DNA of 54,546 bases from Eubacteriales bacterium (GTDB lineage Bacteria > Bacillota > Clostridia > Oscillospirales > CAG-272). A program made the translations under genes and the position numbers. The stretch covers positions 1 to 54,546 of the forward strand of contig JAZNII010000131.1 of the NCBI GenBank assembly GCA_045577415.1, given 5' to 3'. Shown piece by piece: positions 1-54,546 of this stretch (its first letter is position 1; each line of letters opens with the position of its first letter). The notes under the pieces were generated by a model. The model did no database searches and was not told the origin of the DNA. It worked only from the letters and a program-made list of their open reading frames with translations.

Positions 1-356
1 GACAATTCGGGGGCGTAGGTGTATTTTTCGAAAATCACTTTATTGGTCTTACCGAAGGTTACGGTTGCCGAATAGGAATAAGACGAAAGATCCAGAACGA
101 GAACCGATATGTCGTTGCGGACAACGTGGAGCTTTGAGGGAGATCCGCTGCCGTCCTCTCTTTTGTATACTCTATCGGTGAACCTACATTCATCCATAGC
201 GGTCAGAAGCTTTCCCGCGGTGGCAACACTGACCGAAGCGCTTTTGCTGACAGAGGCGCGTGTGATCTCGTCGCAAGTGAGTGCGGCATCGATAAGGTGA
301 TGCAATGCCTCGTTCTTTATATTTAATTTTTTGGTTCCCAATTTAAATCTTTTCAT
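1..356 (-). CDS. ROK-family-like transcriptional regulator, N-terminal part (runs off window)
   Basis: Manual translation from ATG at 356: MKRFKLGTKKLNIKNEALHHLIDAALTCDEITRASVSKSASVSVATAGKLL...SVLVLDLS. wHTH pattern ITRAxxS...S.AT followed by a ROK-like xLxLD strand; AAAGGA RBS upstream; not in ORF track because truncated. Confidence 0.55.
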   Translation of the reverse strand, partial: MKRFKLGTKKLNIKNEALHHLIDAALTCDEITRASVSKSASVSVATAGKLLTAMDECRFTDRVYKREDGSGSPSKLHVVRNDISVLVLDLSSYSYSATVTFGKTNKVIFEKYTYAPEL

Positions 357-480
357 GGTTGCATCCTTTGATCTCTATGCTTAAATTATAATGTAAGAAG
401 CGGGAAAAGTCAAGACCTTCAAGCATTTTTTGCCTTTTAAAAAAATTAACAAAAAATTAATAAATTTTTAGGAAAAAGTA

Positions 481-509
481 TTGACAAAAATAAAGGTTAA
501 TGGTATAAT
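481..509 (+). promoter_or_regulatory. sigma-A promoter of rplU operon
   Basis: TTGACA(481-486)-17bp-TATAAT(504-509) with TGn extension. Confidence 0.85.
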
Positions 510-513
510 GATA

Positions 514-600
514 TGCCGCATAAAAATGGCTCTTTTAAGTGTGCAGTTTTTTATTGAAATTGCATCGCCATCATAGCGAGACTTATATGAAAGAGAGGTG
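514..600 (+). ncRNA. putative L21 ribosomal-protein leader (structured 5' UTR)
   Basis: Lies between promoter and rplU RBS; nested pairings TGGC/GCCA and GTGCAGTTT/AAATTGCAT; position matches Firmicute L21 leaders. Confidence 0.4.
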
Positions 601-606
601 CTTTTC

Positions 607-915
607 GTGTTTGCAATCATTGAAACCGGCGGAAAGCAGTACAAGGTAACAGAGCAGGATATTATCTTTGTTGAGAAGCTTGACTGCGAGGAAGGTGCAG
701 AGATCGTATTCGACAAGGTCGTTGCAGTTTCTACCGAGGATGGCTTTAAGGCAGGAACCCCCTACGTTGACGGTGCTTCCGTTAAGGGAACCGTTGTTAA
801 GAACGGCAAGGGTAAGAAAATCTATGTCATCAAGTATAAGGCAAAGAAGGATTCGAAGAAGAAGATCGGTCACAGACAGCCTTACACCAAGATCCAGATC
901 ACATCTATTGGTTAA
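607..915 (+). CDS. rplU: 50S ribosomal protein L21
   Basis: (M)[13 protein letters not shown]...GHRQPYT; GTG start after GAGAGGTG RBS. Confidence 0.97.
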
Positions 916-921
916 TAGGTT

Positions 922-1284
922 ATGACGAAGTTAGTATTTTTCCGCAGCGGAGGAGTCTTTTACGGCTTTGAGGAGCAAGGACATACGGGCTACGGTGAGG
1001 AGGGCGATGACGTTCTCTGTGCCGCGCTGAGTGCGATGACCATGCTCATTATCAATACCGTTGAGGTGGCGTACGCTTCCTCGGTCGATTTCACTATCGA
1101 CGAAGAGACGACCAATATCCGAGTAAGATCCAAGGCGGCTCTCCCCGAATATGAGGAGGACGAGCTTAAAAGATATGCGGTATCGGGACTTTTCCTTGCA
1201 TACTACAAGCAGATCGAGGATATGCTCGAGGAATATTACGACTATTTGGATGTATCTGTAGTTGACAGACCCTACGAAGATTAA
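922..1284 (+). CDS. prp: ribosomal-processing cysteine protease Prp (YsxB family)
   Basis: GHTGYGEEGDDVLCAALS His/Cys motif; canonical position between rplU and rpmA. Confidence 0.9.
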   Translation: MTKLVFFRSGGVFYGFEEQGHTGYGEEGDDVLCAALSAMTMLIINTVEVAYASSVDFTIDEETTNIRVRSKAALPEYEEDELKRYAVSGLFLAYYKQIEDMLEEYYDYLDVSVVDRPYED

Positions 1285-1342
1285 CTTTGTAGGAAAACGC
1301 ACGTAAGCGTGTAACAAAATTTTCTAAAGAGAGGATAATATT

Positions 1343-1621
1343 ATGGTAAGACTCAGTTTACAGTTCTTTGCTCATAAGAAGGGTGTCGGTTCTACCAAGA
1401 ACGGTCGTGACAGCGAATCCAAGCGCCTTGGCGTTAAGAGAGCTGACGGTCAGGCAGTTCTCGCCGGCAACATCCTCGTAAGACAGAGAGGAACAGCTAT
1501 CCATCCCGGTAACAACGTTGGTATCGGTAAGGATGATACTCTTTTTGCTCTTATCGACGGTAAGGTAAAGTTTGAGCATAAGGCAGGAGGAAGAAAGCAG
1601 GTTAGTGTTTACGCTGACTAA
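1343..1621 (+). CDS. rpmA: 50S ribosomal protein L27 with Prp-cleaved N-terminal extension
   Basis: [24 protein letters not shown]. Confidence 0.97.
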
Positions 1622-1631
1622 TCTTCTTCTA

Positions 1632-1672
1632 AGATAGATAAGGGGTGCGGAACACGCACCCCTTATCTATCT
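1632..1672 (+). terminator. stem-loop after rpmA
   Basis: AGATAGATAAGGGGTGCG-gaaca-CGCACCCCTTATCTATCT 18-bp perfect stem; no U-tract. Confidence 0.6.
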
Positions 1673-1802
1673 GATGCAGCCGTTGCTTTTTCCCGAATAC
1701 TTCGTTGCTCCTCGAAAGCGGCTCGACTTACGAAAAGTAAGCCTTCGCCTTGCTTTCTCCGGTGCGCCTTGTCTTCGAAAAAAATCAACGGCTTAGTGTA
1801 TC
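1673..1802. repeat. ~130-bp MITE/REP-like structured element
   Basis: Terminal pairings GATGCA/TGTATC and AGCCGTTG/CAACGGCT; internal CTTACGAAAAGTAAG hairpin. Confidence 0.45.
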
Positions 1803-1833
1803 TTGGATTTAAGTGCAAAAGTGTAGTTAGATT

Positions 1834-2502
1834 ATGAAAATATTTTACGAAGATAAATATTTGCTCGTTTGCGAGAAGCCTGTGGGGGTAGAGTCGCAGA
1901 GGAGCAGTTCGGGAAAAGAGGATATGCCAACGCTGCTTGAGGAATACAGGCGAGAGAAGGGTGAGGACGATTACGTTGGCGTCGTTCATCGGCTTGACAC
2001 TGCCACGGGTGGGGCGATGATATACTCGAAGCGCGAGGATATGACGGGTAAGCTTTCTACTTTGGTACAGTCGGGAGATTACAAAAAGGTCTATCTTGCG
2101 GTGGTTCACGGCGAGCCTGAGGGGAGCGAGGGCGAGATGCGGGATCTGCTTTTCCACGACAAGCAGAAGAATAAGTCTTACGTTTGCGACAAAAAGCGTC
2201 AGGGTGTCAAGGAGGCGATACTTAAGTACCGCGTGCTTGAGACCGTCGAGCGCGAGGGCGGCGAGAAGATGTCGCTTGTTGAAATAGAGCTTTTGACGGG
2301 TAGGACGCATCAAATACGGGTGCAATTTGCGTTTCGCAAGATGCCTCTCGTGGGTGACGGGAAGTACGGCAGCCGCGACAACAAGGCGACCTGCGCTCTT
2401 TGGTCACACAGGGTTGAGTTTACCCATCCCGTGACGAAAAAGAGGATAGAGGTGGAAAGCTTGCCCAACGGAGGCTATCCTTGGACTTTGTTTGAATTAT
2501 AA
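1834..2502 (+). CDS. RluA-family RNA pseudouridine synthase
   Basis: KPVG, VHRLD (catalytic Asp), TGRTHQIRVQ, GDGKYG motifs. Confidence 0.92.
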   Translation: MKIFYEDKYLLVCEKPVGVESQRSSSGKEDMPTLLEEYRREKGEDDYVGVVHRLDTATGGAMIYSKREDMTGKLSTLVQSGDYKKVYLAVVHGEPEGSEGEMRDLLFHDKQKNKSYVCDKKRQGVKEAILKYRVLETVEREGGEKMSLVEIELLTGRTHQIRVQFAFRKMPLVGDGKYGSRDNKATCALWSHRVEFTHPVTKKRIEVESLPNGGYPWTLFEL

Positions 2503-2554
2503 TTATTTATATGAATGATTGTCGCTCAGATTTGTCGGGCGGCAATCACTTTTT

Positions 2555-3301
2555 TTAGGTTGATTTTGCGGAGTTGAGAAATTCTGTTATCGAGCAAAAG
2601 AGCATAAAGGCGACCCTTTGGCGGTAGTCGTAGGTCTCGAAAAGCGCCGCCTCGTCGGGGTTTGAGAGAAATCCGCACTCCACAAGGACGGCAGGGCATT
2701 TGGCGTTATGGAGCAGATTTATGGCACTTGTAGCCGCCTTGCATTTGCGAGTGTTGTCGGGCTGAAGCTCGGTTTGATTTTCGCGTCGGATGATCTCCGC
2801 GAGACTTGCGGAATCGGTGTTGTTTTGAGAATACCAGACCTGAAGTCCCGAATAGCGTGGGTCGCTGAATGAGTTCATGTGAATACTGACAAAAATAGCG
2901 TCGGGAGTGCTGTCGGCAATAGCAAGACGGGCGGCAAGGTCAAGCTTTTTCTTGCGACCGTGATAATCCGTGTTTCGGTCGTAGAGTAAGCGGTCGTCTT
3001 CACGGGTCATTATGACGTCAACTCCGTTTGCGCGGAGCATATCGCAGAGAATTTTTGAGATCGCGAGGTTTACGTCCTTTTCCACCAGTCCCGCTGCGCT
3101 CGACGCTCCGCCGTCCTCACCGCCGTGTCCTGCGTCGATGATCACGGTGGTATACTTGGGGGAATCGTCGCTCACAGCTACGTCTTGCTCCGTGTTGAAA
3201 AATGACAGATCAAAAGCGCAGAATAGACACGCAAGCGCCGCGATGACGGTCGAGGAGACAAGAAAAAACAGTATTAATTTTAACAAAAATCTATATTTCA
3301 T
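2555..3301 (-). CDS. cwlD: N-acetylmuramoyl-L-alanine amidase (CwlD-like, Amidase_3)
   Basis: N-terminal TM, IDAGHGGEDGGA, SIHMN, LVECGFLSN, KKxDLxxR motif. Confidence 0.8.
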   Translation of the reverse strand: MKYRFLLKLILFFLVSSTVIAALACLFCAFDLSFFNTEQDVAVSDDSPKYTTVIIDAGHGGEDGGASSAAGLVEKDVNLAISKILCDMLRANGVDVIMTREDDRLLYDRNTDYHGRKKKLDLAARLAIADSTPDAIFVSIHMNSFSDPRYSGLQVWYSQNNTDSASLAEIIRRENQTELQPDNTRKCKAATSAINLLHNAKCPAVLVECGFLSNPDEAALFETYDYRQRVAFMLFCSITEFLNSAKST

Positions 3302-3334
3302 AAGGGTTCTCCGTTGTTTATCGTTTCTGTTGAA

Positions 3335-3363
3335 ATTTTATGGCATTATAGTTTTTTTTATGC
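3335..3363 (-). promoter_or_regulatory. putative sigma-E promoter for cwlD
   Basis: Minus strand GCATA-16bp-CATAAAAT fits ATA-16/18-CATAnnnT. Confidence 0.4.
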
Positions 3364-3472
3364 CCTCGGAAGGCGTGTTTGTGCGAAAAAGCAAGGCAAC
3401 GGAGAAAAACAAGCGGTCTTTCGGCAGATTGTGACAAAAATGTTTGATGACGTGAATTTTCGGGAAAAATGC

Positions 3473-3501
3473 TTGACAATCAGGGTAAAATATTGTATAA
3501 T
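3473..3501 (+). promoter_or_regulatory. sigma-A promoter of glyA-guaB
   Basis: TTGACA-17bp-TATAAT. Confidence 0.8.
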
Positions 3502-3550
3502 TAAATTTAATATAATCGGATAATATTTACCCCACGAAAGGAATAGTAAA

Positions 3551-4789
3551 ATGAACTTTTTTGATGAGCTTGTAAACTACGACAAAGAAGTGTTCGACGC
3601 CTGCTCCTTGGAGCTTGACCGTCAGAGACACAACATCGAGCTTATCGCATCCGAGAACATCGTTTCAAAGGCGGTTCTCCTTGCGGCAGGCACGGTTCTC
3701 ACTAATAAATATGCCGAGGGATTTCCCGGTAAGCGTTACTACGGCGGATGTCAGTGCGTTGACGTCGTTGAGGATATTGCGCGCGAGAGAGCAAAGAAGC
3801 TTTTTGGCGCGGAGCATGCAAACGTCCAGCCTCACAGCGGCGCGTCCGCTAATCTCGCGGTATTTTTTGCGCTTCTTGAACCCGGCGACACCGTAATGGG
3901 TCTTAACCTTGCTCACGGTGGACACTTGTCTCACGGCTCTCCCGTTAACATTTCGGGTAAATATTTCAACATAGTTCCTTACAGCGTTTCCGACGAAACC
4001 GAGCAGCTTGATTACGACGCGATTAGGGCAACCGCTCTTGAATGTAAGCCCAAAATGATCATCGCGGGCGCCAGCGCATACTCCAGAACCATCGATTTCG
4101 CAAAGATCGCTGACATTTGTCACGAGGTCGGCGCATACTTTATGGTCGATATGGCGCACATCGCGGGTCTCGTAGCGGCTGGTCTTCATCCAAGCCCCGT
4201 GCCTTATGCCGATGTAGTTACTACAACCACACATAAGACCCTCCGCGGTCCCAGAGGAGGTATGATCCTTTGCCGTGAGGAGATTGCAAAGCAGATCGAC
4301 AAGGCAGTATTCCCCGGAACTCAGGGCGGTCCTCTTATGCACATCATTGCCGCAAAGGCGGTAGCACTTGGTGAGGCTCTTACCCCCGAATTTAAGGAAT
4401 ATCAGAAGAATATCATTGAGAACGCAAAGGTTCTTTGTGACGCGCTCAAAGCAGAAGGTTTCAGTATCGTTTCGGGCGACACCGACAACCACCTGATGCT
4501 CATCGACCTCCGTCCCTTTGGTGTTACGGGCAAGGAGATGGAGCATCGTCTTGACGAGGTAAATATCACCGTTAATAAGAACGCGATCCCCAACGATCCC
4601 GAAAAGCCTTTTGTCACAAGCGGTATAAGAGTTGGTACTCCCGCGGTCACATCCCGTGGCTTTGGTAAGGAGGAGATGGTTCTTATCGCAAAGTGGATGA
4701 AGCTTATCGCTACCGATTTCGAGGCTAACAAGGCTCAGATCAAGTCTGAGGTCGAGGCACTTTGTGCGAGATTTCCTATTTACGAGTGA
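3551..4789 (+). CDS. glyA: serine hydroxymethyltransferase
   Basis: [33 protein letters not shown]. Confidence 0.98.
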
Positions 4790-4830
4790 TATTTGAGATT
4801 ACATAATTACAAGAAACGGAGAATTTGAAA

Positions 4831-6333
4831 ATGGCAAAGTTTATCAATGAACCTTCACATACCTTTAACGAATATCTGCTTATTCCCGGATATTCCTCCA
4901 GCGAGTGCATCCCCGCTAACGTAAGCCTCAAGACCCCTCTCGTTAAGTTTAAGAAGGGTGAGAAGCCTGCAATTGAAATGAACATTCCTATGATCTCCGC
5001 GATCATGCAGTCGGTTTCGGGCGACAGATTGGCAGTAGCTCTCGCAACCGAGGGCGGCGTATCCTTTATCTATGGCTCCCAGTCCATCGAGGATCAGGCG
5101 GCTATGGTAAAAAGAGTAAAGGAGCATAAGGCGGGCTTCGTTAAGAGCGACTCTAACCTTTCCCCCGATGCGACTATGGCAGATTGCGTAGCTCTCAAGG
5201 AGGCGACCGGTCACTCCACTATTGCAATTACCGATGATGGCACCGCAGGTGGCAAGCTGGTTGGTATTGTAACCGGACGCGACTACAGAGTAAGCCGTAT
5301 GGATCCCGCAACAAAGGTTTCCGAATTTATGACTCCCTTCGCAAAGCTCATTACTGCTCCCGAGGGAACTACTCTTAAGGAAGCTAACGACATTATCTGG
5401 GATCACAAGCTTAACAGCCTCCCCATTATAGACAAGGATCAGAGACTTTGCTCCTTCGTATTCCGCAAGGACTATGATCAGCACAAGCAGAATCCCAACG
5501 AGCTTCTCGACGCTCAAAAGAGATACGTGGTTGGTGCCGGTATCAACACGAGAGACTACGCCGAGAGAATTCCCGCTCTGGTTGAAGCAGGCGTTGACGT
5601 CGTATGTATCGACTCCTCCGAGGGCTTTTCCGAGTGGCAGGCGAGAACTATCAAGTGGGTTCGCGAAACTTACGGCGACACCGTTAAGATAGGCGCAGGT
5701 AACGTAGTTGACGCGGCAGGCTTTCGCTTCCTCGCTGACTGCGGAGCCGACTTCATCAAGGTCGGTATCGGCGGCGGTTCTATCTGCATCACCCGTGAGA
5801 CCAAGGGTATCGGTCGCGGTCAGGCGACTGCTCTTATCGAAGTCTGCGCTGAAAGAGACAGATACTTTGAGGAGACAGGAATTTACGTTCCCGTAGGAAG
5901 TGACGGCGGTATCGTTTATGACCACCACATCACATTGGCTCTCGCTATGGGCGCGGACTTCGTAATGCTCGGCAGATATTTTGCTCGTTTCGACGAATCG
6001 CCCTCCAATAAGGTAATGATCGGCGGCACCTATTATAAGGAGTATTGGGGCGAAGGCTCGGCAAGAGCAAGAAACTGGCAGAGATACGACCTCGGCGGCG
6101 ACAAAAAGCTTTCCTTCGAGGAGGGTGTTGACTCCTACGTTCCTTATGCGGGAAGCCTTAAGGACAACGTTGCTATAACACTTGCTAAGGTCAAGTCCAC
6201 TATGTGCAACTGCGGAGCTTTGACTATTCCCGAGCTTCAGGAGAAGGCAACTCTGACTCTCGTTTCGGCGACAAGTATCGTCGAGGGTGGAGCGCATGAC
6301 GTTATTCAGAAGGACAAGACTGCGATTAAGTAA
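4831..6333 (+). CDS. guaB: IMP dehydrogenase with CBS pair
   Basis: [12 protein letters not shown] catalytic Cys loop, [17 protein letters not shown]. Confidence 0.95.
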
Positions 6334-6397
6334 TGAAGACATATATCCCGTCCGAATTCGCCGAATAATGACAAATTTGGACGGGAGCTTTTTATAA
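6302..6397 (+). repeat. direct repeat A copy 1 (guaB 3' end + CCGTCCGAATT/AATTTGGACGG hairpin)
   Basis: Near-identical to 8318-8415. Confidence 0.9.
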
Positions 6398-6421
6398 AAC
6401 TATAAAATGAAAGGCAACATA

Positions 6422-8146
6422 ATGAAAAAAAGAATTTTTGCGATAATTTTGGTTTCTTGTCTTGCGCTGCTGACCCTCGCTTCATGTAACCTTGACGCAA
6501 ACAAACCGGATACAGGTATTAACGGTGGAATTACCCCCGGAACCTCTGCTAACATGAATGCTCCCGAAAATGAGGAGTCTATCAACAACGAATCCAATAA
6601 CAACGAGTCTGACAACAACGAATCAAATAACAACGAATCAAATAACAACGAATCCGACAGCAACGAGGGCGGATGCGAGGTCGTTTATAGTGAGGGACTT
6701 GAGTTTGTATCCAACGGTGACGGAACCTGCTATGTTAATGGCAGTGGCAGTTGCCGAGATCGAGAAATTCTTATTCCTCCGGTTTCTCCCGAGGGTGATG
6801 TTGTCACAGGAATAGGGGAAAATGCTTTTAGAGTCGGGGGATATATTCAGAAAATAATTATTCCCGATACGGTCACGAACGTTCAGTATTGCGCATTTCG
6901 CTGGGAAAGCGGCTTTAACTATAACGAGGATGAATATGCTTATTATATCGGAAGCTACTCCAATCCTTATGCTGTTCTAATTAAGATCAAGGATACCGAA
7001 ATAACTGATTTCGAGATGTATGATACTACCGTTGCAATTAACGATGGCGCCTTCGACTTTTGCAGAAATCTGGTAAGTCTGAATATTCCCGACAGTGTAA
7101 AGTGCATAGGATATGGAGCTTTTGAGAATTGCGACAGTCTTGTAAGCGTAACTCTTCCTGAAGGGTTGACGGCTATTGCTGAACGCACCTTTTATAGTTG
7201 TGACAGGCTGAAGAGCATTAATATTCCCGATAGCGTGATCAGCATAGGGGACAACGCGTTTGGACTTTGCTCAAGTCTTTACAGTATAAATATCCCGAGC
7301 AAGGTTGAGAGCATCGGCAGAGATGCGTTCAAGAGTTGTCAGTCTCTTATTGAGGTCTATAATCAGTCACAGATTGAGATGGTGGCAGGCGTAGCAGCTA
7401 CCAACAACGGTTACATTGGAGAAAGAGCTAAAAACATATATAACAATGAGAGCGGAGCGAGCAGAATTACGGAAAAGGACGGATACGTTTTCTATTGCAA
7501 CGACGAGACGGAGGAGTATTACCTTCTTGACTATCCCAAGGGCAGCACCTCTCTTACTCTGCCCGAGGATATTAACGGTCACAGTTACGGAATTTATGCC
7601 AATACATTCTATAACTGCAACGAAATTACTGAAATAATCATCGGCAACGGAGTAAACGATATTGGTGGCAACGCCTTTGATAATTGCCTGAACCTTATGC
7701 ATAAAGAGGGCGGTGTCTATTATATTGATAATTGGGTAGTTTCTTGCGACGATTCTGTATCTTCTGTTTCTCTCAGAAGCGGTACTGCTGGAATTGCGGT
7801 CGGCGCTTTCAGCGGATGCGAAAGCCTTAGAAGCGTTTCCTGCGGTGACAGTATAAAATATATCGGCGATGGAGCGTTTTCGTCTTGCTCGAGCCTTTCG
7901 AGTTTCGTTATTCCCGAGGGTGTTAAGAGAATCGGTTCCGCTGCGTTTATGAACTGCTCGAGTCTTACGAGTGTAACTATTCCTGAGAGTATAGAGAAGA
8001 TCGAAGACTATGCGTTTGGATTCTGCACCGGATTGAGAACGGTATTTTACGGCGGAGGCGAGTCCGATTGGGCAGCGATCGAATTTGGAGAGTACGGAAA
8101 CGACGTGCTTAAAAACATACCGATCAACTATAACCAAGGATATTGA
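6422..8146 (+). CDS. BspA-type leucine-rich-repeat (LRR_5) lipoprotein
   Basis: Lipobox LASC; repeats IPDSVxxIGxxAFxxCxxL; Asn-rich linker. Confidence 0.88.
   Translation: MKKRIFAIILVSCLALLTLASCNLDANKPDTGINGGITPGTSANMNAPENEESINNESNNNESDNNESNNNESNNNESDSNEGGCEVVYSEGLEFVSNGDGTCYVNGSGSCRDREILIPPVSPEGDVVTGIGENAFRVGGYIQKIIIPDTVTNVQYCAFRWESGFNYNEDEYAYYIGSYSNPYAVLIKIKDTEITDFEMYDTTVAINDGAFDFCRNLVSLNIPDSVKCIGYGAFENCDSLVSVTLPEGLTAIAERTFYSCDRLKSINIPDSVISIGDNAFGLCSSLYSINIPSKVESIGRDAFKSCQSLIEVYNQSQIEMVAGVAATNNGYIGERAKNIYNNESGASRITEKDGYVFYCNDETEEYYLLDYPKGSTSLTLPEDINGHSYGIYANTFYNCNEITEIIIGNGVNDIGGNAFDNCLNLMHKEGGVYYIDNWVVSCDDSVSSVSLRSGTAGIAVGAFSGCESLRSVSCGDSIKYIGDGAFSSCSSLSSFVIPEGVKRIGSAAFMNCSSLTSVTIPESIEKIEDYAFGFCTGLRTVFYGGGESDWAAIEFGEYGNDVLKNIPINYNQGY
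6584..6666 (+). repeat. 15-bp tandem repeat encoding NNESN/NNESD linker
   Basis: About 5 copies of AACAACGA(A/G)TCnrAy. Confidence 0.8.
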
Positions 8147-8155
8147 TATTTGTTT

Positions 8156-8183
8156 GGGGCGCTCGCGCAAGCGAGCGCCCTTT
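8156..8183 (+). terminator. intrinsic terminator after LRR gene
   Basis: GGGCGCTCGC-gcaa-GCGAGCGCCC TTT. Confidence 0.7.
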
Positions 8184-8212
8184 GCTATTGGAAGCAAGAC
8201 CTTAAATTTTCA

Positions 8213-8317
8213 AACACCTTGACAAAAGGTGCGAATTTTAGTATAATTATGATAATAATTCCAAGAAAAGGACATTTTATGTAAAAACATCGATTTTATA
8301 CAAAACTTATGTTGAAA
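8213..8317 (+). repeat. direct repeat B copy 1 (decayed promoter + 5' end of cyuA-like gene)
   Basis: Near-identical to 9117-9223; ATGGAA mutated to ATGTAA. Confidence 0.9.
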
Positions 8318-8415
8318 TTATCCAGAAGGACAAGACTACGATTAAGTAATTAAGACATATATCCCGTCCGAATTCGCCGATATAATGACAAATTTGGACG
8401 GACAGTTTTTTATAA
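8318..8415 (+). repeat. direct repeat A copy 2 (orphan guaB 3' end + hairpin)
   Basis: CAGAAGGACAAGACTnCGATTAAGTAA...GGACGG matches 6302-6397. Confidence 0.9.
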
Positions 8416-8432
8416 TTCATAATGTGAAAGTG

Positions 8433-8460
8433 AAAAAAGGCGTGATTTCACGCCTTTTTT
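8433..8460 (-). terminator. bidirectional-type terminator
   Basis: AAAAAAGGCGTG-attt-CACGCCTTTTTT. Confidence 0.7.
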
Positions 8461-8465
8461 GATGT

Positions 8466-8669
8466 TTAGTCATCATTCTGATATTCTAGAATATCCTCAA
8501 CCTGACAATCCAGGATTTTGCAAAGATCATCAATCGTAACTGTGGTGATAGGCTTGTTGTGCTTTAATCTGTCAATAAGGCTACGGCTGACGCCGAAGTT
8601 GTTTATTAGCTTGTAGGTGGTAACGCCTTTTCTTTTCATTGTTTCGTAAAGCGGCTTGTAGCTAATCAT
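8466..8669 (-). CDS. small XRE/Cro-C1-type HTH regulator
   Basis: MISYKPL...TTYKL...TIDDLCKILDCQVEDILEY pattern; GGAG RBS. Confidence 0.85.
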   Translation of the reverse strand: MISYKPLYETMKRKGVTTYKLINNFGVSRSLIDRLKHNKPITTVTIDDLCKILDCQVEDILEYQNDD

Positions 8670-8719
8670 CGTTATACTCCCTTTTGTAATTAATTTAATT
8701 ATAAATTGTACTCAAAGTA

Positions 8720-8748
8720 TTGACAATTGTCGATATATAGAGTATAAT
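8720..8748 (+). promoter_or_regulatory. sigma-A promoter
   Basis: TTGACA-17bp-TATAAT. Confidence 0.7.
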
Positions 8749-8814
8749 TATGCAGTAGAGAAAACAATTTAAGCTTTTTTAATAAAAAATAAGTTTGGGG
8801 GAAGGAAGAAAAAG

Positions 8815-9009
8815 ATGAATATAGTGAAAAATATTATCGAGACCGAGAACAATAAGACAGACGGTGCTATTGAAAAATGTGTGATGTGCGAAGGGAAAAC
8901 CGAGTATATGGACAGTGTACCTATAAACGAAAGAAACTATTATATTGAGGGTGCTGGACAACTTTGTAAAAAATGTTATTACAATCTCTACGTAAAAAGC
9001 GGCAGATGA
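8815..9009 (+). CDS. small CxxC...CxxC (zinc-ribbon-like) hypothetical protein
   Basis: CVMC...YIEGAGQLCKKCY; promoter and purine-rich RBS upstream. Confidence 0.65.
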   Translation: MNIVKNIIETENNKTDGAIEKCVMCEGKTEYMDSVPINERNYYIEGAGQLCKKCYYNLYVKSGR

Positions 9010-9116
9010 TTTAACGCTTTAAATAGAGATACGGATAAATGATACTAAAAAATATTTAAGAGCATTGATTCGCTTGCTCCTTTAATTAGATGGAAATCAT
9101 TTTACACTGAACAAAT

Positions 9117-9223
9117 AACACCTTGACAAAAGGTGCGAATTTTAGTATAATTATGATAATAATTCCAAGAGAAGGACATTTTATGGAAAAAACGTCGATT
9201 TTATACAAAACTTATGTCGAAAT
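9117..9223 (+). repeat. direct repeat B copy 2 (intact promoter TTGACA 9123-9128/TATAAT 9146-9151 + gene start)
   Basis: Matches 8213-8317. Confidence 0.9.
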
Positions 9224-10469
9224 ATTACACCGCGAGCTTCTTCCTGCTATGGGTTGCACCGAGCCTATCGCGGTGGCTTTTTGCGCGGCATGTGCAAGAG
9301 AGGTTCTATGCTCTCTGCCCGAAAAAATCGAGATCTTTGCCAGCGGCAACATAATAAAGAACGTAAAGAGCGTTATCGTGCCTCATTCGGGCGGACTTCG
9401 CGGACTGGAGGCGGCGGCGGCGCTTGGTGTCCTTTTCGGTCGCGCTGAATGTGAGCTTGAGGTGGTCTCAAGAGTCACTCGCGCCGAGGAAATAAGCCTT
9501 AAAGAGCGAATGAGTGAGTTTGAATTTTCTCTTGAAGCACTTGACACCGATCACGTGCTTGATCTTATGATAACGGTGCGTCGCGGCAAGCATTTTGCCA
9601 CGGTACATATCGAGGACGAGCATACCAATATCGTTGAGATCATAAAGGACGGCGAAAGGGTAGATATTGCCAAGAAAACGGGCGAAAAGTCGCCTTGTTC
9701 GCCTGAAAATGAGCCTGATCACGAGCTGCTTACTATTGCAGACATATTTGATTTTGCTAACACGGTGGAAATTGCCGATATCAGCGACATTCTGGAGCGA
9801 CAGATAGCGTATAACACCGCCATATCCCGTGAGGGCTTGACGGGAGACTACGGTGCGCGCATAGGTCAGCTTCTCCTCATGCGCGACGACAATATCCGCA
9901 CCAGAGCCAAGGCCTATGCGGCGGCAGGGTCGGATGCGAGAATGAGCGGATGCGATATGCCTGTAATTATCAATTCGGGTAGCGGAAACCAGGGAATGAC
10001 GGCATCTTTACCCGTAATCGCTTACGCTGAATATTATGAAAAATCCCAAGAGGAGCTGCTTCGCTCGCTCGCTCTCTCCAATCTTGTGACCCTTCACTTA
10101 AAGAGTGGTATCGGCCGTCTTTCGGCTTACTGCGGAGCGGTCAGCGCAGGAGCGGGAGCAGGGGCGGGAATTGCCTATCTGCTCACGGGCGATCTCCGCA
10201 CGATAAATCACACTATAGTCAACGCTCTCGCTATTTCGTCGGGTATCGTTTGCGACGGAGCAAAGGCATCCTGCGCGGCTAAGATCGCTATGGCGGTGGA
10301 CGCGGGCATTATGGGCTTTGATATGCACGAGAACGGCTGTCAGTTCTACGGCGGCGACGGTCTTGTCAGCAAAGGCGTTGAGAACACCATCCGCAACATC
10401 TCCGAGTTGGGTCACGAAGGAATGAAGGAAACCGACAAAAAAATAATTGAAATAATGACAAGTTGTTAA
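9183..10469 (+). CDS. L-cysteine desulfidase CyuA/YhaM-like (serine dehydratase alpha family)
   Basis: GCTEPIAVA, AAGSDARMSG, SGSGNQG, LSAYCG, CDGAKASCAAK. Confidence 0.85.
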   Translation: MEKTSILYKTYVEILHRELLPAMGCTEPIAVAFCAACAREVLCSLPEKIEIFASGNIIKNVKSVIVPHSGGLRGLEAAAALGVLFGRAECELEVVSRVTRAEEISLKERMSEFEFSLEALDTDHVLDLMITVRRGKHFATVHIEDEHTNIVEIIKDGERVDIAKKTGEKSPCSPENEPDHELLTIADIFDFANTVEIADISDILERQIAYNTAISREGLTGDYGARIGQLLLMRDDNIRTRAKAYAAAGSDARMSGCDMPVIINSGSGNQGMTASLPVIAYAEYYEKSQEELLRSLALSNLVTLHLKSGIGRLSAYCGAVSAGAGAGAGIAYLLTGDLRTINHTIVNALAISSGIVCDGAKASCAAKIAMAVDAGIMGFDMHENGCQFYGGDGLVSKGVENTIRNISELGHEGMKETDKKIIEIMTSC

Positions 10470-10470
10470 T

Positions 10471-10505
10471 AAAAGGCTCTTTGAATATAATTCAAAGAGC
10501 CTTTT
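10471..10505. terminator. bidirectional terminator
   Basis: AAAAGGCTCTTTGAAT-ata-ATTCAAAGAGCCTTTT. Confidence 0.75.
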
Positions 10506-10573
10506 ATTCTAATGATTGGATAGCCTCTCCTATCTTAGGATTGAATTTTGATGTGTATGCTAATCAAAAACAA

Positions 10574-10800
10574 TTAATTTAGTTCAAAAATTGATATTAC
10601 TCCAATTGAAGTAGAAGCGTCGACGTCGGAATCTGCTAATACCGTAACGCTTTTTGCGAAAGAGCGTTCAAAAGCTCGGCGGTAGCCTCCTTGATCCGAT
10701 GCTTTCCGCCAATAACGATCTCTTGGCAGTCGCAGGAGAGTATGGTTTTGATCTCGTCAGCGAGAACTGCGCCAAGAAAAACCTACAAATTTCCGTAGAC
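10574..10800 (-). pseudogene. C-terminal remnant resembling 2-dehydro-3-deoxygalactonokinase (DgoK)
   Basis: Manual translation FLGAVLADEIKTILSCDCQEIVIGGKHRIKEATAELLNALSQK / frameshift / VTVLADSDVDASTSIGVISIFELN*; no start; follows an aldolase. Confidence 0.45.
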
Positions 10801-10826
10801 GGTTAAATATGTTGTAATTATGTTAT

Positions 10827-11478
10827 TTACCCCTGTACTGTCTTGACGTATTTATCAGCCAACTCGGTTATTCCTTTGAAACCCCTTGCGGATATCAGCG
10901 ATTTGTCGATAATATTTGAGCCTATGCCAAAGCCCGAGATGCCAATTTTCTTGTATTGCGCGATATTGTCAAGATTAACGCCTCCCACGGCGAGCATCTT
11001 GATATGGGAGAGCGGCGCTTTGACGGCTTTTACGTAATTTACGCCGAGATTGTCGATGGGGAAGAGCTTGACAAAATCCGCACCCGCGGTATGCGCCGTT
11101 TGTATCTCGGTGGGGGTCAGTGCGCCTGGTATTGAAACCAGATCCAGCTCGCAGGTCTTTTTGATGACGGCAATGCTTGTGTCTGGAGAGATTATAAATT
11201 TGCCGCCTGCTTCCGAGGTCCATTTTGCCTGATTTTCGGTCAGAACGGTTCCCGCGCCGATATACATTCTGCCCGCAAAATGCTCTGCGAGCATCTTTAT
11301 TCGATCTTCAGTCTCCTCGTCGGAAACACTTCCGTTTGCGCTATACGTTATCTCCAGAAGCCTTACTCCGCCTGCGTACATAGCCTCGGCAAGGGGGATG
11401 AGGTCGTCTCTTTCCACGCCGCGAACGATTACGATAAGTCCTTCTTTTTCTATTGAGTCGATAATTTGTTTTTTTTAT
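10827..11478 (-). pseudogene. KDPG/KDPGal aldolase (Eda/DgoA family) with disrupted start
   Basis: Frame continues upstream of GTG 11417 as KQIIDSIEKEGLIVIVRG to an in-frame TAA; ATA+A-run at 11478 follows GAAAGGA RBS; GAGTV, GADFVKLFP, AVGGV motifs. Confidence 0.65.
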
Positions 11479-11790
11479 AACGCTATTCCTTTCAAAAGCA
11501 TTTTGACTATATTTCAATTTTATTATATATCGAAAGTCTGAATTTGTCAATATTCTTTCCGCTTGGTGGGCGAAATTGATAATTTTTGTCCAAAATTTAT
11601 CAGTTGATTGCTGTTAATGGGCAGAATTCGAATGATTTTATGCCTAAAAATCTAAATCCTGAAAAAAACAAAAAATCTTCCCCACAAAAAGGGAAGAATG
11701 AAATCTTAGTTTTCTTGATGTGACCTAAAATGCAAAAAATCAATGCGTTTTTACCGTTTTGCAATAGTAAGCCTTCTGTTTTTGAATAGC

Positions 11791-11844
11791 TTTTGAAAGA
11801 GGGGGCGGGGAGAAAAGCTTTTATAGAAAAGTTTTCTCCCCGCA
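11791..11844. repeat. REP-like palindrome (may act as kdgK terminator)
   Basis: GCGGGGAGAAAAGCTTTT-atag-AAAAGTTTTCTCCCCGC. Confidence 0.6.
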
Positions 11845-11862
11845 TTCTCTTTTAAGATCTTA

Positions 11863-12891
11863 TTATCTCTGAATTCTACCCGAGCCGTCGCCGCCTGCAA
11901 GCTTTTCTACCTCTGCGAGAGTGACCATATTGTAGTCGCCCTCGATGGAGTGCTTGAGTGCGGACGCAGCAACTGCGAACTCAACTGCGCCCTGAGTGGA
12001 CTTGCCATTCATTAGGGAGTAGATAAGACCGCCGCCGAAGGAGTCACCGCCACCGACTCTGTCGATAATGTGGAGGTCGTACTTCTTGGAGAAACAGTAT
12101 TCGTCGTTTGCGACGTTGTAGAGCATCGCAGACCAGCCGTTATCAAATGCGCTGCGGCTCTCACGGAGAGTGATAGCAACGTACTCGAAATTAAACTTGT
12201 CAGCAAGCTGCTTTGCAACAGACTTGTAGCCCTCGTGGTTAAGCTTACCGCCGTAGATGTCGGTAGCCTCTGCCTCGATGCCGAATACGTCCTTTGCGTC
12301 CTCCTCGTTGGAGATGCAGACGTCAACGTACTGGCAAAGCTCGGTCATAGCCTCTCTTGCCTCTGCTCTTGTCCAGAGCTTACCTCTGTAGTTGAGGTCG
12401 CAGGAGATCTTGATGCCTCGAGCCTTTGCCGCACGGCAAGCGTCCTTACAGATCTCGACAACATTTGCGCCAAGCGCGGGAGTAATACCTGTGAAATGGA
12501 ACCACTCTGCACCTTCAAAGATAGCGTCCCAATCGAAGTCTTCGCGGGTAGCCTTGGCTATTGCGGAGTTAGCGCGGTCGTAGATGCAGACCGAGCCTCT
12601 CTGGGAAGCACCCTTTTCGTTGAAATAGATACCAACTCGATCTCCACCGCGGACGATCTTGGTGGTGTCAACGCCGTATCTGCGAAGGCTGTTTACTGCC
12701 GCCTGACCGATTGCGTGGGTGGGGAGCTTGGTGACGTAAGCTACATCCATATTGTAGTTAGCGAGAGATACCGCAACGTTTGCCTCGCCGCCGCCGAATG
12801 TAAACTCAACGTGGTCGCACTGAACGAATCTCTCGTAGTTGTAGGGCTGAAGTCTGAGCATAAGCTCGCCAAATGTAATTACCTTTGCCAT
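11863..12891 (-). CDS. kdgK: 2-keto-3-deoxygluconate kinase (PfkB family)
   Basis: GELMLRL, GGGEANVA, DLNYR, DRVGGGDSF. Confidence 0.92.
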   Translation of the reverse strand: MAKVITFGELMLRLQPYNYERFVQCDHVEFTFGGGEANVAVSLANYNMDVAYVTKLPTHAIGQAAVNSLRRYGVDTTKIVRGGDRVGIYFNEKGASQRGSVCIYDRANSAIAKATREDFDWDAIFEGAEWFHFTGITPALGANVVEICKDACRAAKARGIKISCDLNYRGKLWTRAEAREAMTELCQYVDVCISNEEDAKDVFGIEAEATDIYGGKLNHEGYKSVAKQLADKFNFEYVAITLRESRSAFDNGWSAMLYNVANDEYCFSKKYDLHIIDRVGGGDSFGGGLIYSLMNGKSTQGAVEFAVAASALKHSIEGDYNMVTLAEVEKLAGGDGSGRIQR

Positions 12892-12925
12892 AATTGTTCA
12901 GATCCTTTCAAAATTTAATCAAAAA

Positions 12926-13882
12926 TTATTTTACAAGATGATATGCAAATCCGTTGATCTCGTCGGCAAGGTAGATGAACTTCATATTGCCCTTGTCGTC
13001 GTAGGTAGCGGTGGAGTAGTCAAACTTAACACCGCGACGCTCAAGGTGATATACCGCGCGGTCAACGTTGTTAGTCTGGATAGCGATGTGACCGTTAGTG
13101 CCGGGTCCCTTCTCATTCATAAACTCGAACTCGGGACTTGCGAAGATAGATTTGGAGGTCTCTTTTGCGTCAAAGGAGAAGTAATTCTTGAGGGTAGCCG
13201 CTGCGCCGGACGCGGTATCGCCGCAGGGATTGATGCCGATGTGCTTGAACTTAAAGCCGAGCATGGTGTCAACTGCTTCGCGAACAAGCTTGGTGATGCC
13301 GTCGAAGTCGCCTGCCGCGATCATTTCAGGCTTGACCATCCAGGAGCCGCCACAGCAAACGATCTTGTTGAATGCGAGATAATCGTTGACGTTTGCGGGG
13401 CTTACGCCGCCGGTAGGCATAAACGTTACGCCGCCGTAGGGAGCAGACATAGCCTTGATCATAGCAAGACCGCCCGACTGCTCAGCGGGGAAGAATTTAA
13501 CGGTTTTGAGACCAAGCTCAAGAGCCGCCTCGATGCCCGAAGGATTGTTGATGCCGGGAACGATGGGACATCCCTTGCTCTGGCAGTACTTGACGATCTC
13601 GGGATTGAAACCGGGGGATACGATAAATTTCGCACCCGCCTCGATTGCGTCGTCAACCTGAGCCTTGGTAAGCACGGTGCCTGCACCCACGATCATATCG
13701 GGGTATTCCTTTGAGATAATAGCGATAGCTTCCTTGGCGCAAGCGGTTCTGAAGGTAACCTCGGCGCAGGGAAGTCCGCCGTCGATAAGAGCCTTTGCGA
13801 GAGACTTTGCATCATCCGCATTCTCGATCTTGATAACGGGAACGATGCCGATGAGAGAGAGTTGCTTTACAACGTCATTCAT
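12926..13882 (-). CDS. eda: KDPG/KHG aldolase with C-terminal extension
   Basis: AEVTFRT, GAGTVL, VKFFPAE, PTGGV, GGSW; ATG 13882 after GGAGG. Confidence 0.92.
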   Translation of the reverse strand: MNDVVKQLSLIGIVPVIKIENADDAKSLAKALIDGGLPCAEVTFRTACAKEAIAIISKEYPDMIVGAGTVLTKAQVDDAIEAGAKFIVSPGFNPEIVKYCQSKGCPIVPGINNPSGIEAALELGLKTVKFFPAEQSGGLAMIKAMSAPYGGVTFMPTGGVSPANVNDYLAFNKIVCCGGSWMVKPEMIAAGDFDGITKLVREAVDTMLGFKFKHIGINPCGDTASGAAATLKNYFSFDAKETSKSIFASPEFEFMNEKGPGTNGHIAIQTNNVDRAVYHLERRGVKFDYSTATYDDKGNMKFIYLADEINGFAYHLVK

Positions 13883-14105
13883 GTTGCTTCCTCCGAAAAA
13901 ACAAATTTTCACAGATACATTATACACTCTTTTTTTTTACTTGTCAATAGAAAATCTTCATTATTTAATTGCCGTTTGTACGATATACCTCCTTTTCCAC
14001 TCGCTTTTTTGGCATGCTTGTTAAATAATGGTTTTATCCTTAAAACAAATCAACGAAAGAAAAATTTACTTCACTGTAAACCAATCCGTTTTTTAGGGCG
14101 AAATC

Positions 14106-14168
14106 TTTTGAAAGGGATGGGGTGTGGGGAAGGGGGAACTTTTCGAAAAAAGTTTCCCCTTCCCCACA
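14106..14168. repeat. REP-like palindrome
   Basis: GTGGGGAAGGGGGAACTTTT-cgaa-AAAAGTTTCCCCTTCCCCAC. Confidence 0.6.
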
Positions 14169-14175
14169 AAAAACA

Positions 14176-14982
14176 TTATAAAACCTTCTCAAAATTGACG
14201 CCGTACCAGATCGGCTTTTCGTCGTTGATAGTGGCATCGATGCTGTCGCAGACGAAATCTGCGGCGACTGCGCTTGCTTCGGCGAGAGTTTTTCCGTTCA
14301 TAACGGAGGCGAAGCAGACGGAGGAGAATATGTCTCCCGTGCCGTGGAAGCTTTTAGCTTTTCTGTCGTTATAGTCGCTGAAAAACTCACCGGTCTCACT
14401 GTCATAGCCGTAGCAGCCCAGCTTATCGGGAGTAAATCCGATGCCCGTCAAAACTGCCTTTTTGCAGCCGAGATCGGTCAGCGAGCGCAGGATATCTTTG
14501 ACGTACTCCTCGTCGTATCCGCTTGCTATATAAGGCTTGTCGATCATAAAGCAAGCCTCGGTCAGGTTGGGGACTATAACGTCAGCCGCAGCGCAGAGCT
14601 TTGCCATTTCGTGAGCGAAAGCCTCGTCAAAGCCCTTGTAGAGGATGCCGTTGTCACCCATAGCGGGGTCAACGAACTTCAATTTTCCTTCGCCGAAATC
14701 GCGGAATATATCAAGCACCAGATCGATCTGCTCCTTTGATCCGAGATAGCCGGTGTAGATGCCGTCAAATTCTATGCCCTCGTCCTTCCATACCTTACAG
14801 ATGGGAGCGATATCCTCGGTGAGATCGCGGAAGGTGAACTTGCTGAACTGGGTGTGGGTGGAGAGTACTGCGGTGGGGAGTATTGCCGCCTCGATACCGA
14901 ATGCCGAAATAATGGGCAGAGCGACGGTAAGCGAGCATTTTCCTACGCAGGAGATGTCTTGGATCGTTAGAATTCTTTTCAT
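14176..14982 (-). CDS. pdxK: pyridoxal/pyridoxamine kinase
   Basis: IQDISCVGKCSL, LSTHT, DPAMGD, PNLTEA, HGTGD. Confidence 0.9.
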   Translation of the reverse strand: MKRILTIQDISCVGKCSLTVALPIISAFGIEAAILPTAVLSTHTQFSKFTFRDLTEDIAPICKVWKDEGIEFDGIYTGYLGSKEQIDLVLDIFRDFGEGKLKFVDPAMGDNGILYKGFDEAFAHEMAKLCAAADVIVPNLTEACFMIDKPYIASGYDEEYVKDILRSLTDLGCKKAVLTGIGFTPDKLGCYGYDSETGEFFSDYNDRKAKSFHGTGDIFSSVCFASVMNGKTLAEASAVAADFVCDSIDATINDEKPIWYGVNFEKVL

Positions 14983-15118
14983 TTTTTTACATACCTTTCT
15001 TGGACGGTAATTTTTATCAAAAAGCGTTGACAAATGCTGATGGATATATTATAATTGATTTTGGTATTATTTAAATATCCAATTTATACAAATTTTTTAA
15101 TACCAGATTGGAAAGATC

Positions 15119-16519
15119 ATGCTGACCTACGATATAGAAAAAAGAGACAGACCGCTTTACGAATTTTTATATATAAACATCCGTGAGGATATAAAAGAAG
15201 GCAAAATAAAGCCGAGAGAAAAGCTTCCGTCCAAAAGGGTTCTCGCCGAGCATCTCGGTGTCAGTGTTATAACCGTGCAAAATGCGTATGAGCAGCTTTT
15301 GTCCGAGGGGTATATCACATCAAGGCAGAGGGGAGGTTATTTTGCCGCCGACCTTGGTGAATTTTCATGCGAAGATAGAAAAAAAGCTATCAATTACCGT
15401 GAAGAAGCAAAAAAAGTTATCGAAAAGTCGGTGAATGATCCCCAAAAAGCTATTATGATCGACCTTGCCTCGTTGGCACCCGATCCTTCGCTCTTCCCGT
15501 TTTCGGTGTGGTCAAGACTTATGCGCAGAGTACTCTCGGAGCAGGACGAGAAGCTGCTCAACCGAGTACCCGGTATCGGAGTGAAGCAACTGCGTCAGGC
15601 TATATCCGATCATCTTTTTCACTTCCGCGGAATGTACGCCGATCCCGACTGTATCGTGGTGGGGGCGGGAACGGAGTATCTGTATAATCTTCTGCTTCAG
15701 CTATTGGGCGATAGGGTTTATGCCATCGAAGATCCGGGATATAAGAAGATCGCGTCGATACTAGAGCTTTGCCGTATTCCGTATATCCCCACACCCATTG
15801 ACGAATACGGTATGATACCCGATATAGCACCAGAAGCGGACGTTTTTCACATCTCGCCATCGCACCATTTCCCCACGGGTGCGGTCATGCCCGCGCCGCG
15901 CCGCCGAGAACTTCTGAGACTTGCCTCGGAGAGGGAAGGCTATATAATTGAAGATGACTACGATAGTGAGTTTCGCTTTGACGGCAAGCCCGTGCCAACT
16001 CTTTTCGGTGAGGATGAGACGAACAGAGTGATATATATCAATACATTTTCCGAAACCATATCACCATCTATCCGTATCAGCTATATGATATTGCCTCGCG
16101 CCCTTATGGACGAATTTGATCGCCGTCTCAATTTCTATTCTTGCACGGTGCCGTCCTTTGAGCAGTATACACTTGCGGCATTTATCTCTGAGGGGTACTT
16201 TGAAAAGCATATCAACAGAATGAGACTGAGATACAGAGAGAAGCGTGACCTTGCGGTGGAGGCGTTGAAGGAGCTTGACTGCGGGATCGAGGTAATAAGT
16301 CCAACCGCGGGACTCGGTCTGCTTCTGAGGCTTGAGACCGAAAAAAACGACGAGTATCTTGAAAAGGTCCTTTTGTCCCAAGGTATAAGGATATCCTTCG
16401 TTTCGGATTATCTCTATTCGGAAAACAAGGCTTATGAGCATCTGGCTCTTGTTAATTTCGTCAGAGCAAGACATGAGGATATAGTCTCGGCTGTGGCAGT
16501 TTTGGCAGAAATACTGTAA
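15119..16519 (+). CDS. MocR/GabR-family (GntR wHTH + aminotransferase-like) regulator, PdxR-like
   Basis: LPSKRxLAEHL, AYEQLxSEGY, PSHHFPTG, IIEDDYDSEF; divergent from pdxK. Confidence 0.9.
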   Translation: MLTYDIEKRDRPLYEFLYINIREDIKEGKIKPREKLPSKRVLAEHLGVSVITVQNAYEQLLSEGYITSRQRGGYFAADLGEFSCEDRKKAINYREEAKKVIEKSVNDPQKAIMIDLASLAPDPSLFPFSVWSRLMRRVLSEQDEKLLNRVPGIGVKQLRQAISDHLFHFRGMYADPDCIVVGAGTEYLYNLLLQLLGDRVYAIEDPGYKKIASILELCRIPYIPTPIDEYGMIPDIAPEADVFHISPSHHFPTGAVMPAPRRRELLRLASEREGYIIEDDYDSEFRFDGKPVPTLFGEDETNRVIYINTFSETISPSIRISYMILPRALMDEFDRRLNFYSCTVPSFEQYTLAAFISEGYFEKHINRMRLRYREKRDLAVEALKELDCGIEVISPTAGLGLLLRLETEKNDEYLEKVLLSQGIRISFVSDYLYSENKAYEHLALVNFVRARHEDIVSAVAVLAEIL

Positions 16520-16631
16520 AAGCTATTTACAAATAAGAAAAAATGTGATATACTATATGTATGGTAAAATATGCTGATTTTATCGGATGTTATCAATATA
16601 TGCCAATTTTCAAGTTGTGGAGGAGAAACCA

Positions 16632-17099
16632 ATGAGATGCCCCTTTTGTGGCCATACCGAGAGCAAGGTTCTGGATTCCAGACCCGTATCCGAGGGCAAC
16701 AGTATCAGAAGAAGAAGAGAATGCCTTGAGTGCCAAAAGAGATTTACTACCTTTGAGGTGCTTGAGTCAGTGCAGATATTCGTTATAAAGAAAAATGGAG
16801 AGACCGAGCTTTTCGACCGCACAAAGTTGCTTGCGGGCGTGCTTAAGGCGACCCAGAAGCGTCCCGTAAACGCCGACGAGATAGTTACCGAGATCGAAAA
16901 TGAGCTTCAGAACTCGCTGACTAAGGAGGTCACCACCGCGCAGATAGGCGAGATGGTGATGGACAAGCTAAAGGAGAGAGACAAGGTTGCATACGTGCGC
17001 TTTGCCTCGGTTTACAGAGAGTTTACCGACGTTGAACACTTCCTTAGTGAGCTTATGGAGCTTAACAAGGCGAAAAAAGATGTTGAAAAAGAAGAATAA
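16632..17099 (+). CDS. nrdR: transcriptional repressor NrdR
   Basis: MRCPFC...RRRREC..C..RFTTFE, ATP cone, VAYVRFASVY. Confidence 0.96.
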   Translation: MRCPFCGHTESKVLDSRPVSEGNSIRRRRECLECQKRFTTFEVLESVQIFVIKKNGETELFDRTKLLAGVLKATQKRPVNADEIVTEIENELQNSLTKEVTTAQIGEMVMDKLKERDKVAYVRFASVYREFTDVEHFLSELMELNKAKKDVEKEE

Positions 17100-17168
17100 T
17101 GCAACAATTTGTCGAAAAATAAACATATTGTTAAGTTGAATTGATTTATTTACAAATATAGAAAAAAT

Positions 17169-17205
17169 TACGGCTACGGAGAAGCTTTCCGTCGCCGTAT
17201 TTTTC
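17169..17205 (+). terminator. intrinsic terminator after nrdR
   Basis: TACGGCTACGGA...TCCGTCGCCGTA TTTTT. Confidence 0.6.
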
Positions 17206-17290
17206 TTTTTCGGATGATAATACTATTTTTGAATATATTTTTCGCTATTGATGTTATAAAGATGGCGAGAGGGGACGGTGTTTATATATT

Positions 17291-18760
17291 ATGGAAGAAA
17301 AGAGACGGCTGACGGGAGACTATTCGCGCAACGTCAGGCTTATCGATGAGATACTGCGAGTTGATGATAATTTTGATCTTATCAAAAAGGTGTTGACGGT
17401 AGGTAAAGACGAGCTGACTTTATATTATATTGACGGATTTGTCAAGGACGTGGTGATGTCAAAGCTTATGTTGTATCTGCTTTCACTTAAGGGACTTGGA
17501 GGAAGTGCGGACGGCGCGCCGCAAGAAGATGACTGCAACAAGCCTGCTCGGCTTATAGTAGAGGAATTTTTGCGCGCGCACGTCCCTTACGTTGAGACCG
17601 ATTTCGCAAACGAGCTTGACGGAATGATACAGATGGTAATGTCGGGCGCAACTCTTATGCTTGGCTCGAGCTTCGGCGAATACGCAATAGTTATAGATGC
17701 GCGAACCTATCCCGCTCGCGAGACGGGCGAACCCGAGGGGGACAAGGTAATGCGCGGAGCGCGGGACGGATTTGTCGAGACCCTCATATTTAACACTGCG
17801 CTGATACGCCGACGCATACGCAATCCCGAGCTGACTATGAGCTATCTGACGGTAGGCGGCTCGTCAAAGACCGACGTGGTTATATGTTATATGAAGGATA
17901 GAGCCGATCTTGCGTACGTCGAGCAGCTTAAAAAAAAGCTGAAAAATATTAAAACCGACTCTTTGACTCTTGGGCATGAATCCTTGGCGGAGTGTCTCAT
18001 TAAAAAGAAATGGTACAATCCGTTTCCGAAGATAAGATACACCGAGCGACCCGACAGCGCGGCGGCGCAGATCTTGGAGGGAAGTGTGGTCATTCTTTGC
18101 GACAATTCTCCCGATGCTATGGTGATGCCAACATCGATCTTTGATTTTATGCAGGAGACCAACGATTTTTATTTTCCACCCTTGACGGGAACCTATATCC
18201 GCATAGTAAGACACGTGGTTTTCTTGCTGGCACTCTATCTTGTCCCGCTATGGTATCTGCTCATAACTCATCAGAGCTTCGTGCCGCCGTGGCTCGATTT
18301 TATCATACCAAGAGAAACGGGAAGATTGCCGATAATCGCTCAGATATTAATAGTAGAGTTTATTATTGACGGATTGCGAATGGCGTCTCTTAACACACCC
18401 AATATGTTGTCCAATTCGCTCTCCGTTGTGGGAGGGCTTATCCTCGGTGACTTTGCGGTCAGCATCGGATGGCTGATACCCGAGGTCATACTGTATATGG
18501 CGTTTGTGGCGATAGCAAACTTTACCCAGAGAAGCTACGAGCTTGGTTATGCCTTTAAATTTATGAGAATAACGTTGCTTATCCTGACGGCGATATTCGG
18601 CTTGTGGGGATTTATCGGAGGCTCCTTGCTGATAGTTATTCTCATAGCTACCAACGAAACGGTGAACAAGAAAAGAAGCTATCTCTATCCGCTGATCCCT
18701 TTTAATTATAAGGCTTTTAAGTCACTGTTCGTGCGTGTAAAAAAGTATGATCTTAACTAA
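17291..18760 (+). CDS. GerA-family spore germination protein (SpoVAF-like)
   Basis: RGARDGFVE, NTALIRRR, TERPD, LSVVGGLILGDFAV, C-terminal TM helices. Confidence 0.88.
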   Translation: MEEKRRLTGDYSRNVRLIDEILRVDDNFDLIKKVLTVGKDELTLYYIDGFVKDVVMSKLMLYLLSLKGLGGSADGAPQEDDCNKPARLIVEEFLRAHVPYVETDFANELDGMIQMVMSGATLMLGSSFGEYAIVIDARTYPARETGEPEGDKVMRGARDGFVETLIFNTALIRRRIRNPELTMSYLTVGGSSKTDVVICYMKDRADLAYVEQLKKKLKNIKTDSLTLGHESLAECLIKKKWYNPFPKIRYTERPDSAAAQILEGSVVILCDNSPDAMVMPTSIFDFMQETNDFYFPPLTGTYIRIVRHVVFLLALYLVPLWYLLITHQSFVPPWLDFIIPRETGRLPIIAQILIVEFIIDGLRMASLNTPNMLSNSLSVVGGLILGDFAVSIGWLIPEVILYMAFVAIANFTQRSYELGYAFKFMRITLLILTAIFGLWGFIGGSLLIVILIATNETVNKKRSYLYPLIPFNYKAFKSLFVRVKKYDLN

Positions 18761-18795
18761 AAAAAGACGGAGCTTGATCGGCTCCGTCTTTTTTT
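18761..18795 (+). terminator. terminator
   Basis: AAAAAGACGGAGC-ttgatcg-GCTCCGTCTTTTTTT. Confidence 0.75.
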
Positions 18796-18908
18796 GCTGC
18801 GAGTAATTATGTGCGTAATTATATAAATATACTGTTGACAAATTATTTGTTGTGTGTTATACTGAAAATGTTAGATAATATTTGCTTTTCGAGAAAGGAA
18901 GTATCATT

Positions 18909-20306
18909 ATGAAAAAGAGAATAGCTTTATTTCTTACGGCGGCTTTGACGGTTCTGGCGCTCTCATCTTGTAGCGCGATAGAGGGCTTAGTTGATTCTTT
19001 TATGGACGCTCTCGGTCTTAACGAGGTTGAAAACAACCTTTTCAATGAAGGCTTGCTCCCCGTGAAAATGGAAGATGAGTATGGATATGTGGATAAAGAT
19101 GGCAATTTTGTTATCGTGGCGGAGTATGACAGCGCATTGCCTTTTGCCGATGGCTATGCTTTGGTGGAGCGAAACGATGAGATCAGCATTATTGACCCTG
19201 AAGGAGAGGTTCTTGCCTCGTTTGACGATGATTCGTCTGTTTATCTTTCGGGATATGCCGAGATTATGGTCGAAGTTATGTTCGAAATGGATTACGATTT
19301 TGACAGCTCCTTGCACTTAATGCTGGAGGACGATCTGTACGGATACTGCGATGCGGAGGGTAATGTAGTTATATCTCCTCAATTTGAAATTGCATTTCCT
19401 TTTCAAAAAGATGTAGGGCTTGCACTGGTCGCTTTCGACTACGATGAATACGGTTACATCAATCAAGATGGCGAAACGGTATTCAGAGCGAATTCGGATC
19501 TGAGCATCATTTTGCGACAGAGCTGCTTCTTTACAGAAGGCTTGGCGCCTGTTTGCGACGACGGCAAGTGGGGATACATAGATAACAGCGGCGAATATGT
19601 GGTCAATCCTCAATATGACTACGCATCCAACATCAAAGAGGGATTTGGAGTTGTAATGATGGCAGAAAAATTCGGCTATATAGGCGCTGACGGTAAAATG
19701 GCTGTCCAGCCTCAGTTTGATTATGCCGCAGATTTCTCGGACGGTATGGCGAGAATTAAACTTGACGGAAAGTATGGATACATCAACGACGAGGGTAAGT
19801 ATGTCGTGAGTCCCGGTTACACGGATGCGAGAGATTTCCACGAGAACTATGCCGCTGTCAGAGCGGGTGATAGTTGGGGCTTCATAACCAAGACGGGAGA
19901 TCTGCTCGTCAATCCGAGATATGGATACGACTCTGTAGGTGATTTTGTCAACGGCGGCGCTTGGGTAGAAGAAAACGGTGTTTACGGATATGTTAACTCT
20001 TCCGGAAAGCAGATAGTTGATCCTCAGTTCAAGGAAGTGGCAGATTTCGCCAAGAACGGTCTTGCGGCAGTGCTTGTTGATGATAAATACGGTTACGTCG
20101 ATCTTAGCGGTGAAGGTGCTATTCAGCCGATATTCGACGCAGTTCCCAATTCCTACGGATATAGTCTTCCTGACGGATGTACATTTTTTGATGACGGATA
20201 CGCGGTGGCGTATTCCGACGGCAAATACGGAGTTATCGATGAGGATGGCATTTATGTTATCAGCCCTCTCTTTGATGAGATAGTTCTTCCCGATAAAATT
20301 TGGTAA
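18909..20306 (+). CDS. WG-repeat lipoprotein
   Basis: Lipobox LSSC; repeats FxEGLAxVxxxGKWGYIDxxG. Confidence 0.88.
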   Translation: MKKRIALFLTAALTVLALSSCSAIEGLVDSFMDALGLNEVENNLFNEGLLPVKMEDEYGYVDKDGNFVIVAEYDSALPFADGYALVERNDEISIIDPEGEVLASFDDDSSVYLSGYAEIMVEVMFEMDYDFDSSLHLMLEDDLYGYCDAEGNVVISPQFEIAFPFQKDVGLALVAFDYDEYGYINQDGETVFRANSDLSIILRQSCFFTEGLAPVCDDGKWGYIDNSGEYVVNPQYDYASNIKEGFGVVMMAEKFGYIGADGKMAVQPQFDYAADFSDGMARIKLDGKYGYINDEGKYVVSPGYTDARDFHENYAAVRAGDSWGFITKTGDLLVNPRYGYDSVGDFVNGGAWVEENGVYGYVNSSGKQIVDPQFKEVADFAKNGLAAVLVDDKYGYVDLSGEGAIQPIFDAVPNSYGYSLPDGCTFFDDGYAVAYSDGKYGVIDEDGIYVISPLFDEIVLPDKIW

Positions 20307-20336
20307 TAAATAATAAATCGAGCCTCGGCTCCATTT

Positions 20337-20367
20337 ACCCGCTTGCGCTTTGCGCAGGCGGGTTTTT
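20337..20367 (+). terminator. terminator
   Basis: ACCCGCTTGCGC-ttt-GCGCAGGCGGGT TTTT. Confidence 0.7.
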
Positions 20368-20530
20368 CTACACCTAAACATTATATGGAAATTATTGTAA
20401 GAACTTGAAAAGAATTGTAAAAAGTCATCAAATCGATGATTTTTGAGGTTGAACTAGGCATAAAATCACACAAAAAGAGAAAAAACATTTAAAAAACTGA
20501 ACGATTTATCTTTATTTTTAAAAATACCTC

Positions 20531-20608
20531 TTGATTAATTTGTCAGTGTATATTATAATATTAACATCGCAGTGGTGAGAAATGGAGCAAAAGTAGAGAA
20601 ATATGGTG
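20531..20608 (+). promoter_or_regulatory. mraZ promoter and MraZ-binding repeats
   Basis: TTGATT-17bp-TATAAT then GTGGTG, ATGGAG, GTAGAG, ATGGTG at 10-11 bp spacing (GTGG[A/T]G-like). Confidence 0.65.
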
Positions 20609-20667
20609 AACATTTCGCTGTTGACTCCAATGCTTTCAACACTGCAAGCGGGAAAGGAGGTATTTCT

Positions 20668-21090
20668 ATGTTTACGGGTGAATTTGAACATAGTGTTGAT
20701 TCTAAAAATCGAATATTCGTCCCCTCTAAATTCAGAGACGAGCTTGGAGAGACGTTTATGGTAGTTCGTGACATTCGCGGTCCCATTCTCAAGATGTATT
20801 CGCTTGACGGATGGCAGGAATATCTCGCTCCCATAAGAACGCAGGAAAGACGCGTTGCCGAAAAGGTGCTTCGTTATCTTCACAGAAACGCGGCGCAGGT
20901 ATCTCCCGACTCTCAGGGAAGAATTATTCTTTCTCCATCGCTTCTGTCCTATGCCGAGATCGAAAAAGAAGCCGTAGTGGTGGGATGCAGCGATTACTGC
21001 GAGATCTGGTCACTTAAGAATTACAGAGCCGAGATCGAGGGCGAGGATGCCGACGAGATCCGCGCGGAGCTTGAAAGATTGGGGCTTTGA
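20668..21090 (+). CDS. mraZ: division/cell-wall cluster repressor MraZ
   Basis: [28 protein letters not shown]; AGGAGG RBS. Confidence 0.93.
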
Positions 21091-21092
21091 CG

Positions 21093-22040
21093 ATGGAGAA
21101 AAAAATAAATTTTTCACACCGTTCGGTGTTGCTTGACGAATGTATCGAGGCGCTCTGCATAAAGCCTGACGGTATTTACGTTGACGGCACAGCGGGCGGA
21201 GGCGGTCACTCGCTTGAAATAGTCAAAAGGCTTAACGCGGGCGGAAGGCTGATCGCCATTGACCGTGACGACGCGGCGATCGCGGCGGCGACAGAGCGAC
21301 TTCGCGACTTCAGCGATCGGGTAACGTTTGTAAGAAATAATTTTTCGTCTATAAAAGAGAGCTGCGAGATGCTTGGAGTTGACAAGATCGACGGAGTCCT
21401 GCTTGATCTTGGCGTTTCGTCCTATCAGCTCGACACTCCCGAGCGCGGTTTTACTCACAATACCGACGCACCACTTGACATGCGAATGGACAGGCGAAAC
21501 GAGCTTGATGCCTACACGGTAGTCAATACCTACAGCGCCGATCAGCTCAAAAGGGTCATATACAACTACGGAGAGGAGCGATTTGCCCCTAAGATCGCGG
21601 CGGCGATCGTCAAATTCCGTGAAAAGGAAGAAATAAAGACCACGGGTCAGCTCGTGGATATAATAAAGAGCGCTATCCCCGCGGCGGCGAGGGAGGGCGG
21701 TCACCATCCCGCAAAGAGAACCTTTCAGGCGATACGCATTGAGGTCAACGGCGAGCTTGATGCTATCGAGCCGACTATAAGGGATGCGGTGAAAATACTA
21801 AATCCCCGTGGAAGGGTGGCTATAATCACCTTCCATTCTCTGGAGGATAGAATAGTCAAGCAGACATACGCGGATCTGGCAAGCGGATGCAACTGTCCGA
21901 GATCGTTGCCGGTGTGCGTTTGCGGACGAAAACCTCAAGTAAACGTGATCACAAGAAAGCCGATACTTCCGAGTGAAGTCGAGCTTGAAGAAAATCCGCG
22001 CTCAAGAAGCGCAAAGCTCCGCGTAGCGGAGAAAATATAA
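21093..22040 (+). CDS. rsmH: 16S rRNA m4C1402 methyltransferase
   Basis: Hx[38 protein letters not shown]. Confidence 0.96.
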
Positions 22041-22102
22041 GGCAAACGGCGCGCGTTCATCGTCGAATGTAGTCGATTGCCCGAGAAAAACGGAGGAAGT
22101 CG

Positions 22103-22975
22103 ATGAAAAAGACGGGAGCGAGAGTCGCTGCCGCCATGGCGGAGCCTATGACGGGAAGTTATGGCGGTATAGACATCGGAGCGCTGTATATTGATATGCT
22201 CTGCGAAAAATTCAAAAATCGCGGCATCAAGACCGGACTTTCAGCAGAAAGAAGCGCAGAAATACGTAAAAACGCGGAAATGCTGGGAATCGAGTTTGAA
22301 AGCGTATCTGCAAAGGACGACAAATACAGAACTATGAAAATAGACGGCAAGGCTTATATGAGTTCAGACGACTTTGCCGCTTATTATAAAGATCTCAGAG
22401 GCTACAAAATGCCGCACTTCTACTCTCGCGCGGAAAAGGAGTATGAAGAAGCGGAGGCGGGTAAAAGTGTGCAGGAATCGGGTAAACCGCCAAAAAAAGC
22501 TTTGTGGCTTGCCATAAAAAGACGCACTAAAATTCTTGTGAGCGGATTTGTCAAGGGATTTATCGTTGACGAGGTCCGCAAGCAGTTTGAGGAGGAAGTG
22601 GTAGAGGGAAAAAGAAAAAGATTTCCCAAGTCAGTCCTTCCTGTGCTGGCGGTAGTGACCTTGTCGCTTCTGCTTGTGGTGTGCAGTTCGGTTATGGTAA
22701 GCCGCGCCTCGGGTGACATTAGCAAGCTCGAATATCAGATCGAGCAGCTTCAGGAGTCCAAAAAGGATCTTGAAGGAAAGCTGGTTGAGAAAAATAATAT
22801 GCTTGACATCCAAAGGATCGCGATCGAGGAGTATAATATGATCAACGGCAGCTATGCTACGTCAAAATTTCTCGACGTTACCGAAGATGAAGAAATAAAG
22901 CTTTTCGATAAGGGTAACGGCGAAGATTCTTTTTTGAAAACGATTTTGAAGGCGATCGGTCTTGTGTCCGATTGA
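22103..22975 (+). CDS. FtsL-like protein with long N-terminal extension
   Basis: Position between rsmH and PBP; single TM followed by a leucine-zipper coiled coil. Confidence 0.6.
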   Translation: MKKTGARVAAAMAEPMTGSYGGIDIGALYIDMLCEKFKNRGIKTGLSAERSAEIRKNAEMLGIEFESVSAKDDKYRTMKIDGKAYMSSDDFAAYYKDLRGYKMPHFYSRAEKEYEEAEAGKSVQESGKPPKKALWLAIKRRTKILVSGFVKGFIVDEVRKQFEEEVVEGKRKRFPKSVLPVLAVVTLSLLLVVCSSVMVSRASGDISKLEYQIEQLQESKKDLEGKLVEKNNMLDIQRIAIEEYNMINGSYATSKFLDVTEDEEIKLFDKGNGEDSFLKTILKAIGLVSD

Positions 22976-23103
22976 CCGCGACAACAGTCGGGCGTCTTAC
23001 CGTTCTTTTTAGGGACGAATTGCTCTCTCCCGCCGAGTACGACTTGTACAAATGGGCGACGCAGTTCGCCCCTAAAATGATTTTTAGGGGTTATTTTAAG
23101 GTA

Positions 23104-23130
23104 ATAACTCGCATATACAAGACATATACT
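23104..23130 (+). promoter_or_regulatory. putative sigma-E promoter for spoVD-like PBP
   Basis: ATA-16bp-CATATACT. Confidence 0.35.
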
Positions 23131-23143
23131 GATGTGAAAATCT

Positions 23144-23240
23144 TATTTGGACAAAGCTCAAAAAAGGCTTTATCCGTATAGAAATTTCTATTTGGAAAAG
23201 GCTCAAAAAGGGCTTTATCCGTATAGAAAATGCTTATTTG
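23144..23240 (+). repeat. 45-bp tandem duplication
   Basis: TATTTGGAnAAnGCTCAAAAAnGGCTTTATCCGTATAGAAA twice plus a partial third copy running into the RBS. Confidence 0.85.
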
Positions 23241-23255
23241 AAAGGAGAGATTATT

Positions 23256-25727
23256 ATGGAAGGCGGAACGCCCGGCAAAAAAGTAAGGTCGCGGGCAGGC
23301 TGGTTATGTATAATAATGAGCGTGCTGTTTTTAGTCCTTGCTTTGAGAATATTTATATATCAGACCTTTCAGTTCGACGATTTTCAGCAAAAGGTAATAG
23401 ATCAGATAACTCAGGAGACCACGGTAAGCGCTGACCGAGGAAATATATACGACACCAACGGAATAGTTATCGCTACCAACGTGACCACCTACCGTCTTTT
23501 TCTTGACCCTGCGGCAATAAGCAGAAAGAGTCAGGAGGACGGAGTTGACTATGCCGACCTCATCGCCAAGGGAATAGAGGCGATAGATACTCTCGGTGTC
23601 AGCTACGACGCGGTAATGAAAGAGGCAGGGTACACAAAATACAAGGACAGAACTCTTGCCAGAAACATAAGCGAGGTCGAAGCCGATGCCGTTAGAGCCT
23701 TTATGCTTGAAAGCGAAATAGACGACATGGCGCTTTTGCACCTTCAAGCCACAAGCATGAGATATTATCCTTATAACGAGCTTGCCTGTCATGTTCTCGG
23801 CTTTACGGGAGGAGACGGCGAGGGACTTTACGGTCTTGAATATCAATACGACGAGATACTTTCGGGAACAGACGGAAAGTACATCGGAGCCAAAGACTCC
23901 TTCGGAAACGAGCTTGTTTACGATTACGAAAGCTACATTCCCGCTATCGACGGTTATAATATTACTACTACCATAGACGTATACATTCAGGCGGAGCTTG
24001 AGGAGCAGCTCAAGACCACCTACCACGAGTCGGGCGGAAAGAACCGCGCCTGCGGAATAGTTATGGACTGTGAGACGGGAGCAATACTCGCTATGGCGGT
24101 CTATCCCAACTACGACTTGAACGATCCCAGAGAATTGAATTATCAATGTCAGGCTATCTGGCAGGAGGCGTGCGCCAAGCTGAAGTCCTGCAATTTTAAG
24201 GAGGGCAGCGAGGAATATAAGCAATATGCCCTTGAGCTTTTCTGCGGTGCGACAGATCAAAAGGCAAGTCAGGTCAAGGAGACCTTCCCCGACTACGACA
24301 CATTTGAAGAAAAGCTTAAAATGGAGCTTATGATGGGTTCATGGCTCAACAAGGCGGTCAACGAAATGTACATGCCCGGATCTACCTTTAAGGTCATAAC
24401 CGCGGCTATGGCGTACGAGGAAAATCTCGTCAATGACAACGACAACAGCTTCGTCACATGTACGGGATCGCAAACCGTTTTGGGACAAAAGATCCACTGT
24501 CACTATCACAAGGGTCACGGAAGCGTATCCTTCGCTCGCGGACTTCAGCAGTCCTGCAATCCCGCTCTTATGACCATGGGCGCTAAGATAGGCGCTGAAA
24601 GATACCTTAATTATTTTGAGACCTTCGGATATTTTGAAAAGAGCGGTATAGATATTTCTGGAGAGAGCGTTACTACCAAGGGCGTTACCTTCTGGAGCGA
24701 GGAGGATTTTGTGGAATCGTCGCTCAGCGATCTGAACCTTGCGGTGGCATCCTTTGGTCAGAACTTCAAAATATCTCCCATAGCTCACCTTACCGCTATC
24801 AACGCGGTGGCAAACGGAGGCTATCTCGTAACACCTCATTTTATTAAAGAGATCACCGATAACGAGGGCAACGTTATCTATTCGTACGAAACCAATATTC
24901 GCCGTCAGGTCATAAGCGAGGCGACCTCAAGAAAGGTCTCGGCTGTCCTTGAGGACGGCGTTTCGGGTGACGGCGGCGCGAAAAACGCTTACGTCGCGGG
25001 ATACAGAGTTGCGGCAAAGACCGGAACCAGTGAAAAAAAGGATACAAAGCGCGAGGGTTATATCCCTTACGTTTGCTCGACCGTTGGATACGCGCCTGCG
25101 GAGGATCCCAAAATTTCGACCCTTATTTTAGTTGACGAGCCTACCGAGGGCGTGCTTTACGCAAGTACGATCGCCGCACCTTACGTCGGCAATCTGCTTG
25201 AAGAAATATTGCCGTACTACGGAGTTGAAGCCGAGTATAGCGAGGAGGATCTGAACAAGCAGACCATCACCGCTCCCTTCCTTATACAGAGCGGAGTGCA
25301 GGGCGCTACCGAATTTGCTCAGAATATGGGCTTTAAGGTCGAGGTAATCGGTAACGGCGAAAGGGTAAAGGCTCAATCTCCTGCGCCGGGAAGTCAGCTT
25401 GAGCGAGGCTCGGCTACTATCTATCTCTACACCACCGACGAGGCGGTGAATGACAGAAAGACGGTCAAGGTCCCCGATCTTGTCAGCGAAAAGACCACCG
25501 CGTATGCGGCTAACGGAACACTGCTCAATCTCGGACTTAACATCAAGATAACGGGAACCAAGAACTACATGACAGGTAAGGGCGCTTACGTTGTGGCGCA
25601 GGATATAGCACCCGGAACCGAGGTGCCTGTCGGAACGGTCATAAACGTGACCTTCAGACATCTTGACGACGACGGAGATTACGACTACGACAACGATTAT
25701 TCATGGGACGAGGGAAACGACGGATAG
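23256..25727 (+). CDS. class B penicillin-binding protein (SpoVD/FtsI type) with PASTA domains
   Basis: RGNIYD, PGSTFK, SCN, KTGT motifs. Confidence 0.92.
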   Translation: MEGGTPGKKVRSRAGWLCIIMSVLFLVLALRIFIYQTFQFDDFQQKVIDQITQETTVSADRGNIYDTNGIVIATNVTTYRLFLDPAAISRKSQEDGVDYADLIAKGIEAIDTLGVSYDAVMKEAGYTKYKDRTLARNISEVEADAVRAFMLESEIDDMALLHLQATSMRYYPYNELACHVLGFTGGDGEGLYGLEYQYDEILSGTDGKYIGAKDSFGNELVYDYESYIPAIDGYNITTTIDVYIQAELEEQLKTTYHESGGKNRACGIVMDCETGAILAMAVYPNYDLNDPRELNYQCQAIWQEACAKLKSCNFKEGSEEYKQYALELFCGATDQKASQVKETFPDYDTFEEKLKMELMMGSWLNKAVNEMYMPGSTFKVITAAMAYEENLVNDNDNSFVTCTGSQTVLGQKIHCHYHKGHGSVSFARGLQQSCNPALMTMGAKIGAERYLNYFETFGYFEKSGIDISGESVTTKGVTFWSEEDFVESSLSDLNLAVASFGQNFKISPIAHLTAINAVANGGYLVTPHFIKEITDNEGNVIYSYETNIRRQVISEATSRKVSAVLEDGVSGDGGAKNAYVAGYRVAAKTGTSEKKDTKREGYIPYVCSTVGYAPAEDPKISTLILVDEPTEGVLYASTIAAPYVGNLLEEILPYYGVEAEYSEEDLNKQTITAPFLIQSGVQGATEFAQNMGFKVEVIGNGERVKAQSPAPGSQLERGSATIYLYTTDEAVNDRKTVKVPDLVSEKTTAYAANGTLLNLGLNIKITGTKNYMTGKGAYVVAQDIAPGTEVPVGTVINVTFRHLDDDGDYDYDNDYSWDEGNDG

Positions 25728-25816
25728 CATTTTCCGACTTCCGCTTCGTCTGCTCCGCATTTTTTCAGCCAAAGAAAAATATAATGTCTTGATACTTATA
25801 TTTTTCGGAGGTAAGG

Positions 25817-27340
25817 ATGCGTCTTACAGAATTACTTAAAAGTTTAAATTCGGTCTCAGGTGGCGGTACGGATGCCGCGATGGATGTTGAGATCACGGGA
25901 ATTTGTCCCGATTCGTCGCGCGTGGAGCCGGGCAACCTCTATATAGCAATAGAGGGGCTTCACGCCGACGGAAACGCTTATATACCCGAGGCAATAAAAA
26001 GAGGTGCCGTCGCCGCGGTGCTATCGAGGCGAGCGGTAAATGAAGGCAGAGTCGATGTGGAAAATACTCTCATTCCAATTATCGTCTGCGAAAACACGCG
26101 AAAGATAATGTCCTATCTTTTCGCAGCGTGGTATTCTGAACCACACAAAAACTTGAAAATGATCGGGGTGACGGGGACTAACGGAAAGACCTCGGTCAGC
26201 CGCTTGATATATGAAATATTGACTCGCTCGGGGAAAAAATGCGCCTTGATCGGAACTACGGGCTGCAGAACACATTTGAGAGAGATCTCTATAAGAAGTC
26301 GAAATCCCGAGGCGAATATGACCACACCCGACCCCGAGGAGCTTTACGCGATCTTAAGTGAGGTGGCAGAGGACGGATGCGAATACGCGATCATGGAGGT
26401 CACGTCCCACGCCCTTGTCTTTGATAAGGTCGCTCCCATAACCTTTGAGGTGTCGGTCTTTACTAATCTTACGGAGGATCATCTTGATCTTCACAAAAAT
26501 ATGGAGAGCTATTTTGCCTCCAAATCAAAGCTGTTTAGTCAGAGCCGACGGGCGGTGATAAATTACGATGACAGATACGGCAGAATTCTTGCCGATAACA
26601 TAAATATACCCGCAACGCTTTGCACGGCAGAGTGCCGCGAGACGGGCTGCGCCGCCGAGGACATCCATCTTTACGGAGAGCGCGGGATAGAATACAAGCT
26701 TACTCACCCCGATCTGCGGCTTCGGGTACGCTCACCGCTGCCGGGTGGTTTTAACGTGATGAATACTATGCAGGCGGCGCTGGTTGCAAGGCAACTCGGT
26801 ATCTCTGCAAAAGACATAAAGGACGGACTGGCGCATTTTTCGGGTATTGACGGCAGGCTTCAACGCTTAAGACCGCGCGAAAACGTGGAGTTTAACGTAT
26901 ATGTTGATTACGCACACACCCCCGACGCTCTTGAAAATCTTCTTCGCACTGTCAGAGGGTTCGTTACATCAGAGCAAAGAATAGTTTTGGTCTTTGGTTG
27001 CGGCGGCGACCGCGACAGAGGAAAGCGTCCTCACATGGGCAAGATAGCGGTGGAGATGGCGGATTTTGTGATAATCACCGCGGATAATAGCCGAAGCGAG
27101 AAAACGTCGGATATAATCGACGGCATATTGACAGGAATAAAAGGCTATGACGGCGCGCCGTATACGGTCATTGAGGATCGCAGGGCGGCGATTGAGTACG
27201 CTATCAAAAACGCAAGAGAAGGAGACGTCATTCTGCTTGCGGGTAAGGGACACGAGGAATACGAGATCACAAGTGACGGCAAAAGACGCTTTTGCGAGCG
27301 AGAGATCGTCACCGAGCTGATCACTAAATATTACACTTAA
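25817..27340 (+). CDS. murE: UDP-MurNAc-dipeptide:amino acid ligase
   Basis: GVTGTNGKT, MEVTSH, DYAHTPD, CGGDRD, AGKGHE. Confidence 0.95.
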   Translation: MRLTELLKSLNSVSGGGTDAAMDVEITGICPDSSRVEPGNLYIAIEGLHADGNAYIPEAIKRGAVAAVLSRRAVNEGRVDVENTLIPIIVCENTRKIMSYLFAAWYSEPHKNLKMIGVTGTNGKTSVSRLIYEILTRSGKKCALIGTTGCRTHLREISIRSRNPEANMTTPDPEELYAILSEVAEDGCEYAIMEVTSHALVFDKVAPITFEVSVFTNLTEDHLDLHKNMESYFASKSKLFSQSRRAVINYDDRYGRILADNINIPATLCTAECRETGCAAEDIHLYGERGIEYKLTHPDLRLRVRSPLPGGFNVMNTMQAALVARQLGISAKDIKDGLAHFSGIDGRLQRLRPRENVEFNVYVDYAHTPDALENLLRTVRGFVTSEQRIVLVFGCGGDRDRGKRPHMGKIAVEMADFVIITADNSRSEKTSDIIDGILTGIKGYDGAPYTVIEDRRAAIEYAIKNAREGDVILLAGKGHEEYEITSDGKRRFCEREIVTELITKYYT

Positions 27341-27386
27341 GCGAAGACACGAAAAAAGACGCAAAAATCCGAGAGAGAGGTATCCT

Positions 27387-28793
27387 ATGAAAATAAAGCT
27401 TGGTATGTCTAAATCTGATATGTCTGACGTCGCGCGCTATTGCGGCGGCGAGCTTTACGATTTTACAGGCGAGGCGGGAAACAGCTTTGAATATATCTGC
27501 ACCGATTCAAGAGAGGCTGATGAGAACACCATGTTCGTTGCCACTCGCGGTGAGAGGGTCGACGGACACGATTATATAATTAAGGCTATAGAGCAGGGTT
27601 GCCGATGCGTCCTTTGCGAGTACGTGCCTACCAACATTTCGGGTAAGAGTGTGGCTTACGTCGTGGTAGATAATTCCATAGACGCATTTGTTGACTGCGC
27701 CAGAGGCTACCGTCAGGGACGCGAGATCTTGACCGTGGCTATTACGGGCAGCGTCGGCAAGACCACCACCAAGGAGCTTTGCGCGGCTATTCTTAACAAG
27801 AAATACAACACATACTTTACACAGGGCAATTTCAACAGCGTTATCGGTATGCCGATGTCGCTTATGGAGGCGACAGGTGACCATGAGGCGGCGGTGTTTG
27901 AAATGGGAATGAGCGGCTTTGGCGAGATCAGACGTATGACCAATGCGGCAACGCCCTATGTAGGTATGGTCACGAATATCGGCTCGTCTCACCTTGAATA
28001 TCTCGGCACGAGAGAAAATATCACTCGAGCCAAGCTTGAAATAGGCGAGGGAATAGTTGACGGTGGCTATCTTTTGCTGAACGGCGACGAGCCTCTGTTA
28101 GCCGATCATTATTCTGACAGATACGATACCGTATACGTCGGCTTTGGCGAAAATTGCTCTGTCAGGATCGACAATGTGAGAGTTGACGGGAACGGAAGTT
28201 GCTTTGATCTTTATTTTGCCGACAAGTCGTTCTATGATCTCAAGATCTCGCTTATAGGTAAGCATTTTGCCTATAATGCCGCCTTTGCGGCGGTGGCGGC
28301 GCATCTTCTCGGAGCTGACGAGCGAAGTATAAGAGACGGTCTTGCTTCATACAAGGCAGGCAATATGCGAATGAATATTTATGGGAAGGACGGCGTAACG
28401 GTGCTTGCCGATTGCTACAATGCCGCCCCCGAATCGATGATGGCTGCGATAGATACGCTTTCCTCGGTTTCCGTCAAAGGGAAAAGGATCGCGGTGCTGG
28501 GAGACATGAAGGAGCTTGGCAAAAATTCCGACTCTCTTCACAGAAGCGTTGGAAAATATCTTGCCGAAAAGGGCGTTGACCTGCTCTTTACTCTTGGCGA
28601 GTCGGGCGCGCTTATTGCCGATGCGGCTATTTCGTCGGGTATGGATGAAGATCGCGCGGTATCGGTCAAAGAAGCGGACGGCAAGGAGAAGCTTGCCGCA
28701 ATTATAAAGGAAAAGCTGACGGACGGCGACGCGATCCTCTTTAAAGCAAGCCGATCGGTGAAGCTTGAGGATGTTATTAGTTTGGTATTCTGA
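27387..28793 (+). CDS. murF: UDP-MurNAc-tripeptide:D-Ala-D-Ala ligase
   Basis: TGSVGKTTTKE, EMGM, DCYNAAP, LGDMKELG, KASR. Confidence 0.95.
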   Translation: MKIKLGMSKSDMSDVARYCGGELYDFTGEAGNSFEYICTDSREADENTMFVATRGERVDGHDYIIKAIEQGCRCVLCEYVPTNISGKSVAYVVVDNSIDAFVDCARGYRQGREILTVAITGSVGKTTTKELCAAILNKKYNTYFTQGNFNSVIGMPMSLMEATGDHEAAVFEMGMSGFGEIRRMTNAATPYVGMVTNIGSSHLEYLGTRENITRAKLEIGEGIVDGGYLLLNGDEPLLADHYSDRYDTVYVGFGENCSVRIDNVRVDGNGSCFDLYFADKSFYDLKISLIGKHFAYNAAFAAVAAHLLGADERSIRDGLASYKAGNMRMNIYGKDGVTVLADCYNAAPESMMAAIDTLSSVSVKGKRIAVLGDMKELGKNSDSLHRSVGKYLAEKGVDLLFTLGESGALIADAAISSGMDEDRAVSVKEADGKEKLAAIIKEKLTDGDAILFKASRSVKLEDVISLVF

Positions 28794-28838
28794 TAAGGTG
28801 CTGAAAATCAAAAAATCAACGAGAAGGAAAGACAGACG

Positions 28839-29894
28839 ATGTTTTATAATTTCATAAATGAATTGACAAGCCTTGATTTTAATCGTATAATAGGTATAGA
28901 AGCGATAATACTTTGCTTGGCGGTATTTTTACTTACGGTATTGTCTACGAGATTGATCCTGCCCGTGCTTCGCGCAAAAAAGCTGAATCAACCGATAAAT
29001 ATGTACGTTAAGGAGCATGCAGGCAAATCGGGAACCCCCACCATGGGAGGAATTTGCTTTATAATCGCTTTTCTCACAGTCGCTCTTGTCTGGGTGATAC
29101 TTGAAAAGTGCGGCGTTATGGGAGAAAACAGCAATAAAGCGCTTATTCCTTTTGCGTTGACCCTCTGTCTTGGCGTTTCAAACGGTCTTATCGGCTTTAT
29201 TGACGACTACAAAAAGCTTGTCAAAAAGGAAAACGAGGGACTTTCAGAACTTCAGAAGCTTATACTTCAGATCACCTTTGCGGCGGCTTATCTTTGCATG
29301 ATGGGAATGACCGACAATCTTCCCACCGCGCTGAAGATACCCTTTATTAACTTTGCCCTCGACCTTGGATGGTTTGCTTATCCTCTTTATCTGTTGGTCA
29401 TGGTTGGCTTTGTCAACAGCACCAATATTACCGATGGAATCGACGGTCTTGCGTCCTCAATAGGCGCTACCGTGGCGATAGCACTTGTAGTAATGGCGGT
29501 CATAACGGGGTCAAGATATACGGGTCTTGCGGGCGCTATGCTTTTGGGCGCACTGCTCGGCTTCCTCGTGTTCAACCGTTATCCCGCAAAGATATTTATG
29601 GGTGACACAGGCTCGCTCTTTATAGGCGGAATCATTATGGGTTGCGCCGTTAGCGAGGGACAGCTCTTTTCCGTAATAATCATGTCCATGGTATTCATTT
29701 TTGAGATGCTTTCCAGCCTTTGGCAGAGAGTTTATTTCAAGATTTCAAAGGGCAAGAGATTTTTCAAAAAAGCGCCTGTTCATCACCATTTTCAACTTAT
29801 GGATTGGAGCGAGGTCAAGATAGTCGCGGTGTTTAGTGCCATATCGGCTCTGCTTTGCGCCGTAGGCGTTCTCGGAGCGGTCCTCAACTTTTAA
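28839..29894 (+). CDS. mraY: phospho-MurNAc-pentapeptide transferase
   Basis: KSGTPTMGG, GFIDD, TDGIDGL, FMGDTGS, APVHHHF. Confidence 0.95.
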   Translation: MFYNFINELTSLDFNRIIGIEAIILCLAVFLLTVLSTRLILPVLRAKKLNQPINMYVKEHAGKSGTPTMGGICFIIAFLTVALVWVILEKCGVMGENSNKALIPFALTLCLGVSNGLIGFIDDYKKLVKKENEGLSELQKLILQITFAAAYLCMMGMTDNLPTALKIPFINFALDLGWFAYPLYLLVMVGFVNSTNITDGIDGLASSIGATVAIALVVMAVITGSRYTGLAGAMLLGALLGFLVFNRYPAKIFMGDTGSLFIGGIIMGCAVSEGQLFSVIIMSMVFIFEMLSSLWQRVYFKISKGKRFFKKAPVHHHFQLMDWSEVKIVAVFSAISALLCAVGVLGAVLNF

Positions 29895-29945
29895 AGGAAG
29901 CCGAAACGGTTTTTTATCAATAAATTTTCGGAAAGGAGATCAAAA

Positions 29946-31226
29946 ATGGCTCAAAAGGATCCTAAATATAAGAAAAAAGGCTTTTTTCTGCGTCGCGGTG
30001 CTGAAAAGCTGAATGACATATACGAAAAGGATCTTGAAAAGAACGATCCTATATATCTCCAACCGATACACGAACCCAAGGATGAGTCGCGTGATGAAAA
30101 GGCGCTTGTCCGAGGGGGAATAGACATTTATTTTCTCATAATCGTAATAGCTATCGCGCTTTTCGGAGCGGTGATGGCGTATAGCGCAAGCTCCTTCACA
30201 GGAGAGAAATATATGGGCGACAGTCTGTATTATTTGAAGCGTCACATAGGATTTCTTGCCTTGGGCGTGGCGTTTGTTACTCCTTTCGTGATCCTCGCGC
30301 GCCCGTGGCTGTGGCGAGTGTTCGGAATTGCGGCGTACATAGGCTCGGTCATTTTGCTTATAGCCGTTCTCGTGATAGGTGATACGGGCGGCGGAGCGCA
30401 AAGATGGATCGCTATCGGCCCTCTTACCATTCAGCCCTCCGAAATATCAAAAGTGGCGGTGGTGCTTGTTCTTGCGCTGATAATGTCAAAATATGAGAAA
30501 AAGATCGAAATGTCTCAACGCTTCGGCGGACATTTCAGATACGGAGTACTTTATCCCGTAGCCGTTATTGCCGTGATCTGCGGACTTGTTATGCTTGAAA
30601 AGCACTTGTCAGGTCTTATAATTATCGGTCTGCTCGGTCTTTTGATCATGTTTATCGGCGGAACGCAAAAAAAGTGGATGGCTATGATCTGCGGCGCGGG
30701 CGCTATCGTAGTATCGGTGGTGCTTCTGGTTTCGGATTACGCGCAGGAGCGAGTTATGACTTGGCTCTTTATAGAAAAAGCCGACCCTCAAGGCTCGGCA
30801 TGGCAAACGCTTCAAGGACTTAACGCCATCGGTTCGGGCGGACTTTTTGGAGTCGGTCTTGGAAACAGCCGACAGAAATTCGGTTACGTTTCCGAGCCGC
30901 AAAACGACTTTATCTTTTCCATAGTCTGCGAGGAGCTTGGATTTGTGGGAGCTGCGGTAGTAATAGTACTTTTTGCGCTTCTGCTTTGGAGAGGGTTCAG
31001 GATAGCGGGGAGATGTCCCGACAAGTTTTCCTCTCTCGTGGTCTACGGACTTACCGCGAAGATAGCCATTCAGACCATAATGAATATAGCGGTCGTAACC
31101 AACTCAATGCCAAACACGGGCATCTCGTTGCCGTTCTTCTCGTCGGGAGGAACAGCCCTTGTAATACAGATATTTGAAATGGGCATTATTTTGTCACTTT
31201 CAAGATATTCTTACGTAAAAAAATAA
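29946..31226 (+). CDS. ftsW: SEDS peptidoglycan polymerase FtsW/SpoVE
   Basis: GAQRWI, QPSE, GSGGLFGVG, NDFIFS.VCEELG, PFFSSGG. Confidence 0.92.
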   Translation: MAQKDPKYKKKGFFLRRGAEKLNDIYEKDLEKNDPIYLQPIHEPKDESRDEKALVRGGIDIYFLIIVIAIALFGAVMAYSASSFTGEKYMGDSLYYLKRHIGFLALGVAFVTPFVILARPWLWRVFGIAAYIGSVILLIAVLVIGDTGGGAQRWIAIGPLTIQPSEISKVAVVLVLALIMSKYEKKIEMSQRFGGHFRYGVLYPVAVIAVICGLVMLEKHLSGLIIIGLLGLLIMFIGGTQKKWMAMICGAGAIVVSVVLLVSDYAQERVMTWLFIEKADPQGSAWQTLQGLNAIGSGGLFGVGLGNSRQKFGYVSEPQNDFIFSIVCEELGFVGAAVVIVLFALLLWRGFRIAGRCPDKFSSLVVYGLTAKIAIQTIMNIAVVTNSMPNTGISLPFFSSGGTALVIQIFEMGIILSLSRYSYVKK

Positions 31227-31250
31227 CGTTTTAAAATTAAAAACTACGTT

Positions 31251-31273
31251 GCGGGTGCAGGGCAGAGTCCTGC
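31251..31273. repeat. short REP-like hairpin
   Basis: GGGTGCAGGGCAGAGTCCTGC, similar to 45403-45426. Confidence 0.45.
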
Positions 31274-31285
31274 GGAAAGGTTAAT

Positions 31286-32398
31286 ATGCGCGTACTTATG
31301 ACAGGTGGCGGAACGGCGGGTCACGTAAACCCCGCTATCGCTATTGCAAATACTATAAAGGAATATGACAAGGACTCTGAGATCGCGTTTGTTTGCTCGT
31401 GTCTTGCAAGAGACAAGGCGCAGGATCTTGTTCCGAGAGCGGGCTATGAAAAGCTATACCGTGTCAATATTCTTCATTCCTACAAGATATACAACCCCAA
31501 GAATGTTCTGACCTTGATCTCAATGATAAAGTCAAAGGGAGAGGCAAAGGCTATAATCAATGAATTCAAGCCCGACGTGATCATCGGCACGGGCGGATTT
31601 GCTTGCTATCCCGTGCTTAACGCGGGCGCGGAGATGGGAATTCCCACTATCGTTCACGAGTCCAACGCTATCCCGGGCAAGGCGGTCTTAAAGCTTGCTC
31701 CCAAGATCGATTGCGTTATGACTAATTTTGAGTCAACCGCGAAGTCGATCAAGAGAGCCAAAAAGATAATTAACGTGGGAAATCCCCAAGTAGTCGGTCA
31801 GAAAAAGAGAGAGGGCGGTGATGAGATCGCTCGCGGCTTTGATAAAAGCGTCCTGATCTTCGGCGGCTCTCTGGGCGCGGAGACCCTTAACCGAGCCGTT
31901 GCCGATATGCTTTTTGAGATTGCCGACAAATATCCCGATACCGAGTTTTATCACGCAGCGGGTAAGCGTGATTATGAGGAGTTGAAGTCTGTTTTTGATC
32001 AGAAGGGGCTTAGCGAAAAGAAGAATATAAAGCTTGTTGACTATATATACGATATGGATGTAAGAATGGCGAGAGCGGATCTCGTTATTTCCCGCGCGGG
32101 AGCTATGACGGTGTCCGAGCTTGCGCTTCTCTCGAAGGCGGCAGTGTTAGTTCCTTCGCCCTTCGTCGCTTTGAACCATCAGTATAAAAATGCCAAGGCT
32201 ATATACGATAAGGGCGGATGCGCTCTCGTTGAAGAAAGCGAGTTTGAGAGCGGCAGGCTTGCAGAGGTGGTTGAGGAGCTGTTGAACGACAAGGGCAAGA
32301 GAAATTCGCTTGAACAAAAGATCACATCTTTTGCCAAGCCCGACGCAAACCGTATTATTTACGATGAAATAAAAAAGGTTATGACAGAAAAGAAATAA
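31286..32398 (+). CDS. murG: lipid II GlcNAc transferase
   Basis: GGGTAGHVNP, HESN, GGSLGA, SRAGA, HQxxNA. Confidence 0.95.
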   Translation: MRVLMTGGGTAGHVNPAIAIANTIKEYDKDSEIAFVCSCLARDKAQDLVPRAGYEKLYRVNILHSYKIYNPKNVLTLISMIKSKGEAKAIINEFKPDVIIGTGGFACYPVLNAGAEMGIPTIVHESNAIPGKAVLKLAPKIDCVMTNFESTAKSIKRAKKIINVGNPQVVGQKKREGGDEIARGFDKSVLIFGGSLGAETLNRAVADMLFEIADKYPDTEFYHAAGKRDYEELKSVFDQKGLSEKKNIKLVDYIYDMDVRMARADLVISRAGAMTVSELALLSKAAVLVPSPFVALNHQYKNAKAIYDKGGCALVEESEFESGRLAEVVEELLNDKGKRNSLEQKITSFAKPDANRIIYDEIKKVMTEKK

Positions 32399-32433
32399 TC
32401 AAAAAAGCGTTGTCAGAAAAGAGGTGAGCCGAG

Positions 32434-33339
32434 ATGAAAAAGAATCAGAGCCGCGCGGCGCAGTTGGCGAGAGATATTCTCGTAGGACTTCGCGCGGGAC
32501 TTTTCATGCGATTTGGCGAGAAAAACGCCAAAAGAATAATCATCGGCGCTCCTATCGCATTGGCGGTGGTACTGCTTTTAGGCTTAGTCATTTTTCTGAC
32601 GCCCGTTAGACAGATCGAGGTCTCGGGCGACGTGGATATGTTCAACGAGGGTGATATCGTTGAGGCGGCAGATGTCGGTGAGGGCGATCTGATGCTTTTG
32701 CACCCCTCCTTCGCTATAAAAAGATCGATAAGGGACAAGCTTCCACTGGTAGGAGAGATCAAGATAGTCAAAACTCTATTCGGCAAGCTTAAAATAGACG
32801 TTAAGGTGAAAAAGCTTGATTTTTACACCAAGATAGGCGAAAAATACTATGCCATTGACGAAAATCTCCGCGTGTTAGATATAAGCACAAAGCGATCTAA
32901 ATATTCGGCATACGGCGCGGCGTACGTTATCCTGCCCGAGGTAAGAGAGCCTGAGCTTGGCAAGTGTCTGGTGTTTTATGACACGGTGGAGGAGACCGAT
33001 GCCGAGGGAGAGCCTCTTTATGAGGTCAAGGAGCCGAGATTTTATGACTATGCCACAGATTTTCTTAAGCATCTTAAGGAGAGTGAAAGCGGATTTTTGG
33101 ATCAGACCGACGGGATCGTCCTTGACGAAAAATTCGACATAACGCTTATCTACGACCTGAAATATCAAGTAAAATTCGGAAGCGCCACCAATCTTGACGC
33201 AAAGCTTAGCGTACTGTTTGCAATACTCAACGAGGGAACTGCCGTAAAAATGGAGAAAGCGGTCATTGATCTTACAACACCCTCAAAGGCGACGGCGCGA
33301 GAGGATGGCGACCTCGATTTTTCGGAGTTTCACGATTGA
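32434..33339 (+). CDS. cell division protein FtsQ/DivIB-like
   Basis: TM then POTRA-like IEVSG, C-terminal V.FG..LDAKL..IDLT; position after murG. Confidence 0.72.
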   Translation: MKKNQSRAAQLARDILVGLRAGLFMRFGEKNAKRIIIGAPIALAVVLLLGLVIFLTPVRQIEVSGDVDMFNEGDIVEAADVGEGDLMLLHPSFAIKRSIRDKLPLVGEIKIVKTLFGKLKIDVKVKKLDFYTKIGEKYYAIDENLRVLDISTKRSKYSAYGAAYVILPEVREPELGKCLVFYDTVEETDAEGEPLYEVKEPRFYDYATDFLKHLKESESGFLDQTDGIVLDEKFDITLIYDLKYQVKFGSATNLDAKLSVLFAILNEGTAVKMEKAVIDLTTPSKATAREDGDLDFSEFHD

Positions 33340-33391
33340 TCCAATATTTAAAAACCGAATAATTTGAAAAAAATCCCTACCGAGTATATCT

Positions 33392-33420
33392 GTATCTTGC
33401 AGATAGCGGTAGGGAATAAT
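33392..33420 (+). promoter_or_regulatory. putative sigma-F promoter for sigG
   Basis: GTATC-15bp-GGGAATAAT fits GYATA..GGnnAnAnT. Confidence 0.4.
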
Positions 33421-33500
33421 TTTGTTATCGGAGAAAATCTCCTTCGATGCGAAATTATGAAAGGAAGTGACCGAGATTCTGTTTTCGGTCGCCCATAAAA

Positions 33501-34277
33501 ATGTATTATAATAAGGTTGAAATATGCGGAGTCAATACGTCCGAGCTGTGTGTGCTTGGCGAGGGCGAAAAAAAAGAACTGCTTTTACGCGCGAGAACGG
33601 GAGATGAAAAGGCGCGGGAGGAGCTGATAAACGGCAATCTGCGTCTTGTTTTGTCGGTCATACGCCGTTTTGCGGGCAAAAGAGAAAATGCAGACGATCT
33701 GTTTCAAGTCGGTTGCTTGGGACTCATCAAGGCGGTAGACCGTTTTAATGTGGAAATGGACGTGAAATTCTCCACTTACGCGGTGCCGATGATACTTGGA
33801 GAGCTTAGGCGGTATCTTCGGGATAGCGGAAGTGTCAGGGTCAGTCGCTCGATGCGAGATCTTGCTTATAGGGCGCTTCAGGCGAGAGAGGAGCTTCAGG
33901 GTGAGAAGGAGAGCGAGCCGACCTCTGACGAGATAGCAAGCAAGCTTGGTGTTGGGAGGGAAGCGGTAACGAGAGCTATGGAGGCTATTGCGATCCCTAT
34001 GTCAATATACGAGCCTGTTTACAGTGAGGGCGGGGATTCGCTCTACGTTATAGATCAGCTCAGCGACACAGGGTCGGGAGACGAGCGCTGGCTTGAGCAT
34101 ATTGCTCTGACGCAGGCTTTAAATCAGTTGACCGAGAGAGAAAAGACTATAATAGGTATGAGATATTACGGAAACAGGACCCAGACCGAGATAGCAAGCG
34201 AGATCGGCATTTCACAAGCTCAGGTGTCAAGGCTTGAAAAAGGCGCGCTTGAAAAAATGAGACGGCAGATGGTGTAA
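33501..34277 (+). CDS. sigG: forespore sigma factor G
   Basis: NKVEICGVNTSEL N-terminus, GNLRLVLS, DDLFQVG, RVSRSMRD, ISQAQVSRLEK. Confidence 0.93.
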   Translation: MYYNKVEICGVNTSELCVLGEGEKKELLLRARTGDEKAREELINGNLRLVLSVIRRFAGKRENADDLFQVGCLGLIKAVDRFNVEMDVKFSTYAVPMILGELRRYLRDSGSVRVSRSMRDLAYRALQAREELQGEKESEPTSDEIASKLGVGREAVTRAMEAIAIPMSIYEPVYSEGGDSLYVIDQLSDTGSGDERWLEHIALTQALNQLTEREKTIIGMRYYGNRTQTEIASEIGISQAQVSRLEKGALEKMRRQMV

Positions 34278-34285
34278 GTTTATTA

Positions 34286-34760
34286 ACTTTTCTTGTCACC
34301 AGCGACAAGAAAAGTTATAAAAGAAACGCCGCTTAAGAGGAGAGGGTCTTGTACGAGAAAAAGCGAACATGCCGCATTTTCTCGCCCTGCGACATCCTCT
34401 CCCCTTAAGAAACCTCTCTCCTGTCGGCTTTGCCGACAAAAAGAGATTGTTAATTATATAAAGAGAAAACCCTCTTATAATTACGAACTGTAGCCGTGAT
34501 CTTATTAAAGCTTACAGCTTTGTCGCGAAGCGACCTTTCCCAAAGGGAAAGCCTTGTTGAACTTAAAACTAAAATATGGCTATAATCTTTACTCTACCTT
34601 ATCAACCCATTGGGTTGGGGGACACGGGGGAGGGGCTGTTCAAAAAATCCGCCTTTGATTTGATTTTTAATGTCGTCTTTTGCGGATTTTTAGAACCCGC
34701 CCCTATCCTCCGTGCGGCTTTTCTTTTCGTACTTTTCTTGCAGCTGGTGGCAAGAAAAGT
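34286..34760. repeat. ~475-bp intergenic element bounded by ~60-bp imperfect inverted repeats
   Basis: 34286-34346 ACTTTTCTTGTCACCAGCGACAAGAAAAGT..AAAAGAAA.GCCGC..GAGGA.AGGG resembles the reverse complement of 34700-34760. Confidence 0.65.
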
Positions 34761-34801
34761 ACATATAAGAAATCGCTAAACTCCAATTTATATAGATAAC
34801 A

Positions 34802-34833
34802 AAAAGACCTTTTGCAATCGCAAAAGGTCTTTT
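34802..34833 (-). terminator. terminator of ftsZ
   Basis: AAAAGACCTTTTGC-aatc-GCAAAAGGTCTTTT. Confidence 0.75.
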
Positions 34834-34849
34834 GAAATTAAAATGTATA

Positions 34850-35872
34850 TTACTTGTTCTTGATGTTGCCGCCGATGAGCGTATTCCAAACGCTATCATC
34901 CTTATCCTCGTCCTTCTTATCGAAGCCGGTAGCGATAATGGTGATCTGCATCTCGTCCTCAAGATCCTCGTCGAAGCCAACACCCCAGATGATGTTCGCG
35001 TCGGGATGAGCCTCGTTCTGGATAAGGGTAGCCGCAAGCTCTGCGTCCTCGAGTCCAACGTCGGGAGATACAACGAATCTGATAAGGATGCCGTGAGATC
35101 CCTTGATGGAGGATTCGAGAAGGGGAGAGGAAATAGCCATCTTTGCGGCGACCTCTGCCTTGTCCTTGCCCGTAGCGGAGCCTGTGCCCATGTGAGCGTA
35201 GCCTGCGTCTCTCATAATAGTGGAAACGTCTGCAAAGTCAAGACCGATGAATGCTTCACCGTTTACAAGGTCAGAAATGCTCTTGACACCTGTGTAAAGC
35301 ACGCTGTCAGCAACCTCAAACGCGTTCTTGAGGGTGATTCTCTGGTCGCTTGCTTCCTTGAGCTTGTCGTTGGGGATGATGATGAGCGCGTCAACGAACT
35401 TGGAAAGCTCGGTGATACCCTCCTCGGCATTCTTTGCTCTTACCTTACCCTCAAAGGAGAAGGGTCTGGTAACGATACCGATGGTGAGGATGCCCATTTC
35501 CTTTGCGATTCTTGCAACCACGGGAGCAGCTCCTGTACCTGTGCCGCCGCCCATACCTGCGGTAACGAATACCATGTCGGTGTCGCCAAGAAACGCCTTA
35601 ATCTCGTCAAGAGATTCTTCAGCTGCGCGCTTACCGATCTCGGGGCGAGCGCCTGCGCCTCTGCCGCCTGTGAGCTTTTCGCCGATTACAAGCTGAGAGG
35701 GAGCGTTGGAACGGCTAAGCGCCATACGGTCTGTGTTGACAGTGATGAATTCTACGCCGCGAAGATTGGAGTAGATCATTCTGTTTACTGCGTTGTTTCC
35801 GCCGCCGCCTACACCTACTACCTTAATGTTGGCACCGACTTCCATTGTCTCGTCATGTTCAAAAATACCCAT
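34850..35872 (-). CDS. ftsZ: cell division GTPase FtsZ
   Basis: [36 protein letters not shown]; ATG 35872 after GGAGG. Confidence 0.95.
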
Positions 35873-35974
35873 TGTGTAAATCCTCCGATTTATATATTCC
35901 AAAATTTTATTTATATCATTGTTGCGCTAATTCGATTAACGCAATTAATATACGAAATGAATTTTTAGTAATGA

Positions 35975-36724
35975 TCAAAAGTTGTAAAAATCCTTGTGGA
36001 AGGAGTCTCCGAAGATCTTTGAACTCAAAGATGTTCTTGGAGAGCCTACTTTATACATCATAGTAGGAGCGTATCCCACCTCGCCGACTATGATATGCTC
36101 GATCAACGGAATGTCAACCGCGGCAAGAGACGCTTCGATAATGTGAGTCAAGTTCCGGTCAGAGCTTGAAAGGGATGCCGCGCCAAAGGGATGATTGTGA
36201 GCGATTATGACAGCGGATGCGCCTTTAAGTATCGCTTCTCTTGCAACTCGCGAGGGAGTTACCGCGGCTTCGCCTACCGTACCCTCGGAAATAACAGACA
36301 TCTCAATAAGTCGCATGGATGCGTCAAAATACAGGGCGCAAAATCTTTCTTGAGTCATTCCTTGGTAATAACCTGTAAGCATTTGACCTATTTCTGATAC
36401 ATTGTTGTACTTTTTTCTTTTTGAAACGGTCTTTTTGCGGGAACGGAGCATCAATGCGCCTACTAATGAGATCAAAAGCGCCGATCCTGTGCCAACTCCC
36501 TCCACCGAGGTGAGCATATCAATGTCTGCGTAAAACACAGCCTCAAGAGAGCCGAATTTATCTAAAAGACGGTGTGCGGTATCGTTGGTGTTTACGCGCG
36601 GAACAGAGAAGAAGAGAAGCATTTCGATAAGCTCGTGATCCGAAAAAACGTCAGCGCCGTATTTTAAAAACTTTTCTTTCATGCGGGAACGGTGACCGTC
36701 GTGCATGGGTTTGCTATTGGACAT
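35975..36724 (-). CDS. radC: RadC/JAB-domain protein
   Basis: HDGHRxRM, ELIEMLL, HhH GVG, QERF, HNHP...S..D. Confidence 0.88.
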   Translation of the reverse strand: MSNSKPMHDGHRSRMKEKFLKYGADVFSDHELIEMLLFFSVPRVNTNDTAHRLLDKFGSLEAVFYADIDMLTSVEGVGTGSALLISLVGALMLRSRKKTVSKRKKYNNVSEIGQMLTGYYQGMTQERFCALYFDASMRLIEMSVISEGTVGEAAVTPSRVAREAILKGASAVIIAHNHPFGAASLSSSDRNLTHIIEASLAAVDIPLIEHIIVGEVGYAPTMMYKVGSPRTSLSSKIFGDSFHKDFYNF

Positions 36725-37089
36725 AAGTGGGATCCTTAATATGAATAAAATAAAAAGATGTGATAATAATATTTAACGATTTTCACAATTCGCTCAAAGC
36801 CGAAGAAAAATAAACGGTTTTATGGTTCTGAAAATACATTAATTGTTTATAAATATTCAAGAATTTTTAGAAAACAACAAAAAACAGTGTATTTTGTGAA
36901 ATGTTCGCGAAAAATAATAGCGTTTTTTATATTAAGTTTTTGGAAAAGTATTGGTATTATACGGTCAATACTCAAAATGATCGATTTTGCGGTAAAAAAC
37001 AAGGCGATTTGGCTTAAATATACCCAAATTCATTCGTTGTATAAATGTGCTATAATAGAGAGGACACAACAAAATTGAGAGGGAAGACC

Positions 37090-37296
37090 ATGTTGACCAA
37101 AAGCTCAAGCGCAAAAATCAAGATCTCTAAAAATAAGATGTATTCGGTAGAAGTGTCCGATAAAAACGGAAAAACGACCGTTTACAAGGAGCTATCGAGT
37201 GACGAAAAAGCTATACGCCGGTTCGTAGATGCAATAAACCGAGGAGACGTGTCTCTGATACATATTGACGAGCTGATCGAGGATATTCTCGGTTGA
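37090..37296 (+). CDS. small hypothetical protein (DUF6514-like)
   Basis: ELSSDEKAIRRFVDAINRGDVSLIHIDELIED pattern; GAGGG RBS. Confidence 0.55.
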   Translation: MLTKSSSAKIKISKNKMYSVEVSDKNGKTTVYKELSSDEKAIRRFVDAINRGDVSLIHIDELIEDILG

Positions 37297-37305
37297 GAAT
37301 GAAGA

Positions 37306-37926
37306 TCACTTGATGTCGGATTTGAAAGCCACTGCTTTTCCGATAATGTGTATCTTCTCAAGGTCCTCGCCTACGAAAACCAGGGGCTCATAGCTGTTGT
37401 TTTCGGGAATAAGCATAAGTTTTTCGCTTTCGGGGTAGTAATATACTCTTTTAAGCGTTGCCTCGTCGTTGATCACCACTGCCGCGATCTCGCCATTTGA
37501 CACAACGTCGGTCTTTTTGATAAATACCGTATCGCCGTTACAAATTCTGGCATCCTTCATGCTGTCTCCTTTCGCGATAAGACAAAAGTCTGCGTCGGTG
37601 TCAATATCGGTTATGACAAGACCGTCGTCTTCTTCATTAACAAATACCGGAGCGCCGCAGGCGATCTCGCCCACAACGGGGAGAGCCTTGAACTTGGTGT
37701 CTCCGGTTCTTTCCGTTTGAATAGAATCGGAGGTGCCGAGCAGATAACCCTCATTGATCTCAAGCGCCTGAGCGATCAGACAGATTGCATCAGCCTTAGG
37801 GATGTAAACGCCGCTGAGGTACTGACTAAGGCGCGGCTTGGATATGCCGGTGCGCCTTGAGAGCTCAGCAGCTCTCATATTCTTTTCGGCCATGACTTCC
37901 GCCAGGCGAGATCTGAAATCTGTCAT
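37306..37926 (-). CDS. phage CI/LexA-like repressor (XRE HTH + S24 autopeptidase)
   Basis: AELSRRTGISKPRLSQYLSG HTH; VGEIACGAP cleavage-site region; GDSM Ser and TLKR Lys; ATG 37926 after GAGGT. Confidence 0.9.
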   Translation of the reverse strand: MTDFRSRLAEVMAEKNMRAAELSRRTGISKPRLSQYLSGVYIPKADAICLIAQALEINEGYLLGTSDSIQTERTGDTKFKALPVVGEIACGAPVFVNEEDDGLVITDIDTDADFCLIAKGDSMKDARICNGDTVFIKKTDVVSNGEIAAVVINDEATLKRVYYYPESEKLMLIPENNSYEPLVFVGEDLEKIHIIGKAVAFKSDIK

Positions 37927-38003
37927 AAATACCTCACACGTAATGTTCAAGATCATTCTTGAAATTCAAAATACTCAAAATCTAATATTTTTTGATATAC
38001 CAT

Positions 38004-38032
38004 ATTATAACAGAAAGTTAAGCAAATGTCAA
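38004..38032 (-). promoter_or_regulatory. sigma-A promoter of the repressor
   Basis: Minus strand TTGACA-17bp-TATAAT. Confidence 0.8.
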
Positions 38033-38334
38033 CACTTTTTTTGAAAAAAGTTAAATAAATTTAATGAAAATTTTTATCCAAAACAATCAAATGCGACACA
38101 AAAACAACTTGTAGTTTAAAAGTCAACAATATTGTTACAAGAATGACAAAGAAAATTGTTTTCTGACAAAATAATATTAAGCTTGCTGAACTGAATTTTA
38201 TGAAAACGTGAGAGTTCAAAATAATTTTTGTAAAATTGAAAATTTACTTTGATGGGGTTTATACAGAAAAATGCTTTGTGACAAAAGGGAATGAGCCTAT
38301 TTTTTATACGCAGGAAAATTTTTCCGATCGGGGG

Positions 38335-38363
38335 TTGACAAAATAGAACGGATGTGCTATAAT
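38335..38363 (+). promoter_or_regulatory. consensus sigma-A promoter of head module with overlapping SOS-box-like site
   Basis: TTGACA-17bp-TATAAT with TGn; GAAC-GGAT-GTGC at 38346-38357 (1 mismatch to GAAC-RNRY-GTTC). Confidence 0.8.
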
Positions 38364-38366
38364 AGC

Positions 38367-38684
38367 GACAGTTAAGGTTGCGACGCAGTTGTAAGCGGCA
38401 GAAAACACGATATAAATTTTCCGTTGCTTATCAGGCGCCTGCGGCTCTTGCCCGAAACACGTGACACGTGAAAGTATTTAACCAAAGAGCTATATTTCAT
38501 TTGCGAGTTTTGGCACCGTCTCATTTTCGGCGGCCTCGCAGGTGAGATTGCAAGTGTTAAGCGCTTAAATGTATACATTTTACTTGCTATGCGTCTTTGT
38601 CAGTATGCTTATCAAGCTGTTCGATCGTGAAGCCGTTCCGTCCACCCCAAGCGGATTCGGATGACCTTCGTCGGTTTGACTGTC
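38367..38684 (+). ncRNA. putative large structured leader/ncRNA
   Basis: Closing stem GACAGTTAA/TTGACTGTC, nested GACGCA/TGCGTC, several internal stems including a 13-bp one with G-U pairs; no convincing + strand ORF. Confidence 0.6.
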
Positions 38685-38836
38685 TGTGATTTCTCTAAAA
38701 ATAATTCGTTTGCGGTCTTTTCTAGTTTTAACCGTTAAGGTTTTATTTTTTTTAGGCAAAGAGTTAAGCAAGCTTAACAATAATATATATGCTCACCATG
38801 TTTGCCTGATATTTGGAGAGCGGAAAGGCTAAAACT

Positions 38837-39055
38837 TTGGCAATACAAGGAACCTGCCCTTATTTGCAGTCTATGAAGGACAAGAAAGCGATAAGTTGCG
38901 AATGCGCTCATTTTAAATTTCCCGACAAAATATCGCGTCGTGAAATAATTTACGCTTATTGCGCTCATCCGACATCCTACAACGACTGCGCTTTTAAAAG
39001 GGTATTAGACAGATATTACTATGAAAGGAAGTTCTCCTGTGAAGATAATCAATAA
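38837..39055 (+). CDS. small Cys-rich phage-type protein
   Basis: TTG start after GGAAAGG; CPY..SCEC..YC..Y.DC. Confidence 0.6.
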   Translation: MAIQGTCPYLQSMKDKKAISCECAHFKFPDKISRREIIYAYCAHPTSYNDCAFKRVLDRYYYERKFSCEDNQ

Positions 39056-39347
39056 AATTTTTACGTATCTCGTAAAAATGAAAAACAAGCAGCTTAACGT
39101 CGAAAGACTTAAAATCTGCGCTCTTGAACAGACCAATTCTATTCTCTCTGCTTACATATCGATATTTATTGATGAACAAGGTGAGGTTCGCATTCCCAAG
39201 ATGCAGATAAAAGAGGCTATCGGTCGGTACTCCGCAAATGTAGTCCTCGATGGCTCTGATTACGTTATTCGCGTGGAAAAGCTTTACTCGCCGCAATCTT
39301 TTATGAACGGGGACGAGGTCAACTCCGATGCCAAAAACGAAATATGA
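39039..39347 (+). CDS. hypothetical protein
   Basis: GTG start after GAAAGGA; overlaps both neighbours, operon-like. Confidence 0.55.
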   Translation: MKIINKIFTYLVKMKNKQLNVERLKICALEQTNSILSAYISIFIDEQGEVRIPKMQIKEAIGRYSANVVLDGSDYVIRVEKLYSPQSFMNGDEVNSDAKNEI

Positions 39348-39834
39348 GCTTTGGCGCGAGCGCTACGGTCTCGAATATATTCGCCGACTTGCCGAGGAGG
39401 GCGAGGGAGACGAGGAGCTTGCCGCGCGTTGCGGTCTTGAGCTTTCGGTGTTTCGCATGTGGAAGAAGAAGCACCCTGAATTTGCCGAAGCAATAAGCTT
39501 TGGCAGAAGTGAGTCGGATTATTCCGTCATAAAGGCGCTCCACAAAAAGGCGACGGGCTTCAACGTTGGACTTAAAAAAACTTATAAGCTGAAAAGAGTA
39601 GAGTTTGATCCCGACACAGGCAAAAAGGTTCGCGAATACGAGGAGCTTGCCACGGGCATTGACGAGACCTACGTTCCTGCCGATCTCAACGCCGAAAAAT
39701 TCTGGCTGAAGAATCGCCAGAGCGAGCATTGGAGCGAACAGAGCGAAAAAGTCTCCTCGGAGGAAGCCGAGGGAGAGACGGGTATATTGGAGATCCCCGT
39801 GGCAGACATGCTGGACGATCCCCGAGAAGACTGA
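39328..39834 (+). CDS. putative terminase small subunit (HTH)
   Basis: WKKKHPEFAEAI, ALxKKATG, PAD..A..FWLKNR; immediately before TerL. Confidence 0.7.
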   Translation: MPKTKYELWRERYGLEYIRRLAEEGEGDEELAARCGLELSVFRMWKKKHPEFAEAISFGRSESDYSVIKALHKKATGFNVGLKKTYKLKRVEFDPDTGKKVREYEELATGIDETYVPADLNAEKFWLKNRQSEHWSEQSEKVSSEEAEGETGILEIPVADMLDDPRED

Positions 39835-39843
39835 GGTTGAGAC

Positions 39844-41331
39844 ATGACGGCAGCAGTTCACAGCTTGAAAAAAGGTGGTTCAGAGCGAGGAAAAAGGGTG
39901 ATATGGCGTCCGCAACCGAGACAGGCGGATTTTATGCGCCGTCTCGAGGACGAGGCTCTTTACGGAGGCGCGGCGGGCGGCGGAAAAAGTGACTGCGCCC
40001 TTGCCGAGGCACTCCGTCAGGTAAATATTCCTCACTACCGAGGACTTATTCTGCGAAAGACCTATCCTCAGCTCTCGGAGCTTATAGATCGCTCATTTTC
40101 AATATATTTGCAGGCTTTTCCGGGCGCGGTGTTCAATGAGAGCAAACATTTCTGGCGCTTCCCGTCGGGGGCAAAGATATACTTTGGTTCTCTTGCTCAT
40201 ACCGACGACCGCTATAACTATCAAGGTAAGCGCTACGATTTTATCGATTTTGACGAGCTTACGCAGTTTACCTTCGATGAATACAGCTATCTCTTTTCAA
40301 GAAACCGTCCAAGCGGCGCGGGAACGAGATGCTATATGCGAGCGCAGGCAAATCCGGGCGGGATCGGACACGGCTGGGTAAAGGAGAGATTTGTTACTCC
40401 CGCTCCGCCTATGACGACTATTTGGGAGACGGTGAAGATCCGTTTCCCCGACGGACGGGAGGAGGAGAGGCGAAAATCACGTATATTCGTGCCAAGCACC
40501 GTGTTTGACAATGAGATACTGCTTCGCAACGATCCCGAATATCTGACCCGACTGGCATCACTTCCCGACGCTGAGCGTGCCGCGTTACTTTACGGTGATT
40601 GGGACGGATTTTCGGGGCAGGTATTTACGGAATGGCGAAACGATCCCGACCGCTATCTCGACAGAACCGGTACGCACGTGATCTCGCCCTTTAAAATTCC
40701 CAAGGATTGGAGTATCTATCGCAGCTTCGACTGGGGATATTCACGTCCGTTTTCGGTAGGATGGTATGCAGAGGACAGAGACGGAACTCTTTACCGTATC
40801 CGCGAGCTTTACGGATGCACCAAGACGCCAAACGAAGGTGTCAGATGGGAGGCGTCAAGGGTAGCTTCGGAAATCAAAAGAATAGAAAACGAGGACGAAA
40901 ACCTCAAAGGCAGGCTTATCCACGGTGTTGCCGACCCCGCGATATATCAGAAGAACGGCGGTGAGAGTATCGGCGGCATTATGGAGAAGCAATGCGTTTA
41001 TTGGGATAAGGCAGATAATTCCCGTATAGCGGGGAAGCAACAGATACATAACCGTCTCGCCTTTGACGAGTTTGGAAAGCCGAGATTTTACGTCTTTTCG
41101 GTCTGCCGTCAATTTATAAGGACCTTTCCGTGCCTCGTTTACAGCTCCACTGATGTCGAGGATGTGGATACTTCGATGGAGGATCATATCTACGACGAGC
41201 TTCGCTATATGTGTATGGAGCGTCCTGTCCCAGCCATTCGCCAAAGGGCGACGGGGTTGCTTCTTGCGTCTGATCCTCTGGACTTGTCCGAGGAAAGTTC
41301 AAGATACAATCTCCGCGTCCGATACAGATAA
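39844..41331 (+). CDS. phage terminase large subunit
   Basis: PQPRQ, Walker A GGAAGGGKS, Walker B FIDFDE, ANPGG, nuclease SFDWG..ADP..EDH; intact frame. Confidence 0.92.
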   Translation: MTAAVHSLKKGGSERGKRVIWRPQPRQADFMRRLEDEALYGGAAGGGKSDCALAEALRQVNIPHYRGLILRKTYPQLSELIDRSFSIYLQAFPGAVFNESKHFWRFPSGAKIYFGSLAHTDDRYNYQGKRYDFIDFDELTQFTFDEYSYLFSRNRPSGAGTRCYMRAQANPGGIGHGWVKERFVTPAPPMTTIWETVKIRFPDGREEERRKSRIFVPSTVFDNEILLRNDPEYLTRLASLPDAERAALLYGDWDGFSGQVFTEWRNDPDRYLDRTGTHVISPFKIPKDWSIYRSFDWGYSRPFSVGWYAEDRDGTLYRIRELYGCTKTPNEGVRWEASRVASEIKRIENEDENLKGRLIHGVADPAIYQKNGGESIGGIMEKQCVYWDKADNSRIAGKQQIHNRLAFDEFGKPRFYVFSVCRQFIRTFPCLVYSSTDVEDVDTSMEDHIYDELRYMCMERPVPAIRQRATGLLLASDPLDLSEESSRYNLRVRYR

Positions 41332-41359
41332 CATATATCAGAAAGGACCATTATATATA

Positions 41360-42913
41360 ATGAAGAAAAAAAGTATTGCATCCCCCGATCTTGCCTATGC
41401 CGTCAAGACCTTACTGCTCTATAAAAGAGATAAGAGTAAGATAGAGGCAAGATTGCGCGATGAGGAGGAGGTCTGGCGCGGAGTATATTCGGGCGGCGAG
41501 TCCTGCTCCTGGATATTCAACAGTGTCATAAACAAGCACGCGGACGTGATAGAAAATATCCCCAGCTGCGTGTGTCTGCCTCGCGAAAAACGCGACGAAA
41601 GATATGCCGAGATGCTTTCAAAGATCATTCCCGTTATAACGCAAAGATGCAATTTTGAACAGACCTATTCAGACAATTCATGGGAAAAGCTCAAGCACGG
41701 AACCGCCGTTTACGGAGTTTTTTGGAACAATTCGCTTGAGGACGGCATGGGTGACGTTGATATAAGACCGATCTCTCTCTCTGACGTTTTCTGGGAGGTG
41801 GGTGTCAGCGACGTCCAATGCTCGCAAAACCTTTTTATCGTAAAGCTTTGCGACAGGGGCGAGCTTGAAGCCTCCTTTGAGAATTTTGACGGAGACACCT
41901 GTCTTGAGAGCGACAGCGCTTTGCGTTCCTCTCTTGAGATCGGCGGCGACGGAAAATATCTTTTGGTGGATTGGTATTACAAAAAGTACCGTTCTGACGG
42001 CGATCAGTCGTTGCATCTTTGCAAGTTTGTGGGAGATCAAATCCTCTATTGCTCCGAGAACGATCCCGCGTGCCGGGACGGATGGTATCATCACGGGCTT
42101 TATCCCGTAGTTTTTGACAGACTCTATCCTACGGGCGGCGCCTGCGGCTTTGGTCTTATCTCAATTTCGGGAGACCTTCAGAGATATATCAACCGTATCG
42201 ATAACGATATGCTGACCTACACCGACTGGGCGAGCAAGGTGCGTTTCTGGGCAAAGCGAAGCCTTGGAGTCAATGAAAAGGAATTTCTTGATCTTAACCG
42301 CAGTATCGTTGAGGTCGAGGGTGACATTGACGAGGAAAAGCTTCGCCAGATAGAGATAAATCCCATTGACGACTCTGTGATCGACGTCAAGCGCATGAAG
42401 ATAGAGGAGCTTAAGGAGGTAACGGGATCCCGTGACGTGTCCCAGGGAGGATATTCGGGAGGTGTTACCGCCGCTAGCGCTATCAGTATTCTTCGCGAGG
42501 CGGGAGCGAAGTCATCCCGTGACGGAATTGAGGAGACTTTCCGCGCCTACGTCAAGATCATCGCTCTCGTAATTGAGCTTATACGTCAGTTTTATAATGA
42601 AAAGCGCATATTCCGCATCGTAGGAGAAGACGGAAAAGCGGAATATCTCGATTTTTGCGGCAGAGAGCTGACGGATGAGGATGGCAGACGACCCCATTTT
42701 GATATTGAGGTCAACGCTACCAAGAAGTCTCCCAGCGAGGCGGCGCAGAAGAACCAATTCGCCAAGGAGCTTTACGAGGCGGGGGCATTTAAGCGCGAAA
42801 ACGCGGCAGAGACCCTTATGATGCTTGAGCTTATGGACTTTGAGAGAGTGGGTATGCTTAAAGCCACCATTCGGAGGGTGTACGGAGACGAAGCAACGGG
42901 TGACGAGACGTGA
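41360..42913 (+). CDS. phage portal protein
   Basis: 517 aa after TerL; GVTAASAI..L.EAG.K, ELIRQFY, FRIVG motifs; ATG after GAAAGGA. Confidence 0.8.
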   Translation: MKKKSIASPDLAYAVKTLLLYKRDKSKIEARLRDEEEVWRGVYSGGESCSWIFNSVINKHADVIENIPSCVCLPREKRDERYAEMLSKIIPVITQRCNFEQTYSDNSWEKLKHGTAVYGVFWNNSLEDGMGDVDIRPISLSDVFWEVGVSDVQCSQNLFIVKLCDRGELEASFENFDGDTCLESDSALRSSLEIGGDGKYLLVDWYYKKYRSDGDQSLHLCKFVGDQILYCSENDPACRDGWYHHGLYPVVFDRLYPTGGACGFGLISISGDLQRYINRIDNDMLTYTDWASKVRFWAKRSLGVNEKEFLDLNRSIVEVEGDIDEEKLRQIEINPIDDSVIDVKRMKIEELKEVTGSRDVSQGGYSGGVTAASAISILREAGAKSSRDGIEETFRAYVKIIALVIELIRQFYNEKRIFRIVGEDGKAEYLDFCGRELTDEDGRRPHFDIEVNATKKSPSEAAQKNQFAKELYEAGAFKRENAAETLMMLELMDFERVGMLKATIRRVYGDEATGDET

Positions 42914-43263
42914 TAGACGTAGATTTTTCAAGGACGAAAAATGGCTTTCGTCTGCATATTGAGGGTCACGCCGATTACGGAGAGAGTGGCAACGACATTG
43001 TGTGCGCCTCGGTCTCGGGCATATTTTACGCCCTTTGCGGATATCTGCTGAATTTCAAGAAAGACACGCTTCGTATAAACGCTATAGGAAGTGGTCTTGC
43101 CGACATTGAGTGCGGACATGAGTGTGAGGACTATCTTCAGCTTGCCTGTCTGGGATTTTGGCAGATCTCCATGGCATATCCCGAAAATGTTCGGGTCAAT
43201 AACCGTGCTTGGCGTTGGAGGATGAATCCTGATCGTATAAGCGCTACAAAACAACACGTTTAA
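42910..43263 (+). CDS. element-encoded Prp-family cysteine protease (prohead protease role)
   Basis: IEGHADYGESGNDIVCASVS and YPENV motifs of the Prp family. Confidence 0.85.
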   Translation: MIDVDFSRTKNGFRLHIEGHADYGESGNDIVCASVSGIFYALCGYLLNFKKDTLRINAIGSGLADIECGHECEDYLQLACLGFWQISMAYPENVRVNNRAWRWRMNPDRISATKQHV

Positions 43264-43288
43264 CGTGGGAAAGGATTACGTTTTGCCT

Positions 43289-43864
43289 ATGGAAGAAAAC
43301 AGAAACCAAATTATGATTGACGGAGACTCGGCTTCGGCTGAAACGATCTCCCCCGACAAAAAGAGCCTTGAAACAGAGGATGTGATCGGGGAGACGCCCG
43401 AGGAGGACGTTATTGACGTTGAAAATGATATTGAAGTTGCGATCAGGGAGGATAAAAGACTCACCGATCGCGAGGAATACGATTCCTTAATAAAGGGACG
43501 GTTTAAGGATCTTTATGCCGAGGATACTCAACGGCTTATAAATCGCCGTTTCAGGAAGTACAAGGTCATGGAGGAGAGATTCAAGCTTCTTGAAGAAAGC
43601 CTTGCGGAAAAAGAGACGCAGATCGGTGAGCATCAGCAAATGATCGCGGATTTTGAAGCCAAGCTGCGCTCCGAGGTTGAAAAAGCGGTCAAGGAGACCG
43701 AGGAGAGAGTGATTGGCGAGATAAAAGCCAAAAAGCTCCGTCCTTCGGAAAACGGCATGGCTCCTCGCAAATCAAGCTCCCCCTTTGACGTATCAAGGCT
43801 TACAAAAAACGAACGCGCTACCCTTGCAAAGCGCGCCGCAAGCGGCGAAAGGATAAAATTTTAA
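43289..43864 (+). CDS. putative capsid scaffolding protein
   Basis: Acidic N-terminus, coiled coil, RPSENG and C-terminal RAASGERIKF; directly before MCP. Confidence 0.7.
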   Translation: MEENRNQIMIDGDSASAETISPDKKSLETEDVIGETPEEDVIDVENDIEVAIREDKRLTDREEYDSLIKGRFKDLYAEDTQRLINRRFRKYKVMEERFKLLEESLAEKETQIGEHQQMIADFEAKLRSEVEKAVKETEERVIGEIKAKKLRPSENGMAPRKSSSPFDVSRLTKNERATLAKRAASGERIKF

Positions 43865-43887
43865 TTATCGAAAGGAAAAACAACAAT

Positions 43888-45168
43888 ATGACTATTTTGA
43901 AAGCAAACATTCAGCTTTTCGGAGCAGGTGAAAAGGTGCTCGGCACCGAGGGTGAGATCAATGTAAAGAACGGTCAGGTCAGCGAATACGCGGAAGGCGA
44001 GGGTCTTTCTCCCGAGATGCGTACCTATTATTCCGATTATCTTATAGATAATGCTGAGCCTGCGCTTGTTCACGACCGCTTCGCGCAGAAGCACACTATT
44101 CCCGCAGGCGGCGGAAAGTCGGTTCAGTTCCGCAAGTACGATCCGCTGCCCAAGCTGACCGATCCCATCGCGGAGGGAATTACTCCCACGGGTCAGACCA
44201 TCAATATGGGTATCGTCAATGCGACGGTTGCTCAGTACGGCGGCTACGTTGAGCTTACCGACCTGCTTCTTATGACCGCCATCGACAACAATCTTTGCAT
44301 GGCTACCAAGCTTCTCGGCAGTCAGGCGGGCAGAACTCTTGACACCATCTCCCGTGAGGTTCTTGTTGGCGGAACCAACGTGCAGTACGGCGAGGGTCAG
44401 GTTAGCGCAAGATGCCAGCTTACGGGCGGTAAGGGTAACGGCGAGAACCACTATCTCACCGTTGACGCTATCCGCAAGGCGGTCAGATTCCTCAAAAATC
44501 AGAACGCAGAGAAGATCGACGGCGCTTATGTTGCGATCATTCATCCCGACTGCGCTTACGACCTTATGAGCGATCCCAACTGGAAGTATCCTCATCAGTA
44601 TGCCGAGCCTTCCGCTATTTTCGAGGGCGAGCTTGGCAAGATCGAGGGGGTTCGTTTCATCGAAAGCACCGAAGCGAAGGTGTTCCATGCTGAGGACCTT
44701 GCATCTGACGCGAGAGTGCTTAAGGTGAGCGAAAAGGCGACCGCATCTGCTACCGTCAAGTTCACGGGCGGCACTGTTGTTGACGGCGAGCTTGTTGGCA
44801 GAGAGGTGCTTATCGGAGGCAAGAAGTACTTTGTTTCCGCTAACACCGCGACCACTCTCACTCTTGCGACCGACAGCACCAAGGCTACTTCTGCGTCGGT
44901 TACCTGCGATGCTAACACCGTGATCTATCCCGGTGAGGCAGGTGCTGAGGGCAGAGACGTATACGCGACTCTTATCTTTGGCGAGAACGCTTACGGTACT
45001 ACCGCTTTGGCTGACGGAGGTCTTGAGCATATCGTCAAGCAGCTTGGTTCCGCAGGCTCCTCCGACCCTCTCAATCAGAGAGCTACCGTTGGATGGAAGG
45101 CGACCAAGGTTACCGTTCGTCTCGTCGAAGCCTTTATGATCCGTATCGAGACTGCCGCGTCGGTTTGA
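43888..45168 (+). CDS. major capsid protein, N4-gp56 family-like
   Basis: LSPEMRTYY, AEPxLVH, FRKY, EGITPxGQ, QYG, GELGKIEGVRF, DPLNQRATVGWK; N-terminal IQLF/G motif. Confidence 0.88.
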   Translation: MTILKANIQLFGAGEKVLGTEGEINVKNGQVSEYAEGEGLSPEMRTYYSDYLIDNAEPALVHDRFAQKHTIPAGGGKSVQFRKYDPLPKLTDPIAEGITPTGQTINMGIVNATVAQYGGYVELTDLLLMTAIDNNLCMATKLLGSQAGRTLDTISREVLVGGTNVQYGEGQVSARCQLTGGKGNGENHYLTVDAIRKAVRFLKNQNAEKIDGAYVAIIHPDCAYDLMSDPNWKYPHQYAEPSAIFEGELGKIEGVRFIESTEAKVFHAEDLASDARVLKVSEKATASATVKFTGGTVVDGELVGREVLIGGKKYFVSANTATTLTLATDSTKATSASVTCDANTVIYPGEAGAEGRDVYATLIFGENAYGTTALADGGLEHIVKQLGSAGSSDPLNQRATVGWKATKVTVRLVEAFMIRIETAASV

Positions 45169-45182
45169 GATTAGGGGGAGAA

Positions 45183-45426
45183 TGCAGGGAAAGCCTTTTG
45201 GAAAAAGGCTCCCCCTGCACCCCCGCGAAAACTTCAATAAGGATAGTTGAAGCTACAGACGGCTTGGATTTTGAAATGATGAAATATATATTTGAAGCCG
45301 TTTAGTGTAATTTCAAGTCAACAAAACAAATATTATCTCCAAAAAGCCTTTTCGGGGAAGTTTTGGGGATTCCTAAGGGACTTTTTCTAAAAGTCCCTTA
45401 GGTGGGGTGTGGGGCGAAGCCCTGCA
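45183..45426. repeat. pair of oppositely oriented REP-like palindromes around a central hairpin
   Basis: TGCAGGG..GCCTTTT/AAAAGGC..CCCTGCA; CCTAAGGGACTTTT/AAAAGTCCCTTAGG + GGGGTGTGGGGCGAAGCCCTGC; central ACGGCTT/AAGCCGT. Confidence 0.6.
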
Positions 45427-45440
45427 AGAAAGGAACTAAT

Positions 45441-45809
45441 ATGTCAAAATTGAATGATACGATAGCCGCGATAAGAGCGGAATACGAGCAGATGCTCGCC
45501 GAGAAAGAGGCAGAGAACGCCGTTCTTCGCGGAGAAAAGAGAATTGCCGCCGAGAAAGCCAAGGCGGCGGCGAGAGAGTACGAGGACTATCTCAACGAGT
45601 ACATCTCGGTCAAGCTTTTCAAGGACAACGACAGATACCGTGACGACGTTTACGTTGCCGTCAACGGACAGAACTGTATTATCAAGAGAGGCGAATGGGT
45701 AAAGATCAAGCGAAAGTTTGCTCTTGTTCTCGATGCGTCCGAGATACAGGATATGAAGACCGCAGAGTTTATCGAGAGAGAGCAGAGAAAATTTGCCGAG
45801 GCTAATTAA
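45441..45809 (+). CDS. conserved phage protein following capsid gene
   Basis: Coiled coil then VKLFKDNDRYRDDVYVAVNG..IKRGEWV; GAAAGGA RBS. Confidence 0.65.
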   Translation: MSKLNDTIAAIRAEYEQMLAEKEAENAVLRGEKRIAAEKAKAAAREYEDYLNEYISVKLFKDNDRYRDDVYVAVNGQNCIIKRGEWVKIKRKFALVLDASEIQDMKTAEFIEREQRKFAEAN

Positions 45810-45812
45810 TTC

Positions 45813-45842
45813 AAATGGCTACCGCCAAAGCGGTAGCCATTT
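45813..45842 (+). terminator. intrinsic terminator ending the head module
   Basis: AAATGGCTACCGC-caaa-GCGGTAGCCATTT. Confidence 0.7.
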
Positions 45843-45865
45843 CAAAAATCTAAATCTTACCAAGG

Positions 45866-45894
45866 TTGACAACATATTAATATTGTGATAATAT
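45866..45894 (+). promoter_or_regulatory. sigma-A promoter of DUF2974 gene
   Basis: TTGACA-17bp-TAATAT. Confidence 0.5.
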
Positions 45895-45954
45895 TATAGT
45901 AAGGATAATGATGAAATACGTTTTGTCTGCGGTAAGGTGAAAGGAGGGAGAAAA

Positions 45955-47013
45955 ATGCCCGATATATTTGATTATTTAAAGTGGAGGGGAGATCTTTCAT
46001 TTTATCAGTCAAGGTTTAACGCGGTAGACGGAGTGATACTTTCCACTCTTACGTTTATAGATTTTAATGCCTTGTGCGGCGACGAGGACATTGATATAAA
46101 GACCGCCGCAGACGGTTACTGTCCCGGCGAGGACTACGATAGCGTGGAGCTTGGACTTATAATCCCTGCCGTGAAGATCAACAAGCTGTTTTGCGAGTGC
46201 GGTATGACCAAAAGGTTTGGAGGTATAGTGGTATCGGATTTTGTCCAGCATACCGACGAGCGCGCTTGCGTGCAGTTTGCGGCTATGACCTTTCATATAG
46301 GCAAAGACCGCCTTGCGATAGCGTTCAGAGGCACTGACGACTCCTTGGTGGGATGGCGTGAGGACTGCTGCTTATCTTATCTTGATGAGATCCCCGCGCA
46401 AAAAATGGCAGTTGAATATCTTGAGCGGATCGCGGAAAAATATCCCGAAAAGCGAATGATCGTGCTTGGACATTCCAAGGGCGGAAATCTGACCTTGTAT
46501 TCTGCCTTGAAATGCTCCGTAAGAACCTCTCGGAGAATAGTTCGCGCCTATTGCTACGACGGTCCCGGGCTTTCGCCTCAAATGGTGACAGGAAAGAGAT
46601 ACGAGTTGATGAAGAACCGTTTGGAGGTCATATTGCCTCAATCCTCATATGTTGGAGTAATGTTTGAGCGCGGAGAGTGGTATTCGGTTATAAAAAGCAC
46701 GGGAAGGGGACTTCTTCAGCACGACCCGTTCACGTGGGAGATCGACGGTCCTAACTTTGTGTTGCTTTCGGATCTTTCTGCCCTGGGCAAGATACACGAG
46801 GCGCGTTTCAAAGCAAGGCTGGACGAGTTGACATCGGAGGACAGACGGGAAGTGGTGGAGATGGTCTTTGATTCTATCTCCGCATCGGGGATCAAGACCC
46901 TTTCGGAGCTTCGCGAGAAGGGACTTGGCAAGATAGTTTCGGCTATTAAGACCTACGGTTCTTACGATAAGAAAAAAAGAGAGCTTCTTCGAACTCTTCT
47001 ATTTAAAAAATAA
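45955..47013 (+). CDS. DUF2974/Mbeg1-like alpha/beta hydrolase
   Basis: DYLKWRGDLSF, AFRGTDDSLVGWRED, GHSKGG, DGPG, QHD. Confidence 0.88.
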   Translation: MPDIFDYLKWRGDLSFYQSRFNAVDGVILSTLTFIDFNALCGDEDIDIKTAADGYCPGEDYDSVELGLIIPAVKINKLFCECGMTKRFGGIVVSDFVQHTDERACVQFAAMTFHIGKDRLAIAFRGTDDSLVGWREDCCLSYLDEIPAQKMAVEYLERIAEKYPEKRMIVLGHSKGGNLTLYSALKCSVRTSRRIVRAYCYDGPGLSPQMVTGKRYELMKNRLEVILPQSSYVGVMFERGEWYSVIKSTGRGLLQHDPFTWEIDGPNFVLLSDLSALGKIHEARFKARLDELTSEDRREVVEMVFDSISASGIKTLSELREKGLGKIVSAIKTYGSYDKKKRELLRTLLFKK

Positions 47014-47017
47014 ACGC

Positions 47018-47048
47018 AAAAAAACACCGAATTTTCGGTGTTTTTTTT
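47018..47048. terminator. bidirectional terminator
   Basis: AAAAAACACCGA-attt-TCGGTGTTTTTTTT between convergent genes. Confidence 0.75.
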
Positions 47049-47080
47049 GCTTGATAAGTATTACAAAGTTTGTTTGTAAA

Positions 47081-47317
47081 TTATCTGATATCAACGTTGA
47101 CCTTTTTATTACAGCCGTTAGCGGCAGCCTTGATCACCATACGGATAGCCTTAGCTATGCGGCCGTTTTTGCCGATAACCATGCCCATATCGTCGGGAGC
47201 AACGCTCAAGGTAAGATTGATACTCGTTTCGGTCTCGTTTTCAATGACCACGACCTCGTCGGGATTGTCAACGATGGCAACTGCGATATTACGCAGGGTC
47301 TCTTTCAAATCTACCAT
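47081..47317 (-). CDS. khpA: KH-domain RNA-binding protein
   Basis: IVDNPDEV, DMGxVIGKNGRIAKAIR; after rpsP. Confidence 0.9.
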   Translation of the reverse strand: MVDLKETLRNIAVAIVDNPDEVVVIENETETSINLTLSVAPDDMGMVIGKNGRIAKAIRMVIKAAANGCNKKVNVDIR

Positions 47318-47362
47318 GGGGTATCTCCTTAAAAATCGGTATTGTTTCGTATGATCCTACGA

Positions 47363-47605
47363 TCAGTCAACGATACCGGACTTCTTAAGCAGAGCCTTTA
47401 CGGTTTCAGTGGGCTGAGCGCCGTTTGCGAGCCACTTCTTTGCAAGATCAGCGTCGATCTTAACCTCTGCGGGCTCGGTCTGGGGGTTGTAGTAGCCGAT
47501 CTCCTCGATGAAACGACCGTCTCTGGGGTAACGGCTGTCAGCAACAACTACGCGGTAGAAGGGAGCCTTCTTTGCACCCATTCTTCTAAGTCTCATTTTT
47601 ACCAT
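47363..47605 (-). CDS. rpsP: 30S ribosomal protein S16
   Basis: [30 protein letters not shown]. Confidence 0.97.
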
Positions 47606-47688
47606 TTTTTTGTCCTCCAAAAATTTTGATATAATAATTTTTTATTTTCCATTAAAAACCTTGCGGTTTAAATAGCAACAATTGTGTC

Positions 47689-49041
47689 TTAAAAGGGAAG
47701 CTTCATCTTTCCCATAGCTCTGCGACCTTGCTTGGTCTTGCCCATGTCGGAGAATTGCTTCATAAGCTTTTTGATCTGGTCGTACTGCTTGAGCAGCTTG
47801 TTGACCTCCTCGACCGAGGTTCCGCTACCCTTGGCAACTCGGAGCTTTCTTGACGCGTTCAGCATTTCGGGATGCTCGCGCTCTTTTTTTGTCATGGATT
47901 TGATGATCGCTTCTTGGTGAATAAGCACCTTTTCGTCGAGCTTTGCATCTTTTAAGGCGCCCGGCTTCATTCCGGGGAGCATGCCCGCGATCTGATCGAG
48001 ACCGCCCATGTTCTTCAGCTGAGCCATTTGTTCAAGATAATCGTCGAGAGTGAAGATCTGCTGACGGAGTCTTTCCTCCATCTCAGCCGCCTTTTTCTCG
48101 TCGAACTGCGCCTGAGCCTTGTCGATGAGGGTCAGCACGTCGCCCATGCCGAGGATTCGGCGAGCCATTCTGTCAGGGTGGAAGGGTTCAATCTGATCCA
48201 GCTTTTCACCAACACCGATGAACTTTATGGGCTTGCCCGTGATATAACGGACCGACAGCGCCGCGCCACCTCTGGTGTCACCGTCAAGCTTTGTGAGGAT
48301 GACGCCCGTGATGTCGAGCATATTGTTAAAGGTCTCTGCCACGTTTACCGATTCCTGACCGATCATAGCATCTATAGTGAGCAATATTTCGGTAGGTTTG
48401 ACCGCTGCCTTGATGTCCTGAAGCTCTTTCATAAGAACCTCGTCTATCTGGAGTCGTCCTGCGGTATCGATGAATACCGTGTCATAGCCCTTTTGATTAG
48501 CTAATTTAATACCTTCTTTTGCGATCTTGACGGGGGATTCCTTATCTCCCATCTCAAAAACGGGAATATCAAGTTTTTCACCGACCACCTGAAGCTGCTT
48601 GATAGCGGCGGGACGGTAGACATCACATGCTACGAGAAGGGGATTTTTGCCCTGCTTTTTCAGCATACCCGCAAGCTTACCTGCGTGGGTCGTTTTACCT
48701 GCACCCTGAAGACCGACCATCATAATGACGGTGGGGGGATTAGACGCGACCTGGAGCTTTTGGTGAGTGGAACCCATAAGGGTCGCCAACTCCTCGTTTA
48801 CTATCTTGATGACCTGTTGTCCCGGATTCAGGGATTCCAATACAGTCGCGCCGACGGCACGCTCGGAAACGGTCTTTATAAAGTCGCGAACGACCTTGAA
48901 GTTAACGTCGGCTTCAAGCAATGCGAGCTTGATCTCTCTCATGCCCGCTTTGATGTCGGCTTCGGTCAGCTGTCCCTTGTTTTTGAATTTTTTGAAGGCA
49001 TTTTCAAGCTTTTCGCTTAAGCTGCTAAACATATTTGACAT
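47689..49041 (-). CDS. ffh: signal recognition particle protein
   Basis: GLQGAGKTT, DTAGR, TKLDGD.RGGAALS, M-domain. Confidence 0.97.
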   Translation of the reverse strand: MSNMFSSLSEKLENAFKKFKNKGQLTEADIKAGMREIKLALLEADVNFKVVRDFIKTVSERAVGATVLESLNPGQQVIKIVNEELATLMGSTHQKLQVASNPPTVIMMVGLQGAGKTTHAGKLAGMLKKQGKNPLLVACDVYRPAAIKQLQVVGEKLDIPVFEMGDKESPVKIAKEGIKLANQKGYDTVFIDTAGRLQIDEVLMKELQDIKAAVKPTEILLTIDAMIGQESVNVAETFNNMLDITGVILTKLDGDTRGGAALSVRYITGKPIKFIGVGEKLDQIEPFHPDRMARRILGMGDVLTLIDKAQAQFDEKKAAEMEERLRQQIFTLDDYLEQMAQLKNMGGLDQIAGMLPGMKPGALKDAKLDEKVLIHQEAIIKSMTKKEREHPEMLNASRKLRVAKGSGTSVEEVNKLLKQYDQIKKLMKQFSDMGKTKQGRRAMGKMKLPF

Positions 49042-49148
49042 AAAAAATACCTCCTTAAATATTAGTGAAAAGTGAAGAGTGAAGAGTGAAAAAGTAAGGT
49101 CGAAATCCGCGAGCGGTTTTCTTCATTATAATTAATAAATAGATTTCG

Positions 49149-49481
49149 TCAACCTACGGTTTCGAGCAGAAGTCTTATTTCATTTTCGATCTCGCATGTG
49201 TCGGCTCCGTCTTCGCAAAGAGAGAGAGCCTTTTCGGCGTGCTTTTGAGCGTCCTCAAACTTTTTGGCAAGTCCAAGCTTCTCCTCGTAGAAGAAAAGCT
49301 CCTCCTCGGCTTTTTTGATAAGGTCGCGTACACCCTGACGGGAAATGCCCATCTCCTCGGCTATCTCGGAAAGAGACATATCATTATTATAATAGAAGTC
49401 AAGAGCGTCTCTGCGCCTGTCGGTAAGGACGTCTCCGTAAAAGTCGAGCAAAAAACCGATATTCAGATCTTTTGTGAACAT
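49149..49481 (-). CDS. ylxM: YlxM-family protein
   Basis: LLDFYGDVLT, SLSEIAE, SRQGV, YEEKL; upstream of ffh. Confidence 0.9.
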   Translation of the reverse strand: MFTKDLNIGFLLDFYGDVLTDRRRDALDFYYNNDMSLSEIAEEMGISRQGVRDLIKKAEEELFFYEEKLGLAKKFEDAQKHAEKALSLCEDGADTCEIENEIRLLLETVG

Positions 49482-49659
49482 TTCAGGCTTCCTCCGACAA
49501 TTTCAGACGTTTTTACACCGAAGTTTTTGGTGTAAAGCAAAACACTTTACAGATTATAACACCTTTCTTTCATTATGTCAATAGTTTTTTGAAAAAATTT
49601 TTAAAAATGTAATTTTTCTTGAAAAGACCCTCTTTGGAGCGTTTGAACTGTCAATGAAT

Positions 49660-49677
49660 TATGAATGAATATTCATT
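49660..49677. promoter_or_regulatory. ArgR (ARG) box
   Basis: TGAAT-GAAT-ATTCA core upstream of amino-acid ABC operon. Confidence 0.6.
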
Positions 49678-49841
49678 TTTGTAATTAATGCACAATACGC
49701 AACATAAGATATTGAAAAAGTGCGATAAAATATACGAATTTCAATAAAATTTGAAAAATGTATTGACAAGTGCAGACAGAAGTGGTAAAATGTATACACA
49801 ACAAAAAAACTAATTTTTATTCATTCAGGAGGAATAAAACA

Positions 49842-50756
49842 ATGAAAAAATTCATCGCACTCGCACTCGTATTGGTTACAGCTTTGAGCTGTATGGTAAT
49901 GTTTACCGCATGCACGGAAGAAGAAAGCTTTTCCGCAGCTTACGATAAGGCACTCGCAAACATCGATTACGATGCATCCAAGTACACCGAGACACTTGTT
50001 GTTGCAATGTCTCCCGACTTCGCTCCCATGGAGTTCTACGACACCGCTAAGTCCGGCGACGATGCAATAGTTGGTTTCGATGTTCTTCTCGCTACCTACG
50101 TTGCAAAAGAGCTTGGCATGAAGCTCAAGATCGACCCTATGTCCTTCGACGCTTCTATGGCAGCAGTTGCTTCCGGTAACGCAGACCTCGCTATCTCCGG
50201 CTTCTCTTGGACCGCAGAGCGCGCTGAGACCTTCCTTATTTCCGACTACTACGTAGCAGGTGAGAACGAGACCGAGCAGATCCTTATCACCACCAAGGAT
50301 AAGGCAGCGCAGTTCACCGAGGGCAAGACCGACTTCTCGGGTCTTAAGATCGGCGCACAGGGCGGTTCTCTCCAGCAGCTTCTCGTTGAAGAGCAGCTCG
50401 TAACCAAGGGTGCAACTCTTGAACTCTTCGCTAACATCAACGATGCAGCAGTAGCACTTGAAACCGGTGATATCGACGCACTTGCAGTTGCATACGGTAA
50501 CGGTGAGGCTCTTGCAAACGACAGCATCGTTCTTTCCGACTACTACTTTGAGGTAGAAGAGAAGTACAAGAACAACGTAATCCTTCTTAACAAGGATGAT
50601 GCAGAGCTTCTCGAAAAGGTAAACGCGGCACTTGCAAAGGCAATGGCTGCTGACCTTTACGATACTTGGTATGAGGCATGCCAGATCTACGCTGAGGTCA
50701 AGACTCTTGACGAGCTTGGCTATGACGATGAAGGTAACAAGATCACTGCTGAGTAA
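49842..50756 (+). CDS. polar amino-acid ABC transporter substrate-binding lipoprotein (probably arginine)
   Basis: Lipobox-like FTAC, SPDFAPMEF, VGFDV, ISG..TAER; ARG box upstream. Confidence 0.88.
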   Translation: MKKFIALALVLVTALSCMVMFTACTEEESFSAAYDKALANIDYDASKYTETLVVAMSPDFAPMEFYDTAKSGDDAIVGFDVLLATYVAKELGMKLKIDPMSFDASMAAVASGNADLAISGFSWTAERAETFLISDYYVAGENETEQILITTKDKAAQFTEGKTDFSGLKIGAQGGSLQQLLVEEQLVTKGATLELFANINDAAVALETGDIDALAVAYGNGEALANDSIVLSDYYFEVEEKYKNNVILLNKDDAELLEKVNAALAKAMAADLYDTWYEACQIYAEVKTLDELGYDDEGNKITAE

Positions 50757-50835
50757 TTTAAAAAACAGAGCTGCCGCGCTTATTCGGTGCGGCGGCTCGT
50801 GTTATGTTTTATTAACTGAAAAAACGGAGTAAAAT

Positions 50836-51528
50836 ATGTACATAATCACAATGCTTGAGGATATGGTTAAGATCTTCGTCAAAAACTGGGACTTGTTTTT
50901 GATAAGAGGACTCACTGCAACCATACTTCTCTCACTTATGACGGTGTTTTTCGGCACTGTTTTCGGTGCTGTTCTCGCATTTATCAAGACGAGTAGAATA
51001 AAGCCTCTGAAATGGTTGGTCAATGCCGTGGTTGAGGTGATACGAGGCACACCTATGTTGCTTCAATTATATATCAGCACTTTTTTGATTCCCGTGATCA
51101 TTCCTGCCATGAACGAGCTTGAAAACAAAAAGCTTCTTTGTATATCTTTCACCTTGATCCTCAATAGCGCGGCATACGTGTCTGAAATTATACGCTCGGG
51201 AATCGAGGCGGTCGATAAGGGACAGACCGAGGCGGCAAGGAGTCTTGGACTTAACAATGCTACCACTATGATCCAGATAGTTCTTCCCCAAGCGATAAAA
51301 AATATTCTTCCCGCGCTGGGTAATGAGTTTATCACTATCATCAAGGAGACCTCGCTGGCTTCCACCTTCTACGTTGGCGAGCTTATGACTCAATATCACA
51401 TTATCGTCGGCAAGACGCACAATTCGCTCCCGATCCTTATGATAATCGGTGTTATTTACTTCGTACTGAATTTCGTGCTTTCAAAATTGCTCGGTGTGTT
51501 CGAAAGGAGGATGAAGGCTCGTGCTTGA
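50836..51528 (+). CDS. amino-acid ABC transporter permease
   Basis: [38 protein letters not shown]. Confidence 0.92.
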
Positions 51529-52495
51529 GGTTAAAAATCAAATTGAAGAAAACGTTATTCTCGACATAAAGAATATATATAAGAACTTCGGCAAGCTCGA
51601 AGTTTTAAAGGGAGTATCCACCAAGATAAAGAAGGGCGAGGTCGTGGCTGTTATAGGCGCGTCGGGTTCGGGTAAATCCACTCTTTTGCGTTGTATGAAC
51701 CTGCTTGAAACGCCAACCTTTGGCGAGGTGTGGATGGATGGCAAGCTCTTGACTCCCGTTGATCCTTATCTCCATCCCGAGGTGATCAAAGCGTCCAAAA
51801 TGTACAAAAAGCTTATAAACTCGGGAATGGAGTCCGACGAGGCAGTTGCCAAAATCAAAGCAGAAGATCTTCTCAATGAAAAATTTTCTGCGGCAGAGGG
51901 CAAAGAGTATCAAAAGGCGATGAAGAAGATATATGAGGAGAACCATATAGATATTAATCTTGCCCGTCAGGATATGGGAATGGTTTTCCAGCAGTTCAAC
52001 CTCTTTAATAATAAGACGGTTTTGGAGAACATAACTCTTGCTCCCATGAAAACACGCGCCAAGCAGATGATGAAAGAGGGAAAGAGTAAAAAAGAGGTCA
52101 AGGAATACTTTGACAAAAAGGCTATGGATCTTCTTACGCGCATCGGTCTTGAAGACAAGGCAAACGCCTACCCCTCAACCCTTTCGGGAGGACAAAAGCA
52201 GAGAATCGCTATAGTTCGCGCTTTGGCTATGGATCCCAAGGTCATACTTTTTGACGAGCCGACAAGCGCGCTCGACCCTGAGATGGTCGGAGAGGTGCTT
52301 GATCTTATGAAAAAGCTGGCAGATGAGGGTATGACGATGGTCATCGTAACTCACGAAATGGGCTTTGCCCGTGAGGTTGCGGATAGAATTCTCTTTGTTT
52401 GCGACGGAGAGATCGCCGAGGAGGCGCCGCCGCAGGAGTTCTTTGACAATCCTAAGCACCCGAGACTTCAGCAATTTTTGAAGTGTGTGCTTTGA
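51521..52495 (+). CDS. amino-acid ABC transporter ATPase
   Basis: [38 protein letters not shown]. Confidence 0.92.
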
Positions 52496-52598
52496 TATAA
52501 ATTTAAGGCTCTGTCACTTTATATGACTGATTTTTAACACTTTTTGTAGAGGAGAGCATTTTCTCTCCTCTACTCGACATATTGGAATTGGACGAGCA

Positions 52599-53648
52599 TT
52601 ATTCACCATAAACAATATAACAGGTTAATCCATTACCATTTACGTAGACCGACTGACAGTTGCCATCCAAATCTAACGTCCAAAAATCCACACACCACAT
52701 ATTCGAAGTCTCATCATAGGATACGGATATTGTATCGTATTCAATCGTAAGCTCAAACTCTGCTCTTATGATTGCATCTATTGCACCTGTAATCTCAGAT
52801 TCAACGGCAGGGTTGTTAAAGTTTTCGTGCTTTACACCGGGATCGCCTATCTTGTAATATTCAAGTGCTTGAGCGTAGCTGAATTCTCGTATTTCGCTTA
52901 TAAAGGTATAGGACTCATTGCAACGGGTGCAACTGAAAGTGGTTTTGCCCTCGGCTGTTTTTTCTGACCAACTATGATTTGGCAAAACTAACTCTCCATC
53001 AGCAAATTGTTCCATTTTACACTCAGAACATACATAGCTAACGCTTATATGCCAACAGCCGGTATCTTGGCTTACAATTTGCCAATTATGCTCACACTCC
53101 TCCTGTTGACCTGTTCCTTGGGAATTTTCAGGTATCTCTACCCATCTATCCTCAATGGTAATTATAACATTTTCGGCAGGCATAGAAAATGTATAACAAG
53201 TAACCGACCAATCATTTGATCCGGTTTCGTTAGGACTTTGCTCAACGCCGTTGACATAAAGCACATAGTAATGTTCTGTAATCGTTTCCAATTCTATGGT
53301 GACTTTTTCTCCCACTTCATAAGAAGATTTCAATTCGTTTAAGATGGGATAATCTTCAGAGTGCGCAATTTCTACGGTGTAAAGAGTTATAGAGGAATCT
53401 GGATTATCAAGATTTATCGAATCGGGATCTGTGTATAGCCTTGTTTCACCGCATTTAGTACATCTATCTTGTGCGGTAGATTCATTTAAATTGCCTATTC
53501 TTTCCCAATCATGCTCACACTCCACATTCGTATTAAGGGTATCATTCGTTGTTTGAGAACCACCGTTTGGGGACAATGCATTGTCACAGCCAACAAAGAC
53601 GAAAAAGCAGAGCAATAATACGATCAGTATTGATAGTGTTCGTTTCAT
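52599..53648 (-). CDS. passenger lipoprotein with CEHxW/CxxC modules
   Basis: Lipobox FVGC; CEHDW..CTKCG, CEHNW..CSEC, HSW..CTRC; YTFSMPAENV (InlB-B-repeat-like). Confidence 0.7.
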   Translation of the reverse strand: MKRTLSILIVLLLCFFVFVGCDNALSPNGGSQTTNDTLNTNVECEHDWERIGNLNESTAQDRCTKCGETRLYTDPDSINLDNPDSSITLYTVEIAHSEDYPILNELKSSYEVGEKVTIELETITEHYYVLYVNGVEQSPNETGSNDWSVTCYTFSMPAENVIITIEDRWVEIPENSQGTGQQEECEHNWQIVSQDTGCWHISVSYVCSECKMEQFADGELVLPNHSWSEKTAEGKTTFSCTRCNESYTFISEIREFSYAQALEYYKIGDPGVKHENFNNPAVESEITGAIDAIIRAEFELTIEYDTISVSYDETSNMWCVDFWTLDLDGNCQSVYVNGNGLTCYIVYGE

Positions 53649-53733
53649 AAAGTTTCCCCCATTCATCAAATTCAAGTTTATGCAACTAACGGAAGAGCAG
53701 GACGATCTGACAAACTACTGTTCCGTTCAGTTT

Positions 53734-54291
53734 TTAATGTTGATAATACATAAGCCAGTAGGATATCACGCTTTTCAGCTTTGGTTTCCTTGGCGTAATT
53801 AACAAAGTTGTGCCAAACAAGGAGTTATTCAAATACTTTGTAGATACACCGTTAAAACCCTTCATAAAGCGTTTAAGCTGGCTGTGGTAGCTGTTTATGT
53901 GCTGAATATTGTAAATCCCTTTCTTGGATTTACCCGTCTTTAACTGCACTAATTCAATGCCGTTTGTATTAGAGAACCTTACATAAGAGTTCATTTTATC
54001 GGTTACAAGTGTTGCAGATGGATCTATTCTACCATCATAAAGACGGTGCAGATCTTTGGTTGATACTCTGCCCGTGTTAGAAACTTTGGCAATAGACATG
54101 CCATTTCTATTTACGGCACAAGGTACACAAACCTTTTAACTTGATAAACCACGCACGTGGGTTGAATGACCTCTTTGGTGAGGCTCACGGGGCATAGTGA
54201 ACTTTTTGCTCAAGAGAATAGTTTTAAGACGCTCTTGGTCGGTTGGACTTAATTTATCGATTTTATCTAAAATATCTTTAATAGCAGACAT
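53734..54291 (-). pseudogene. IS1595-family DDE transposase, internally deleted and nonsense-disrupted
   Basis: MSAIKDILDKI... fused to KFTMPREPHQRG..RGLSS*KVCVPCAVNRNG; LVTD, HINSYHSQLKRFM..FNGVSTKYLNN. Confidence 0.8.
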
Positions 54292-54402
54292 TGAAATCAA
54301 CTCCTATGTTTTTATCTACTATTATTATAGCATATTTTTATGAAAAAATCAACCATTTAGTCTGACATAGCCAAATTTAAAAACCGCAGAAGCTGAAAAG
54401 TT

Positions 54403-54546
54403 TGCACAAGTCCGTTAAAAACGGACAATTGAAAAAAACACCCTCCTATGGTAGAATAGATATATCTACCATAGGAGGGATTTTTATGTCCAGAGCATAC
54501 CGTCATATAGAACAATATGCAGAAGAGATACTACGCTTGAAAGCAG
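54403..54546 (+). mobile_element. left end of probable IS3-family element with orfA start at 54486 (runs off window)
   Basis: TG...GGACA end-like sequence, RBS-containing hairpin, MSRAYRHIEQYAEEILRLKA HTH-type start; left boundary approximate. Confidence 0.5.

Follow-up and report, generated by a model that had tools for sequence, protein, structure and literature searches.

A candidate attenuation leader with a lineage-specific middle upstream of a tail-less capsid operon in a CAG-272 bacterium (Clostridia)

Investigating the region upstream of a capsid and packaging operon in an Eubacteriales bacterium (Clostridia; Oscillospirales; CAG-272), we arrived at a reading to which we give an even chance: positions 38367-38836 of contig JAZNII010000131.1 (assembly GCA_045577415.1; the whole stretch analysed, 54,546 nt, is called the window) form a cis-regulatory attenuation leader, and the stretch 38367-38684 is its lineage-specific middle. 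A first-pass annotation had taken this stretch for a discrete, multi-branched structured RNA of ~315 nt and had offered several roles for it, namely an antitermination leader, a novel ncRNA family, a packaging RNA or cargo. The antitermination leader fits best, because a hairpin followed by U8 lies past 38684 and the stretch itself is situated between a strong promoter and the first gene; the other roles found no support. The stretch is the middle of a ~470-nt untranslated leader (38367-38836), and the idea of a discrete conserved RNA was not borne out, since the middle is confined to 3 of the 39 genus genomes and the parts that related bacteria have in common are found towards either end of the leader. 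Most of the flagged 315 nt is replaceable. The features of the locus are as follows.

38004..38032, - strand: divergent repressor promoter, 12/12 promoter match.
38335..38363, + strand: promoter P1, placed to transcribe leader and capsid operon, TTGACA-17-TGcTATAAT, a 12/12 sigma-70-type match with TG extension.
38368..38381, + strand: 5' tag ACAGTTAAGGTTGC at the predicted transcript start, kept in 26 of 27 leaders.
38382..38447, + strand: 5' domain, in constrained block 1 (38367-38447, 78% invariant), from alignment and fold.
38448..38547, + strand: poorly conserved part, GCTCTT/AAGAGC and a 13-bp hairpin, with invariance of 40% and 57% (neutral value 56%).
38548..38592, + strand: hairpin GCAAGT/ACTTGC, constrained block 2 (89% invariant in the three-way alignment).
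38593..38635, + strand: unconstrained spacer, 44% invariant against a neutral 56%.
38636..38656, + strand: hairpin TCCG/CGGA with C-rich loop UCCACCCCAAG, constrained block 3, from the alignment.
38657..38696, + strand: unconstrained tail, 48% invariant, including the 3' closing arm TTGACTGTC (38676-38684) of the first-pass fold.
38697..38753, + strand: terminator-like hairpin and U tract (window inverted repeat I1; cross-type alignment).
38763..38778, + strand: perfect palindrome GTTAAGCAAGCTTAAC, GTTAAG-N4-CTTAAC, 9-10 nt beyond the U tract, a constant distance.
38791..38821, + strand: covarying hairpin with loop motif YUGCCKGA, directly adjoining the Shine-Dalgarno sequence.
38822..38839, + strand: Shine-Dalgarno GGAAAGG (38822-38828) and TTG start (38837-38839) of the first gene.
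38837..39055, + strand: first gene, encoding a 72-aa Cys/His-rich protein of no known family.
39021..47629, + strand: rest of the operon, encoding orf108, TerS, TerL, a P22-like portal, Prp protease, a scaffold-like protein, the major capsid protein, p135, an Mbeg1-like protein and two small ORFs.

The leader is built of modules, four conserved ones flanking a variable middle: the 5' tag with the 5' stem-loop domain, the hairpin with 14-nt loop followed by U8, the palindrome able to pair with the 5' tag, and the hairpin adjoining the Shine-Dalgarno sequence. In the proposed mechanism, polymerase coming from P1 would halt at the hairpin and U tract and free a leader RNA of ~385 nt, and read-through would depend on an antitermination factor or on the leader's own 5' structure. 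Positions 38768-38778 would be present in read-through transcripts only, where they could pair with the 5' tag, and the read-through RNA, which would also carry the Shine-Dalgarno-adjoining hairpin, may be stabilised or have its translation set. The 315-nt stretch would then mainly be a tolerant scaffold or spacer and not a conserved RNA machine, with three constrained sub-elements in the middle of this lineage: the 5' domain and two hairpins, one of invariant apex and the other of C-rich loop.

P1 should be a sigma-A-type promoter, and transcription from it should start at about 38368-38370, as assigned from the promoter match and the gene order only. The earlier view of the region as non-coding from its predicted start held, given the 12/12 promoter in front of that start and the lack of any conserved ORF; its placing of the unit's end at 38684 did not, as the leader continues to the TTG start at 38837 and its best-conserved elements lie at 38697-38828. 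The + strand contains no ORF of at least 40 aa between 38044 and 38686, and the two ORFs of the - strand (38372-38578 and 38580-38780) match no Pfam or PHROG family and are both disrupted by 1-, 2- and 4-nt indels in the two homologues. P1 faces the gene of an autocleavable CI/LexA-type repressor (37306-37956, with HTH_3 and peptidase S24 domains), and its spacer, AAATAGAACnnnTGTGC, is kept genus-wide and contains an imperfect dyad, TAGAAC-N4-GTGCTA, which looks like an operator. A LexA (SOS) box at P1 was considered and rejected: no GAAC-N4-GT[TG]C dyad is found at lexA (198 bits) or at the loci of two LexA-like paralogues, and the P1 dyad is therefore more likely the operator of the island's own repressor.

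The operon lies in an island found throughout the genus at one and the same chromosomal site, with sigG/radC on one side and ffh on the other, and this fixed position looks like vertical descent rather than mobility. Gene order is identical in all 11 long loci fetched, the first operon gene is present in 27 of 30 fetched loci, and no tail, integrase or replication genes were recognised in the operon. The Cys/His-rich product of the first gene falls into 17 clusters with invariant Cys and His residues, has a predicted structure of mean pLDDT 51 and found no match in the phage collection. The best matches of the capsid protein in that collection are unannotated faecal 'Bacteriophage sp.' scaffolds (42-51% identity), two of which were fetched and contain related terL, portal and capsid genes, together with neither repressor, Cys-rich gene, P1 promoter nor palindrome.

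As a structured RNA, the flagged stretch matches no known family, as had been supposed. Searching the whole window against Rfam 15, riboswitches, T-box, tmRNA, RNase P, 6S, SRP, group I and II introns and phage RNAs included, gave no match at or above the gathering threshold, and a permissive filter over 38000-39100 yielded just five matches, whose 15-20 bits (E 3.2-9.2) fall far short of the gathering scores of 32-100. The + strand folds to -98.5 kcal/mol (z -2.13, equalled by 2 of 100 shuffles) and so does better than the - strand (-86.3 kcal/mol, z -1.23, 11 of 100 shuffles), and the single sequence lies a modest two standard deviations or so below its shuffles (z -2.1 with dinucleotide, -1.6 with mononucleotide shuffles). 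A miniature transposable element, suggested by the terminal inverted repeats GACAGT...ACTGTC, was rejected; the stretch has a single match in the 2.03-Mb assembly.

Among the 38 other genus genomes, the middle was matched only in G001 (84%) and G014 (73%). Across these three homologues the consensus fold of the + strand reaches z -5.41 (0 of 200 column shuffles as good; SCI 0.79), compared with z -3.38 for the - strand. All nine stems drawn in the first-pass annotation are present in the sequence, at or beside the positions assigned to them, the 3' arm of the outer stem being 38676-38684. Helices 3, 5, 6 and 7 remain paired in 92-100% of cells; helices 1, 2, 4 and 8 are not kept in the homologues. 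In the two homologues there are uncompensated breaks in the outer stem, which is paired in 85% of cells, and in the GACGCA/TGCGTC stem, paired in 67%; the GCTCTT/AAGAGC stem is gapped out, and the GAC/GTC stem fails in one homologue. The multi-branched closure is not conserved, neither closing stem being kept, and local hairpins are what all three homologues keep. Neither did covariation, named at the outset as a check, lend support: two compensatory pairs were found, and 54 of 500 shuffles do as well, which is not significant. One of the pairs is in the 13-bp hairpin at 38495-38547, which is paired in 92% of cells.

Four-fold degenerate sites of the flanking genes, of which 56% (148 of 264) are invariant in all three genomes, served as the neutral benchmark. 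By this measure four of seven blocks of the stretch, and more than half of its length, are at or below the neutral rate, and three blocks are constrained, with 78%, 89% and 81% three-way invariance (binomial P 4e-5, 2e-6 and 0.016), values that rest on blocks delimited after viewing the alignment. In the first of these, invariant GCAG (38385-38388) and CUGC (38439-38442) form a 4-bp enclosure around a type-specific hairpin (38392-38430), and in type B leaders this inner hairpin shows a series from A-U to G-U to G-C. The apex of the second (38557-38581, 25 nt, comprising TTAAGCGCTTAA and AAATGTATACATTT) is identical in all three genomes, and each of the two motifs is a perfect DNA palindrome and unique in the genome. 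The C-loop hairpin UCCACCCCAAG is common to five species, with stems that differ on both sides (C-G to U-A).

Outside these few genomes the leader varies to a great extent. Of 36 other same-genus genomes, 33 gave a match (E <= 0.001), in most cases with the query's promoter section, and in the relatives unrelated sequence of ~0 to 2,000 nt stands in place of the middle. Promoter and start codon are 140-637 nt apart in 27 loci and ~2.2 kb apart in G017, whose leader contains 36 copies of an 18-nt tandem repeat together with duplicated promoter fragments; leader length differs more than 4-fold within the 27 loci, and ~15-fold once G017 is included. Eight leaders (140-175 nt from promoter to start) have no room for a 315-nt body. 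Over 20 leader types the mean fold z is about -1.2, and the z of the + strand is below that of the - strand in 16 of them. Runs of at least four C outnumber runs of at least four G on the + strand of 22 leaders (16 vs 3) and fall mostly into predicted loops, where they occur, strand-specifically, in 13 of the 17 leader types with at least 140 nt between transcription start and U tract. Further afield, the invariant 25-mer gave no exact match in viral contigs and a 28-nt 5' pattern none in metagenome contigs; the general promoter-plus-tag pattern was found at 20 metagenome loci, five of them island-type and none with the middle. Two sets of DNA reads, made up of contigs from relatives (one set similar to G001, the other fragmentary), yielded no further homologue of use. 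A 15-nt C-loop motif matched 83 times in viral contigs and was set aside as chance, with neither promoter nor palindrome at any of the 80 loci examined.

The terminator-like element lies ~15 nt past 38684, where a hairpin with a conserved loop and a following U8 is common to about eight leader types. Its arms (38697-38716 and 38731-38750, core GCGGU/ACCGU) enclose the 14-nt loop UCUUUUCWAGYUUYA (38717-38730). The U tract UUUUAUUUUUUUU (38741-38753, U8) is nearly invariant across leader types, and in 14 sequences the loop part UUUUCWAG and the tract UUAUUUUUUU show little or no variation. The flanks pair better than shuffled flanks in seven of these 14 sequences (z -3.0 to -3.7; G011, G029, G007, G035, G015, G034 and mgL126), representing some four or five leader types. 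In the genome studied here the hairpin is weak (-4.8 kcal/mol, 16 of 300 shuffles as good), as it is in the two closest relatives (40 and 60 of 300 shuffles); it is absent in G032 under the constraint used, and short-leader types keep the U tract with a marginal hairpin before it. A simple terminator scan did not mark 38697-38753, the 14-nt loop being above the limit of the scan. No antiterminator family was found among 38 window ORFs compared with Pfam or 22 compared with PHROGs. Two other ideas about this part were abandoned: pairing of the terminator loop with the spacer between Shine-Dalgarno and start, which is present in the window (I5) and inconsistent across types, and a promoter for sigma-A or a sporulation sigma factor around the T tract and palindrome, for which no convincing spacing was seen by eye.

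The hairpin beside the ribosome-binding site is present in all 17 sequences that were folded, with energies of -5 to -27 kcal/mol. In 16 of these its last base directly precedes the Shine-Dalgarno sequence, and in G036 it stops one base short of that position. Its basal pairs are canonical in 4.81 of 5 cases when each arm is combined with its own partner, against 2.89 of 5 in 218 cross pairings, with three to five pair types per position, U-G included; here as for the terminator hairpin, pairs were counted by script from the hairpin ends, a procedure less standard than alignment-based covariation. MAFFT with RNAalifold, applied to the 3' module and the 5' domain, recovered invariant pairs only, because arms of unequal length were misaligned.

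The palindrome would serve either in the RNA, by pairing with the 5' tag, or in the DNA, as an operator. The tag is complementary at 10 of 11 positions to 38768-38778 (window inverted repeat I6). Beyond the invariant 6 bp, mean pairing amounts to 3.44 of 5 for self and 2.49 of 5 for cross combinations, a comparison over 16 distinct combinations that represent about three independent sequence classes only. L029 has a degenerate downstream copy whose pairing with the 5' palindrome depends on G-U pairs only (by eye). The arms GTTAAG/CTTAAC are invariant genus-wide, leaving zero covariation, and in the L020/L154 lineage the tag is changed to GTCGAG with no compensating change in the palindrome.

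These last observations lead to the alternative that survives best, although we hold it to be unlikely: that the conserved pieces act as DNA, as protein-binding sites, with the variable middle as mere spacer DNA. The repressor would sit at the GAAC dyad of P1 and a second, Cro-like regulator, for which the Cys-rich first gene product, orf108 and TerS are candidates, at GTTAAG(CAAA) sites; the sites would serve a looping switch between promoter-proximal and downstream operators, or pac recognition upstream of terS. Invariant arms free of compensatory change are what sequence-specific protein recognition predicts. GTTAAG-type motifs also occur at 20+ loci in DNA not transcribed from P1, just upstream of its -35 element and in the spacer of the repressor promoter, where TTTGCTTAAC is a copy of the GTTAAGCAAA motif found at these 20+ loci. 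The T tract keeps its fixed distance from the palindrome, both invariant apical motifs at 38557-38581 are DNA palindromes, and the consensus fold of the - strand (z -3.4) is such as symmetric DNA sites would give. In addition, no island proteins diverge more than TerS and orf108, which vary together with leader type. However, the Shine-Dalgarno-adjoining and terminator-like stems vary and yet pair, with U-G pairs that exist on the + strand only, the C runs are strand-asymmetric, and changes in the palindrome loop tend to accompany changes in the nucleotides after the 5' tag. Perfect GTTAAG-N4-CTTAAC copies are moreover found in intergenic DNA beside housekeeping genes, so that the motif is not island-specific.

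Less likely again is that the flagged stretch is tolerated junk, its hairpins being incidental to AT-rich, locally palindromic intergenic DNA. The extreme plasticity at this position (unrelated sequence, tandem repeats, the duplicated promoter fragments of G017), the four blocks at or below neutral conservation, and the single-sequence and cross-type fold scores are all in line with it, but three blocks lie well above neutral, even if they were picked after viewing the alignment, the three-way consensus fold reaches z -5.4 and the C-loop hairpin is shared by five species. To a further, more ambitious proposal we assign only a slim chance: that the whole leader is a modular riboregulator of a kind not yet described, serving a tail-less capsid system that spore-forming gut Clostridia have domesticated, whose parts (a tag closing just past a terminator of sequence-conserved 14-nt loop, C-rich loops in an exchangeable middle, an RBS-touching hairpin) would gate capsid production via a new factor-dependent antitermination or processing, and whose ~385-nt RNA might act in trans through the C-rich loop. 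The least probable reading, in which the transcript from P1 to the U tract is a discrete functional ncRNA (a trans regulator acting with its C-rich loop on G-rich RBSs, a packaging RNA or cargo), can draw on the defined ~385-nt RNA that a strong promoter and a terminator-like element would give, on local hairpins kept in three species, on the UCCACCCCAAG-loop hairpin with its changed stems, on strand-specific C runs in loops and on the absence of any Rfam family match, but it is faced with a single-copy body restricted to three genomes and too long for eight leaders, with more than half of the stretch neutral and the multi-branch closure failing, with complements of the C-rich loop not enriched in the window (11 matches vs 8.5 expected), and with an operon that contains TerS, TerL and a P22-type portal, a kind of system not known to require a packaging RNA.

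Returning to attenuation, one of the closest known counterparts is the late leader of lambdoid phages, in which promoter PR' is followed by terminator tR', a short '6S' leader transcript is made and Q brings about antitermination. Leaders of this Q type have, besides a Q-family gene, a Q-binding element at the promoter and a sigma-dependent pause close to it. Both have a strong promoter and an untranslated leader with a terminator-like end upstream of a terS/terL/portal/capsid operon, and in both the leader body is poorly conserved and the initially transcribed sequence conserved. In contrast to the lambdoid leader, no Q-like gene or Q-binding element was recognised here, the promoter contains a dyad of repressor type and stands opposite a CI/LexA-type repressor gene, the hairpin of the putative terminator has an unusually large, sequence-conserved loop, and the host is a Gram-positive spore-former. 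Processive antitermination also uses leader RNAs (lambda nut, HK022 put, Bacillus EAR and the LoaP leaders), which share with the present case a structured, conserved RNA just past the start, upstream of a terminator and a long operon; they differ in that no sequence or model match was found and that the 5' domain here consists of the invariant 4-bp enclosure only, around a type-specific hairpin. The pRNA of phi29-type phages is a structured ncRNA of phage packaging and likewise tied to a packaging module, whereas our leader has no Rfam match and a body that is not conserved, and precedes TerS/TerL with a P22-like portal instead of a phi29-type motor. RsaE and RoxS, regulatory RNAs of Firmicutes with C-rich loops, resemble it in unpaired CCCC motifs in hairpin loops of the transcribed strand, but there is no homology, no target was found in the window, and the motif here lies inside an mRNA leader and not in a free-standing sRNA gene.

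If attenuation is true, the leader would be the control point of a capsid and packaging cluster kept at one chromosomal site while a genus of gut anaerobes diversified, and knowing how polymerase gets past the conserved-loop terminator would bear on when and why cells make tail-less, DNA-packaging capsids. The same knowledge would help to tell a satellite dependent on a helper from a gene-transfer device that the host has domesticated. RNA biology would gain less: a further structured leader of phage type, in which three short motifs are absent from Rfam, namely the terminator loop UCUUUUCAAGYUUCA, the GUUAAG helix between the 5' and 3' parts, and the RBS-adjoining loop YUGCCKGA.

Among satellites, the packaging operon of SaPIs (operon I) is controlled by a repressor or by SOS. 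Capsid-forming PICIs contain integrase, alpA and a primase-replicase in addition to capsid, portal, protease, head-tail connector and HNH-terS-terL (bioRxiv 10.1101/2022.09.08.507074). The present cluster resembles SaPIs and capsid-forming PICIs as a small tail-less island with its own terminase, portal, protease and capsid and a repressor-controlled promoter. A capsid-forming PICI was nevertheless rejected: no integrase, alpA, primase-replicase or other replication, HNH or recognisable connector family was found in 37045-47629, and the chromosomal site is fixed. The passages on these islands consulted in bioRxiv 10.1101/2022.09.08.507074 describe no leader RNA.

Two minor observations concern P1 itself. 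A -10-like TAAGGT, read by eye, lies at about +6 to +11 from its start, and the P1 cassette is also present upstream of DUF6291 genes at other loci in all four genomes examined.

The stretch at 38367..38684 (+), put forward in the first-pass annotation as a multi-branched RNA of about 315 nt, is nothing out of the ordinary: a structured 5' leader, most of it replaceable, in front of a phage-type late operon. It is much less remarkable than was first judged, although it carries short conserved motifs absent from Rfam. All nine quoted stems can be found in the sequence (the outer one has its 3' arm at 38676-38684), and the region is non-coding on the + strand, with no ORF of at least 40 aa between 38044 and 38686. 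It also matches no known RNA family, as had been supposed: Rfam returned nothing at gathering score over the whole window and, near the stretch, only five chance-level matches (E 3.2-9.2). On the - strand, neither of the two ORFs that cross it matches a Pfam or PHROG family, and they are broken in homologues by indels of 1, 2 and 4 nt. The genome it comes from contains one copy of the stretch. Its promoter P1 (38335-38363, +; TTGACA, 17 nt, TG-extended TATAAT) scores 12/12 against the consensus, as does a divergent second promoter (38032-38004). The + strand folds at -98.5 kcal/mol (z -2.13; 2/100 dinucleotide shuffles equal or better) and the - strand at -86.3 kcal/mol (z -1.23; 11/100); the structure was thus a real observation, but with a + strand z of -2.13 the single-sequence fold is only modestly above chance. 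The proposed end at 38684 does not hold: since the first downstream gene begins with a TTG at 38837, the untranslated leader spans about 38368 to 38836.

Three-way alignment with G001 and G014, two other genomes of the genus, leaves 89.7% of cells in the proposed structure paired, mostly through invariant columns. Covariation failed to bear the structure out, only 2 pairs being changed on both sides, which 54/500 shuffles equal.

Cells paired, by proposed stem, in the three-way alignment
5' hairpin: 95%
13-bp stem: 92%
GCAAGT/ACTTGC: 100%
TCCG/CGGA: 100%
Outer stem: 85%, breaks without compensation
GACGCA/TGCGTC: 67%
GCTCTT/AAGAGC: lost to gaps
GAC/GTC: 67%

RNAalifold recovers the local hairpins (covariation term +0.36) and replaces the two closing stems by long-range pairings (columns 3-7/84-88 and 94-101/320-326). 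Against column-shuffled alignments the consensus energy has z -5.41 on the + strand (0/200 as good) and z -3.38 on the - strand (0/150), with an SCI of 0.79. Four-fold degenerate sites of five flanking genes, taken as the neutral benchmark, are 72% identical to G001 (205/284), 66% to G014 (177/270) and 56% invariant three ways (148/264); for the stretch, ungapped identities to these two genomes are 85% and 72%. Among seven blocks, delimited after the alignment had been viewed, 38367-38447 (78% three-way invariant) and 38636-38656 (81%) lie above the benchmark, 38548-38592 reaches 89% and includes an invariant 25-mer of two palindromes, and the other four range from 40 to 57%. Several local hairpins are therefore real and conserved in one small clade, whereas the multi-branch architecture is not conserved.

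A 531-nt query of promoter and leader matches 33/36 other genomes of the genus and 2/24 from other families of the order, the latter both at the promoter only. Full-length matches are confined to G001 (87%) and G014 (77%), the remaining genus matches to window positions 38330-38390 and about 38700-38830. The middle alone (38385-38700) is matched in 2/38 other genus genomes (G001 84%, G014 73% over 273 nt), with three further matches of 19-32 nt on contigs lacking the island; exact-pattern scans of viral and metagenome collections gave no further copies. The -35 element and the first start codon lie 140 to 637 nt apart in 27 loci; in G017 this gap is ~2.2 kb, and about 2 kb of non-coding DNA in the leader position (L154:2330-4358) holds 36 tandem copies of the 18-nt unit AAAGCAGGATGCGGACTG and two extra, degenerate copies of the T tract plus P1 spacer box. 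Sequence turnover is concentrated at this position, between P1 and the first gene.

Across the genus the 5' tag ACAGTTAAGGTTGC is conserved; after it, an invariant GCAG...CUGC pair encloses a hairpin specific to the leader type, which in type B runs through A-U, G-U and G-C from species to species. Further down stands a hairpin whose apical loop, UCUUUUCWAGYUUYA, is conserved in sequence, then UUAUUUUUUU, and 9-10 nt downstream of the U tract the palindrome GTTAAG-N4-CTTAAC. With the conserved loop of that hairpin held open, its flanks pair better than shuffled flanks in 7/14 sequences (z -3.0 to -3.7; 0-4/300 shuffles as good); in the clade to which the window belongs they pair less well (16, 40 and 60/300), and in G032 the hairpin does not form. 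In 17/17 folded sequences the last base of another hairpin abuts the Shine-Dalgarno GGAAAGG (in G036 ending one base earlier); its sequence differs in each leader type, and 4.81/5 of its basal pairs are canonical vs 2.89 in 218 cross pairings. Among 22 leader types, 16 runs of at least four C occur on the + strand, mostly in predicted loops, vs 3 such runs of G.

Conserved leader elements in the window
38641-38651 (+): C-run loop UCCACCCCAAG, common to four other species, stems differing
38697-38716 and 38731-38750 (+): arms of the conserved-loop hairpin (inverted repeat I1)

The conserved-loop hairpin, the hairpin at the Shine-Dalgarno and the C runs, together with a z-score lower on the + than on the - strand in 16/20 leader types, point to RNA. 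The mechanism we favour, at about even odds, is attenuation: P1 would be controlled by the island repressor, and transcripts would cross a spacer that is tolerant and in part structured before reaching the U tract and its conserved-loop hairpin, where many would end; read-through would need some factor or RNA conformation, and the resulting RNAs would acquire a 5'-3' helix and the hairpin adjoining the ribosome-binding site. The lambdoid PR'-tR' is a late leader which this mechanism would resemble, termination here being predicted; it differs in that no Q-like factor is known for the present leader, and for these two reasons we file the leader in no family.

A DNA-level operator or pac region instead of an RNA leader seems improbable to us, though it deserves some weight. 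The GTTAAG elements are ambiguous. For RNA speak the 5' tag, complementary at 10/11 positions to the palindrome's loop and 3' arm (inverted repeat I6), the short leaders, which fold as one long helix uniting the 5' tag and palindrome ends, and a degenerate downstream copy in one locus (L029), which still pairs via G-U; nucleotides past the invariant 6 bp pair 3.44/5 in self vs 2.49 in cross pairings, over 16 combinations, which represent only about three independent classes. For DNA speak the palindrome arms, invariant throughout, copies in two untranscribed places (the repressor promoter's spacer and the DNA ahead of the -35 element of P1), and perfect copies beside housekeeping genes (2.03 Mb holds 3 perfect sites; at up to one mismatch, 10 sites vs 8 for a control pattern). 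Perfect or near-perfect intergenic palindromes with similar centres lie at C73:23696, C148:5284 and C85:1394 of the window's own genome (L144-L146), next to class V aminotransferase/DUF4003, metalloenzyme and spoIIR/trkA genes, one of them just past a -10 box; a site for a host regulator, or a stem-loop motif at 5' ends, may explain them. Incidental junk is a slightly poorer prospect still. A discrete functional ncRNA has the slimmest chance.

The P1 spacer AAATAGAACAAATGTGC is almost invariant across the genus. Because the genome's own lexA and two paralogues lack its dyad, a LexA box was rejected and the dyad is read as the putative operator of the island repressor. In 4/4 other genus genomes examined, this promoter cassette also stands before a DUF6291 gene at an unrelated locus, which suggests a small regulon under this repressor.

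Promoter-plus-dyad cassette GGGGTTGACAAAATAGAACAAATGTGCTAWAAT before DUF6291
L162:2489-2516
L163:2484-2516
L164:3128-3161 (-)
L165:2372-2405

The genome encodes two LexA-like S24 repressor paralogues in addition to lexA and the repressor of the island (C27:9496-10044 and C76:11703-12281, which score 99 and 96 bits with the lexA model). Among 20 metagenome contigs (L120-L139), chosen by the search pattern TTGACAA-N12/13-GTGCTATAAT-N5-CAGTTAAG itself, 15 are unrelated phage-like contexts, where a GGGG...CCCC hairpin often follows the tag; phages of these bacteria may commonly build their early promoters as promoter plus tag.

The island itself, a tail-less capsid and packaging cluster, is the more unusual observation.

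Genes around the leader (operon genes in order, right of the leader)
37306-37956 (-): repressor, HTH_3 and peptidase S24, 216 aa, left of the leader
38837-39055 (+): Cys/His-rich protein, 72 aa, TTG start, first operon gene
2nd: orf108
3rd: TerS
4th: TerL
5th: P22-like portal
6th: Prp protease
7th: scaffold-like protein
8th: major capsid protein
9th: p135, 135-aa protein
10th: Mbeg1-like protein
End of operon: two small ORFs
Beyond these (-): ffh, ylxM
Upstream of the island: dcw cluster, sigG, ftsZ-like gene, radC, DUF6514 gene

It measures ~10 kb in the window (37306-47629) and likewise in L147-L157, and Pfam and PHROG scans found no tail, integrase, replication or connector families in it. 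Gene order from repressor to p135 is identical in 11/11 long loci fetched, bordered on the left by radC/DUF6514 or sigG and, in loci whose fetched DNA extends far enough, on the right by ffh/ylxM; most genus genomes carry the island at this same place (between sigG/radC and ffh). Given such constancy of order and place, it looks vertically inherited. It could have been domesticated, as a capsid or gene-transfer-like system, or be a satellite that became immobilised. The 72-aa protein, with invariant Cys/His residues (CxC...CxH...C), no family match, only 17 related clusters among 5.8 billion proteins and a low-confidence predicted fold (pLDDT 51), may bind zinc and act as a regulator. The window holds ~300 nt of extra AT-rich DNA (38040-38330) between its two divergent promoters, absent from compact relatives, whose divergent promoters are ~45 nt apart. 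Near the window end, a 121-aa ORF (53734-54099) weakly matches an ISXO2-like (IS1595) transposase domain.
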